64,000 bases of DNA from Sphyrna mokarran (Eukaryota): NCBI GenBank assembly GCA_024679065.1, contig JAGIQG010000023.1:38812001-38876000 (forward strand), written 5' to 3'. The translations under genes were made by a program, and so were the position numbers. Below the pieces are notes generated by a model that saw only the letters and a list, made by a program, of their open reading frames with translations, ran no database searches and was not told the DNA's origin. This document shows positions 1 to 64,000 of the stretch, piece after piece. The first letter of the stretch is position 1, and every line of letters begins with the position of its first letter.

Positions 1-49
1 ATTGTTAATTCAGTTTGTCCAATCTAATTGCAGTCATAATTACTGTACA

Positions 50-660
50 AGAACATAGAACAATATAGCATAGGCCTTCAGCCCTCCAAGCCTGCACCTT
101 CTACGTTCACCTCCCATTCATGTTTATCAGGTGCACCTTAATCATTGCTAATGTGCCTGTTTCCACATACACTGGTAGTACATTCCAGACACACACCACC
201 CTCTGGAAAACTTATCTATAGCATTTTAAAGCTATGCCTTCTTGTCAAACCTTCCATCCTAGGGGAGAAAAGCAAGGTCCACCCTATCTATGCCTCTCAT
301 AATTTTGAAGACTTCTATCAGGTCACTCCCTCAGCCTCCATCTTTCCACTGAAAATAATGAGTTTATCCAACCTCCCATGCTTAAAACCTTCCAGACCAA
401 GCAACATCCTGGTAAACCTTTGCACCCTCTCTAAAGTGTCCACGTCCTTCTGGTAGCGTGGTGACCAGAATGGCATGCATTATTCCAAATTTGGCTGATC
501 TAAAGTTTTATACAGCTATAACTTGCTAACTTGTATACTCAACACCCTGGATGATGAAGTCAAGCATGCTGTAAGCTTTCTGGATCACTTTAGCACCTGT
601 CAATTTCAGGGATTTGTGGACCTGTGCACCCAGATCCCTTGTAACACCCTTATTACATGC
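50..660 (-). mobile_element. CR1-type LINE 3' fragment, degenerate
   Basis: Starts with the tail gaacatagaacaatatagcataggccttcagccc. The reverse complement of ~450-520 gives a decayed LYKT...LE...FWSPRYQKD CR1 ORF2 C-terminal motif. Confidence 0.75.
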
Positions 661-1355
661 ATTTCTAATTTCCTATTTGGTGACATCCCCTACCTTATCG
701 CTACTATTTGGAAGCCTATAGAAAACTCTTACTCATGTTATCCACTTCTGTTCTCAGACTGATTTGACATCTAGATTTTCTAACCAATATATTATCTCAA
801 TTTCACCGAATTCATCCTTAACTAACAATGCCACCCCACCACCTTTTGCTTTTTGCTTCTTTCCAAATCTAGAATACTCCTGGGTATTCAGTTTCTTGCC
901 TTAGTCACCCTTCAGCCTTATCTCTAATTGCAGTCATATTGTGCCTGTTTATTTCAGTTTGCACTATTAATTTGTCTACATTATTGCGAATATTGTGTGC
1001 ATTCAGGTAGTATTTTTAGACTTCTTTACAGGTTTTTTTTGTACTATGGCCTTATCAGAGTCCCCACTTTCCTCTGCCTTCCACATTGCTTTCTACTGTC
1101 TTTCATTTCTATCTTTATTTTCCCCTTCTGTCTCCCTAATCAAGTCCCCATCCTCTTAGTGAGGAGAAATAAGAATAAGGAAAAACTTGCTACAGTTGTG
1201 CAGAGTGGCTTCATAACGGGAGAACTGAATGCAGCCTTGGTTGTCATATTTAGGAAGGATACTTGCATTGGCAGCACTATAAATGTTTTCTAGATTGATC
1301 ACTGGGATGAGAAGTTGACTTATAGGCTAAATTGGACCTGTGTTCTCTGGAGTTA

Positions 1356-1671
1356 AGAATCTCAGAATCTTGCATTGTAGAAGGAGGCCATTCAGCCCAT
1401 CAAGTCTGCACCAACCCCACAATCCCACCCATAACCCCATGTATTTACTGTAGCTAGGCTCCCTAACACTAAAGGGCAATTTAGCATGGCCAATCCACCT
1501 AACCTGCATATCTTTGGATAATACCTTGTGGGATGATACCAGGGCAACTGGTGGCAATGCATTCAGACACTGGGAGAGTGTGCAAGCTCTACAGACAGTG
1601 ACACAACTAGGAATCAAACCCACGTCCCTGGCGTTGTGAGGCAGTTGTGCTAACCACTGTGCTACTATACT
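1356..1671 (-). mobile_element. HE1-like V-SINE, near full length, inserted in a + strand CR1 remnant (~1190-1920)
   Basis: Minus strand reads cacagtggttagcacaactgcctcacaacgccagggacgtgggtttgattcc (tRNA-like A/B boxes), then a V-domain-type core (ccaaagatatgcaggttaggtggattggccatgctaaattgccc), then the CR1-like tail gatgggctgaatggcctccttct. Confidence 0.85.
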
Positions 1672-2580
1672 GAAAGTTCAGCTTATTGGGACATTCTCAA
1701 TTCTGAAGAGCTTTGACAGGCTGGAAACAGAGGTTGTTTCTCCTGTTTGGGGAATCTGGAATGTTGGGAGCAATGTGGGAAGAGACTGGTTTTTGAGATG
1801 TAGAGGAAATCGGGGGTTATGTGGTGTGGATGGGAAAATGAAATTCATGTTATAGGCCAGCTGCAATTGTGTCAAATGGCAAAGTGAGTTTAATGAGCCA
1901 TATGGTCTACTATCTCGTATTATGTTCGTGGGGAAGTTTCCCAACTTCACAGCTGCAGTAGATGACTCCCATCACCTTGTCCTTGTGTATCCAAATCTAC
2001 ATTGCCTTTTGTACCCTACTTGGAACCAGGACTTAGTGAGAGGGCTTGAAATTTTTATATTTAAAATGGCAGAGAAGCAGAGAGTTGATTTGGTTTAGTC
2101 TGTATTAGTGCCTGTCTGCCTCAGTACTGTAATTTTTCTGGAATCCTTTACAACAGAAGTATTTGGAAACTGATCAAGACATGTTAGTTTTCCACACACT
2201 AAAGACATCCAGAGATGCAACAATAGCCTGGGAAAATAGCATTATGTAGGTTATTCATGGTTTAGATGAATATTGGAGCACAGTTGAAGGGCTGAATGGC
2301 CTAATGCTCATATTTCCTATGCTCCAATGAGAGCGCTATAGTTAGCGCTGTATCTACACTGCTCTTGGCTCCATCACTGAACAGTATTTCTTCTACCCTA
2401 GTCTAATACACCAAACCAGCCTATCACTATATATTCCTTCTTTTCTGTTGATAACTTGCCAAGCGGTCTTGGTTTTTGAGTGATGGAAGCACAGCTGTTT
2501 TACTCGCTCAGTAATATTTTGATAGTTTGTATTCTGTTCATTTTATAATGTAGTAACAGGAAAGCCAGCATCCTGACCAG

Positions 2581-2642
2581 ATCAGATAGAATCCCTACAG
2601 TGCAGAAGGAGGCCGTTTGGCTCATCGGATCTGCACTGACAC
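2581..2642 (-). mobile_element. HE1-like SINE 3' tail fragment
   Basis: atagaatccctacagtgcagaaggaggccgtttggctcatcg matches the tail of the other copies. Confidence 0.7.
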
Positions 2643-4129
2643 TCTGGCTATGAATGAACCCAACTGTGCTCGTTACGCTGTCCTTCTACAATTCTGGTTG
2701 TTAGACATTACTTGGTTCAAAGTGTATTAGCTCAGATACCAGCTTATGGTAATTAATAGGTGAAAAAACATTAATGAAATCACTAGCAGTAGCAGTGGTG
2801 TTTTACTGGTTGCTACCAGTATTTAGAGCAGTCCCATCAAGTTATAGTTGTGTGGAGCATGTTCAAATATATTTTCTATTATTTTATTGTTTGTTCCACT
2901 TCCCCAACTGAAGTTGTAAAATACTTTGTCCTTCTGAGTGACCATATGTTGGGAAAATGTTATTGGACAATTTGACTAGAAATGTCTTTAATCAGTAGCA
3001 CATGTAAGAAGAAAATGCTCCCTCAGAAAAATGGTTTTATTCACAATGTAGATGCAAGGACCGTAATTTTCCTTTGTCATTTGTGATTGTCTATTGTAAT
3101 TATTAACAATCTTTATCTTGTCAAGATAAAAATCTCTGGCTTTTGAGCTTAAATGTGCAGCATTATCTTCCCAACCTGACAAGGTATCTCAGGGATGTGA
3201 TGACTAGCTTTAATGAGCTAGTTTAGAAGCATTTGGATTTCATTATAGATCATAAAATGTTCTATAATTTTCTGATCCTTCACACTGACTTTGTGTGCAT
3301 CATTCCTTGTCTCAAATTTTCAACTTTTTTCAACCATTCTTGCCTAAATTACTTAGTTTTGACATTTTTTCTTAAATTATTTTAAAGAAACCTACTCCCT
3401 TATGCTGGAGTTGTTTGCTACTCTTGTGCAGCTGCAAAGTTTTTACATTGATTTGGAGTTGCTCTTATTGAGCTCTGTAGATTTTCCTGCAACTTGTTCA
3501 TTGAATGTCTTTTTTGCATGCATAATGTCTGAGGGCAGGTAAAAGATAATAAGTGGGTGTTAAAGGATGAAATAGGAATAAGAATTCATAGGTTTGTAGT
3601 TACGTGTTTTAGCACAATATAAGTAGCTTTTATGGAGTTATATTGAGGGATTCTCATTCCTAAACATTTAATTCATCTGAAAATATCGCAGACCACTATT
3701 TTGGAATAGCATTATCTCCTGTAGGAATCATGGCTCTCATCAAATCATTTTGCCAGCACTCTATAAAGTTATTTTTAGATGAGAGCATTTTCTTCTGTAT
3801 GCATGTGCTGTTGGTTAAAAGATAATTTTTAGTCAATTCTGACTTGCTGATTTCTTAGAATTAGAAACTGCATATTATTTACAAGAACTCTTATGATGCT
3901 GAGATCTGGATGACCTAATATATTGATCGTGCATCCGTATGCAGATATAGCAAGTGATTGAGAGGCAAATGGAATATTGGCAGCTATTGCAAGGGGAATA
4001 TGAACAAGGAGCAGAAGTAAGCTATTCAGTCCTTCAAGCCTGCTCTATCTTTTGTAAGGTCAGAGCTGATTTGATAGCCTCATTTGTGTCCTGCTGACTA
4101 ATGACCTATCACAGTCTTTTATCAAGAAA

Positions 4130-4998
4130 AGGTGCCCCAAAATGTGCTGTTCTGAGCCTTCTAATATACTCTTTATACACCCACGACTGTGTGGCTACAT
4201 TCTTCTCCAGTTTTAAGTTTACTGACGACACCACTGTAGTGGGTCAGATTTCAAACAATGATGAGACTGATACAGGAATAAGGCAGACAATCTGATGAAC
4301 TGGTGCAGCAACAATAATCTCTCCCTCAATATCAACAGGAGATTGTCATCAACTTCAGGAAGCGTAAAGGAGCACATGGCCCTGTCTAAATCAATGGGAC
4401 AAAGTAAAAAAAAAGCAGTAGAGAGTTTCAAGTTTTTAGGTGTCCAGATCACTGCCAGCCTGTCCTTCCCCGTCACCACCCCCTTCACTTCAAATTTCAG
4501 ACTAAGGAAATTTGGCATGTCAGCTATGACTCTCAGATGCACTGTAGAAAGTGTGCTTTCTGGTTGTATCACAGCTTGGTATTGCTCCTGCTGTGCCCAA
4601 AGTCGCAAGGAACTACAAAAGGTTGCGAATGTAGCCCAGTCCATCACACAAACCAGCCTCCCATTCATTGACTATCTATTCTTCCCACTGCCTCAGCAAA
4701 GCAGCCAGCATAGTTAAGGATCCCATGCACTCTGGACATTCTCTCTTCCGCCTCCTTCCTTTGGGGGAAAAAGATACAAAAGTCTGAGTCAAGTACCAAC
4801 TGACTCGAGAACAACTTCTTTCCTACTGCTATCAGATTCTTGAATGGACTTACTTTGCATTAAGTTGATCTTTCTCTATATCCTAGCCATGACTCTACAT
4901 TCTGCACTCTTTCCTTCTCTATGAACGGTATGTTTTGTCTGTATAGCGCACAAGAAACGATACTTTTCACTGTTAATATATGTAATAATAAATAAATT
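4130..4998 (+). mobile_element. Rex1/Babar-like non-LTR retrotransposon, 5'-truncated and frameshifted RT remnant
   Basis: ORF pieces PKCAVLSLLIYSLYTHDCVA, KFTDDTTVVGQISNNDET (FADD equivalent), WCSNNNLSLN, VESFKFLGV and RCTVESVLSGCITAWY...ELQKVANVAQSIT. Ends in an aataataaataaat tail. Confidence 0.85.
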
Positions 4999-5264
4999 AT
5001 TCTCCTCTGCCTTATAAAAATTCAAAATCTCTTGCTTCCATCATCTTTTCAGGATGAGAATTTCAAAAACTCATGACTGAGTGAGAAAATATTGTCTTTG
5101 TTTTAAATGGGCAATTCCCTATTTTTAAAGTATCATAGATATAGAATCTTCCACCAGAGGAAACTCCCTCTCCACATTAATCCTATCAAGATCCTCTCAG
5201 GGTTTTCAGTTCAAATCTCATTATTCTAAACTCTGTACAGGCCTATCTGTCTAACCTTTTCTCA

Positions 5265-5725
5265 AAGGGAATTGAGTGTAAGTAAGTATTGCTACAACTG
5301 CAGAGGGCCTTAGTAAGACTACATCTTGAGTACTATAGACTGTTGGTCTCCTTGATAAAGATATGATGGTGTTTGGAACTATTTAGAGAAGGTTCATTTA
5401 ACTGATTCCTCAGGTGAAGGGGTTAAGCTAATATTCAGCCTATAACTATTAAGGTTCTGAAGAATTGGGAGGTGATCAAGAGGGGATTTATTGGGGTAGA
5501 TGCTGAGTCTAAAACTAGAGGACATTAATTTTAAAAATTAGATATCCCTGTTTAAGACTCAGATTAGGAAACTTTTTTCCTGAGGGTCATTGTGGTGTTC
5601 TGCTCCAGAAAGTGGTGGAGGCTGAGTCATAATTTATTTGAGATTTGAGTTGGATCAATTTTGGATTGACAAGGGCTTCTGAGTTATTGGGGGCAATAAG
5701 GAATGTGGAGTTGAGGCCAAAGTCA
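5265..5725 (+). mobile_element. CR1-type LINE ORF2 3' remnant
   Basis: aagggaattgagtgtaagtaagtattgctacaactgcagagggccttagtaagactacatcttgagtac...tggtctcc is a decayed GIEYK...LLQLYRALVRPHLEY...WSP motif. Confidence 0.7.
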
Positions 5726-5732
5726 GAGCAGC

Positions 5733-5966
5733 ACTGCGTTCTTGTGTCTGCATGGTTTCCTCCAGGTTTCCTCCCAAAGTCCAAAGATCTGCGAGTTGGG
5801 TAGATTGGCCATGCTAAGGAATTGCCCCTTTAGTGTCCAGGGATGCATAGGTTAGAGGGATTAGTAGGATAATGTAGAGGGATATGAGGATAGGGCCTGG
5901 GTGGGATTGTGTTTGGTGCAGACTTGATAGGCTGAAGGACCTCTTTCTGTACTGTAGGATTCTATG
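5733..5966 (+). mobile_element. HE1-like V-SINE, 5'-truncated
   Basis: gtgtctgcatggtttcctccaggtttcctcccaaagtccaaagat...gattggccatgctaa...ggatagggcctgggtgggattgt...actgtaggattctatg. Confidence 0.85.
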
Positions 5967-7514
5967 AACCCATCTTTGATTTTGGGGGCAAGGAATAATT
6001 TTAAACAAACATTACGCTCCTGACACTCCACTGGTACTTGATGTACAAGGAATGGATGAAGCCCAAGTACAGTGCTTTTTCTTTGGTTGTAATTATTGTT
6101 GGCAATACTCTCTGGACCTGGGAATAATGAATGATCACTTATATGAAGCTGCCTGTGGAAATATTGCCTGGTACGCCCCCTTTGAGAAGGAATAAAAATA
6201 AGTATTATTGATTCAACAATGCTGCAGTTCATATTAGCCACAGAAACACATAGTTCTGCTATCTCTTGTAGCTCCTACAGTGTATTTGTGCGAAATGAGA
6301 TTTTCTGGCTATACTGGCTTCTGTATATAGTTTATTTGAATACATCTGTCAACCAATCCTTTGGTTGTTTAGGAACTCATTTTATTTTAGCTTGTTAATG
6401 GGATGTGGACATTGCTGGCTGGCCAGCATTCATTATCCCTAATTGTTCCTGAGATGGTGATGGTCCTCTACCATGTGCTTCTTGCAATGTGAAACTGCAG
6501 ATTTGTCTGACCAAGCCAGTATTTGCGAGTAGTGTACTGCACAAAAGTCGTAATCTAAGGTCATAAGAGCTATTGAAATAGTACCTGACTGCTTTTATGG
6601 CAATTTTATTAACATTTTGCAGTTAAAGCACCTTCATTGTAAAGCATCCCAAGGCATTTGAGAGGAGAGTTATCAAAAAGTGTAAATGGAAATAAAAGTA
6701 GATTGTAATGCATCTTATTGCAATTATAAATGCTTCTAGCCCAGAGCTTCAATATCCTTTCTCTTAATGCCTGCATCTAGTTCTACAGTTTGGCAGTGTA
6801 AACAGCAAAAGGAATGACACAGAATTGAGAACTGTCCTTCAGCTCAGTTAATATATTGGGACTTGGATAAAAACTAAAATGGGTCTGCCAGTCTGGTGAT
6901 GGATGATAAGCATGATCAGCCCCGTAATTGATACTTTTGCATTAGCAATGTAAATTGCACAATACGAGTAGCAAGCTTACTTTGATCGGGGAGCTTTTCG
7001 GACCAAACTAACCAGAGCATTCAGCCTGTAAATAGTAATTTTGAAATGCAGGTGGTTAATGGTTGTTGTGTTTTAGCCTATAAGTGATTACCCACTTTAA
7101 ATGTATACTTTGTAGTGGGGGCTATACCATTGACTGTAGTCACTGCAGTATGTTACATGTTCTTGTTTAATAATCTGCCTTTGCTCTTTTTAATTAAGGT
7201 TATTCAGGCAGTCAAATGTTTTTGTATGGCAGAGCAAATCTAATATCTGATTTGTTGAATAATATCAATAATTGTCCAAAAATTAAATTAATTTTATTTT
7301 ACTCCACTATACAGATGTATTGCTTAAACAGTTTAGTGAGAGCATTTCTGGCTGTCAGTTACTGTTAATGTGGCAGTTTACCAATTCATTCTTGATGCAA
7401 GTCCAGTAACTAGCAATTGAAATTTTCTTTAGTTTATTATGAATTAAAATTTTTGTACACTAGGCATAAATCCTACATTGGATTTCGTTATCAGATATTA
7501 AGCTCTGTTTAATT

Positions 7515-7725
7515 CTTTGGCTGGGCCAAATTTTATTGCCCATCTCTAATTCCCCTTGAGAGGGCATTTAAGAATCAGTCACTTGGTTATGGATTGGGAA
7601 TCACATAGGCCAAACCAGGATAAGGAGGCAGGTTTCCTTTTGTTAAGACATTTGTGAATGAAATGAGTTTTTTACTGAATGGACAATGGTTTCATGGCTA
7701 TCATTAAAATTTTTAAATTCCACAT
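7515..7725 (-). mobile_element. Second tRNA-derived SINE family, partial copy
   Basis: Same sequence as 38840-39170: ggcatttaagaatcagtcac...cacataggccaaaccagg...caatggtttcatggctatcatt. Confidence 0.7.
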
Positions 7726-7751
7726 TGCTGAAAGACTTGTGTAGTATTTTC

Positions 7752-8095
7752 CAAAAGCAAAACTAATGCTGGAAATACACAACAGGCCATTCAACATCTG
7801 TGAAGAGAGAGAAAAACAGTTTCAGATTAACCTTTTGTCAGAGTTGGAAAATGATGTAACAGGTTTTAAGCAAATAAGGAAATAACAGAAGGTAGGAATG
7901 ACTTAATGAACAACATAATCATTTTCAGTACCTGCAACTTAAGGAAATTGAGAGTGGTAGTTTATGGTCTAAATTGCTGAACCAGATGTTGAGTCCGGAA
8001 GATTGTCAAGTGCCTAATGAAAAGATTTGGTGCAGTTTCCTGTTGAGTTTTGTTTGCAGGAGGAGATGTGAAATGGCAAGTGACTGAAACTTAAT
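7752..8095 (-). mobile_element. Penelope-like element 3' fragment
   Basis: The end aatgctggaaatacacaacaggccattcaacatctgtgaagagagag matches the PLE ends at 40245 and 42160. ggtctaaattgctgaaccagatgttgagtccggaag is the reverse complement of the GIY-YIG C-terminal (PSGLNI...F) region. Confidence 0.6.
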
Positions 8096-8494
8096 CCTGA
8101 ATAGGAAGGTGGGAACAGGAAGAGCCATTTCTAGTCTGCTCCATCATTCAGTAATATAATTCCAGCTTTTCTGTGTTATACCCATACTAGTCAATTTTCT
8201 TGGAGCAATAACTGTTTCAAAATTTCATAAATACTGTAAATTGAGTATCCAGAGCGCTCTGGAGTAAACTGTTCCAAGATTCTGAACCCTTAGGTGAGAA
8301 ATTTTTCCTCCCAAGTCTTAAGTGACTGATCCCTAGTTCTGGACTCTACATCCAGAGGAAATATGCACCCTGTTGAATGTCTTGGATATCTTGTGATTCA
8401 GTGTGATCACTTCTCATTCTGGAATTTAGAAGAAAATAAAAGTCCAATCTTTTATGTCCTTACTGTATAACACCCTCATACCAAGTGCTAGTCA

Positions 8495-9160
8495 AAGAAT
8501 AAAGAAAATTACAGTGCAGGACTTAACCTCCTGCCTCCATTCCCATCATATTCATGTACTTGTCAAGACACCCTTTTAAAAGTCACTATTGTATCTGCTT
8601 CCACTACCACCTCCACCACCCTCTACGTATATAAACAAAAACTGCCTTGTACATCTCCTTTAAACTCGCACCTTAAACCTATGCCTTCTTGTAATTGATT
8701 CTTTCACCCTGAGAGAAAGCTTTTTAACTCTCGACTCTGTCCATGAGTCTCATAATCTTGTAGACTTCTGTCAGGTCACCCCATAAACTGTCATTCTACT
8801 GAGAACAAACCAAGTTTCTCCAGCCTCTCCTTGTAGCTCATGCCCTCCATACCAGGCAACATCCTGGTAAATTTTTCCTGTACAGTCTCCAAAGCCTCCA
8901 CATCCTTCTGAACATTATATTTCAAGTGAGGCCTAACTAAGGTTCCATAAAACTGCAACATAACTTGACAATTTTTACACTCTGCCTGATGAAGGCAAGC
9001 ATGCCATATGCCTCCTTGACTCCCTTCTCCACCTACATTTCCACTTTCAGTGACCTGTGTACCTGTACATCCAGATCCCTTTGCCTATCAGTACTCTTAA
9101 GGGTGCCATTTGCTGTATATTTCCTATTTGTCTTTAGACCTTCCAAAATGCATAATCTCA
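8495..9160 (-). mobile_element. CR1-type LINE 3' fragment
   Basis: Tail aaagaataaagaaaattacagtgcagg. ccataccaggcaacatcctggtaaat (reverse = FTRMLPGM) and aggcctaactaaggttccataaaactgcaacat (reverse = ML...LVRP). Confidence 0.8.
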
Positions 9161-12100
9161 CTCAGTCTGGTGAATCTTTGCATTTCTTTAAGGTTAATGT
9201 ATTTTCTCTAGCCATTTCATGTTGTCTTTAATTCACATGCCATGTCCCTCTACCAACATTTCAATCTCTCACCATTTAGAAAAAATTCTGCATTTTTTGT
9301 ATTCAAAGCTCTTCACACTTCACCATGTTATATCCCAACTGCCATTTCCTTAACCGTTCACGTAACTTGTCTGTAAGCTTTTTGCATACTCAGTTTATTT
9401 TCTCAGCTTTCATGTTAAACATTTGTGTTCAGTCTTCTCTAAATCATTGAAGATCTGATTCTTGTGATACTCTAATTACATCAGCTAATCCAGTACAAAG
9501 ACCTCTTTATCCTGTTGTCTTTCAGTTGACCAGTTTTCATTTCTTGCTAATATTACCTGTTAATCTTATAAATTACAATTTTGTGAATGAATCCATTGTT
9601 GGGATCCTAGTGAATGCTTTAAATCATAAGACAGTACATCCACTGGCTTACTTGTCTGCCCTGTCAGTAATAATGAAGGATTCAGCAAAGAAAGCACTTC
9701 TCTATAGTAAAGACTGTCTCAAGGACAGTGGTTACAGCATGTTTAAAATTGCAATTGAATTTGTGTTTCAACAACTATTTGACCCTGGATGATAGAAAAG
9801 GGCAAGTATTAAATCTCTTCAGCCTAAAGCTACCCTTCTTTCCTTTGCCCCCTTCCCAGGAAAACGCAAAGCGTCTTAATGACGTGAAATACCTCAATAT
9901 GCAGCATGGGAGCACTTTGAAATTTTATTTGCTGTTGTGCCAACAGAATGTTAATGCAGCTGCCCAAAGACTTGATCAAACAGGGTAGGTTTTAAGGCCT
10001 TAAATGATAAAAGGGACAAATTTAGGGGAGAATGTCACAGCTTAGATCCCTGCAACTGGAGCATGATAGAGCGATTAAAATCAGGGATGTGTAACAGGCC
10101 ATAACGGAATAAAATTTAGTCTTTTTGGGACACTTTTACATAATGTGGAACTCTCGATCTTGGGACTTCCAGTTTTTACATTCCAGTCCCCTTTTTTATA
10201 TTGGAGTTGCATGTTATTCTTTTGAGTAAATTGTTCTGTGGTTCATGTGCAATTCAGTTAAACCATGCTGTAGATATGGGAGGGCAAGTAATTCCGTTTA
10301 ACTGAAGAACTTGGTGAACATAAACTAATTTATGAAAAAAGTGACCATATCTATCAATGTTAATCATTTTGGGAGTTTTTAAAAAAACAAATTATTTAAT
10401 TCCAAGTGCCAGCTATCATTGTGAATCGCATTAGCTGTATTTCAGCATCAAGTTTATTTTCTCTGGATACTGGTCTAGATTTGTTTTGGCTTTACATTCT
10501 AATGTGATTTTGGTGACTGGGCTGTTGTGAAGATGCATATAACTTAACCTTGAAAATGAACTATTCTGCTGTGAAATAATAACTTGGATAACAATCTATT
10601 TTCTGTGAAGGAGATTATTGTAGAGTTTGAAATCTCCATTAGCCATGGTTTTGTATAGAGGAGTCTGGCTCCAAACTACCTAAATATTCATGATTAAATA
10701 GTCATCAGAGCTAGCATCTTGATAGTTGGTGAGGTTTTACAATATGTAAAATAAAGATTAGTTCTTATTTTCAAGCCTATAAAGTTTTCAGAAGAAGTAC
10801 AGCCTCATTCAATTAATTTGAGTCTGGGTGTATCTTCTCAATGAGCATCAGTGACCAGTTCCCTCTTTTATTCAAGCTTGAATATTCTTGCAGTGCTTGT
10901 ATAAGACATGGAGAGAAGAAAAATTACAGCTACTAGAATCTGAATCCGATTGCCAGTTTGTCCTGAATACAGGCAGGTTTTGTGCTGAATACTAGTCCAA
11001 AGTTAGTTTGTTATAACTTCTACAGCTTGCAGGAAAAGCTTAAACTATTTTGGACCTAGATCTAAATTGAATCTGAGATTTGACTGCATTCTAACCACTT
11101 TACTGCACCAGCAACCCCTTTTATTTTCAACTACATAATAAAATGAAATAGAGCCTGATGGGTTTTATTTATTTTACATGGGTGAGGCTATGTTGTCCAA
11201 GACACTAGTGGCTGAATGTAACAAGTTATGCTAACAATGCACAAACTATTGGAAATTATAGGCAAATTCACTACATTGCTTTTTTTTCTGAAGCGTGCAT
11301 AGTGAATTGTTAAAATGGCACCTCCAGCTTGATGCTTGCATCACAGCTGTTACACGGTAGTGACACTTGGTTTAGAATGAAAGTACAGTCTTGCAAAGCT
11401 GCTGATTTGGAGTGAGATGGAAGTGAACATATCAGGATGTATATTTGTGAACCACCTTTCTATAAACAGCTGCTGTAGGAGAAAATTCTGCACCACTAAA
11501 CAATTCTGGCCGTTATATTCTTGAGAATAAACGCATTTTTGTAACTCATTTGAAAATTTAATCAAAAAAGATTGTGATCCTCCTTTGAACCATAGGGTTA
11601 TGCAAATCTTGTCATTAATTAACCTATGCTGTTGGAGATTTGGTAACTGAAAAATCCAGAGATAATCTTGTATTCAAACTATACCTTGTTTTTATCAAAT
11701 GTCTTGTTGACATGGAGATCTTCATGCAGTTTCTCTCTCCCCATTAAATTATCCTGGGGGATGGGGAATGTTCATAGCAATTCTGTCTGGAATTGCATGG
11801 TCTTGAGACAAACCCAACTTGAGATTTCCTAGTCATATCAGCAATTTAAGGATGCCACTGAAACCAACCTTGTGTTGTTCCTTTTGAGATGTATGGAACA
11901 AGCGTTGCATCACTTGAATTCCACTTACAAATCCCCATTCTATAACTGTATTCAAATTTGTACAAGTTAAAAGAACTTCAGCAATGTTGGGAATTATGTT
12001 TTTGTAAATCTGTTTTTTTTCTGTCCAGTTTTTCATGATTTCCCTATGTGCAAGCTGCTGTCTAGTATGTACCTTGCTCAAATGAACTTTGTTCAAGCTT

Positions 12101-12340
12101 GCAAAAGCCTTCTGAGTGTAACCCTCTCAGACACGTGCATCATCAACCATGATTTTTCTTTTCTCTAAATCATGAATTCTTGCAGTTTCTATGGAGAGCC
12201 ATATTTTGCAGTGATTTTTACTGTTCTTGGTGTAGAAGTTAGAAATTTTCCCTTTGGAAAAAAATTGAGATTATAATTAATGTACGTAGTTAACCTACAT
12301 TTATGAATTTGTTCTATAATACTGTACTTTCATACTCCAG

Positions 12341-12487
12341 CTGTATAAAATGGAGAGTCTCTACGCTGTGTCTTCAGAGCAGCTTGCTCCTCCAGCTCCG
12401 AGTACTCTCTCTCACCCTCTTTCAACTACACGCTCTGCTTCAATCAGTGCTAAAAAACAGAAGAGAATTCCTCTTTATCAGAGATCA
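12341..12487 (+). CDS. CSDE1: CSDE1 alternative upstream exon: 9 nt UTR, ATG at 12350, 46-aa N-terminal extension
   Basis: Acceptor tactttcatactccAG|, ATG in strong context aaaATGG, donor TCA|gtaagt at 12488. Encodes MESLYAVSSEQLAPPAPSTLSHPLSTTRSASISAKKQKRIPLYQRS, similar to the remembered N-terminus of the long human isoform (MENVFTVSSD...KKQKRTPTYQRS). Phase 0 join to the ATG at 14381. Confidence 0.88.
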
Positions 12488-12525
12488 GTAAGTGAGGAAG
12501 AACTGATCAGTATTCCAGTAGTCAT

Positions 12526-12638
12526 ACTAACAGCATGTAGTAATGGTAGCATTTCATTTGACCTGCTGACTGGGAAATAAATGCATTTGCATGGACTGAC
12601 ATTGAATGCTTTTTTAAAATCTTGATCCTTTGACTAAC
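12526..12638 (+). promoter_or_regulatory. Putative intronic splicing-regulatory cluster (QKI ACTAAC x2; RBFOX GCATG and TGCATG)
   Basis: ACTAAC at 12526-12531 and 12633-12638, GCATG at 12533 and TGCATG at 12588-12593, all within ~150 nt downstream of the alternative exon donor. Confidence 0.55.
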
Positions 12639-14380
12639 AGGTTGCCAGTGGATCACTAGATTTATCAATTTGTGGTAGGTGATGTAATAGAATTAAATAT
12701 AACTCGAATTGTATCAAAATGACACAATACTGTAATTAACCAATTCTGTCTTGACCTGACATGCCTGAATTAGAATAAATTGAACATAGAAATGTTTAGA
12801 GAAAATGTTTAGAGCTATTTGTGAGAGGATGTCACAATTAATCTAGAAGTAGAAGGGAGAAAGTCTACACTAGGTATAATTGACTAGGTACAATTGATTG
12901 ATACAGTACCAGAGCTGTGAATTTGCTTCAACAACGATAGGGCTATGAATTTCAGCAGCAGCAGATGGGGAAAGTAATGAGTAAAATGCAGCAGATGCTG
13001 GAAAACAAGTAAGATTAAAAATCTGGAGACACTAAAAATTACTCAGCAGACTTGGAGAACAGATCATTTAACTTGCAGGTGTAAACCCTTCTAAATTGGA
13101 ACGTGCAATGGACTGTAAAATGTTACTTGGGATTCAGCTAATGAATAGGGGGGAAAAGAATCAAATTTAATTAATAAAGGTTTATTTAGAAACTTATTAG
13201 TAGAAGAGAACAGATGTTAGTTAGTCTGAGGTGGACATTGGAGCATCTTTTATACTTTGGAAGTTCTGAGCATCAGTTGAACAGAAGTAGCAATGATCCA
13301 CACATTCAAGCAACAATTTGCACCTATCTCATAGTAGTTGTGGTCACAGCCAGGAGATACTACTCTGTAATTCAGCAGTAAGGATTGTTACAAACATTTC
13401 TCAACATTACAGTAGCTGTCTTCTGACAGCAGTCATTATTAGAAGTGGGCATATATTAATATACAGACTAAGCTTGGTTTGCTAAATGAATATTGATTGA
13501 TGTAGCTGCATGTTGAACTGTATCTTTGGACTTTTGCAGCATTAGTTTTTGTTTAAATTGACCTTTTAGATTTATTTTTACTTGCTGTATCAACTACTTT
13601 AACTGTAGATATTGTGGCTACTGAAGGATCTGAATTTTAATCTATGACTCTGGATGTTCTGCTTTTTGAAAAGGCAAGAAGTATCATTTTTGTCTGCGGG
13701 AGCATTAATTTCTCAATACTTGTACTTCAAAAGCTCAATGTCCTTCATCCTGAAATTCAGGATACTGTAAGGTATCCATAATCCCTTTAAAACTAGTTGA
13801 AGGTTGTCACACAACTTGCATGGCTTATTTTTGCTGAACTGACTTTGGTAACTACAAATAATGGCATGATTTAGTCTGAATTGTCAAATCATTAATCATT
13901 GTTTTGAAGCTTGGGTAATATTGTCAGGTGCCCTTTGAAAATAAATAAATTCAACTTTTCACATCCTCGGTTACAAAGGTACCCAATTAAATCCTCCAGT
14001 AAATTTGCTGTGTGCCAAGAACTTGATCTTAGCTGAGTAACTTGACTCTGTGCCCAGAATGGCTATGTTTAAAATATAGTTAACTGCTTCAATTTCCTCC
14101 CTGAAGTTGGTTTGCATGTCAGTGAACTTCATGGTTTTTGAATGGTAGCAGCGTCTTAGTCATGGTGAGGTTTATTTCTAGTGCACAATTCAGTTAAATT
14201 TGCATGTTTCATTTTGAGTGCATGAGAAAAGTGCCATTTAGAAAATGTACTTCTGATCAATATCCAAGTTCTCTAGTTCCAGCCTGCTTTGGTTTGCAAT
14301 GGTTATTACAGGAAATTATTCAATGTGATTTATAGTTTTTCTTGAATATTAGCTTATTGAAACCCTCTGTCCCTGTGCAG

Positions 14381-14579
14381 ATGAGCTTTGATCCGAATCT
14401 CTTGCATAACAACGGCCACTCTGGTTTTGCTAATGGTACCTCAGGAGCTCTGCGCGAAACAGGCATCATTGAGAAGCTGCTGACATCATATGGTTTCATC
14501 CAGTGCACTGAACGTCAAGCTAGACTCTTCTTCCATTGCTCTCAGTACAGTGGAAATCTCCAAGATCTCAAAGTGGGAG
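14381..14579 (+). CDS. CSDE1: CSDE1 exon with canonical ATG; start of CSD1
   Basis: ccctgtgcAG|ATG. Encodes MSFDPNLLHNNGHSGFANGTSGALRETGIIEKLLTSYGFIQCTERQARLFFHCSQYSGNLQDLKVG, with RNP1 (YGFI) and RNP2 (LFFH) cold-shock motifs. Donor G|gtaaga, 199 nt, ends in phase 1. Confidence 0.98.
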
Positions 14580-17500
14580 GTAAGAAATAGTTACTCTGGT
14601 TCTTTTATAGCAGTTATACTTTTAGGATAAAGTTGCTATATTGTAATGTAGTCCTGTTGTTTGAATGAAAATGAAATAATTTGTTCCAGAATGCTTTCAT
14701 TGCTGAGCAAAGAATTGGCTATTTCTAGAATGTAGAAGATGTAATTACCTAGTCTAAATAAAATAATTCAAACATGCAAAAACCATTAAAACATAACTAT
14801 AGCAAAGCTGATTTATTATCATTCAATAGAAATTGCCATGTGCTCAAGTTTTCCTCTTTAAATTGCTATCTTAATTTTTTTGTTTTGAAGACATGCAAAG
14901 TTAGTGCTCTTGTGCTGACATTGAACTAATGTTACTTTGAAAGTGTTCAAAGTATTTCGATTAATTGTTGCAAGGAAAGAGTCATTGGGTTGGCCTGAAA
15001 GTTGATTTTGAATGGCTGCATCTATGTTTAGTTTATGGTGGATGCCTCCATGTATTTGAGTCATGCAGGTCAAGACTGCCTTGGACAGAAAATTGCTTTA
15101 TCATTTCTTTCAGCAGGAAGACAAACCTGATTTCTCCATGAAGGTCAGAAATTAATTTTGTATTTATAAAGCCATGACCTTTAATACTTCACAACTCTTT
15201 TGTATCATCTTTTGAGTATATAGTATTAACCATTAAACAAGAATACTCATTGCTGAAGTTCACTTTGTATGCAATTGCAGCCACTATTTACAATGTCCTG
15301 ATGGTAGGAGGAGTTGATGGGTTTTAAGCAGTTGGGCTGTTTGCTTGGTACGTTTGAAATTCTAGCAGGAAGATAAATTAAGTTGCATTGCTCTCATGAT
15401 TTATGCTTTGTAGGTGCTCCAGAGGCTTTGAAAAGTTGGGGTGATGTGCTTACTGGAGAATAGCAGCCTTTGCTCCAGTAACTACAGCATTTTTGTTTGT
15501 CCATTGTTGCATCACTTAGGATTTGCAGACTGTTGGTGGTGAGGGACTTGACAGTGGCAATGGCTTTCAGTATCATGGGGAGGAAGTTAGATTCTCATTT
15601 GTTGAAGATGGTCATTGCCTGACACTTGTGTAGTGCATATATATGAATGCTGCTCTAAAGAGCTCCTGTACCAGTGTTCTGAATTGAGATGATTGGCCAC
15701 CAACAATCAGAATTGTTGTGCCAGGTATAATCCCAGCTACTGAATTCTTTCCCCCTCATTTCGGTTGACTTCAATTCTAGTGTTCCTTGTTGCTAACTTT
15801 GAAATCTGCTTCCAGATTAGGAACCCTCACACTTTTTTTGGCCAGGTACCATTTTCAGCTATATGCCCTTGCAGAAATCCAAACTGAGCGTTGATGAATA
15901 AATGCTGTTCTAACACTGCTCATTGCACCTTCCGTTGTTTTGCTGATTGGAAATAGACTGCAAATTTATTCTGTTTCTAGTTGCATTGATGGCACAAGGA
16001 CTTCTAGTGTGCACATATTTAAAAACAAAGCTGCTGCATGTTAGAGGGCTGGAGCTTTAAAATATTTGGCTGCTGCTTTGTTTATTTTCCCATGCTGTGA
16101 AAAGTTGGGCAAAATTAACATTCTAGGATAATGTTTATTTACAGAGAAAGTTGGTGTCTGTAGGTACGGTAAAGTGGTTTTATAACAAGCAATAGTCTTG
16201 ATAATTGCATAGTACTTTTTTCTACATTGGTTTTTTGTCCCTTGTCAGTATTTTCCTTTTTTTATGAACCAATTTTGTTGCCTTAAATGATTTGTAAACC
16301 TATATGCTCAGATTTGTCTGTGCTCCCTGACCAATTACTTTTATTTACTAACGAGTAGGTAGGTATTCCTCCCACTAAACTGCATCACCTCACACTTGTC
16401 TATTCTAAAAGTTCATTAAGTATTTACCCCAATTAATACTTGCTATTTTTCAAATCACTCAGTATAAAGAAAAGTGTACAAAATATTTATGTATGGATTC
16501 TGAAGGGTCTGTGTTGCTTGTTAATTTTTTTTAAGTTGTGGAAGTCACCAAATTAATTCAGCAGTTTTATGATCATAAAATATTTTAGCCATTTAACTTA
16601 AAATGGCTGATAGCCAATTTCTGAATGCATCAAGAGAACCCATTTCCTTAAGCATTTGGATTTTGACCCGATATTTCAATTTCCCATTGACGTTGACGGA
16701 TAGACTTGTTTGCAGAAGTTTGCTTATGCTCAAGTATTCTCTCCATTACGTGCCATCTAATTGCACTATGTAACAATACACCTCAACTCCTGTTTCAACA
16801 CATCTCCTGAAATTCTCCATCCTTGCTAACCATGTCCATGCATGTCCACTGTGCCAGCTTTCCATCCTTGATGCTTTAATATTCAAAACACTGCCTGCCC
16901 TATTGAGCACCCAGCCAATTTTCCTGTCCTTGTTGTCAAACTTCCAATTTAAAGTTCTTGTTTTTGTTTTTAAATCCTTACGTTTGTAACCTTGAACCCT
17001 ACAAACTTCCCTGTATCCTCCTCTTCCCCCTCCCAAAAAAAACTCCCTTTATCTAACTTCATCCTTCTGTTTTATCTGCCCCTTCCTTTTCATGCCATCA
17101 ACTCCCTAAGGCCTGTCTGTCTCTAAATCCCACCATCACCTCTTCCTTGAAGATGCCTTAAAACCCGCTTGTTAAACTATTTTTTTTGTGGACTGCTACA
17201 TGTCTTGTACATCCCGCATTTAACATTGAAAACGATATAACTGCCATGATTTTTTTTTAAAAAATAGCCATTTTTAGTGACACATTTGCCCATTTTTGTT
17301 CGGTTACTGCTGCAGCTTCATTAACCTGTACAATTAAACAGTAATTTTTGCCATGGCCAAAGCAAAGATCGACATTGTCCAGTTAGGTCAAATAACTTAT
17401 TTGTGCTATATTTTCATTTTAAAAAAAATGAACCCAGTGAAAATCCAGTTTGCTGCACACAGCCCTGATCGATGTCTTTTGTCTGCTACACCTCAAGACA

Positions 17501-18273
17501 CAAACTTTATGGAATGAACTTTAATCAGTGGGTGAACTGTGCAGCTGAGCAGTTCCGTTCTTAGCTACACCATAGTTTGTTTTCTGCCAGTGATGCAGAT
17601 GTTAAAATTCGCATTATAAATGCACAAAAGTTCACTTTGAAAGATGTTCAGTGTCTGTATTTAAAACATCTAAGCCTAGACATATGTTAATTCTAATTTC
17701 TGACCGTTGTGTAACTATAACCAATTCTGTCTAAGTGTGAAAAGGAAATTTTCTCAATTTGTAAGCTCAAAATCTCTAGTCCAGTTGCCATGCTTGGTTT
17801 GATGATTAGTGGGTACTTTTTGCACAGCAACAGATTCTGTTCAACTTAAGGACTTTTACCTCTTTTCGCTCAATTCAAGAAGAGTTTGACTTTTTTGAAT
17901 GATACAGAGCTCTTTACCACCTAAACTATTTTCAGTGCGTGAAGATGGAGAATAAATTGTTGTCATTGAAAAGTTGTCAGCATTCAATACTATGGTTTTA
18001 CAAATTATTGCTGTTCTTCTCTACTTGTGCCCCCATCCTCTTGTAGATGTGCTGACTTGTGCTAAAGCACTTGACTTGTGGAGAGAGGAGTTCATCTTTA
18101 AAAGATTCTGGTCAAATTGTAGTGACCCCCAGTCTTGCTCAGTGAGTTTTGATATGAAGTTATCTGAATTTGCATTGATGGGGAGTCCTTTTGGTGCATA
18201 TTTCTACACTGTGTAGACTTGCTCATTAGACCTACTAAAAGCTGGATAATAACCGATTTGAATTGACCTGCAG

Positions 18274-18383
18274 ATGATGTGGAATTTGAAGTGTCATCTG
18301 ACAGACGGACTGGAAAACCAATTGCTGTGAAGTTGCTAAAAGTGAAGCCTGAAATTTTGCCTGAAGAAAGGATTACTGGACAG
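18274..18383 (+). CDS. CSDE1: CSDE1 exon (end of CSD1)
   Basis: tgacctgcAG|; (D)DVEFEVSSDRRTGKPIAVKLLKVKPEILPEERITGQ; CAG|gtaagg; 110 nt, phases 1 to 0. Absent from the ORF track. Confidence 0.97.
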
Positions 18384-21300
18384 GTAAGGATCAGTTAAAT
18401 TGCTACACTGATCTGTTGTTTTCTACATAGATTTTTAAAATATACTTATGAGCCAACCATTTTATAATAACTTGGTAATTCTAAGTATTTTCTCCATAAA
18501 ATGTTTACAGTGGATTTTCTGTAAAACTACATCCTGAATTGTGTTATTGCAATACCTACAAAACAAATGTAACCACCTTTTTCAGTAGTTATTTTAAAAA
18601 AGGGTCATTTCATAGCAGTTTTTAAAATCAATTTGAGGGTTTTATGATGAGGAAAGCATGCAACAAGCCTGATCTTTTTCAAATCAAAATGTTAACATTG
18701 TCAAAGCTGGGGGGTAGGTGAAAGTTACTTGTTTTAAATTCTTTGTTCTCCACATACCATTGGTGTAGCCCCTTTAAACCAGCAAGTCTCGTGGACTGTT
18801 GTGGTTTGAATTCCTGCCCCTTTGAGAGAATACCTTGTCTGCATCTCTCATGCAGTCATACTGTCTGACTTTGGCTTGTTGATCCAATCTTGAGATTCTA
18901 ATGTTCTGCAATACTGGGATTTCAAATGTACATAGCCTAATGAAGTCCATAATATGCATTTTGAAACAAAGGAATGGCCTGTTTTTACTGCTGTTTCCAA
19001 GCTGTAAAATCCTCATGGCTGAGTAAGTTCTGTGTGCATATAGAAGATAATCTGGTATATTGAAATGACATCAGAATTGACCCAGATGCACTTAAATTCA
19101 GGTTCTTGCACATGAGATAGGTGTCACTAATATCAGTCTATGTTCCAATTCAACTAATATAAATAATCAATGGTGATGGTATTTAGCATTCCTTTTTCTT
19201 ATATTGCATGTCATTCCCTTTCTTGGCCAATCTGTTTAATATGTTCATTTAGCCTTTTTTGATGAAATTACACTTGTAGTTCAAGGTTTTCCCCATTTCT
19301 GTTTTGCCCTGGGCTAAACAGTGAATTTGAGTATCAATGTTTTTAAGGAGTGCCTATTTCAATATAAGCTGCAACTATGTGAAAGGCTAAAATAGATGTA
19401 AGATCAAGCTTGAGTTGATCAAAAAGTCAGAATTGACAATCTACTGAATCTTTACCTTTTCCATTAACTCCGATTTCCCCACTGTATTCAGTGTATCTTT
19501 GCTCTCTTCTGCAGCTTTTTAGCTGTTCCCTGTAAATGGTTCTACTCATCAGTCCTGTGTGCTGTCTGTTCATTTGTTTTCAATGCAAACAAATTTCTGT
19601 GAATATTCAAGTCATCTTACCTCTTCAATGGCAACTTGCTATAGTCAAGCCATTTACTCTTTGGTTCCAATCATTCCTCTTCATTCACATTCTTGTCTTG
19701 CATTGTTTGATTGCTAATAGAACTACTTTTGCATTCTTCAAGATGGATGCGTGAAACATTTTCCATACCAACTGTTACTTTGTCCCAAGTAGTCTCCTAA
19801 CGTGTGAATTTTGAATATTGCTGTCAAAGCTCTTCTAGCACCTTCCTGCTTGTGATATTTCTTTCACCACTGAATTAAGCGCTTAGTTAATGCTACTCTG
19901 AATCATTCTGTTTAGTTGCTCATTACCAGAGGCGCGCTCATCCTGCACCTGTTCCTGCATTTGACTCAAAACGCATTGTGCTATATTATTCTCTAATTCA
20001 TTCCTTCTTGAGTAAGCACAATGGAACTTCTTGACTTTTGTTTTCTCATGTCCTATAATCTTTTGGGAAAATTTCAGGTGCTGCCTAATTGCTACAACTT
20101 GTTCTTTTGAACCTTACACTAATAACCTTGGCCCTAAATCAGATTTTTGAATCTAAAAATAAATATTTGGGAATCTGAACTTACAGTCCTTTATTGTTTA
20201 GAGAGGAAACTGTTCTAATCATGAGAATAAATGGAAGACCCAACATCTGCACAGAACACAAGTGTGGTAGTCAAATGTTGGCATAAATCCTGTCAGGTTC
20301 AAAATCTGCACTGGTACATTTTCATTTCAGTAGTGGTGATCTTGTCAGGTAAGTGTACATAGAAATTCAAATGTCTTCTGGGAAACGGCTCTTGCTTTTA
20401 GGTGGCTAAGATTTCGCTGGTCAAGAGAACGCTCGATGCTTCAGGAGAAGCACGGTTATGCAGCTGACATCCCCAAAGCAATAATTGCTACTTCCATGAC
20501 ACAACCAGTATCAAGCCCAGTATTTCTGCTTCATACTCCTTCCTTAATTTGTAAGGAAAATGGGGGTAGGCCTGCAGAAGAGGAGTTGGAAGTTGATCAA
20601 CTTTATCAACAAATGCTGCTCACAGGACTCTTGGACCCTGCTAACTTGGGAATTCTGCCACAGCATTCAGGTACATGACTGTTGGTGTCATGCTAGTACT
20701 TTGGGAAGACTTGTTAGTCGTGTTATAGGATTTTGCAGATGAACTTCAAATGTTAGGAATTCTCAATTTTGCCTATACTTTTATGTTCTAGGCATATTGC
20801 TTTTATTCATGGCCCAATTGGGTTAGAACATTACAAATGCTGTTTTACTTATTGAGGATGCTGTGAAAATAAACGGTCTGTACACATGAAATAGGATCTA
20901 AACCAACCTAATATTTAGGCCTGCCAGTTCTACAGGCATGCGTAGATTAAAATAAGGACAAAATATGTATTTTTCTAATTGAATTGCCCTTCAGTTGCAC
21001 CAGTTTTTTTTACTTCATACACATTCTTACCTCTGATCTACTTTCCCATTTTACTGCTGTTCCCCTCCAATTCCCACTAAAATTTGCCCACTAAGAGAGG
21101 CTATTCTTTGTCACAGGGCAGTTCTGCTTAAGACTAAAGCACTGATTGCAAAAAAGACCTTCACCTGGACATAATAGTAGGTTGCCTCATTCAGTGATCG
21201 TCCTGACTGCGTCATTAATCCTATTGGTGGGAAGAAATGTGGGCAATCCTTTTGATCAGTGAATGTCAGAGCAGCAAAGCATGATGAAAATTCTCATTTT

Positions 21301-23902
21301 GAGATTGCCAGAATGCATGTGAGAGTTGTATTGTGATCTCAAATGCCCTTTCCCTCCCTAGGCTCTTGTCCTGTATCCCAACTTTAGTCAACTTTTGCTC
21401 CTATACTAATAAATGGAGAGGAGAAAGTAAGGAATCAGGTTTACTTATTTGTGAACAGCTGCTTAGAGCCCCCACACATGATGATAGGGCAGTTTTTCTG
21501 GTTCTGTCTTATTGTGTGCAAACTTGGACATGTCATGTGGTCAATAAATATAAAGTACTTACTTGAAGTTAAAATTGAAATTCCAGGTTCAAGGAAACTG
21601 TTTTATCAGACTTGAGTACTCGGGCAGTACTAGCAACCATATTGGTTGCCCCATAATGTTGACTTGAGACCATTGTAACTGAACTGCACTTAATCTTAGG
21701 ATCAACCTCAAATTATTTTCAGTGGTAGAAAAGCTGCAGAGATATTTGGCATTATTAATACAAATGCCTCCACAGATTGTCCCTAACACCCAACACAACC
21801 CCCACATGCAAAACTGGCAAGGGAAAGGAATGTGATTTTTGGTCTGCTTAACATGATTGGGTGCTAAATATTCAGCTTTGATGCAAAGTTATTTGTCTTG
21901 TGAATGGGATAACACTGCAGTAATTTAATTTTTGGTGAATCGGAAGGGATAATATGCCTTCAGGATGTTTTGCAATGGGATTAGTTGACTAGCAATTTAA
22001 GAAGACAGCTCACTACCTTTCCGAGGGGAATTGGGGAAGGTCAGTAAAAGCTGACCTAGCCAATGGTGTCCCACCCCATGAGTCTTTAAAAACTAGTGTT
22101 GACTTGCTAAACATGCAAGTATAAGATATATTTGCACAAAGGGCCCTTCAAAATTTGGTCCTGTGCCCTAAAAATTGAAGTTTCTCATTTTAATGAATGA
22201 TAAATCCCTGCATGTTCTATTTCATCAGCTTATCCAGCTGAGGAGATTGTGTTCTAATTCATCTTTAGGTTGCTGAAGTATAGAAAAGGAGAATCAAGTT
22301 AATTCTACTTATTCTTGGATCTTGCTTCTTGTAAGACACTAGCTTTTTCAAAAGGGAGGAATTTTTTTGTATTTTTCCATCGCTTTCTTTTTGGGTATAG
22401 AAAATGACAAATTGACTAACTCTTGCCCACAGTTATAGATGAATCTCCAAGTATGGCAGCCACCACTAAGTAAATAGGAAAGATTTGTCCTTTGTGATAG
22501 AAGGATTAACAGGCTTGTCGTATGTGCCAGTCCCTTAAGGCCTTATTGCCTACAGTGTTTACTGTATGGAACAGTAAACAGAGGGTATGGAACAATCCCA
22601 TTGTGATGCGTAAGAATTATAATTCAAATTCTGCACTCTGAGTAGGTAATCTACTTGACTAAAATGATGGAGGCAGAATAGAGTAGCATTAGATCTGTTT
22701 ATTCTTTAGATATGGAACAACTTCATTCTTGTGGCATGAGTATCAGCCAACTGGGTGAGTGAACCATGCGTATTGGTACATTTTTTTCCTCAGATATGAG
22801 AGCAGCTGGGCTTGTGCTAACACTTAAATTCCTATGAAGTACGGTGTTTAAATTCCAGGTGACTTCACAACATTCTATCTTTTTTTCCAAAAGAGAAAAT
22901 CTTTGTGGAATAGTGTTGGACCACAAGATTGTTATTTGACCACTAATGAGGATGTTAGTTTGAAAGATTAGGCTGTAAAAATAGAACAAATTTCTACCTG
23001 TTTATTGAGATACACATGATTTGTGAAAGAATTGAAAATGTTCTAATTTTTATAACTTAAGTTGTACCTTGTGTATTCCTTGTCTCTTGCTGCTTTCCCA
23101 TCTCATGCCACCCACCCCTTCCCCTGCTTCAGTAACAGGACTCTTGAATTTAGTTTTTCATTTTTTTGATGTTCCTAGTTTCAACAAGCTCAAAGGTGTG
23201 ACCTGCTCTGTAATGATTATCCCCTTGAAATTAACAGATTTTTGAGGGGATTAGAAGGGGCTCTCCTACATACGGGGGTGAGGAAGGGATATTGCATAAT
23301 TCACATTAAATTCCTTTAAAAGGGACAAATGACTATCCCATCGTATCACTTATTTTTCCCATGGTATGTGGAGGATAACTTGTTTTCATGATTGAAGGAA
23401 AGAAACTATACCTTATGGTGAGTAAGTTATCTTGCTTTAATAGAAGAGTATCTGCAAATTTCTTACTACTGATTTGGTGTCTATAGCTAAACCGTTTCTT
23501 AGCAACCACTGACCTGTAAAAGAGTACTTTTTGCCAATAAATCAGCTGGAAATCAGGGGTTGAAAAATTTGTAGTGGTTTGGAAACAGGCATGCCAATAT
23601 ATTCAGGTTGTCAGGCCATTGCACATATGATATTTACTGTTTCAGTACCGAATTACTGCTGCTAGATACTGTTGTGTGAATGGGATAGCCAGTGGCAGAA
23701 ATCTGGTACTATAACAGAAGGTTGTAGTTCTTCAACCAATTCATAAGACATTGGAGGGATTATTTTATTTTATTTTTTTTTTTTTTGCTGATCTAAACCC
23801 AAAAATAGAGACCTAGGGCCTTGATCAGTGGCATTTTCAACTCCTGGAAAGCCTTCATATACCCTCCTGACATTATTCTTTGTTATGTCATGGTATGTCC
23901 AG

Positions 23903-24001
23903 GTTGTCTGTGCTGCTCCCCTTAACCTTGAGAACAAATCTGGGCTGAAACCTTCATCTCCTGGTCAGACTTCAGGCAGTGTGTGCTATGAACGCAATGG
24001 G
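23903..24001 (+). CDS. CSDE1: CSDE1 symmetric cassette-type exon
   Basis: gtatgtccAG|; VVCAAPLNLENKSGLKPSSPGQTSGSVCYERNG; GGG|gtaaga; 99 nt, phase 0/0. Corresponds to the alternatively spliced mammalian UNR exon (VVCAVPHNLESK...SVCYERNG). Confidence 0.95.
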
Positions 24002-26839
24002 GTAAGATTGGATTTTGTCTTTCCAGGTAATAAATGATCTTCAGGTAGGTTGTCCATAAAGGCACTTGAGTTTAGGTGTGCATGCATTCATCAGCCAGAT
24101 TGTTTGTTTTAATTTAGATGGCTCCTGTTTTGTGGATAGCCTCCACACCCAATTGAAATTCCATGCCCCAGTAACCTTAGTCCTTTTACTTTTAAACTTG
24201 CTGTATGCTAATTTGGGGTTCTTTGTCAGTTGGATAGTGTTTGAAAATGTTCCCATGTGGAATAAGCTTTGAGTAGTCTAGCTTTTTCTAAACTTCGATT
24301 TTTTTTTAAAGATTTGAAGTTTCACAATATACATAATGAAGCAAAAATTAGTTTGTTTGACAAAAGCATGGAAATGTACAAATGTGTTTGAGCTATCAAC
24401 TAGATTCTACCGCTGCAGAAACAGTGGCTTTGTGCTACATTCCTTCAGTGTGTGTTGTGCATGCTCTTTAAAACACTTGGAAGATTGCCATCTTTTGAAG
24501 TTTTAATAAACATGCTTATTTCAGCCCCTGAGAAAAAAATAGATTTTTACAAAACTTTACCAGCAGTGATTCCAGCATCCTTGCCTGCAGATGGAGCCTT
24601 ATTACATCAAACTTCCAAGATGTCACACTTCCCTGAATTAAGGGAAAGGTATTTGTTTTTGAATATAAGCAGTACATCGAAAATCAAAATGAACATTCCT
24701 GGATACTGAAGATACACTTAGATGCCACCTGACCTTTAGACGACATGTAACCTAACAGCATGCAATGCCATTATCTCAGTGATGTGTATTCTGTTCTTTG
24801 TGCTGAAAAGCTTTCTTGCCTTTGGGCTATTGGGCAATTTTTTTCTGGCCTAAACTGTCCCTAAAGACATACACAAGGCAAGGCTGTAGCAAAACTTTTC
24901 CTTTAAGCTATATAAAAAGTTCAAAGAGTGAACCTTCTGTGGCCAAGGATAATTCCACTTTAAGTCCTGTCTATTTGTTTAGAAGTAAGACTGATGACGT
25001 TTACTGTTAACTCATTTGCAAGGGCTTCCAGTAGGAAACCAATTCAAAATGGTTTACTTGAAAAGATCGCCAGTTGTTTGGAGTAAATGATTGGCTTCTT
25101 GACTTCTTGGAGCATGTTAATTTGTCTTCTAATCCTATGGATTAAGTGACTCTTGTGAATAAAGGCAGCCTGGGTTATTGTAGAGTGTCTTAATATTTTT
25201 ATACATGACTCAAAGGTTGTGACGCTGTAAATCTCAGCTAGAGGTTGTTCAGTGACTTGCTTAAACAAAAATATCAGCACGTTTTACAATGTCTCAACTG
25301 ACGGCAATATGCAAGTTGCATAACCTGAAACTGAATTCTATACATGGTCATCACAGGATTTTCTTTTATGTTGTGGTTACTTCCCATGATAAATTGGTCT
25401 ATTTGCCAGAAGAAGGATTTTCATCCGATGTTAGTTTTGTTTAATTTATTCAGAATTTTGAGTGAATGGGTAGACTGGTTTAAAAAATAATGCTCCGCAC
25501 TTGATTACTCTTCTTGAATTTTGATACGTTGGCCATTGTGATTCCAAGTTAGACAATGTGCGTAAATGATACAACTAACTACAAGCTGGTGATGTTAATT
25601 GTTACTGAAACTTAATTCATTTGGGAGGAAAAACTTCTGAAACACTTGTGTTGATTCCATACTTATTATCTGAAATATGTAAGGAATGCATTTGCTGAAT
25701 GTAAGTTTGACATTAGACCCTATCTTTCCTGGTCAGTCACGTGAGCAACTAGTTGGACTTCAGCAATAGAATATTGGCTCTTCAGCAATTGGATTTCGTT
25801 ACCATTTTGCAAATGAGTAAAATTGACTACATTGAAACTCTTGTAATAGAGAGATGCTGTTTTTCCATGGATTCTGTGACATGTCCTCAAATAATTAATT
25901 AGCTAGCTTATCAGTTATCCTCCACATACCATGAAAAGTGTAGCAGTCTTGAGTGAATTTTTTTAATCCATTCATTTTCCAAATGTGAGTATGCCTTGCA
26001 TAGATCTGTGTTGCTGCTCCTGTAAATATATCACCAGTGTAGTGTTTGGCTTTGTTCATTTTGATTTTCATCTCCCATGTGACATTTTTTACAGATTTAA
26101 AATTTCTAACCACAAATTTCTTTTGATACTTTAGCACTTAATTTTAGGAGTGGTACACAAATGGAAACCTCTTTTCAAAAGGAATATTTCGTTAGTTTAT
26201 AAGGATTGTGATTGGAGCAGCATATATTTATGCATTCCTTAGACTGTTGTGTGAGAATGTTACCTGCCTTTTTACATGATTAGGGCATACAAATTTGGTT
26301 TAGCTGACATGCTCAATTTTTTTTAAAGTGAGGACTATATTGGGTGTGTGAACATGTGTGGTGATGGTGGGAGATAGGCAAAGTAAATTAGTTTTAAGTA
26401 CTTAACCTCTCTTAGAACAGGCACAGGTTGTACAGACTATATTCAGACCAGGGTACAGACCAGTTCCCTAACCCTGTAAATGTTCGAGATGGCATTAAGG
26501 ATTGTCAAAATATTCAAACAATGGAGTTTGTGCAGCAGATTATGTCTCATCATTTTATGGATGTAATGCTTTACCTCATCTCCACATTGGTATTGGAGTT
26601 GCTTGTTTGAATCATACTGTAACACTGAATTTGTATTGGGAGTTATGGGATCAGTACCTGGTGCATCAAAAAGAGGTGGCAGTCTGGTGAAGCTATAGCA
26701 TAGGACTGTGTTAAACAGTAGAATAGAATGCTGTTGATGGAGCAACACGCTGTCCCAAAACCCATTGATCAAAGCTCCATAGTCCTGCCACGTTTGGTCA
26801 GGTATGGCAGACAATTAAATAGCTAGTAGGAGGAAGCTT

Positions 26840-28258
26840 CGTGAATATCCTTATCCTTGATGGAGCATTTGAATGTGCAATTGAAGCTGAAGCTTTTGCA
26901 ACTATCTTTTTTGTCAGAAGTATCAAAGATGATAAATCTTTCCCTCGTTCTGATGTCTCCATCACAGATGCAGATCTTCAGCCAATTCAATTAATTCCAC
27001 GTGATGTCAAGCAACTGCTCAGTGCTGTGATACAGTGATGGTTATGGCCCTTGATGGCATATTGCTGAACACTTGTACTCTGGAACTAACTTTGCCTCTG
27101 GCCAATCTTTTCCACTACAGCTGTAACACTGGCATCTACTTGACAAGATGGAAAATTGCCCAGGTATTTCCCATTTAGAAAAAGCAGGACACATTTGGTC
27201 TGGCCAATTGCCACACTATTAATCTATTTTTATTAGCAAACTGGAAGGTTTTGTTGACAGTGCTATCAAGAGACACTTAAACAGCAGTAACTTGCTCACT
27301 GCTGAATTTTGAGTTCCCTCAGTGTTGCATTGCTCTAGACTTCATTACAGTCTGTGCCAAATGTGGGCGAAAGATCTGAATTTCAGGAGAGACTGCTTTT
27401 GACATCGAGGCACTATTCAACTGTTTGGCATAGTAAAATTGAAGTGGATGAGAATTGAGAGTTCGGAAAGATGATTTTTGTTCGAATCATCACCTTAGTC
27501 CAAAGATATAACTGCAGATGTTCCTTTGGCCAGTGTGGCCAGGCCCAATTATTTTTAGCTACTTCATCTGTGATCTTTCCTCCACTATATGGCTGGAAAT
27601 GCTGCTGTTCTGTTATTGCTCAGTTTTGAGTTTCACTTGCAACTCTTTGAGGAAGAAGCCATTCATACTTGCAGCAAAATATGAATCATGTTTTAGGATT
27701 TGTCTGATAAATGGCAAGCAATATTTGTGCCACAAAAGTACCAGACCACCACCAACAAGAGTTTAACCACTTCCCCATTGCACTTAACAGCATTCCTCTC
27801 AATTCACTTCCTGGACCTCACCTAGGCTCAGAAACTGAATGGGGCAAGTCACTTAACTATTGCAGTTACAAGAGCAGGTCAGAAACTGGGAATTCTGTGG
27901 CAGGTAGCTCACCTCTTAACTTCCCAAAACCTCTCCCCTTGAGCTCCAACATTCAAAGCTCATACCATCTGGAGTTAAGCAGGCCATTTGGTTGGCACTT
28001 CATCTATCATCTTGAGTGTTCACTCACTTAGTCAGAGGTGCATAAAAGCTTCAGTGTGTACTAGCAATAACATGCTCTGCAGCAAGTCATCAGGTGTCCC
28101 CTTTGGCATCTCCCACTGCCTTGAAAGACTAGGTCAGCAGCCACATCAGACCATCTCAAATAGACACCGTCCTATCTTGGAAATGTCTCACTGCCATCAT
28201 CACCTAGGTTAAAATCCTAGAACTCCCTACTTAACAGCATAGTGGGGAATACCTTCAT
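26840..28258 (+). mobile_element. Degenerate non-LTR retrotransposon RT remnant (CR1-related clade)
   Basis: Residual motifs ITDADLQPIQLIPRDVKQLL, GPDGI-like (ggcccttgatggcat), tggaaaattgcccaggta (WKIAQV), gcttttgacatc and aactccctac (NSL). Many stops and frameshifts. Confidence 0.7.
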
Positions 28259-28357
28259 AAGAACATAGAAGCCATTTGGATCTGCTCTGCCATTCAGTAA
28301 TTCCACTTTGAGTACCACCTCCCAGCCACAATGAATTCTACTCTTGTAGGTCAAAAG

Positions 28358-28726
28358 TTTTTGAGTATCCTAGTGCTTCACGTCGTTAGTGTAGGCTTGA
28401 CCCGGACCATTTGATGGGCAACACAACAGCTCAGTGACTATCCCTATGCTGTGCAGATACATGGATTTGGGCCTGTGTCTTGGGAGTTTGCGCATTCTCC
28501 CTGTGCTTGCGTGGGTTTTCTCCAGGCGCTTTGGTTTCCTCCCACCTCCCAAAGATGTGCTCTTAGGCTAAATGGCAAAACAAATTCTCCCTAAATTGTC
28601 TCAAATTTGGTTTTTAATCCATAGATAAATAAACATTGACAGGGATCACAGGTAGAGGTGGGAACATCGGGGTGGCAGCACAGGCTTGTTGGGCCGAAGG
28701 CCCTGTTTCCTGTGCTGCTTTGTTCT
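28358..28726 (+). mobile_element. Chimeric CR1/V-SINE LINE family, copy 1 (~370 bp of the 3' end)
   Basis: Close reverse-complement match to 49692-50070 and 62950-63325. Ends with the tail ggcttgttgggccgaaggccctgtttcctgtgctgctttgttct. Confidence 0.9.
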
Positions 28727-28729
28727 AAA

Positions 28730-30250
28730 AACCTGTGACTCGGTCCACTGCTGTCTAAGATTTTTAAAAATTAACAACCCATTGGGAAAAGTTGTTCCTC
28801 CATATTGCAGACTTAAATGTGACATCCTTTATTTTGAAACTATGCTTCCGAGTTGAGGTTTCCTCATGAGGGGGAAGAACCTCAATGTTTACTCCTGATA
28901 AACCTCCTCCCAATCTTAACAACACTCAAATTTGGATGAGTGTAGGCCAACATGCATAACCTTTCCTCCTAAAACAGCTCCTTAATCCCGGAAATCAGTC
29001 CAGTGAACTTGCTCAGAGGTGCCTCCAATGCAAATACATCTTATCCTTAAATAAGGAGACCAAAACTGTACACTTGTGCAGTCTCATCAATGTCATGTAC
29101 AATTGTAGCAACTGTTATACTACCATCTCCTTTCAATAAGGTGAGTACTCCATTTACCTTTGCTGTACCTGCATGTTGTGCTATTGGGATTAGATACGAG
29201 AACACCCAGATCTCTCTTGCAACATTCTGCAGTCTCTTGCCATTTAAATTTTTTCACCCACATTACCTGCCATTTTGTTTTCCACTCAATCTATCTGCAT
29301 CCATTTGCAGAATCTTGTATCCTCCCCTCAATTTGCTTTCCTACCTATATTTTGTATCGTTCAGTATTTTTTATATTGTTCAACATTTTTTAATGGCAAG
29401 TATTAGGCTAACTGGCCTAGAGTTTCCTTCTTTGTCTGCTTTCTTTGATTAGAGTGGTGTTATATTTGTGCTTTCAAAATCACAATGTAAGAAACTTTGG
29501 AAGATTACAATCAATGCAGCCACTTCATTTCAGGCCCTTGGATGGAACCATCAGGTCCAGGGAACTTGTCAGCCTTTATTCGCATTACTTTTCTGTAGCT
29601 GATGGTGATTTTGTTTTAATTTTTTTCTTTGTGCCTTTTGATTTTTCTAACTATTCCTGGAATGCTTTCTTTTTCTGTCTTAAAGACAGATACAAATACT
29701 TGATCAAAGTCTTGGCCATTTCCTTGTTTTTCATTAATTCCTTATTCTCCCTTTCTAAGGGACTAACATTTTAGTTGCTCACTCCCTTGTATGTTTGTAG
29801 AAGGTCTTCCTGACTGTTTTTGTATTTCTTGTTTCCTTTTATTCTCCCTTATAATAAGTCATCCTTTGATTTCTAAAACTTTCAGCTGTAGGCCTTTTCA
29901 TTTGATACAATTCTTAACTTCCAAAGCTAGCAAAGGGTTATATGTGCTTCTCGTTGAGTCTTTTATTCTCGGTGGAGAAATTTCTTTTTAGAGCTATGAA
30001 TTATCTCAAATGTTTGCCATTGCTTTTCTACTTTAACCTATTTTCCTAGTCCAATTCTCTCTCTATAATCTTGTAATTGCCTTTAAGTTTAATACACTAG
30101 GTTTCAGTTTCTCACCCTGAACTTAAATGTGAAATTCTGCATGTTATAATCACACTTCCCCAGAGAATTCTTTGAGATCATTCATTAATCCTTATTGCAC
30201 ATTGCTTAGCATGACAGAGTTTGACCTCTGTTTGATTCCAGAATGCAGTT
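28730..30250 (-). mobile_element. Old CR1-type LINE remnants
   Basis: aaataaggagaccaaaactgtacac (reverse = VQFWSPY) followed by decayed ORF2-like sequence; no intact frame. Confidence 0.6.
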
Positions 30251-31170
30251 GGACTGGTTTTACTGTCGTCGTCATGAGGGCTGGAGTGGGAAATAAGTGA
30301 TGACTTTGCTAATGGCCCCTGCTCACATGAAGAAATAAAAGACACTATGACCCTGGCGTTTATTAAATTGATTGTGGTGATGAGTGATATGACCTATATT
30401 TAGTAATTTTGCAAAGTTGAGTAATTGTAGACTAGTGTTTTTAAAATCCTAAAATGCTAGGAGAAAAGCATTGCATGGTCCCTTTAATAGATGGTAATTT
30501 TTCTGTGCTTGGACAGTTAAAATTGAGTGCCCAACATGAAATACTTGAATCAAAAGACCAAGTAGTAGTGTTATCAAGGCAACAAACTTCCGGGCTTTTG
30601 AATTTAGCCAATCAATTTGAATTAGGCTCTTAAATACCAAGAACCTATTAAATTTAAATTCTATGGTTTCAGCAACCAAGGACCTATTGTGGGAGATATT
30701 GATGTCATCGCAAGTAGAAAAGGAAGGGAGCAGTGGAACAAGTAGGGAGGGTAACACCACTTAGCACAGCTCTTAGCTTCTCTAGATAGCAGATATATCA
30801 AAGAAGAATCAACAGAGCAGACCTAGAATATTCCAGAAGATGCAAAACCTAGTTGTAATTTAGAGTATCTAAAATTCTATTTTTTTGAGTGGGAAGTGTT
30901 TGTTGGAACAGCATTCCATTAGAATCATGTTTTATTCGGTTTGTTAGTTTATTTATCGAACAGTGAACGACTTATTGATTTTAGTGTGTCAGTTACTTTG
31001 ATTCAACCACTAAAAGTTGCTAAAGAGCAATTGTACCTCTTTACAGATTATAGGGCGATGTACTCTTTGGTTAGGTGTTAGTTCTCAGCTATATAGCAAG
31101 TAGATGTTTGTTAAATCTGCTAGTTGTTTGTAAACAACTGCTTTCAGTCTTTGGGCTACATCAATTTTTC

Positions 31171-31312
31171 TAGTAAGAAGTCTCACAGCACCAGGTTAAA
31201 GTCCAACAGGTTTATTTGGTAGTGGCATTTGCTACCAGATAAACCTGTTGAACTTTAACCTAGTGGTGTGAGACTTCTTACTGTGTTTATCCCAGTCCAA
31301 TGCTGGCACCTC
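31171..31312. mobile_element. Penelope-derived fold-back (palindromic) short element with apparent target-site duplication
   Basis: Inverted arms at 31172-31222 and 31232-31282. Flanked by catcaatttttc (31159) and catcaattttttc (31313). Confidence 0.75.
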
Positions 31313-33722
31313 CATCAATTTTTTCCATACAGCATGTATTTGATTGACAATAATGTTTAAGCATGCTGGAATAGTAATAAATAGTTTGTGGCAGTTACTC
31401 TTGCTCTCCTATGTTTGAGACATTTAGCAAATGTATGCTTTGCAGTTAATTCGAACATACTGTCTGAGGGATTGGGTTCTAAATTTTTGTGGAGATCAAA
31501 GCATATTTTATATGGTTGCAGTGTGTTGGATTGTTAGTGTGACACTGAAAATTGGCATGCATTTGCACCTGTAATTTCACACCACAAATTATGCATTCAG
31601 TTCTTTTGCTGTGGAGGGATTTGATGAAGAAACTGGGGCAGAATTTAATCATGGTGACCGGGGTGTTGCCTGCTGGTTGGAGAAGCAGTGGCAGTCTTAT
31701 ATTGTCTAATTGGAGAAGTCATGATAAAATTAACTTGCCAGCAGACCTTTCCTGGATTTCTGAACTCTGCAGCGGCAATCCCGCCTGTCTGGAATCAGAA
31801 GCTAGCATTTCTGGAGCAGTGTCAGTTGCTGATGAAGCACCTAAGGCGAGGCCTAGGATTGCAGAAGGAGTCAGGCTACAGGCAAGTGAGATGTGCTTGG
31901 GATCATGGGATGCAATCACCAGCTTTTAGGGAAGGTGTGGGGAAGGAAGGTTGGTAGAAACTATGCCCCATCCTACCCCCACAATTTGCTTGTTGGTCTC
32001 CCCATTTTGTCTGCAGCTGGTTAAGTGGACATTAATTGGCATATGGATGGGAATGTCTTCCATGAGGGGAAGGGGTGGGGAAAATAAGAGAAGCTTGGAA
32101 TACTCACATTCTCCTGCTCCCATTTCACCCCCACCACCTCTAAGTATGCCTCTAGGCAGCATTCAGTTTTGCTGTTTCCTGGCAGTGTTATGATAGTGCC
32201 ATGCAGTTGATTTGAGTGGTAAGATATTAATTTAATATGCAGTCATTTGTGTGCTGTTGGCAATCTTTGAAAAATTTGGAGGATGGAGGTAAAGAAACTG
32301 AATTTATGCTCTGACAAAAAAGATGGTGCACAGCTAATGTTTTACTCCACTCTATTCATGGAGACACTTTGAAAGCATGTATTCTTCTCTACTCCTAGGC
32401 TTAGATCCTGCATATCCTCCAACAGTCTGGGTGAACTGCTCCTGTTTGGAACTGACTGTGGGGTAGTGTATTTGACATTTGTTTTTGTCTTCTGTGGAGA
32501 AGTTTCTGGTCTCTCACTCCCAAACCACTGTTAGAGATTTGAGTAGAGACACAGTCTTAGACTGACCACAGTGTATAATGGAGCTTCAGTGTTATTGTAG
32601 GAGTAGAAATTGTGTAGTCTGTGATATCAGTTAATTCAGTATTACTACTATTGCCTTCCCCTAATTATTTCTGAATTTCTCCAAATTCCAAAAGTTGTAG
32701 CTTCGCAAACTTTATGAAGTTAACAATTTTCTTTTCAAAATGAAACGTTAGTTGAAACATTATTTTTTTGATGGACTAATTTAATTCTGTTTAGGCAGTT
32801 GTTGCCTTGAAACCTATTGGTTCAATAGAGCTTGACAATTAGACCTTTGTAACAACATTGAAGAGGCTTTTGAGGTGTATTTTGCTCTTCTGTTGAAAAG
32901 GGGCCTATGAAGGACAGTGAGAATCTTAACTGTACCCCTCGTTAGGGGGCTTGGCTCAAGTTGTTTCTCTGCAATTTGAAAGATTCTTTCCAAGCTTCTA
33001 GGTGCCCAGTTTATAGCATTGAAATGCTTCTAGAAAGCTGTCCTTTTATGGCTGTATTATTTATGTGAACAGATTGCAGTTTTATGATCTTGTAGACTAT
33101 GCAAGATTTGAATCTTTACCCAGGGTTCCTTTACCTTAAGTTCTGCTCACTTGTTCTTTTAGAGGCTCTACTTTATTCAACTTTCCTTGAATTCATGAAG
33201 GGGCAGAAATGGATGCAGATTAACTTTTATCTAACTATGTACTCTAAACTGGACACTTTTTTAACTGCTTATATAATTTCATTTCCTTGCCTTATTTGAT
33301 CTGTAGATTGAGTTCCCCTTGATTTTGAGTGTTGTGTTCTAGTCTTCCCATAGTGCTGCACTGTATCTCAACTTTTGGAAGCTACTCCAATTACCCACAG
33401 GCTAAGGAGCATTACTTGGGTTGGCAGGGCACACTATGGGAGATGAGGAATCCCCGATGGCATCAATCTTCTGTCTCAATTTCTTCTGCCATTTCTTTTC
33501 CCAGGTGACCTGTTCCTCGACATCCCTTACATTTTATGCAAGTTATATGATCATTTGGAATAGTGTGCAAGTGTATTTGTTCTTTGAATATTTTCATTTG
33601 GTTCTGTATCTGTACCCTTCTCAGATTATGATGGGGAGTTGTGCTGTGCCAATACTCTGAGCTGCTGGGCCTCTTGACATCTGTTTTATGGTTTTCCTTA
33701 TTTGGGTATTGCTTTGGAAAAC

Positions 33723-34450
33723 TTTTTTATTCATTCGTGGGATCTGGGCATCATTGGCTTGGCCAGCATTTAATGTTCATCCCTAATTGCCCTTGAAGGT
33801 GGTGGTGAGCTGTTGTCTTGAACTGCTGCAGTCCATGTGATGTAGATATACTCAATGCTGACAGGAGAGAGCTTCAGGATTTTGACACAATGCCAGTGAA
33901 GCAATGATATATTTCAAAGTCAGAATGGTGAGTTACTTGGAGAGCTTCCATGTGTATGCTGCCCTTGTCTTTTTTGGATATTAGTGCTTGTGGGCTTGGA
34001 AGGTGACACTAAGAAGACTTGGTGAGCTCCTGCAGTGCATCATGTAGATGTGCAGTGTTGGCACTGCACTGGCACTGGAGAGAAGGAATGTTGTGGATAA
34101 AGTACCAATCAAATGGGCTGCTTTGTCCTGGATGCTGTCAAACTACTTGAATGTTGGAGATGCACTCATCTAAGCAAGTGGTTACTGTTGATTATATCAT
34201 GCTTCTAATTAGTACCTTGTAGATGCTAGCTAGCTTCAGGGAGTCAGGAGGTGAGTTACACTTGGCAGGATTCCTAGCCTCTTGATCTGTTCTTGTAGCC
34301 ACAGCATTTTTATGGCTAGTCCAGTTCAACTTCTGGTAAGTATTGAACCTAGGATGATTGGGGATTCAGCAATATGAATGCCAAGGAATAATGGTTCAAT
34401 TATCTCTTGTTGGAGATAGTCATTGCCTGGCTCTGTGCGGTGCAAATTTT
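33723..34450 (-). mobile_element. 3' part of the CR1-related LINE family seen at 26840-28258
   Basis: Begins at the tail tttttattcattcgtgggatctgggcatcattggcttggccagcattt...ccctaattgcccttg. Related fragments at ~6385-6465, ~21985-22085 (+) and ~58555-58935. Confidence 0.7.
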
Positions 34451-36460
34451 ACTGCATAGGAAATGTTACATGATAATTCTGTTTTGCTACATCTTCTCAT
34501 CGCCATTTTGCCCATCTCCTCTTAACTAAATTAATATTTATTCCTCCTAGTACTGATAACCTTCCCTTAAATAACATGTTTTAATGGCTATCTACTGAAG
34601 AATGCAAAATGTTTAATTGACATGTTCAGAGCTATGGGAGACTGATCTGAGAAATTTTCTAACTTTGACATTGTAACATTGAGCATATGGCTACTGCCTA
34701 TTCCTGCACAGCTAATGTTTGTTTCCGGTACCAACATGCAAGAATTTGGATAAATTGGATAGTTAAATATGGAACAATGTCATCAACCCACGTACCCTCA
34801 TCACACCTCTGTCTGTCTGAGGCCAATTAGTACCTGTTGGTGTTGAGCTAACTGGTGCTGTGACTGGGGAAAATATGAACCCTGCATTTGGATACAAATT
34901 CTGCTTAAATTTTATGTAGAAAATAGAACATTCCAGCACAATACAGGCTTTTTTCTACCTCTCTTTATGAAAGTTTGAAATCTATTTACTTGGACCTTCT
35001 GGGAGTTTGTTCACTTTCACTCGATTTAAGATGAGTGAAGTAATCTATTGCCTGAACAGCATTTGGATGACTTCCTATCTGAATTGCACTGTGGAGTTTA
35101 CATTGATTTACATTAATTGAGTTTACAATTACAACGTTTGTAATTGGCCTATACGTGTTGCTCTTCCTTCTTACCCCTCTTAATTTTTATATAATTTCCT
35201 GATCTCCATGTGCTGCTTTGATGGACAAAAGGTGGTGAGATATCTATATATTTAAAAAAAAGTGCTAGTCGCAAATTAATGAGTTGCATTTAAGCAGATT
35301 GACTGTTTAATCAGATGATATGTATAGCACTTGTTTTGATGGGCATGATTGGGAAGAACAACATTTAGAGATGCTCTTGAAAGAAATGATTACAGTTGTC
35401 TGCATAAATATATTAAAAGACTGACCATGGACCAGCATTGTAAGCATTCCCAATACCTGTTCATTGGCTGATCTCTACAGACAAGAGAAGTGTGATGTTT
35501 GATCTAAGACCAATGCTAAATTAACTGATCTCAATTGGACAGCAGTACTAATGCTGTAACTGACCTCGGATTTTGGAAATTCGTTCTTTGTTATCCCAAA
35601 TGCCCTAGACGCTATTAAAATTTATCCACTTAACGTTGAGTGAGAAAAGTACAAGCTGATAGTACTTGCATTTAAGGTTGATGATATAGTTGTTGCCATC
35701 AGTCAGATAGAAACCTTTTAGATTTTAAATGTAATTGGTGAAAAAGATAACTGGTGGGGTATGGGTAGTAAAATGCTTTGATAGTTTATTCTTGAAATCC
35801 CCACTGCACAGGGTTGCAAATCTGAACCATTGCCAAAAAAAAATAGATTTTATTGGGAAAAGTTCATTTGAATCAAGTGTGCATTGTTCCTACAGACTGG
35901 TTAGAGAGATGTCGTACTGTTTTGTGATGAAATCATGAATAAAAAATTGGGAATCTTTTAACAATTCAAAACATTTGGTCTAGGTAGTTGAAGTGTAAAC
36001 AAATACAGCAGGTCTTGTGCACCAGTGATTCTTATTTTCATGTTACTATGTTAACATTGTTAACAGTTTTAAAACTGTATATGGTAGAGAAACTTTACCT
36101 GCATGTTGTGAAGTTTCAGATTGTTCAGATCTGTATACATACTGCTGTCTACTAACTTAGTATTGCAAGACTAGCGAAGATTCAATACTATTTAGCTGCT
36201 TATTAAAGGTTAACCTGAATAACAGGCTGTATGCCAGTGTCTTTAGTTATGACAGTGTTATTTATTAAACAGGATAGCCCTAAAGGTGTACAGATCCCCT
36301 TTTATAAAAGTTGGTATTTGTGTTTTCATCTGTGCTTTTTAGCAGGAAGCTCGTAGTCCATTACTGCAAGCCCATAAAAGAAGATCTGAATATTTTACTG
36401 TACGTGTACTAAGGAATGTGAACTACATTTAAAAGTTAACTCTCTTTTTTGGTGGTTTAG

Positions 36461-36558
36461 GAAGTATTTTATCTGACATACACACCTGAAGATGTTGATG
36501 GAAATGTCCAACTTGAAACAGGAGATAAAGTTTCTTTCTCCATGGAAACAAACAAACA
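36461..36558 (+). CDS. CSDE1: CSDE1 exon
   Basis: ggtggtttAG|; EVFYLTYTPEDVDGNVQLETGDKVSFSMETNK(H); CA|gtatgt; 98 nt. Confidence 0.97.
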
Positions 36559-37419
36559 GTATGTATAGTCACCTTTTATTCAATCTGGGGTATGTTTTTT
36601 GCAATTGTTCTGCTATTAATATCCTGAATGGATGGTATTTTATAAGGGACCAAATATCTTACTCAAATTCATTCTACACCACAGACCAGTTAAATCATTT
36701 CTGTTAGTAGCCAATCTCACTATATTTAGTGAATTTTAGCGAGACATTCATGCTCTTTGCTGCCATCAAGCTTTGAACTGACCCCATTTTTCAAAAAGTA
36801 AATAAGTTTGACTCCCTTGTTAATCAAAAATGGAGTCACTTCAGCCTCAATTTCCATAATTATCATTGTTCTGATTTCCAGTCACCTGTAAGTGGATTAG
36901 ATAGTATTGATTTGTCAGAAATTATGTACCAGTGAACAAAACTTTTGTGGGAGTATTTTGTATTCCTCACAAAAGTTACCAGCTTAGCTTTCAACAGTCT
37001 GCCTTCACCTGGCCTGCCTCATGGCAAAAGTAACATGCTAGTTCCTTTGAATCATACTTCCCTTCCACACTGTCTCATTTACTACATGGTTTTTATAGTC
37101 TTATCATACCCCTCTTAGTGTTCTGTTCACTATCACTTGGCCCTCCAATTTCTGACTGAGTTTGTTGCCACCTATATGTTTGTGGGATCATTTGTGATCA
37201 GCCAAAACTGCTGCCTCCCTTCTAGTTCCCTGGGTGGGACCTGGATCTTAAAGGAATACTATTTTTAAATTCCTCAAAGATTTTCAAAACCTTGATCAAG
37301 CTTCATTTTGCTATATCATTGATCAAATGCCACTTTTTCTCCCTGTTCTGCAAATCTGATTATCTCATGTCTAATTTCCACACTTTGTTTGTCTATAAGC
37401 TTTATAACTGTACGCTTCA

Positions 37420-37593
37420 TAGTCCAAGAATGTATGGATTAGGTGGATTGGCCAAGCTGAATTGCCCCTTAATGTCCCGGGATGCGTATGTTAGAGGGAT
37501 TAGCAGGTAGAATGTAGGGAACAGGGCCTGGGTGGGATTCTTGGTGCAGACTTAACGGGCCGAATAGCCTCTTTCTGCACTATAGGGTTTCTA
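37420..37593 (+). mobile_element. HE1-like V-SINE 3' half
   Basis: agtccaag...ttaggtggattggccaagctgaattgcccc...gggcctgggtgggatt...gggccgaatagcctctttctgcactatagg. Confidence 0.8.
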
Positions 37594-38839
37594 CCTCGCG
37601 TATTAACATAGTTAATATTTTAATTGTCTGTGAGTGTTGATTTGAAAGGGCTGAATAAAACTCTGATTTTCCTACCAAACCCTTTGTAATAGCGTCTCTT
37701 GACTGCCATAACTTTGTAGCAACTTAATTTTAGTCTTGGGCAAGTGCCCCTATATGTTAAATCTGATCAATTGTAACAACTGCCTTCTATTCCCTATTCA
37801 AAGCTTTTATCTAATTCAAATGTTCGTGTCTCTCTCTCTCTCTCCCCCCCCCTGCCACCACCGCCAAAATTCTACATTTTTCTTTTCATCTTTGAAATTC
37901 TGATTTAAATTTTTGCATTTCTTTTCCTTTTTTTCCATTTTTCGCTTTCTTTTCTGAATTCAATTTCTTTATTTTTTTATTCTGGTGGCTACATTTTTAA
38001 CTGAAACCTAGCCATTTCAATTTTTTTGTATATAGATTAACTTTTTTCCCCTCAAGATTCAAGTATTGTGCCAATATTTCAACTGTTTGACTTATCTGCT
38101 ATTCTTTCAAATAACTGTAGCACTCCCAGGACAGATTTATTTTTTAAGGAATGTTTCAACAATCAACATAACCAACACAGCAAAAGCCACTGAAATCTTG
38201 TTTGTTTAAACTCTGGCTAAAACCATGTACTTATCTCAGCCTGTGGATTCAAAATACCAGACAGGTCCCCAATTTATGATCTTGGTAGAGATTGATCACT
38301 TTATAAAATGAATTTCAGCTTCCACTTAATAACTGAAGGGATAAAGCATCAAAATTTCATGTTTTTTGTTTGAACTGTAATGCAAGATAAAAATATTCTT
38401 CATTAAACACTGTCATAGAACTGAACTTTCCTTTTTCAGCAGAACTGCCCTTTTAAGTAGACAGCCAATTTTTCTGAACCAGTCCAAAATGATTCTAGCA
38501 GAAGCTAAGTAAATCTTTCAGCCTCATTCTAACGCCTCACAAATTTGATCTTTGCAATCAGAATGCACATCTCCATTCCTGTGTAGTGAACCATAAAGTC
38601 TTGTGTGCTTAGACTAACCTTGGCTGAATTTTCTCTGGTATCTTTGAATCCCTTCCTTCACAGCCTATCTCCATGGCAATGTAAATCACGTGGGCCTCAA
38701 AGTAGAAATGCTGAATTGTCTATCCTTGATACCCCAACTCTTTATCTTTGAAGTAAATGGACAGTTTAAGGTGCAGCTGCTGACAACCTGACCTTTACTC
38801 GGGTCTCATAGGCTTCTGCCATTGTCTCAAAAGTGCATC

Positions 38840-39170
38840 TTTTTATTCGCTCATAAGATGTTGACATCGCTGGCTGGGCTGTCATTTATTGTCCATTCTT
38901 AACCCAATTCAGAAAGGGGCATTTAAGACAACTGCATGGTTGTGGGTCTGGAGTTATGTAGGTCAAACTGAATAAAGACAGACTTCCTTCTCTGCAGGAC
39001 ATGAGTGAACCAGAAGTTTTTATGACAATTGACAATGATTTCATGGTCATTAGATTTTTAATTCTAGAGTTTTATTGAATTCAAATTCCACCATCTGCCG
39101 TGGTGGGATTTGAACCCAGGTCCCAGAACAATGGCCTACATTGCTGGATTACCAGTGACAAATTATGCCT
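38840..39170 (-). mobile_element. Second tRNA-derived SINE family, near full length
   Basis: Minus strand has the B box gggacctgGGTTCAAATCCcacc. Its 3' tail resembles the LINE tail at 33723. Other copies at 7515, 45112 and 49060 (+). Confidence 0.75.
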
Positions 39171-40069
39171 CTTCTATATATTTAAGCCAATAGCTGCTTG
39201 CAGTGCTAATCCAAAATAACAGTACAAGATAATTAGAATTCTCATGATTTGATATATTGTGTTTTAGAAAACCAAATCTAAAGTTTGCACTTAATGTTGT
39301 GACTTTTTTGGTCAGGAAATTGTTGCCATGCTCCTTTCTGAAAAATCCAGTTTTCTTTAATTGACATAGTATTTGTATTTCTGCTAACTGAAATCAAAGA
39401 TATTGCCAGCCTGAGTAGTTTCATTTGATGAGCAGCTCCTTTTGCAAGATTGCCTTATTGCATTAAATATTATATTTCATTTGTTAATTGGTCAGGAACC
39501 ACCAAGGATCTTTGGAGTATGCTCTGTCTTACAAATCGTTTATCTTGCTATTGTTTGCAGAACAGCAGAGTTTTTTTAAAAAAAGTTGCTGTGCTTACTT
39601 TTGTATCAAATTTCTCATTTTCCTGTATAGTATTCCTGAAAAGCTCAATTTTCACCTGTTGTGTTTCCCATCTAGCATGAACTTTTTGTAGATGCAGTTT
39701 CTTTGTATTGATCTATCTAATATTCTTCCTTTAAAAAGCTGGTATGTTATTCCCGAAAGAAATATGATGCAGTGGTGCCAAATTTGAATGGCTCTTGACC
39801 TATTGTATTTCTTCCTTTTTTTGAATGATGGGCTATTGTGTGTGAAGGTTGAACAGCATTCAAAGAATTTGGAAGGCAGCATTAAATCTCTGTGTAATGC
39901 TTTACGTTATTCTAACTGGAGTCAGTGCCTTTAGGGTAATTGTGAAAAATCTGTTTACACTTCTAAAATTATTTAGTTTTGTCTATTGATGTTTTTGTGC
40001 TTTATGAACTGATATCTTAAGTGTAAAGATTGGGACATTGCATTAACTACAAATGGTTTTGTTTCTTAG

Positions 40070-40151
40070 TACTGGTGCTGTAAATGCTCACAACATTGTA
40101 CTGGTGAAGAAGAAACCGGGTCGGTGTCAAGGTGTAGTTTGTGCCATGAAG
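40070..40151 (+). CDS. CSDE1: CSDE1 exon
   Basis: ttttgtttcttAG|; (H)TGAVNAHNIVLVKKKPGRCQGVVCAMK; AAG|gtatgt; 82 nt. Confidence 0.97.
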
Positions 40152-40244
40152 GTATGTGTTCTGGGCTATTCTGCATCTTTAGTGAGTGGAGAGAGTTTAT
40201 ATTTGGAAAGCTGGCAAATCCCTAGTTAAAACAACAGAATTCAG

Positions 40245-42170
40245 CCATAGAACAGAGAATGCTGAAAGAACGCAGCAGGCCTGGCAGCATCTGCAGGGAG
40301 AAAAAACAGCATTAATGTTTCAAGTCTGTTTGGCTCCTCAGAATAGAGTGGGAAAAATGGGTTTAGATATTAAATTGTGGCTAGATGTATTATACGTGTG
40401 GGATATTTTAAGGTGTGTGGGTTTGAGCTTAAGATGGAGGAATAAGGTCACAGTCTAAAATTGTTAAACCCCAACAACCAAAACATGATTAATCAAAGAT
40501 GAGATGCTACTCCTTTAGCTTGTGTGAGGCTTCACTGCAGCAAGTCAAAGATGGATATGTGGGCACAAGAGCAAGGTGCTGAGTCAAAATGATAAACAGA
40601 AAGGTTGGGGTTATGCCTGTGGACCAAGCAAAGATGTTCTTAAAGTGGTCACTCAGCTGCATTTAGTTTCCTCAATGTAGAGGAAGCCCCAAAGGGAGCA
40701 GCAAATACAACAGACCAAATTGAAGTGCAAGTGAAAAGCTGCTGGCCGGAAAGAAGTATTTGAGGACTGGAATGGTGAAGAGGTAATGGGGTAGATGTGG
40801 AGGTCCTGGATGAGCACTGGTGTAATTTGTTAGAATTTGCTTAATACCTGAAAAGGAGAAAAACTTAAGATATTAGATGAGACAAAGAATAAAATGGAAC
40901 TGTGGACAAGAACAGCTTTGAGGGAGGACAAGCTGGTGTGTGTATATCTGGCAGCACACGTCACTGTGGATATCAGAATACAGTGAGAACAGCAGTCTGA
41001 GGTACATTATATCGAGATGCTAGCGTTGGACTGGGGGAAACACAGTAAGAAGTCTGACAACTCCAGTTTTAAATCCAACCGATTTATTTGATAGTAAACT
41101 CGCAAGCTTTCGATTCTATGGCCTTTGCCAGGCTATAGAGTCGAAAGCTTGTGAGTTTACTATCAAATAAATCAGTTGGATTTAAAACTGGTGTTGTCAG
41201 ACTTCTTACTGCGCATTATACGTCCCAGTGATAGCTGTAACCTTGGATGGATTCAAAATGTGGAGCTTAAATTGGAATTCATGCGAGGTGAATTGGAGAC
41301 ACAGTTGCTAAGAGAGGAAAAGTGGCTGTGAAAGCAACTTTTAGCAAACGCCTTGTCAAGTACCAAGATGGAAATAGAAAGCAATGAAGGGAAACATGAT
41401 GAAAGAGACAGTCAAAATCCTGAAGAAAAGCAGTAATTCTTCAGTTCCACAGGGCACTCCCTCTGGTCCACTTTTCCATCATGGTTAATTCCCCATTCCT
41501 TTCCTGTGGTACCTTCCCTTGCAGCCTCAGAAGGTGTACCACAAGGCCCCTTTACCTCTTCTTACCATTTAGGGCCCCAAACACTCAGGTTAAACAGCAT
41601 TTCACTTTGGTTTGGTTGACTGTATTTACTGCTTCCAGTGTGGTCTTTCCTACACTACAGGCTACTTTTCAAAAGACCTTCACCCAGTTCTTAAGCATGA
41701 CCCCACCCTTCCTGTTGCTTGCTATTTTAACTCAGCAGCTTACTTATGCCCAAGTACATAAGTAATGTCCAAAGTCCAATGCAAGCTGAAGGAGCAGTAT
41801 CACATGTTCTAATCAGGGCACACTACAGTCTTGGAACTCAACATTGAATTCAGCAAATTCAGACCATGACACTTATCCTCCATCTTACACTCTTTTCAAA
41901 AAAAAATCCCATATATATATATAGTGCAATGCAATAATTCTCCCTTCCCCTCCCTCCCATATCAGGCCATCTTTTGTTCTTGAAGTTGCTTTATCTTGTT
42001 GCAGTATCTCTCACTAATATCTAACATGTTTCTCCCCTCTAATTCTGAAGTCAAATGAACTAGAAACATTAACTCTGATTTCTCTCCGTACAGAAGCTGC
42101 CAAATCTGCTGAGTTCTTCCAGCATTTTCTGTTTTTGTTTCTGAATCCAGTATCTGCAATGTTTTGTTTA
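40245..42170. mobile_element. Penelope-like element remnants in inverted (tails-out) arrangement
   Basis: The left end (acagagaatgctgaaagaacgcagcaggcctggcagcatctg) is inverted relative to the right end (cagaagctgccaaatctgctgagttcttccagcattttctg). Decayed GIY-YIG coding sequence on + at ~41500-41870 (TFPCSLRRC..., KLKEQ..., LNIEFSKFRP*) and on - at ~40455-40745. Confidence 0.7.
41012..41213. mobile_element. Penelope-derived fold-back short element (82-bp arms)
   Basis: Arms at 41043-41124 and 41130-41211 with loop ttgcc. Same family as 31171. Flanked by cattata at 41005 and 41214. Confidence 0.8.
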
Positions 42171-42836
42171 TTTTGGGGTTTGGTCATATTTGGTTGACAA
42201 TTGCATGGGGCAAAATGGGGGAGGAACCTGAACTGATTGCGTATTTTGAAATAAGCATGTTAGGACTGATTTGTAATGATCAGAATCTGCAAAAACATGC
42301 CGTTAAGTTGCAGGCTTGTCAATTTATCTGCCCTTCTACTTTGAGAAGATTGGAGTGGATGTATTGAGGCAGTGTTATAAAGGTTCGTAGATTTGAGTAG
42401 TGTAGCTTTAACGTAAGCAGTAATGATTCACATTCCTGATCTTGGCCTACACTATATTATTAGAATTGTCACCGAGTTTCTAACTTTGGTACATCACCAC
42501 ACTTCTTTCAAAGAAACCAGCAGAATAGGTTTGTGTGTATCAGATTTCACAAATCACTTTTCTGAGTTAGATGCTTTTTTTTTATATTGAATTAGCCAAT
42601 TTTTCATTTTCATAAAAGATCTGACCTATGTCAGTGCTGGTGTGCAGTTAGTATGGGAAGGTAGATTGCATACTTTGTTACTGTTTTTTAAAATCTAAAC
42701 TGAACTACTTGGCTAGAAAAATGGCACTTTGTGCAAATTAGTAATTTAAGGCCCAAGCATTAGATTACTATATGTGGGTCTAGATATACATCTCAAAGTA
42801 CTGTGTTAATGTTAATTCTTTATTGGCCTTTTAAAG

Positions 42837-42965
42837 GAAGCTTTTGGATTCATTGAAAGAGGTGATCTTGTGAAAGAGATCTTCTTCCACTATAGTGAAT
42901 TCAAGGGAAACCTGGAGACCTTGCAGCCAGGCGATGATGTGGAATTTACTATCAAAGAAAGAAAT
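42837..42965 (+). CDS. CSDE1: CSDE1 exon (canonical CSD core)
   Basis: ccttttaaAG|; EAFGFIERGDLVKEIFFHYSEFKGNLETLQPGDDVEFTIKERN (FGFI and IFFH motifs); AAT|gtaagc; 129 nt. Confidence 0.98.
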
Positions 42966-44683
42966 GTAAGCAATATAGTTATGGGGGAATAAATAATCTG
43001 TTGGTTTTGGGAAATATGAAAATAAATGTTACGCAACGAGCTAAGTGCCTGCTCATTTAGCTAGTGTGGGATCTTTGCAATCACTTAACTGTATCCATGT
43101 AGCAGTGATCACAAGTTTTCAGGAATTGAGTGGATGCCTTAAGTAAGGACACCACATGTATCTGTTTCTAATCATCCTACACTGCTTTTTCTCAGTGTGC
43201 TATTTATGATGTGCTGGTAAATATTTTCCAAGACTTCTATGGTAGACAAATTATTCCTGGCTCTTTGTTTTTCCATTACTTTTAAGTATTGCTGTTTTGC
43301 AATTTTCAATGATTTGGACGCTTGCTACTCAGCCCTTGTAGTAAGAAGGAATCCACTGTCGTTGTCCCCAGAACAAGTGTCAGACAGATGTAATTTTATG
43401 CATTTCATTTTCTTTGAAGAAAAGGTCTGAAACCAATGCTTAAAGATAGGCCACATTCTGTGTAATTAAGTGCGAGTATTTACGTCAGGTATTGAGCATA
43501 AACCTAAAAGGTCTTGGATCTCATCCTCAGCCTATAAAAGCTGATTGGTCTGAACTTGGTTGTATGTGCATCATTAAGCTTTGCTGAAAAGCTAGGGAGG
43601 AGAAAATAGCTACACTTTCTTGTTATTGCCATCCCAGCAATTAATTTTGGGCTGCACTTTTTTGACATTTTTTAAGAAAAAAATTGGACTTGGCTGTGAA
43701 ATTTGCCTCCACACCCATCACCATCACAAGTGCCAACAAGTTGCTGGTAGATGATTCGAGTGAAGGTTGATGAGAAAGAACTCAGTCCTGGAATTGTATT
43801 TCATACCTGTCTTTGGTCAGAATTGATAATGCAGGAAGAAATTGGAATGACAAATCTGTACCTTGTTTTTGATTGCAAGGTTACTGTAGAATCCTGCAGT
43901 AGCTGCAGATTTCAGAAACATGGCAGAATTACAACTCTCTACTTCCATTTCATTTTTTATTTCCAGTCTGCAGCATTTAATTCTAACACTTATTCAAATA
44001 TAATTGCTTGTATTTTCCAACTTTGACACTAAATAAACAGCAGAATTTGGCTTTACCCCTTGAACTAATGTCTACAGGTGACCAGGGTGTCGAAAAATTA
44101 GCATTGTTTTCTTTCTCTTTAAAGGGAGGGAGTTTCTCTCTTGGAGGGAGTTTGCAGTAGTAGAAAATATAACTAGTAAACATTTTTGGACCTGTAACTG
44201 TTGCATGCAACAATCACAGCCTGAATTCAACTTTTTTTAATATTAATCTACTCCAACTAAGGTTCTGCAGTTCAAATTACTTCAAAAATTGTTAATTTTT
44301 TTTAGCTGTTTGTTTTTAAAGTTATCATAGTATGGTAAAATAGAGATATCTGATCTCAGCATGCAGTAATTTCCAATAGTATATATTCAGTGGATCCCAC
44401 AGAAAACAATTGATGTTTCCTTTTATGTGCACTTCATTCTACAAATACAATAAAATAAAATTTAACTGTCTATCTAGCTCAGTTTTAAATTGATAGGAGT
44501 TTTTAAGAAAAAGGCTTAAGAAAAATGTATTTTTCTGAATCTTTTATTTCTAAATCTGGAAGTATACAGTCTTGAATATCTGGCCACCAGTAACATAATT
44601 AGTGGCTTTTACTGAGGAAACTTCTAAAGTAACTCCTCTTTGTGATGACAGACAATATACAGTAACTGATACTTTTTTAATAG

Positions 44684-44809
44684 GGAAAAGAAGTTGCCAC
44701 TGAAGTGAAACTGTTACCCCAAGGAACTGTTATATTTGAAGATGTTAGTATTGAACAGTTTGATGGAACTGTCACCAAAGTTATTCCAAAAGTATCCAGT
44801 AAAACCCAG
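44684..44809 (+). CDS. CSDE1: CSDE1 exon
   Basis: ttttttaatAG|; GKEVATEVKLLPQGTVIFEDVSIEQFDGTVTKVIPKVSSKTQ; CAG|gtaaag; 126 nt. Confidence 0.97.
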
Positions 44810-45111
44810 GTAAAGTAGCTTACTGCAGACTTTCGCCATGGTTCTTTGAAAGATACATGTACAAAATGCTTTGTTTTACCTGAGGCTTGAATAATCTGAA
44901 AGCAAATGTTCTGTTTCCAGTTACAGAAGTGGCAAAATGGCCGATTTAGTCCAGTGTTTATATTTGACCACAAGCATGTTCATAAATCGATAGCACAACC
45001 ATGGTCAGAGGGAATTGTGGAAAAAAAGAAACTTAAATTACATAGTCAATAGTTACAAATCGAGATTTGGGAAAAATCCTAAATATACAATTATTTCCCC
45101 ATTATTTCATG

Positions 45112-45425
45112 CAATGAGTGTGTTGCTGGGAAGGCCATCATTTGTTACCCAATCCTAATTGCTGTTAGACTGAGTGGCTTATTGGGCCATTTCAGTCAGT
45201 CAAATTGCTGTGGATGGTACTTTTCCTTCCCTAAAGAACATTAACGAACAGATGGGTTTTTACAACCGTCGATAATAGCTTCATGCTCATCATCATCAGA
45301 CTAGCTTTTCAATTCCAAATTTATTCATTGAATTTATATCCCACCAGCTGCCTTGGTGGGATGTCCTCAGAACATTAGCCTGAACTTTCAGATTACCAGT
45401 TCAATGACACTATCATTATACTACT
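45112..45425 (-). mobile_element. Second tRNA-derived SINE family copy
   Basis: ttccttccctaaagaacattaacgaacagatgggtttttacaacc...cccaccagctgccttggtgggat matches the 38840 copy. Confidence 0.7.
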
Positions 45426-45579
45426 TCCCAAATGGAGAAAGTCTGAACCATGCAACAGTGGTCACTTTAAACAAAAATGTGTAATGGTTTTGATTACTTT
45501 TAGTCTCTTGAGCTGTTTAATCATAAGGCCATTCTTGTTGCTTTCTTAGCAGTCTTAATGGCCTGCTGTTAGGGTTTGA

Positions 45580-46291
45580 CTGCTTTGACTATTGAATTTT
45601 GTTCTATATAATTGTTGATATTGCCTTTGGGATTGAGGGCTGCTAGAGTTTGGTTAGTTTCGGGTTATATACATTAATACCTAGTGACAGATTCTGTGCT
45701 AATCACCATTAAAAGTTTTGAATATTATGGTCTGTGGAAATAACGTGATTGTGAAATTACATTTTTAGATATTTGGTATCCAATTAACTAATCAGGAGTG
45801 AACTCCTAGCAGCTGTAGCTAGCCTGGGATAGAAGTTTGCAAAATTCCTTTCCAAACTTTATTGGATTACAAAGCACATACGTAGATTAGGGAAATATCA
45901 GCATCTTTTTCTACTTATTTGGAAATGAATAAAGCTATTAGCACAAGCAGGTGGACAATGAGTAGCAAGCAATGTATTCCAGTACATGTTTATGCATCCA
46001 GCATGTTGCGCTTCAACTTGCGTATACATAGTTATGCTTTGCGTGGGCGATGACTAGTAAACTAAAACTACAATACTTGCAGTAATAAAAGACAATACGT
46101 GGAGGGGAATCTGCATTTCTGTACCAGAGACCACCATTAGAATGGGTGCATTTGTTGGCTGCTTTGACTATTGGATATTGTTCTATATAAATGTTGGTAT
46201 TGACTTTGGGGATTGAGGGCTGTTATAGTTTGGCTAGTTTTGGGTTATCTACATTAATATCTAGTGACAGTTTCTGTGCTAACCACCCATT
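45580..46291 (+). repeat. ~130-bp dispersed direct repeat (45580-45710 and 46159-46291)
   Basis: Both copies read ctgctttgactattg...ttgttctatataa...gggattgagggctg...acattaata.ctagtgacag.ttctgtgctaa.cacc, with scattered substitutions. Confidence 0.9.
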
Positions 46292-46351
46292 TTGTACTTG
46301 CGGAGAAGCTATGAATTCAGAGTTGATTCTAATTTTATTTTTGTTTTGTAG

Positions 46352-46564
46352 ACTGACCCTTTGCCAGGGCGTATCAAAGTAAACTTTGCCATTTCCAAAG
46401 AACTTCCCTTTGGAGATAAGGACACCAGATCTAAGGTGACGCTATTAGAAGGTGACCATGTCAGGTTTAATATCTCCACTGATCGACGTGACAAATTGGA
46501 ACGTGCTACCAATATTGAAATTCTGACAGATTCTTTTGAGTTAACTGGAGAAACCAGAGAAATG
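46352..46564 (+). CDS. CSDE1: CSDE1 exon
   Basis: tttgttttgtAG|; TDPLPGRIKVNFAISKELPFGDKDTRSKVTLLEGDHVRFNISTDRRDKLERATNIEILTDSFELTGETREM; ATG|gtaagc; 213 nt. Confidence 0.98.
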
Positions 46565-46696
46565 GTAAGCTACTCTTATTTAACCTGTTTAATCACCTTT
46601 ATTTAATCTAAGTACCCTCAAACTAGATGTTATCTTGAGAGCTTTGAGTAATTTCAGAGAGGGAGGTAGGGTGATGACAGATGTGGAGTGGGAGCA

Positions 46697-46885
46697 AGAA
46701 TCAGAGTCCCTACAGTGCAGAAGGAGGACATTAGCCCATTGAGCCTGCACCACTGACAATCCCACCTAGACCCTATCCCCATAGCACCACTTATTTACCC
46801 TCCTAAACCCCCTGATACTATGGGGCAATTTAGCATGGCGAATCAACTGAACCTGCACTTGTTGAGTGACAGGAAACCCACGCAA
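46697..46885 (-). mobile_element. HE1-like V-SINE 3' half in a 435-nt intron
   Basis: agtccctacagtgcagaaggaggacattagccc...ggggcaatttagcatggcgaatcaactgaacctgcac. Confidence 0.8.
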
Positions 46886-46999
46886 ATGGTTCAGAATGTC
46901 TCAAATAATGTTTTCTTAATTAAAGATCACAAAGTATCTGCATATCTCTAGTTGGTTCTTTTTCCTTGAAAATTTACAGATTCTCTTTTGTCTCTGTAG

Positions 47000-47140
47000 G
47001 GCGTGATTGCAGCCATGAGAGATGGGTTTGGTTTCATTAAATGCGTAGATCGCGATGCTCGCATGTTCTTCCACTTTAGTGAGATCATGGATAGTCTCCA
47101 GCTCCACATCTCAGATGAAGTGGAATTCACAGTTGTCCCT
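47000..47140 (+). CDS. CSDE1: CSDE1 exon (canonical CSD core)
   Basis: tgtctctgtAG|; [47 protein letters not shown]; CCT|gtaagt; 141 nt. Confidence 0.98.
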
Positions 47141-48093
47141 GTAAGTGCTTCGTCTTGTATATTGGATACTTGTCTAAATATTGATTGTCAACTTCCCAAA
47201 TGACCTAAGCAAATATAGAAACCTGGATATCTGGTTCACTGCTCTCGCCTGGGGTTGTGTTAAATGCACCATGGTTGACCCATATTTACGAATTGAGACA
47301 TTTTACATGGTACTCCTTCAATGGATTGGCTTAACTACAATTGCTGTAGGCAAATTGCCATTATGTTCCGATCCCAGAAATTGCAATTGAAGTAGTTAAC
47401 AGTTGGTTTAATCTTGCGTTGGTTGGTAGAGCAATATTGTCTGTAATATATGTGGAATGGTGCTGTAGGATCTTTTGTATCCATTCAAACAACTGAAATG
47501 TAAGTTTGAGCTACTTGATTTCATGACAAGTTATGGACTGAGTTATTCACCAAATTATACACTAGTTCAATTCAACATTGATAAAATCTCACTGACCCAT
47601 ATTCAAGCATTAGTTACTTTAGTGTTTTTGTGTACATAAAGCCTTGTAGTGTTTTTGCCATTATTGTACAAATGACTTTAAAATGTGCTAAATTTTGATT
47701 GCTAGATGGATGGTGGGGGGCAAAGATCTTTAAGGATATGGAGTGCTGAAAAAGAATGAATTCTTCCATAACAATTTTAATGTAGATATTGCTCGTTTCC
47801 ACATCGGTTTCAACTAGAACAGTCAAATATTGTGACACAATTCTTGTGTGTATGTCTGCTCCTGAATGAATAAAACTTCCAGTGTTATTGCTTAGTCATG
47901 TGTCAAGTAGAAACTGAGGATGAATGTTAATTTCCATTTTTAACCTTAGCAAGATGATTGGTCCTCATTGTTTTCTTAATTTGAATTTTTTTGTAGCATT
48001 CTCCATATGAATGACTTTTGACTCCATATGACTTTTGAGTAGTATTGGGTATTAGCTTTATCCATTAAAATGTTTTTTCTCCTTTTTTTAAAG

Positions 48094-48258
48094 GATGTAC
48101 TTTCAGCCCAGAGGAACCATGCAATTCGTATTAAAAAACTTCCAAAAGGAACAGTGTCTTTTCATACGCAATCTGAACAGCGTTACTTTGGGATGGTGGA
48201 GAAAGAGGCTACTGGTTCAATATCTAAATCCACAAGCCCAGCCAAGGGTAAAGAAAAG
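48094..48258 (+). CDS. CSDE1: CSDE1 exon
   Basis: ttttttaaAG|; DVLSAQRNHAIRIKKLPKGTVSFHTQSEQRYFGMVEKEATGSISKSTSPAKGKEK; AAG|gtattc; 165 nt. Confidence 0.97.
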
Positions 48259-49691
48259 GTATTCAGAATTGGAGTAATGTAAACTGCAGATGGTTTAAAA
48301 GTATGTGTGCACAAAATCTAATGTAGACTCTTCCCAAATCATGTTTAGTTTTGCCTAATTGCAGTACAGTATTTGATTTTGGAGAAAATTGGGAACTTAT
48401 CTGAACTGATTGAAACTTCCTGCTTTAGAAATTGCTTCAGGTTGATACCCTGAAGCAATATCAGGGTAGTTTCTAGTTATCCTGAATAAAGAATGGAACA
48501 CAAGGTCAAGAGGCAACCTAATTGAGATTTTGAAGAGAATGAGTGCTGTTGACGAGTAGATAATAGCTGTTCTCTAGCAAGTGGGTCAGTAATTAGATGT
48601 CACAGACATTAGCAAAAGATCTAGAGGAGAGATGAGGTGAAATAGTTAGTTGCCAGCATCTAGAATGCTATGCCATAATTAATCTTGAAAGTTAGACAGT
48701 ACTTGAGGATGAGGAGCTTGTAGGGTAACAGACGGAAAAAAACCCAGCGTCATATGGGACCAGGTACAATGGACTGAATGTCTTGATTTGTGCTGAGTTT
48801 CCATGATTCCACAAGAGACTCGTTTAATGGGCTGTCTTAAACAGCTGACCCCTCTCGGAGGGATTTGCATGCCATGATACTGATATATGTACTAGAATCA
48901 CAGTTCTTTCACATCACTATTCTTGTTTTCATTCCTGTGCAGCAGTGAGGTGTTAGAAATAATTAGCAGTTCAGTTGCCAAGTGGGTAATATGGCAGTTG
49001 CCTGCTACCTGGATATTGCTCATAAGCCAACTATTCTAGTTTGCTTTACAAATAGGGCATAATACAGTGGCTGTTACTAGGCTTGTAATCCAGAACTCTA
49101 AATGGTAGTTCAGATCCTACCACAGCCAATTGGGATAAGTAAATCTGGAATGAAGGGCTGTGTTGACTAAAAATGCATCTGACTGATGTTCTTTCAGGAA
49201 AGAACCTTGCTGTCTTCAATCTGGTCTGACCAAAGACTACATTATTTACTGTGATGAGCTGACAGGATTCATTTTTGAGTGCTGGTAAAAATGTTGATAG
49301 TCAGCATTGCAAATCTTTGTTCAGACATAACTAAAATGTATTGCTAAAGATTAAAGTTGGGGATGGAGAAGGAAATGACAGATGTTAAGGAGTTCATGGA
49401 GTGATATATCTTAGTAATTCAAATGGCTTGTTGAGGTTTGAGTGAGTGTTTGTCATTTTCCCCTTCCAAATCCTTATGTGCCGTTTTATCAAATGACATT
49501 TTCTTGCCCTTTGTTTTGGGGTTGGGCTGGGGGTGGAGAAAGAGTCATGGAAGTGAGTGTCTTTTGGATGCAAAGATTGAATAGGATGTTAAGCTTGTGG
49601 AAAAACTTTTGGTCTTCATCTCAGTTAAGTTTGTGGCTTAATTAAATTCAGAAATGTATCACTAAGATATTGGATGAATAACTTTGGGTTA

Positions 49692-50406
49692 AAGAACAAA
49701 GAACAAAACAACATGGGAAACAGGCCCTTCGGCCTAACAAGCCCGTGCTGCCACCCCGATGTTCCCACCTCTACCCGTGATCCCTGTCTATGTCTATAGA
49801 TCTATGGATTAAAAACCAAATTTGAGACAATTTAGGGAGAATTTGTTTTGCCAGTTAGCCTAAGAGCACATCTTTGGGATGTGGGAGGAAACTTGAGCAC
49901 CTGGAGAAAACCCACACAAGCACAGGGAGAATGCGCAAACTCCCACAGCCACAAGCCCAAATCCATGTATCTGCACAGCACAGCAATAGTCACTGAGCTG
50001 TCGTGTTGTCCATCAAATGGTCCAGGTCAAGCGTACACTAATGACGTGAAGCGTTAGGATACTCTCAAAAAAAAAATCCAAGAGCAGCGCTCTCACGACC
50101 CATCTCGTGTATGCCCCTTGTTAGACAACAAGGTGGACCAAAGCACCTGTAGGTAAAAACAAGTACATCAATATCATCTATTTACACACTTCCCAGGGAC
50201 TCCCAAGGCTCATGATCCCTATTTTAAATCTGTTTTCTCTACCCCTCCATTCCCATTCTGTTCATGTGCCCATCTAAGTGTTTCTTAAATAACTCGAGTA
50301 CCTGCTTCCACCACTTGGTAGTGCATTCCATACCCCACCACCCTCTGTGTGAAAAAACTCCCTCTAGCATCCAAATTATACCTTACCCCCCTCACCCTAA
50401 GCCTGT
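49692..50406 (-). mobile_element. Chimeric CR1/V-SINE LINE family, copy 2 (~715 bp: ORF2 end plus 3' UTR)
   Basis: Colinear and highly similar to 62950-63655. The + strand shows an (aaagaac)n tail at the left end. Confidence 0.92.
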
Positions 50407-50727
50407 TTGTGGAATGAAAAGAGCCAGCTTTAATTAGAAACATTTTGTTCACCCATTTCTTGGCTGAAATCCATGTAAATTAAGTGAAATCTGTCTTTTT
50501 CTCTTGACCCAATTTGGAAAGTTGTCTCTTTGACACGGAGGTAAGTTTTTTAATTCTCACAGCGCTCTCTCTTCTCCCCACCCCTCGCCCTCAAAAAAAA
50601 AAGGATCCAGAAGATTGGAAGCTGGCATTTTACATGTGTTTAGAATTTCATGTGTTCACTAAAACAAAAACTGACTTATGAAAGCTGGAGGTATTGTACT
50701 TGGTAATGGGCTTGTTGTATGCATTTC

Positions 50728-50815
50728 TAAGAAGTCTCAACACGAGGTGAAAGTCCAACAGGTTTATTTGGTAGTAAACACCACTAGTTTTCAGAGCACT
50801 GCTCCTTTGTCAGGT
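50728..50815 (-). mobile_element. Penelope terminal-repeat fragment with a degenerate minimal hammerhead motif
   Basis: Same arm sequence as 31172 (aagaagtctc...aaagtccaacaggtttatttggtag). Minus strand reads cCTGACAAaggagcagtgctctGAAAac. Confidence 0.65.
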
Positions 50816-50989
50816 TTTGGTCAGTGTTGTCATAGTCATTGGTTAACGTCTTGGAGAAATAATGAATTGGATCTCTTCATTCTGCTTACCAGCTGCAGTC
50901 TTGCTCTGTCATCTTTTCCATCTAGTTTTTGTACTTGGATCCTATTAAGATCTCCCTTTTTTTCTCTTGTGTTATCTTTGCTTTTTCAG

Positions 50990-51001
50990 AAAAAAGAAAA
51001 G
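50990..51001 (+). CDS. CSDE1: Candidate 12-nt CSDE1 microexon (KKEK)
   Basis: tctccctttttttctcttgtgttatctttgctttttcAG|AAAAAAGAAAAG|gtatga. Phase 0/0 like both flanking exons; TGC at 50979-50981; TGCATG at 51044. Confidence 0.7.
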
Positions 51002-54000
51002 GTATGAAAATTCTTTCAAATCCTGTTTGCTGCAGCAGTGAGATGCATGTTGTTGTATGTTTTGGTTGTGAAGCTTTAGCTGTTTGTACAAGTGGAAGAG
51101 GGATTTTGGCTTGGATTGATCAGAGTAGTGATTGATTTTACTATCTAATTGAATTTTGTGAAAATCATAAATGAGTATTGAATTGGGCATTTTGAAATTT
51201 TAGATTTTGAAGTAATGAATTGTAAGGCTGTGCTGTGAACTAATTATTGGCCCACAATTTCTTGGTTTATAACCAAGTGCATGATGTGATGTTTGTTTCT
51301 GTCTAACTAAATGAACTTCATAGGAACATATTTTTAACTAATTTCCATATGGTATAAATGTCTTGTGTAGTGTAAACTGGGGCAAGTGGATTATTGCCAA
51401 ACGTGTTTAATGACATTCTTTGCAAATGCATTAAATTGAGTTCAGAGAAGCTATTTTCCTTGAATAAAATTGAAGTTAATGTGGTCAAATTCTATTTTCG
51501 TTGGTTTTACAGTAGAATTGCTCACCATTGTTCTTTCAAATGTAGTTGGATAATACAGGGCCCAAGATGTTATCCTACCTGGTGCTTGAGCTGAGCAAAT
51601 ATTAGAATTTTGTGCTAAGTACTAGCTTCCATGTCTGAGACAGGATGTCAACCAGATACTGTTGTGAAGTCATTTGTGGACAATCCTGTATTTTGGCAGT
51701 TTGAGACTCTTGTCTTTTGAGCAAAGTATGGCGGTCTGAATTATCATTCCAACACGCACTCTAACCACCTTGTTGAATCAACTTATTCAATTCTTTCTTG
51801 TTTCTAATAGGCAAAGCAAATGAGTGAATCATGAATCTTAAAATTTACCCTTGACGACAGGGTTAGCTATTCTTTGCAGTATAACACTATTTTTGAAATG
51901 ACATTTTGTATAAATGGTAGCTGGAATTGGTCAAAGTTTGAGCTCTAAGTGATTAATCCAGTTGAATACACGTTTTCCTGTTTTGGGGATCGTAAAGATA
52001 GCAAAACGGCCTTGTATTTAACAAGTCCTCTTTTTAAGAGGCAAAGTAAATGTAGATTTCAGAGGCAAGATGTTTAAAATTTAGGAACTTTATTATATAA
52101 TTCCACATGTTGTTGAATTATTCAAATGTGCAGCTTGTCATGCAATTTAACCTTGGAAGTGTAGATGTTTTTCTGCTATACCGACGTCTTGTGCTTATAG
52201 ACAGTGGCTCTTGGGAAAATCATCATCTTTTGTGGGGTTTCTAATGGCATGTTTGCATAGCCTGTAATCAGATATGGCAGAAGTGATGTGTTTTCATTGT
52301 TAACGTAACCTGTGTGAATTTCACTTTATCCACCTTTCAGTTATTTATTGAGAGTAGTATCGTTGGCCTATACGTGCTTTTACAAGTTGGCTGTGGAAAT
52401 TGAGTATTAGTATTGTCAGATGATTAAAATTTTAATTCCAGGATCTACCTTGTGTAAGTACTGAATGTTTTGTGAATTGAGTGCATTTTATGATTCGAGG
52501 AAAGACTTGTAAAAGTGCATGATAGCAGAAATGGGATAGTTGCATTTCATTCCAGACTGATATGTTGTGCTTCTCTGCATTTTGAATGATAGTTAACCAA
52601 TATTAGAAAACTAGTTGTTGAGAATTGCTGTACCATCAAGATTTTAATGTGCCCTAATTTATTTTGTTCTAAAAATGCATGTGACAGTGAATTATATGTG
52701 ACTTATTAGAGGCATGTGCACGTACACTTGTGATGTTGAGTTTATCAAAAATGGATCTACAAGCCCTCCACTCCAGACTTGAAGATTGATAGTTAAACAT
52801 GGCACAAAGCTAGGCACTTTTTCCAGAGATTGCAAGTACCTGAGTTATTTCATAATGGCTGAGAAATGTCCAGATGAACTGTGAAGAAGCTCATGGGACG
52901 GATGCTGCTGTAGAAGGAAAGAACTTTTATTCGTGTTTGTTTTGTAAATAAATGAGTTAGTGTTGGCTTCATGTCACAAAAGAACAATCACATATATTTG
53001 CTTCTTGCCACAGAAACATTGTTAATCCCTCAAATGAAACTCTGGAAGTGTAGGTGTATGTATACCAGGACACTGACCTTGGCAAGAAAACTGTGGCTGA
53101 ATTTATATTCTGTAGTCAGAGATCCTGAGTATAATTACATTTCTGTAACTAAGTCCTTAGACTAGCTGATTTAGTATTGACCAGGAGTTGAACAGAAGCT
53201 TATTTGTTGAATGCTTCAAATGTTAAAGCAAAAAGATCCTGTGTGCATAGCTCTCGTTTGGTTCCATCTTTGGATTCCTCTGAGAATGATCTGTTCATTC
53301 CAGTGCTTAGCCAGGAGTGCATCCAGATCTCTCGAGAAATGTTCAGTTTTTGTACAGCTGGACTTTGGTTAATATATCTATATGGAATCTGATAAGGCCA
53401 CAGTCTCCCCCAGAGAGCTTTGAAAAGAGCATGAGTTTAAAAGGAACTTAGAAAAAAGATGAATAACTTTGGATATTTCCAAATGGCATTTAACGTTCAA
53501 GGCAAGGAATGAGAAAAGCTACAGTGATGGAACAAAAGCTATGTTTGGAATGAATGAACAAACTAAGCAAGCTGAAATTTAAGGGATGCCTGAGAAGTAA
53601 ACATTGCTAGAAAACAGTAGACCAAAGTTATAAACTTAAAACTGAAAAAGTAAATTAAAAGGCAAAACAATAGAAATGGGATTAAGAGAGTTTATGCAAG
53701 ATCAAGGCTATAGCCATTTATGTTTTGGAATGTTTTTGAATAAAGCAATATAATGGCAGCCCTGCGAGACATGAGAACAGTTTGCTAATCATTGTGTTTT
53801 GCCTTGAGAGAAAAAAAATGCTGTAATTGCAAGAGTAGACAAATGAGGGATGAGTATTGGACATGATAAAGAATCACCACAACTCGCTGAAATGGCTAGA
53901 CTAATAAGAAAAAAAAAATAGGAAAACAAATAAGCCATGTGGCCCGTTGAATCTGCTCCACCTTGAGTAAGACCGTGACTGATGCTGTAATTCCAGTTAA

Positions 54001-54944
54001 TGTGAGAACTAGATGGGAAGGCCCTAGAATTGAACAACTGGCTTTAGAGACTAACTTTCTCAAATCAATTGAGGAAGAACCAAGGCAAAGAACTGCTGAT
54101 TAGTTTTGACAAGTAAAAAAAAACTAATCTTGAATTGGTTATATCAATGGTCTCATTAGCACAAATGTAGTGCTCATGAATTTCATTTCAGACTCACCCC
54201 AGATGATGGCCATATGAGTTTCCAGACTGCACTCCCAAAATACCCTTTTGAAATCATCTCTTATAGCAATACATTTACTTAGCGATCTGCATTCTAAAAT
54301 TTAGTTGATATTCTAAAAGACCCATTTGACCAGAGTTTCCATTCCATTTTCAGCAGTATGTCCATGCCAGGATTTCAGATTAACGTCCAAATTTTCACAT
54401 TAGTTTTCACTACCAATTCTGATACAGTCAATACTTGACTATTTATAGATGCTGATAAGACATTTCAAGCTTTAGGAATATTTTTGGAAGACTAATCAGT
54501 AGGCTATTTCTTAGCTTTGTCTTGAACAGAATCCTGTTCTATTTCCCAGTGTCATCTTTGTTCCCTTTAACACCAGATTCCTAGTAAAAATTTCTTTAGC
54601 TTCTTAAATAGTTGCTCTTTAGATCTTTGGCACTGGCTGCTTGAAGGGTTTTTCTTGTAGCAAAGATAAAACAGCCAATCCCTCTAGCTTCCCTTAGCAG
54701 AACTGAGTGTGTTCTCTGCTTTGCTGTGTCCAACTGCCTCTAATGTTTAACTTGAAAACTAAAGCTTCTGCTCCCCTCAGAGCAGCCCCTCTAGTTGCTA
54801 AATAACTATCTAAATGCCGTAGGTCTCTAAACATAGTATCTGAACTGAAACTAACCCCTACATAGTAACGCTGTTCAGCATGAAATCTAATTGCAAATTC
54901 CTTTAAAGACACAAACAGTAAATTAAACCTACCTAAAACTACAC

Positions 54945-55045
54945 CTGTCTGTCTGTGTTTGTCTGTGTGCCTGTGTCTCTCTGTCTGTGTCTCTCTCTCT
55001 CTTTGTCTGTGTGTGTCTCTCTGTCTCTCTTTGTCTGTCTGTCTG
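54945..55045 (+). repeat. Compound microsatellite (GTCT/CT/GT)n
   Basis: ctgtctgtctgtgtttgtctgtgtgcctgtgtctctctgtctgtgtctctctctctctttgtctg... Confidence 0.9.
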
Positions 55046-55065
55046 ATGGGTATGTAATTGGTGTG

Positions 55066-55870
55066 ACCACAAGACATATGAGCAGAATTAACCTCTTTTT
55101 TTTTTTTCTCATCCCATTTTTCTTGCCTTTTTCCATAATCCCTGATCCCTTATTAATCAAGAACTTATCTATCTCAGTCTTAAAGACACTCAATGACCTG
55201 GCCTCCACAGCCTTCAGCGGCAAAGAGTTCCACAAATTCACTCTTTGGCTGAAGAAATTCCTCCTTATTTAAAGGATGGTCCCTGCAGCCCACTTCTAAA
55301 CTCCAAATACAGACCCAGAGTTCTCAACTGTTCCTCAGATAACAAGTTCTTTTCAGGGATCATTCTTGTGAACCACCTTTGGATCCTTTCCAAGGTCAGC
55401 ACAACCTTAGAAATGGGGCCCAAAACTGTTCACAGTACTCCAAATGGGTCTGACCAGAGCCTTATACAGCCTCAGAAGTACATCCTTTTCTTGTATTCTA
55501 GCCCTCCTGACATGAATGCTAATATTGCATTTGCCTTCCTAACTGCCAACTGAACTTGCATGTTAACCTTAACAGAATCTTGAATGATGACTCCCAAATC
55601 CTTATTTCTGATTTTCTGAGCATTTTCTCATTTAGAAAATAGTCTGTGCCTCCATTCCTCCTTCCAGAAATGCATAACCTCACATTTTTCCCCATTATAT
55701 TCCATTTGTCATGTCTTTGTCCAGTTTCCTAACTTGTCCAAGTGCTTCAGCAGCAGCCCCTGCTTCCTCTACTATCTGTCCCTCTATTTTTGTATCATCT
55801 GCAAACTTAGCAACAGTGCCTTTAGTTCCTTCCTCCAAAATTTTAATTATTGTTATCAAAAGTTGTGGTC
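55066..55870 (-). mobile_element. CR1-type LINE 3' fragment with RT remnants
   Basis: Minus-strand ORF pieces GTKGTVAKFADDTKI and NLWNSLPLKAVEARSLSVFKTEIDKFLINKG. More decayed CR1-like sequence continues to ~56690. Confidence 0.85.
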
Positions 55871-56711
55871 CCAAGTTGAGGGCATGTATTTCAATCCTTA
55901 TTTGAACAAGGGTGCAACTCTGCAGGAATTCTGCAGTCTGCTGGTGCAACCAAGTCTAAGGACAATCATGGCTAATGTTCCAACAATTTTCACTCTTCCA
56001 TCTGTGTATGTGGATATATCTCATTGGTTTTGGTGCCTTAGTACAGACAATCTATGCAATACCATCTCATCAATTTTGGACCCTTCAGGTGTATGAATTA
56101 TCTTTTTACCATGACCCGGGCAGCATTTTCCTCATTGAGGACGGATGCAAAATATTCATTTAACACTTCAGCTGTGCTCCTGCCTCCCATATGTAAAATC
56201 CTTTCTTGTCCCTAAATCAACCCCACACTTTCCTAATATTTCCTAATGTTTATATGCCGATAGAAGACTTGTGGATTCCCTTTGTTAGCTGCCAGTATCC
56301 TCTTGTTCTGTTTGCTTCTCATTTGTATATTTTTTAAATTCCTCTCTGGACCTTCTATATTCAGCCTGGCTCTCAAATGTATTATCCACCTGTCAGAAGT
56401 GCACTTTTTTCCTGCTGCATCTTAATTTCCTTGTCTCTGCATCCAGGAAGCTGTGGATTTGCTTGTCCTACCTTTTAGACCTTGGGATGCATGTTTATCA
56501 AGTCCAGAGACTCGTCAGCCTTTAATCCCTTTAGTTTGCCTAGTGCATTTTTCTCCTGTTTTGTCTCCTGATTCTTTTCTGTTGGAATGCTTGTGCTTTT
56601 GTGTATCATTAAGATGGATACAAAATTTTTACTTGTTTGCCGTTTCCTTCAGTATTATTACTTTAGTCTCATCATCTAAGCTACTATTTATCTGCTGTGG
56701 TTAGATACTTT

Positions 56712-57053
56712 GTAGATTGTAGAATCCTACAGTGTAGAAAGGGGCCCTTCGGCCCATTGAGTCTGCACTGACCACAGTCCCACCCAGGCCCTACCTCATA
56801 TTCCTACACATTTTGTCCACCAATCCCTCCAACCTAAGCATCCTAGTACACTAAGGGACTATTTTAGCATAGCCAATCACCCTAATCCACACACCTTTGG
56901 ACTGTGGGAGGAAACTGGATCATCCAGAGAGAACCCACGCAGACACGAGGAAAACATGCAGATTTCACACAGACAGTAACCTGAGCTGGGAATCGAACCT
57001 GGGTCCCTGGAGCTATGAAGCAGCAGTGCTAATCACTGTGCCACTGTGCTGCC
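56712..57053 (-). mobile_element. HE1-like V-SINE, full length
   Basis: Minus strand gggcagcacagTGGCACAGTGAttagcactgctgcttcatagctccagggacccaGGTTCGATTCCc, followed by the V-domain-type core and CR1-like tail. Confidence 0.9.
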
Positions 57054-57567
57054 CCTCACTGTTGGTTTCTAAATTGTTAGTTTTCTCTCTTGCTCTAATT
57101 TTATTTTTTATAGTCATTCTTTACTGATTCCTGAAATCAAAATGTCAATCTTTTGTCCTGCGACCAATCTTCACAACATTGTACGTCTTTTTTTCAGTTT
57201 GCCATTCTTAATTTCCTTAGTTTGTTGGTGTGTTTTTCTTAATGAAATCTTACTTGAGTTTTGAAATAATTCAAAATTTACTCATGCTTCTCTGTGTATT
57301 ACCTTTTTTACTTATCTTCCTAGTTCACTATTGCCATGTCTCATAACTTTTATCTAAGTTTAAGACACTAGTTTCAGGCCCAAATCTCCAGCTGAATGTG
57401 AAATTCCTCATGCCCTAATCACTCTTGCCTGAGGATCCTTTTATTACAAGATCATTCATTAATCCTGTCTCATTACCAGGTGTAAAATAATCTGGTCCCT
57501 GATAGATTCCAGCATACTAAGTTCGAAGACTTTGAAAATGTCACATACCTTGAGATTTGATTGTACG

Positions 57568-58132
57568 GATTCTATATGGATGAGATCAATGTAGGAGGAG
57601 GCCATTTGATCCATCAAATCTACAGTGACAGATTTTCTTATCCAGACCCCACCCAGCAGTATTGTTGCATCACAGTAGGTTTGATTTGCTGCTTGGATCA
57701 TTCTGTGTAGAGTCTGTACATTCTCCCCATGTTTGCATGGGTGTCCTCCAGTGTTCTGGTTTTCCCCTCCCTCAGTCCAAGTGACATGATGGTTGTGTGC
57801 ATTGGCCATTTAAATTTTTGCTCAGTGTGCCTGAACAGGTGCTGGAATGTGGTGACTAGGGGATTTTCACAGTATTTTCATTGCTGTAACAGTAATTTCA
57901 TTATCCTACTTGTGACACTAATAAATAAACCTATCCCCTTAACCCCACATTTACCATGGCCAATCTACCTAACCTTTACATCTTTGGGTAATGGATGGAA
58001 ACTGGAGCACCAGGACGAAACCTACGCAGACACGGGAGAAAGTACAAATTCCATGCAGTCACCCAAGGCTGAAGTTGAACCCAGGTCCCTGATCCTAAGA
58101 GGCAGCAATGCTAACCACTGTCACTGCTGCCC
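57568..58132 (-). mobile_element. HE1-like SINE split by an opposite-strand V-SINE with a different tail (~57665-57929, +)
   Basis: Host tail at 57568-57655 and host body/head at 57930-58132. The insert has a V-core (gtacattctccccatgtttgcatgggtgtcctccagtg) and ends cctacttgtgacactaataaataaac. Confidence 0.75.
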
Positions 58133-59379
58133 TGTGAAGATTAAATCATATAATGAGATTGAAAGTCAATCTTTAGAGACTGGAGAGTGGAAACCATGAT
58201 AACCTGCAACAGGTTGATAGGGGTATAGTGACAATGGCTGAAGAAAAACAAGCTGGCATTGAATTGTAGAAGTAAAAAAAACCTGTGTAATTGCGTATTC
58301 GGCATAGTTCATATTATAGGTGATAAAACTTGCACTGTTAAAAGCTGCTGTGAAAGGAATGTATAAGTTTGCCATTTTAACTATGTACCTAAGTCATTCG
58401 GGTCAATGAATATTATGACATTAGGTCAAATGATCTTCTGCTTGTAATCTTATAGTAAAGTCATTCTGTGCTCAACACATGTTTAACACATAATTACATT
58501 GGATTTCAATGCACAAATAGGCAATCGGTACCAACTGGTGATTTTTTAAAAAAAATTTATTTCATTATTGGTGGGCTGCTGGCACAGTTGTCATTTATTG
58601 TCTATTCTTAATTGCTCTCTAAGATAAATCCCACAACAGTGACAGTGAAGGAATAGTGATGATAAGTCAGGATATTCAGAGAGTTGGAGGTAGTGATGTT
58701 CCCCTGCCCCTTTTGCTCTTGTTTTCTGTTGTCGAGCATGTGGGCATGCTGAGAACCTGTTGTATTCCTGCAGTGCATTTTATACATGGTACATGCTGCA
58801 ACTGATGGTGGAGATTGTTTAAGGTGGTGAGTAGGACGCTGATCAAACAGGCTACTTGCATCCTTGGTGGTCTCGAGCTCAGTGTTCTTGGAGCAAGTGG
58901 AGAATATCCTACCATAATTTTAACTTGTAGATAATGGGAAATATTTTTGAGGAGACAATGTGATTTGTTTGTGGCCAGTGATTATCTTCCTGGTTTTTTT
59001 TTCCTCCCTCCTTATTTAGTTTTCCCTTGAGTGCGTATATGCTATTCACCTATTATGAGGAAATAAGTAGCACCTAAAACATGGTAATGATTTTAACAAG
59101 AGAAAATGTATTAAATGTTATCAAGTATTATTTTGGGGACATGAATGAAGTTTGTATTTTTTTAATATGACCTGTTTGAATTTAAATTGAAAAAGTCAAC
59201 TTTGGATTAAAACTACATGTAGGTGGAGACTTTTTGCACATTCTATTTGAACATAATTGAATTTTTTGGGAACCAGAGCATCCCACACTGAAGACGATTT
59301 TTGTAATGGACAAATGTGTAAGATTTTGCCAGGGAGTGGCTTTCACTGTTCAACTTGTCTTGTTTATATTGCTCTTTAG

Positions 59380-59487
59380 GATGCAGAAGAGGGAATCATT
59401 GCATATGAGGAAGCTGGGATAAGAATGACTGTACCATATCATATAAAAGATCTGGAAGGGTGTGCAATTCCACAGCATGGTGATAAG
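59380..59487 (+). CDS. CSDE1: CSDE1 exon (last one recognised in the window)
   Basis: attgctctttAG|; DAEEGIIAYEEAGIRMTVPYHIKDLEGCAIPQHGDK, homologous to human EAEDGIIAYDDCGVKLTI...QIGDK; AAG|gtaaac; 108 nt. Confidence 0.95.
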
Positions 59488-61337
59488 GTAAACTTGTATA
59501 TGAAGTTGAAAGTTTTAGCAGTATGATTTTTCAATTGTTACAGTAGGTCAAATGACCACCTATTAAAATAAAATTGACCAGACCAGTGTGTAATGGTGAT
59601 TCACAGTTTGGGTTACTGTTGTAGCTGAGCCCTACTAAAGAATTGTCAGTGCCTCTCATTGAAGTTTATTTTAGTTATAGCATGGCAGTACCACACGAAG
59701 GTAATAATTCTTGTGCCTCTGTCTCGTACTTGATTTTGATTTCTTCATTATAGAAAAATACTAGCCCATCTCCTGTGATATTGCACATAGAGAGTTGAGA
59801 TAAAGTGCACTATTCAGCTCAAGTATATTAAGAGGGCTGAGCCTGCTATACCAAGGCAGGGAAAACTGGGTGGCAGAGGTGAGAACTAAAAGGACATAAG
59901 AATTGCTGGCTTGAAAAGGTCTATCTAATTTGACCTCCATCATCTTGATTGCATCATACAATGGGCTTTTTGCATCATACAATTAAATGGGCTTTTTAAT
60001 TGTGACAATCTCACTCTAACATTTTTACAATCAACTTGATAGCTGAGGGATAAATGTCAACAATGTTTGAAGAACTCTCCTATCCTTCAAATGGTGTCAT
60101 AAAGTCTTGCATTTCTATAACATGTTTCATATCCTCGGGATACTTCAAGTACTTTAACCAATTCTGTCATTAGGGAAACATGGCACATAATATGTAAAAC
60201 TCCCACAGCCAGGTGATGGCACATTTTCTTTTACGTTGGAGCCAAAGAAACTTCATATTGTTTAGATGCAACATATAATCTTTCAAATGGAAAGATTATT
60301 AGAGCCACCATGTGGCCGTGGTACAAAATATGGAAGAATTTGAATTTATTTCTAATGTCAGGTTCTGATTTTGTTTTTAAACCCAGTGCAATGTGACAGA
60401 TTTCAGCAACATCTACAGGTTATAATGCACATTGCAAATAAATTGTATTTCTATAATTTTCCCATTGTTGCATTTGGAAAAGGATTGTTGTGACTCACTT
60501 AGCAGTTTCACCATTTGATAGATATAGATCTCTGCATTTGTTACATTTCCAAAGACTGCAAATTAGTAAATCTGCATAAACATTCCATCATCCTATAAGC
60601 CCTGTAATGTGGCTGGCGCTCACTATTGTAGCTGTTTTAAATGCAGTTTCCCCTTGGATGGTATGGGGAGAGAGGTAGGAATAAAACAAAATTTGCATAT
60701 CATCTTGGGATGATAATCTTTAACCCATTGCAACATCATCCTGTTCTATTTACTGTAACCACTACAGTCCTCTGGCTGCTCTCCAGGTGGATGAGTGTGT
60801 AAGAGATATCACCAGGTATGGTTTCTGTCTCTGTTCCTGCAATTGTAATGCAGTTAAGATACTCACTGAAGGTTGGACTCAAACCTGCAAAATGTTGAAA
60901 AATTGTTCAGCTTAAGGATATTAATTGAAAATTTATATTCCTCATTTCTTGAGGCTCTTGCTCTGGGCTGTAAAGGAATTGAAACAATATTTTCAAAGTT
61001 AAAAAGAAATTTCAAATGGCAGCATTCAGCATTTTGTATAATTGCAAAAATATGAATCAAACAATAGTGCAGATTATATATCACACTGAATTTGCGTACC
61101 CATATTAATTCACTCTGATCAAAATCTCAATGGGACAATGAGTCAAGTTTCATTTGAAGCAAATTGCTTGCACCACTTGAGGAAACGATTCAAACCAAAG
61201 GTTTTTTAAGTTATAACAGACTTGAAATTTTTTTGTCTTCAATTTAGATTTGTCACAGAAGATAGAATAGACAATCAATTTCTTTATATTGAATTGTTGG
61301 TATAGGATGCTTTGCTACTGAGCAATTCATTGAAATT

Positions 61338-61658
61338 TATAGAATCATAGGATTTCTATGTACAGAAAGAGGCCCTTCAGCCCATAGAGTCCGCACCGAC
61401 CACAATCCCACCCAGACCCAATCACCAAATCCCTACATATTTTACCCACTAATTCCTCTAACCTACGCATCTCGGGACACTAAGGGACAATTTTACCATG
61501 CCAATCAACCTAACCCACACACCTTTGGATTGTGGGAGGAAACCCACACAGATACAAGGAGAATGTGCAAACTCCACACAGTGACCCGAACCAGGAATTG
61601 AACCCAGGTTCCTGGAGCTGTGAAGCTGCAGTACTAACCACTGTACTATCATGCCACC
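61338..61658 (-). mobile_element. HE1-like V-SINE, full length
   Basis: Minus strand ggtggcatgatagtacagtggttagtactgcagcttcacagctccaggaacctgGGTTCAATTCC...gtggagtttgcacattctcc..., ending in a CR1-like tail. Confidence 0.9.
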
Positions 61659-62784
61659 AATTGAGGTGAGGGTTTTCTTTAAAAAAGCTACATTTTTGAA
61701 AGTGGGAAATACAAAGTAATGGAGAATAAACAAAATTTTTGATTTTTCCAGTAAAAAGCCAGCACAGAGCTTGGTGAACCAAATCTATCCTCTTGTAGTT
61801 CATTAATTTGCACTGATTAAGATGTTTTGAAACATTGGTTTCCAACTGAGGCTCCAAGCTTTGGTTGATCTATCTCACTTGATGGAAACTCTGCCAAAAA
61901 GTATTCCGTCCTTGGATGAAAAGAATGGTGGTTCAGATGCAACTATACTTGCATTCTTTCGTCATATTACTGGCAGGGGGCTGCTGTAGATGATGTAATG
62001 TCTGTATGGTCCTTTAAGAATAAAACTATGCTCATTCAGTATTGCATACCTCCATTTGCAGAAGTTCTGCCTCATATATTTGCTTAAAAATCCCAATTTG
62101 ATCAACTAGTATAGTTATTTGTTTAGTAGCAATATCTAAGAATGAGTTACGAGTGTCTCCTATGTTGACAGCTGCAGTTTAGTTGTGATCAGTCAATTTG
62201 TTTAAAACAAGACGGTTATATTCTCGAAGACTTTGACTCGTTGGGACTTCTCTAATAACTGACAGGAACTGGGAAGACTTCAGTGAGGTTCATCACTTGA
62301 AGATTCACCTAGTATAAAACAATATTCTCTTGTATTTTTCCTATCCTGCAGTTCCTGTTGTGATTTCTGATTATGTAATTTACTAAAGCAACTTTGTTTT
62401 GGTAGAATGTGTTCTGAGATGCTTGTGCCACAGACTCAGGCCTTCCATTTTGAGACTAACTGGCAATTACCTGGTCTGCAGAGAGCAGCTACTGATGGAA
62501 CTCATTGTGTTGAGGAGTTGCAAGCAATTTTGTGATGACTTAGAAAACTAGAAGATACATCCATTCATATCCACAATGGTTGTCAAAATCTTAGCCGTAA
62601 AAATATTCAGTAAAATGTAATCCTAAAGACATTTTAAGAGTGACGTTTTATAGCCGTCAGGTTATCTATAGCTGATAAATTCACAATCTGATTAGTGTCA
62701 TTTCCAATAAAGTTAGTGTTCTGTATAAACTCCACTTCGGATGTATCTTGAGTTTCAACTGAGAATTTTATATGTCTGTACCAG

Positions 62785-62949
62785 GGTGACACTGCTGCCT
62801 CACAGCATCAGGGACCCAGCCTTGGATGACTGTGGGTTTCTTCCAGGTGTTCCGGTTTTGCCCCACAGTCCAAAGATGTGTGGGCAGATTTGCCACGCTA
62901 TGTTTCCTCTTGGTGTCATGGGGGATTAGCAGGGTAAATATGTGGGTTT
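62785..62949 (+). mobile_element. HE1-like V-SINE 5' part, abutting the LINE tail
   Basis: cactgctgcctcacagcatcagggaccc...ccccacagtccaaagatgtg...gggggattagcagggtaaatatgtggg. Confidence 0.75.
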
Positions 62950-64000
62950 ACAAAGAACAAAACAGCACGGGAAACAGGCCCTTCGGCCCAACAAGCCCAC
63001 ACCGCCACCCCGATGTTCCCACCTCTACCCGGGATCCCTGTCTATGTTTATAGATCTATGGATTAAAAACCAAATTTGAGACAATTTAGGGAGAATTTGT
63101 TTTGCCGATTAGCCTAAGAGCGTATCTTTGGGATGAGAGGAAACCGGAGCACCCGGAGAAAACCCACACAAGCACAGGGAGAATGCGCAAACTCCCACAG
63201 ACACAGGCCCAAATCCATGTATCTGCACAGCACAGCGATAGTCACTGAGCTGTCGTGTTGCCCATCAAATGGTCCAGGTCAGGCGTACACTAATGATGTG
63301 AAGCACTAAGATACAGTCAAAAAAAATCCAAGAGCAGCGCTCTCACGACCCATCGCATGTATGCCCCTTGTTAAACAACAAGGTGGACCAAAGTATCTGT
63401 AGGATAAAAACAAGTACATCAATATCATCTATTTACACACTTCCCAGGGACTCCCAAGGCTCATGATCCCTATTTTAAATCAGTTTTCTATACTCCATTC
63501 CCATTCTGTTCATGTGCCCATCTAAGTATCTCTTAAATAACTCGAGTGCCTGCCTCCACCACTTGGCAGCGCATTCCATACCCCACCACCCTCTGTGTGA
63601 AAAAACTCCCTCTAGCATCCAAATTATACCTTATCCCCCCTCACCCGAAGCCTGTGACCCCTTGTGCTATTCGAGTCCATCCTAGGGAAAAAGCTTAACC
63701 CTGTTTACTCTATCTATACCCCTCAATCTTGTACACCTCTATTAGATCTCCTCTAAGTCCACGTCTGTCTAAGGAAAACAGTCCCAATTTGACTAACCTC
63801 TCCTCGTAACTCAGACCTTCCATACCAGGCAGCATCCTGGTAAACCTCCTCTGCACTCTCTCCAGAGTCTCCACGTCCTTCCGGTAGTAAGGCGACCAGA
63901 ACTGGACGCAGTATTCCAAATGAGGTCTAACTAATGTTTTATACAACTGCAACATTAAAGGCCAGCTCTTGTACTCTATACCCCTTCCTATAAAGGCTAG
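62950..64000 (-). mobile_element. Chimeric CR1/V-SINE LINE family, copy 3 (runs off the window); CR1 ORF2 C-terminus plus ~530-nt 3' UTR
   Basis: Minus-strand frame open from the window edge: LAFIGRGIEYKSWPLMLQLYKTLVRPHLEYCVQFWSPYYRKDVETLERVQRRFTRMLPGMEGLSYEERLVKLGLFSLDRRGLRGDLIEVYKI, then frameshifts. CpGs are still present, suggesting a young copy. Confidence 0.93.

Follow-up and report, generated by a model that had tools for sequence, protein, structure and literature searches.

Exon structure of csde1 and the 12-nt segment

The csde1 gene of Sphyrna mokarran contains, within a long intron, a 12-nt segment bounded by an AG and a GT, and the question arises whether this segment is an exon, what it would add to the protein, and where it would be included. 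The window, that is the whole stretch of 64,000 nucleotides analyzed, contains the 5' portion of csde1, which lies on the + strand, and the genome has a single copy of this locus. Exons at 12350, 14381, 18273, 23900, 36461, about 40070, 42837, 44684, 46352, 47000, 48094, and 59380 match CSDE1 of Mustelus asterias at 97-100%, and the few mismatches lie at exon edges. An alternative coding exon at 12350-12493 gives an N-terminal extension absent from the Mustelus sequence P0126, and a further alternative coding exon at 23900-24001 is absent from the Mustelus isoform P0148.

The segment (50990..51001, + strand) reads AAA AAA GAA AAG, encoding KKEK in phase 0, and is located between the acceptor ...tttttcAG and the donor gtatga, 2.7 kb away from the upstream and 8.4 kb away from the downstream coding exon. 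The upstream exon (48094..48258, +), assigned by its match to Mustelus and by splice joints in contigs, covers the end of CSD5 as well as the first strand and loop of the non-canonical domain ncCSD6 and ends with ...SPAKGKEK. The downstream exon (59380..59487, +), likewise matched to Mustelus, starts with DAEEG and follows 48258 directly in contigs of the runs X1, X2, and X3. Both junctions, at 48258 and at 59380, are in phase 0, so that a 12-nt exon preserves the reading frame. The flanking exons of M. asterias P0126 correspond to 48094-48258 and to the sequence starting at 59380, and KKEK takes up exactly its residues 455-458. The original prediction had proposed a cassette microexon at this place; its coordinates for exon, donor, TGC, and TGCATG all proved correct when checked in the sequence.

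The splice sites are strong as compared to those of neighboring exons. The pyrimidine tract with its acceptor AG (50951..50989, +) has a pyrimidine fraction of 0.86 over positions -40 to -4, as compared to 0.59-0.76 for seven csde1 coding-exon acceptors; it contains UCUU/CUCU at -26, -25, and -15, and no second AG was found upstream as far as -42. The donor AAG/gtatga (51002..51007, +) scored 8.5 bits and that of the upstream exon 4.9 bits with a rough matrix. A search of both strands of the window for AG..GT pieces of 3-30 nt with a pyrimidine fraction of ≥0.84 and a donor of ≥8.5 bits returned 50990-51001 as the sole candidate. An equally good candidate occurred in 2 of 300 Markov-simulated introns, with thresholds set to the values of the candidate itself and with an approximate donor matrix. 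Furthermore, no other well-supported AG..GT piece in the intron ends in (D/E)K, and none but this one can code for KKEK. The segment has the size (3-30 nt), the AG/GT borders, and the functional-looking sites of a cassette microexon; it stands above chance and is almost certainly a real exon.

A run of 13 identical bases is shared by 48250-48262, the end of the upstream exon with its donor, and 50993-51005, the end of the microexon with its donor; it comprises the last nine exonic and the first four intronic bases. An old, short duplication involving the exon end could account for it, as could convergence towards codons for K-E-K. Because these bases are common to both exon end/donor sites, junction reads with short overhangs are ambiguous.

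Contigs of three runs without tissue labels were aligned to 46200-49800, and the junction was read from overhanging contig ends. The skip form, with 48258 joined straight to the downstream exon, was present in all three runs (X1, X2, and X3), and the skipped transcript is therefore established. An X1 contig was identical to the window in the three exons that it covers. Among the matches listed for X1-X3 there was no contig including KKEK, and contigs drop rare forms. From the isoforms of related species we infer that the microexon is also included in S. mokarran; the 12 bases would then be an optional csde1 exon, skipped in the transcripts seen here. Runs X2 and X3, both labelled metagenome, include spliced contigs of csde1 that closely resemble the window exons, and X3 contains an additional, distant csde1 contig with 23 differences in 160 bases; the csde1 contigs of these two runs are transcripts of related fishes. 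An intronic fragment of a high-copy repeat is located at 46700-46860, where many X1 contigs pile up.

Inserts at the same junction in other vertebrates

Homologue searches and cluster look-ups yielded 530 proteins among the matches listed, 519 of which contain the junction. An insert starting with KK at this junction was found in 63 of these 519 RefSeq/UniRef CSDE1 entries, belonging to 25 species: by source names four sharks, Callorhinchus, twelve ray-finned fish, the coelacanth, five frogs, and two caecilians. Skip isoforms accompany the insert isoforms in most of the 25 species. Together with the phase 0 of both flanks and the skip form in all three runs, these entries bear out the proposed in-frame cassette, and the surmise that similar isoforms of the KK[ED]K type are annotated in other fishes was right. 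Examples are Scyliorhinus canicula XP_038675875.1, M. asterias XP_078053816.1, and Callorhinchus milii V9KAG1. The expectation that gene finders would easily miss the exon did not hold, as RefSeq models of four sharks carry the insert. The insert-bearing entries are mostly predicted gene models, which presumably rest on RNA-seq support.

The peptide varies among species (KKET, KKDK, KKER, KKVK, KKGK, and KKK are included), whereas its length and the KK..K pattern are retained on both sides of the deepest jawed-vertebrate split. In sharks, KKET occurs in Heptranchias and KKEK in Mustelus, Scyliorhinus canicula, and Rhincodon; in ray-finned fish, KKEK occurs in gar, bichirs, tarpon, and eel, and KKDK in paddlefish and percomorphs; KKVK and KKGK are further variants of frogs and caecilians. 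In the database isoforms with KKEK or KKDK, both the four residues and the junction are the same, and at the protein level the flanking exons of Mustelus match the window; there is no substantive difference from the exon described here. Entries of Xenopus laevis assigned to the L homeolog have KKK (P0492, P0496, and P0497) and others KKEK (P0494, P0495, P0498, and P0501); hence, the two gene copies have exons of different length.

Among the matches listed, the insert occurred in 11 of 36 shark entries and 4 of 11 chimaera entries, and in none of those from rays and skates (0/27), salamanders (0/19), or amniotes (0/153, human and mouse included; 8 of the 161 amniote-cluster entries do not contain the junction and were left out). 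The human entries fetched are without the insert, in agreement with the original prediction. Judged from annotation, the microexon would have arisen in the common ancestor of jawed vertebrates, because it is present in chimaera, sharks, ray-finned fish, coelacanth, and amphibians. On the same basis it was apparently lost in amniotes (reptiles, birds, and mammals), because it is absent in well-sequenced members of this group.

The same loop carries other inserts. A second exon of 15-18 nt (NKPDK, SKVDK, GKVEK, and GKVVEK) is found in coelacanth and ray-finned fish (P0200, P0159, P0436, P0445, P0057, and P0058); it follows the KK-type exon and is included alone or together with it. Two skate species have a 31-residue insert at the junction (P0135-P0140, P0143, P0145, and P0146) and no KKEK form among their entries listed; this insert accounts for 8 of the 27 entries from rays and skates. 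Rhincodon has the insert VIEHADL in this loop. No credible copy of the second microexon, of the skate 31-aa exon, or of VIEHADL was found in the intron of S. mokarran. By comparison of these entries, the ncCSD6 loop appears to have gained exons repeatedly.

One could go further and regard the loop as an ancient splicing hot-spot, with a Lys-rich microexon of the ancestral jawed vertebrate, a second one in bony fish, and the 31-residue exon of skates, all lost in amniotes; the first would then belong to the few deeply conserved microexons controlled by an RBFOX program of muscle instead of by SRRM3/4, and would switch the protein partners of UNR. We regard this larger picture as doubtful. Most noteworthy are two points, the apparent disappearance of an old microexon in amniotes and the repeated gain of exons within a single loop. 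For work on csde1 of zebrafish and Xenopus it is relevant that isoforms lacking in mammals may exist.

By title and opening of the abstract, no paper on a csde1 microexon was found in a literature that mostly excludes subscription journals. The isoform is already present in RefSeq and UniRef, mostly as predictions without tissue data or description, yet it is undescribed in the literature searched; it is an ordinary kind of conserved microexon. Deletions of single microexons in zebrafish had mostly little effect according to part of PMC12626420, and since, moreover, the isoform is already in databases, its importance is modest.

Location of KKEK in the protein

P0126 was aligned to CSD456 of Drosophila Unr (PDB 6Y6E), and the insert fell into a region with gaps that follows the first strand of domain three. 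An AlphaFold model, built on a 56-sequence alignment with a mean pLDDT of 68.6 and a pTM of 0.34, gave a pLDDT <50 for residues 441-460, which lie between strands 430-436 and 463-469. According to these predictions, KKEK is added to the β1-β2 loop of the non-canonical CSD6, a predicted flexible region. The assertion that it lengthens a lysine-rich loop was right.

The third domain of CSD456 is ncCSD6; non-canonical CSDs are without RNA-binding motifs, and isolated ncCSD6 gives no RNA-induced shifts (PMC7383231, in part). The β1-β2 loop of the Drosophila domain, to which the shark insert aligns, is extended and flexible with weak density, and was considered a possible protein-interaction platform; in the part of PMC7383231 available, it is described without mention of a splice variant. 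Because the insert is located in this flexible extended loop, it is not expected to disturb the fold, which should remain intact in the modeled protein. Speculatively, both fold and canonical RNA-binding surfaces would be unchanged, and three more lysines in the proposed platform loop might modulate the binding of partners or the local charge. CSDE1/UNR is a much-studied translation regulator whose ncCSD6 loop is fixed in the amniote entries seen. Fish and amphibians vary this loop by splicing and may thus offer natural variants for the interaction-platform proposal (PMC7383231, in part).

Motifs and probable control of inclusion

Downstream of the microexon, the RBFOX motif UGCAUG matches at +43 (51044..51049, +), in enhancer position, and again at +277 (51278..51283, +). 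In the window, 2.5% of positions have a UGCAUG within 50 nt downstream, and 0.8% of 300-nt stretches contain two. ACUAAU motifs of the QKI type, weak and found post hoc, match at +238 (51239..51244, +) and +336 (51337..51342, +); two ACTAAY occur in 2.7% of 400-nt stretches. Upstream, UGC at -11 (50979..50981, +) is a weak candidate for an SRRM3/4 element: 91 of 238 pyrimidine-rich YAG sites in the window (38%) have TGC within -20 to -3, and the acceptor of the downstream exon (59380) likewise. TGC alone is no more than chance, and the two UGCAUG are the firmest regulatory motif. Inclusion is likely tissue-regulated, in muscle or in nerve.

We tentatively favor, at somewhat below even confidence, an RBFOX-driven inclusion in muscle or heart and perhaps, to some extent, in brain. 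PTBP-type proteins would repress the exon via the CU-rich tract, and RBFOX, perhaps helped by QKI, would activate it from the downstream intron, so that RBFOX-type proteins would switch on inclusion in these tissues. The assignment to muscle is based on motifs together with absence from neural lists. Muscle exons with downstream UGCAUG and upstream UCUU/CUCUCU were reported in PMC1950531 (in part); RBFOX/QKI/PTB muscle-enriched exons described there have UGCAUG <200 nt downstream and UCUU/CUCU in the upstream 100 nt, as has the csde1 exon, and the two downstream UGCAUG with upstream UCUU/CUCU follow this pattern. In the same partial source, however, identical motifs flank brain exons, and the enriched QKI motif is ACUAAC within 200 nt, common though not obligatory; ACUAAC is missing from this range in the csde1 intron, where ACUAAU, at +238 and +336, lies farther downstream and gives a weak, post-hoc hint of muscle. 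The acceptor layout also fits SRRM3/4 targets. The downstream UGCAUG had been taken as a neural sign: the motif is indeed present at 51044, but it marks muscle exons as much (PMC1950531, in part).

Regulation as a classical neural microexon, by SRRM3/SRRM4 via the UGC at -11 and helped by neuronal RBFOX, is a possibility to which we give clearly less than even weight; this and the muscle/heart reading are close. An exon of 12 nt, in frame and kept from sharks to frogs, agrees with it, and the genome contains two SRRM_C-domain loci. SRRM3/4 neural microexons share with the csde1 exon a length of 3-27 nt, frame preservation, and conservation in jawed vertebrates, as well as a UGC near the acceptor, a good donor, and a surface loop (PMC12626424 and bioRxiv 10.1101/2024.09.17.613571, each in part). 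The AG-free zone of about 40 nt with CU-rich tract, UGC, and good donor corresponds to the layout given in the available part of bioRxiv 10.1101/2024.09.17.613571, where 74-79% of SRRM3/4 targets have UGC; the 38% background of this motif in the window weakens the argument. Most conserved regulated microexons are neural (PMC12626424, in part), and tissue-specific exons have been compared across species (bioRxiv 10.64898/2026.09.05.749416, in part).

Unlike such exons, the csde1 exon is absent from 153 of 153 amniote entries and from a zebrafish neural list. The part of PMC12626424 consulted lists 708 zebrafish neural exons with no csde1 microexon among them, although the repeated exon end may hinder mapping; the sole csde1 entry is an exon of 289 nt (row 660 of supplementary file 1; DreEX0024480, dPSI 43.9), neural-enriched with little change on eMIC loss and without human orthologue. 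Coverage of csde1 in this table is adequate, since that exon is listed, and the list counts against neural inclusion insofar as zebrafish possesses the microexon. No match to csde1 was found in the parts available of the srrm3-paper supplements PMC9303857 (18 files) and PMC13281805 (2 files), in 12 of 13 files of PMC12626420, or in the mouse supplements of PMC7821500 (8 files), where other gene ids are possible. SRRM3/4-dependent neural regulation, as first proposed, is so far unsupported. Furthermore, all 15 killifish UniProt entries of the A0A1A7/A0A1A8 series are without insert, which also speaks against a neural exon if, as assumed, they derive from brain transcriptomes. The available part of PMC5418189 contained no confirmation of this origin.

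A real exon with low or partial inclusion in many tissues and no pronounced switch, which would be tolerated as insertions can be accommodated in the loop, is unlikely. Different lineages did acquire inserts of unrelated sequence in the loop (31 aa in skates and, in bony fish, a second exon of 5-6 aa), the peptide drifts from KKET to KKK, and the insert was not found in amniotes, salamanders, and rays and skates among the matches listed; but the retention of length and KK..K pattern across the deepest jawed-vertebrate split argues against it, as does the rarity of two RBFOX sites within 300 nt. Finally, a chance AG..GT with database isoforms produced as alignment artefacts from the repeated AAAGAAAAG at the upstream exon end is highly improbable: the 13 shared bases and the lack of an inclusion contig among the matches listed for X1-X3 would suit it, but in many species inserts such as KKET, KKDK, and KKVK are unlike the end of the upstream exon, which is not what mis-mapping would yield. 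Furthermore, exactly these codons are bounded by a strong acceptor and donor, and the insert was annotated independently in 25 species.
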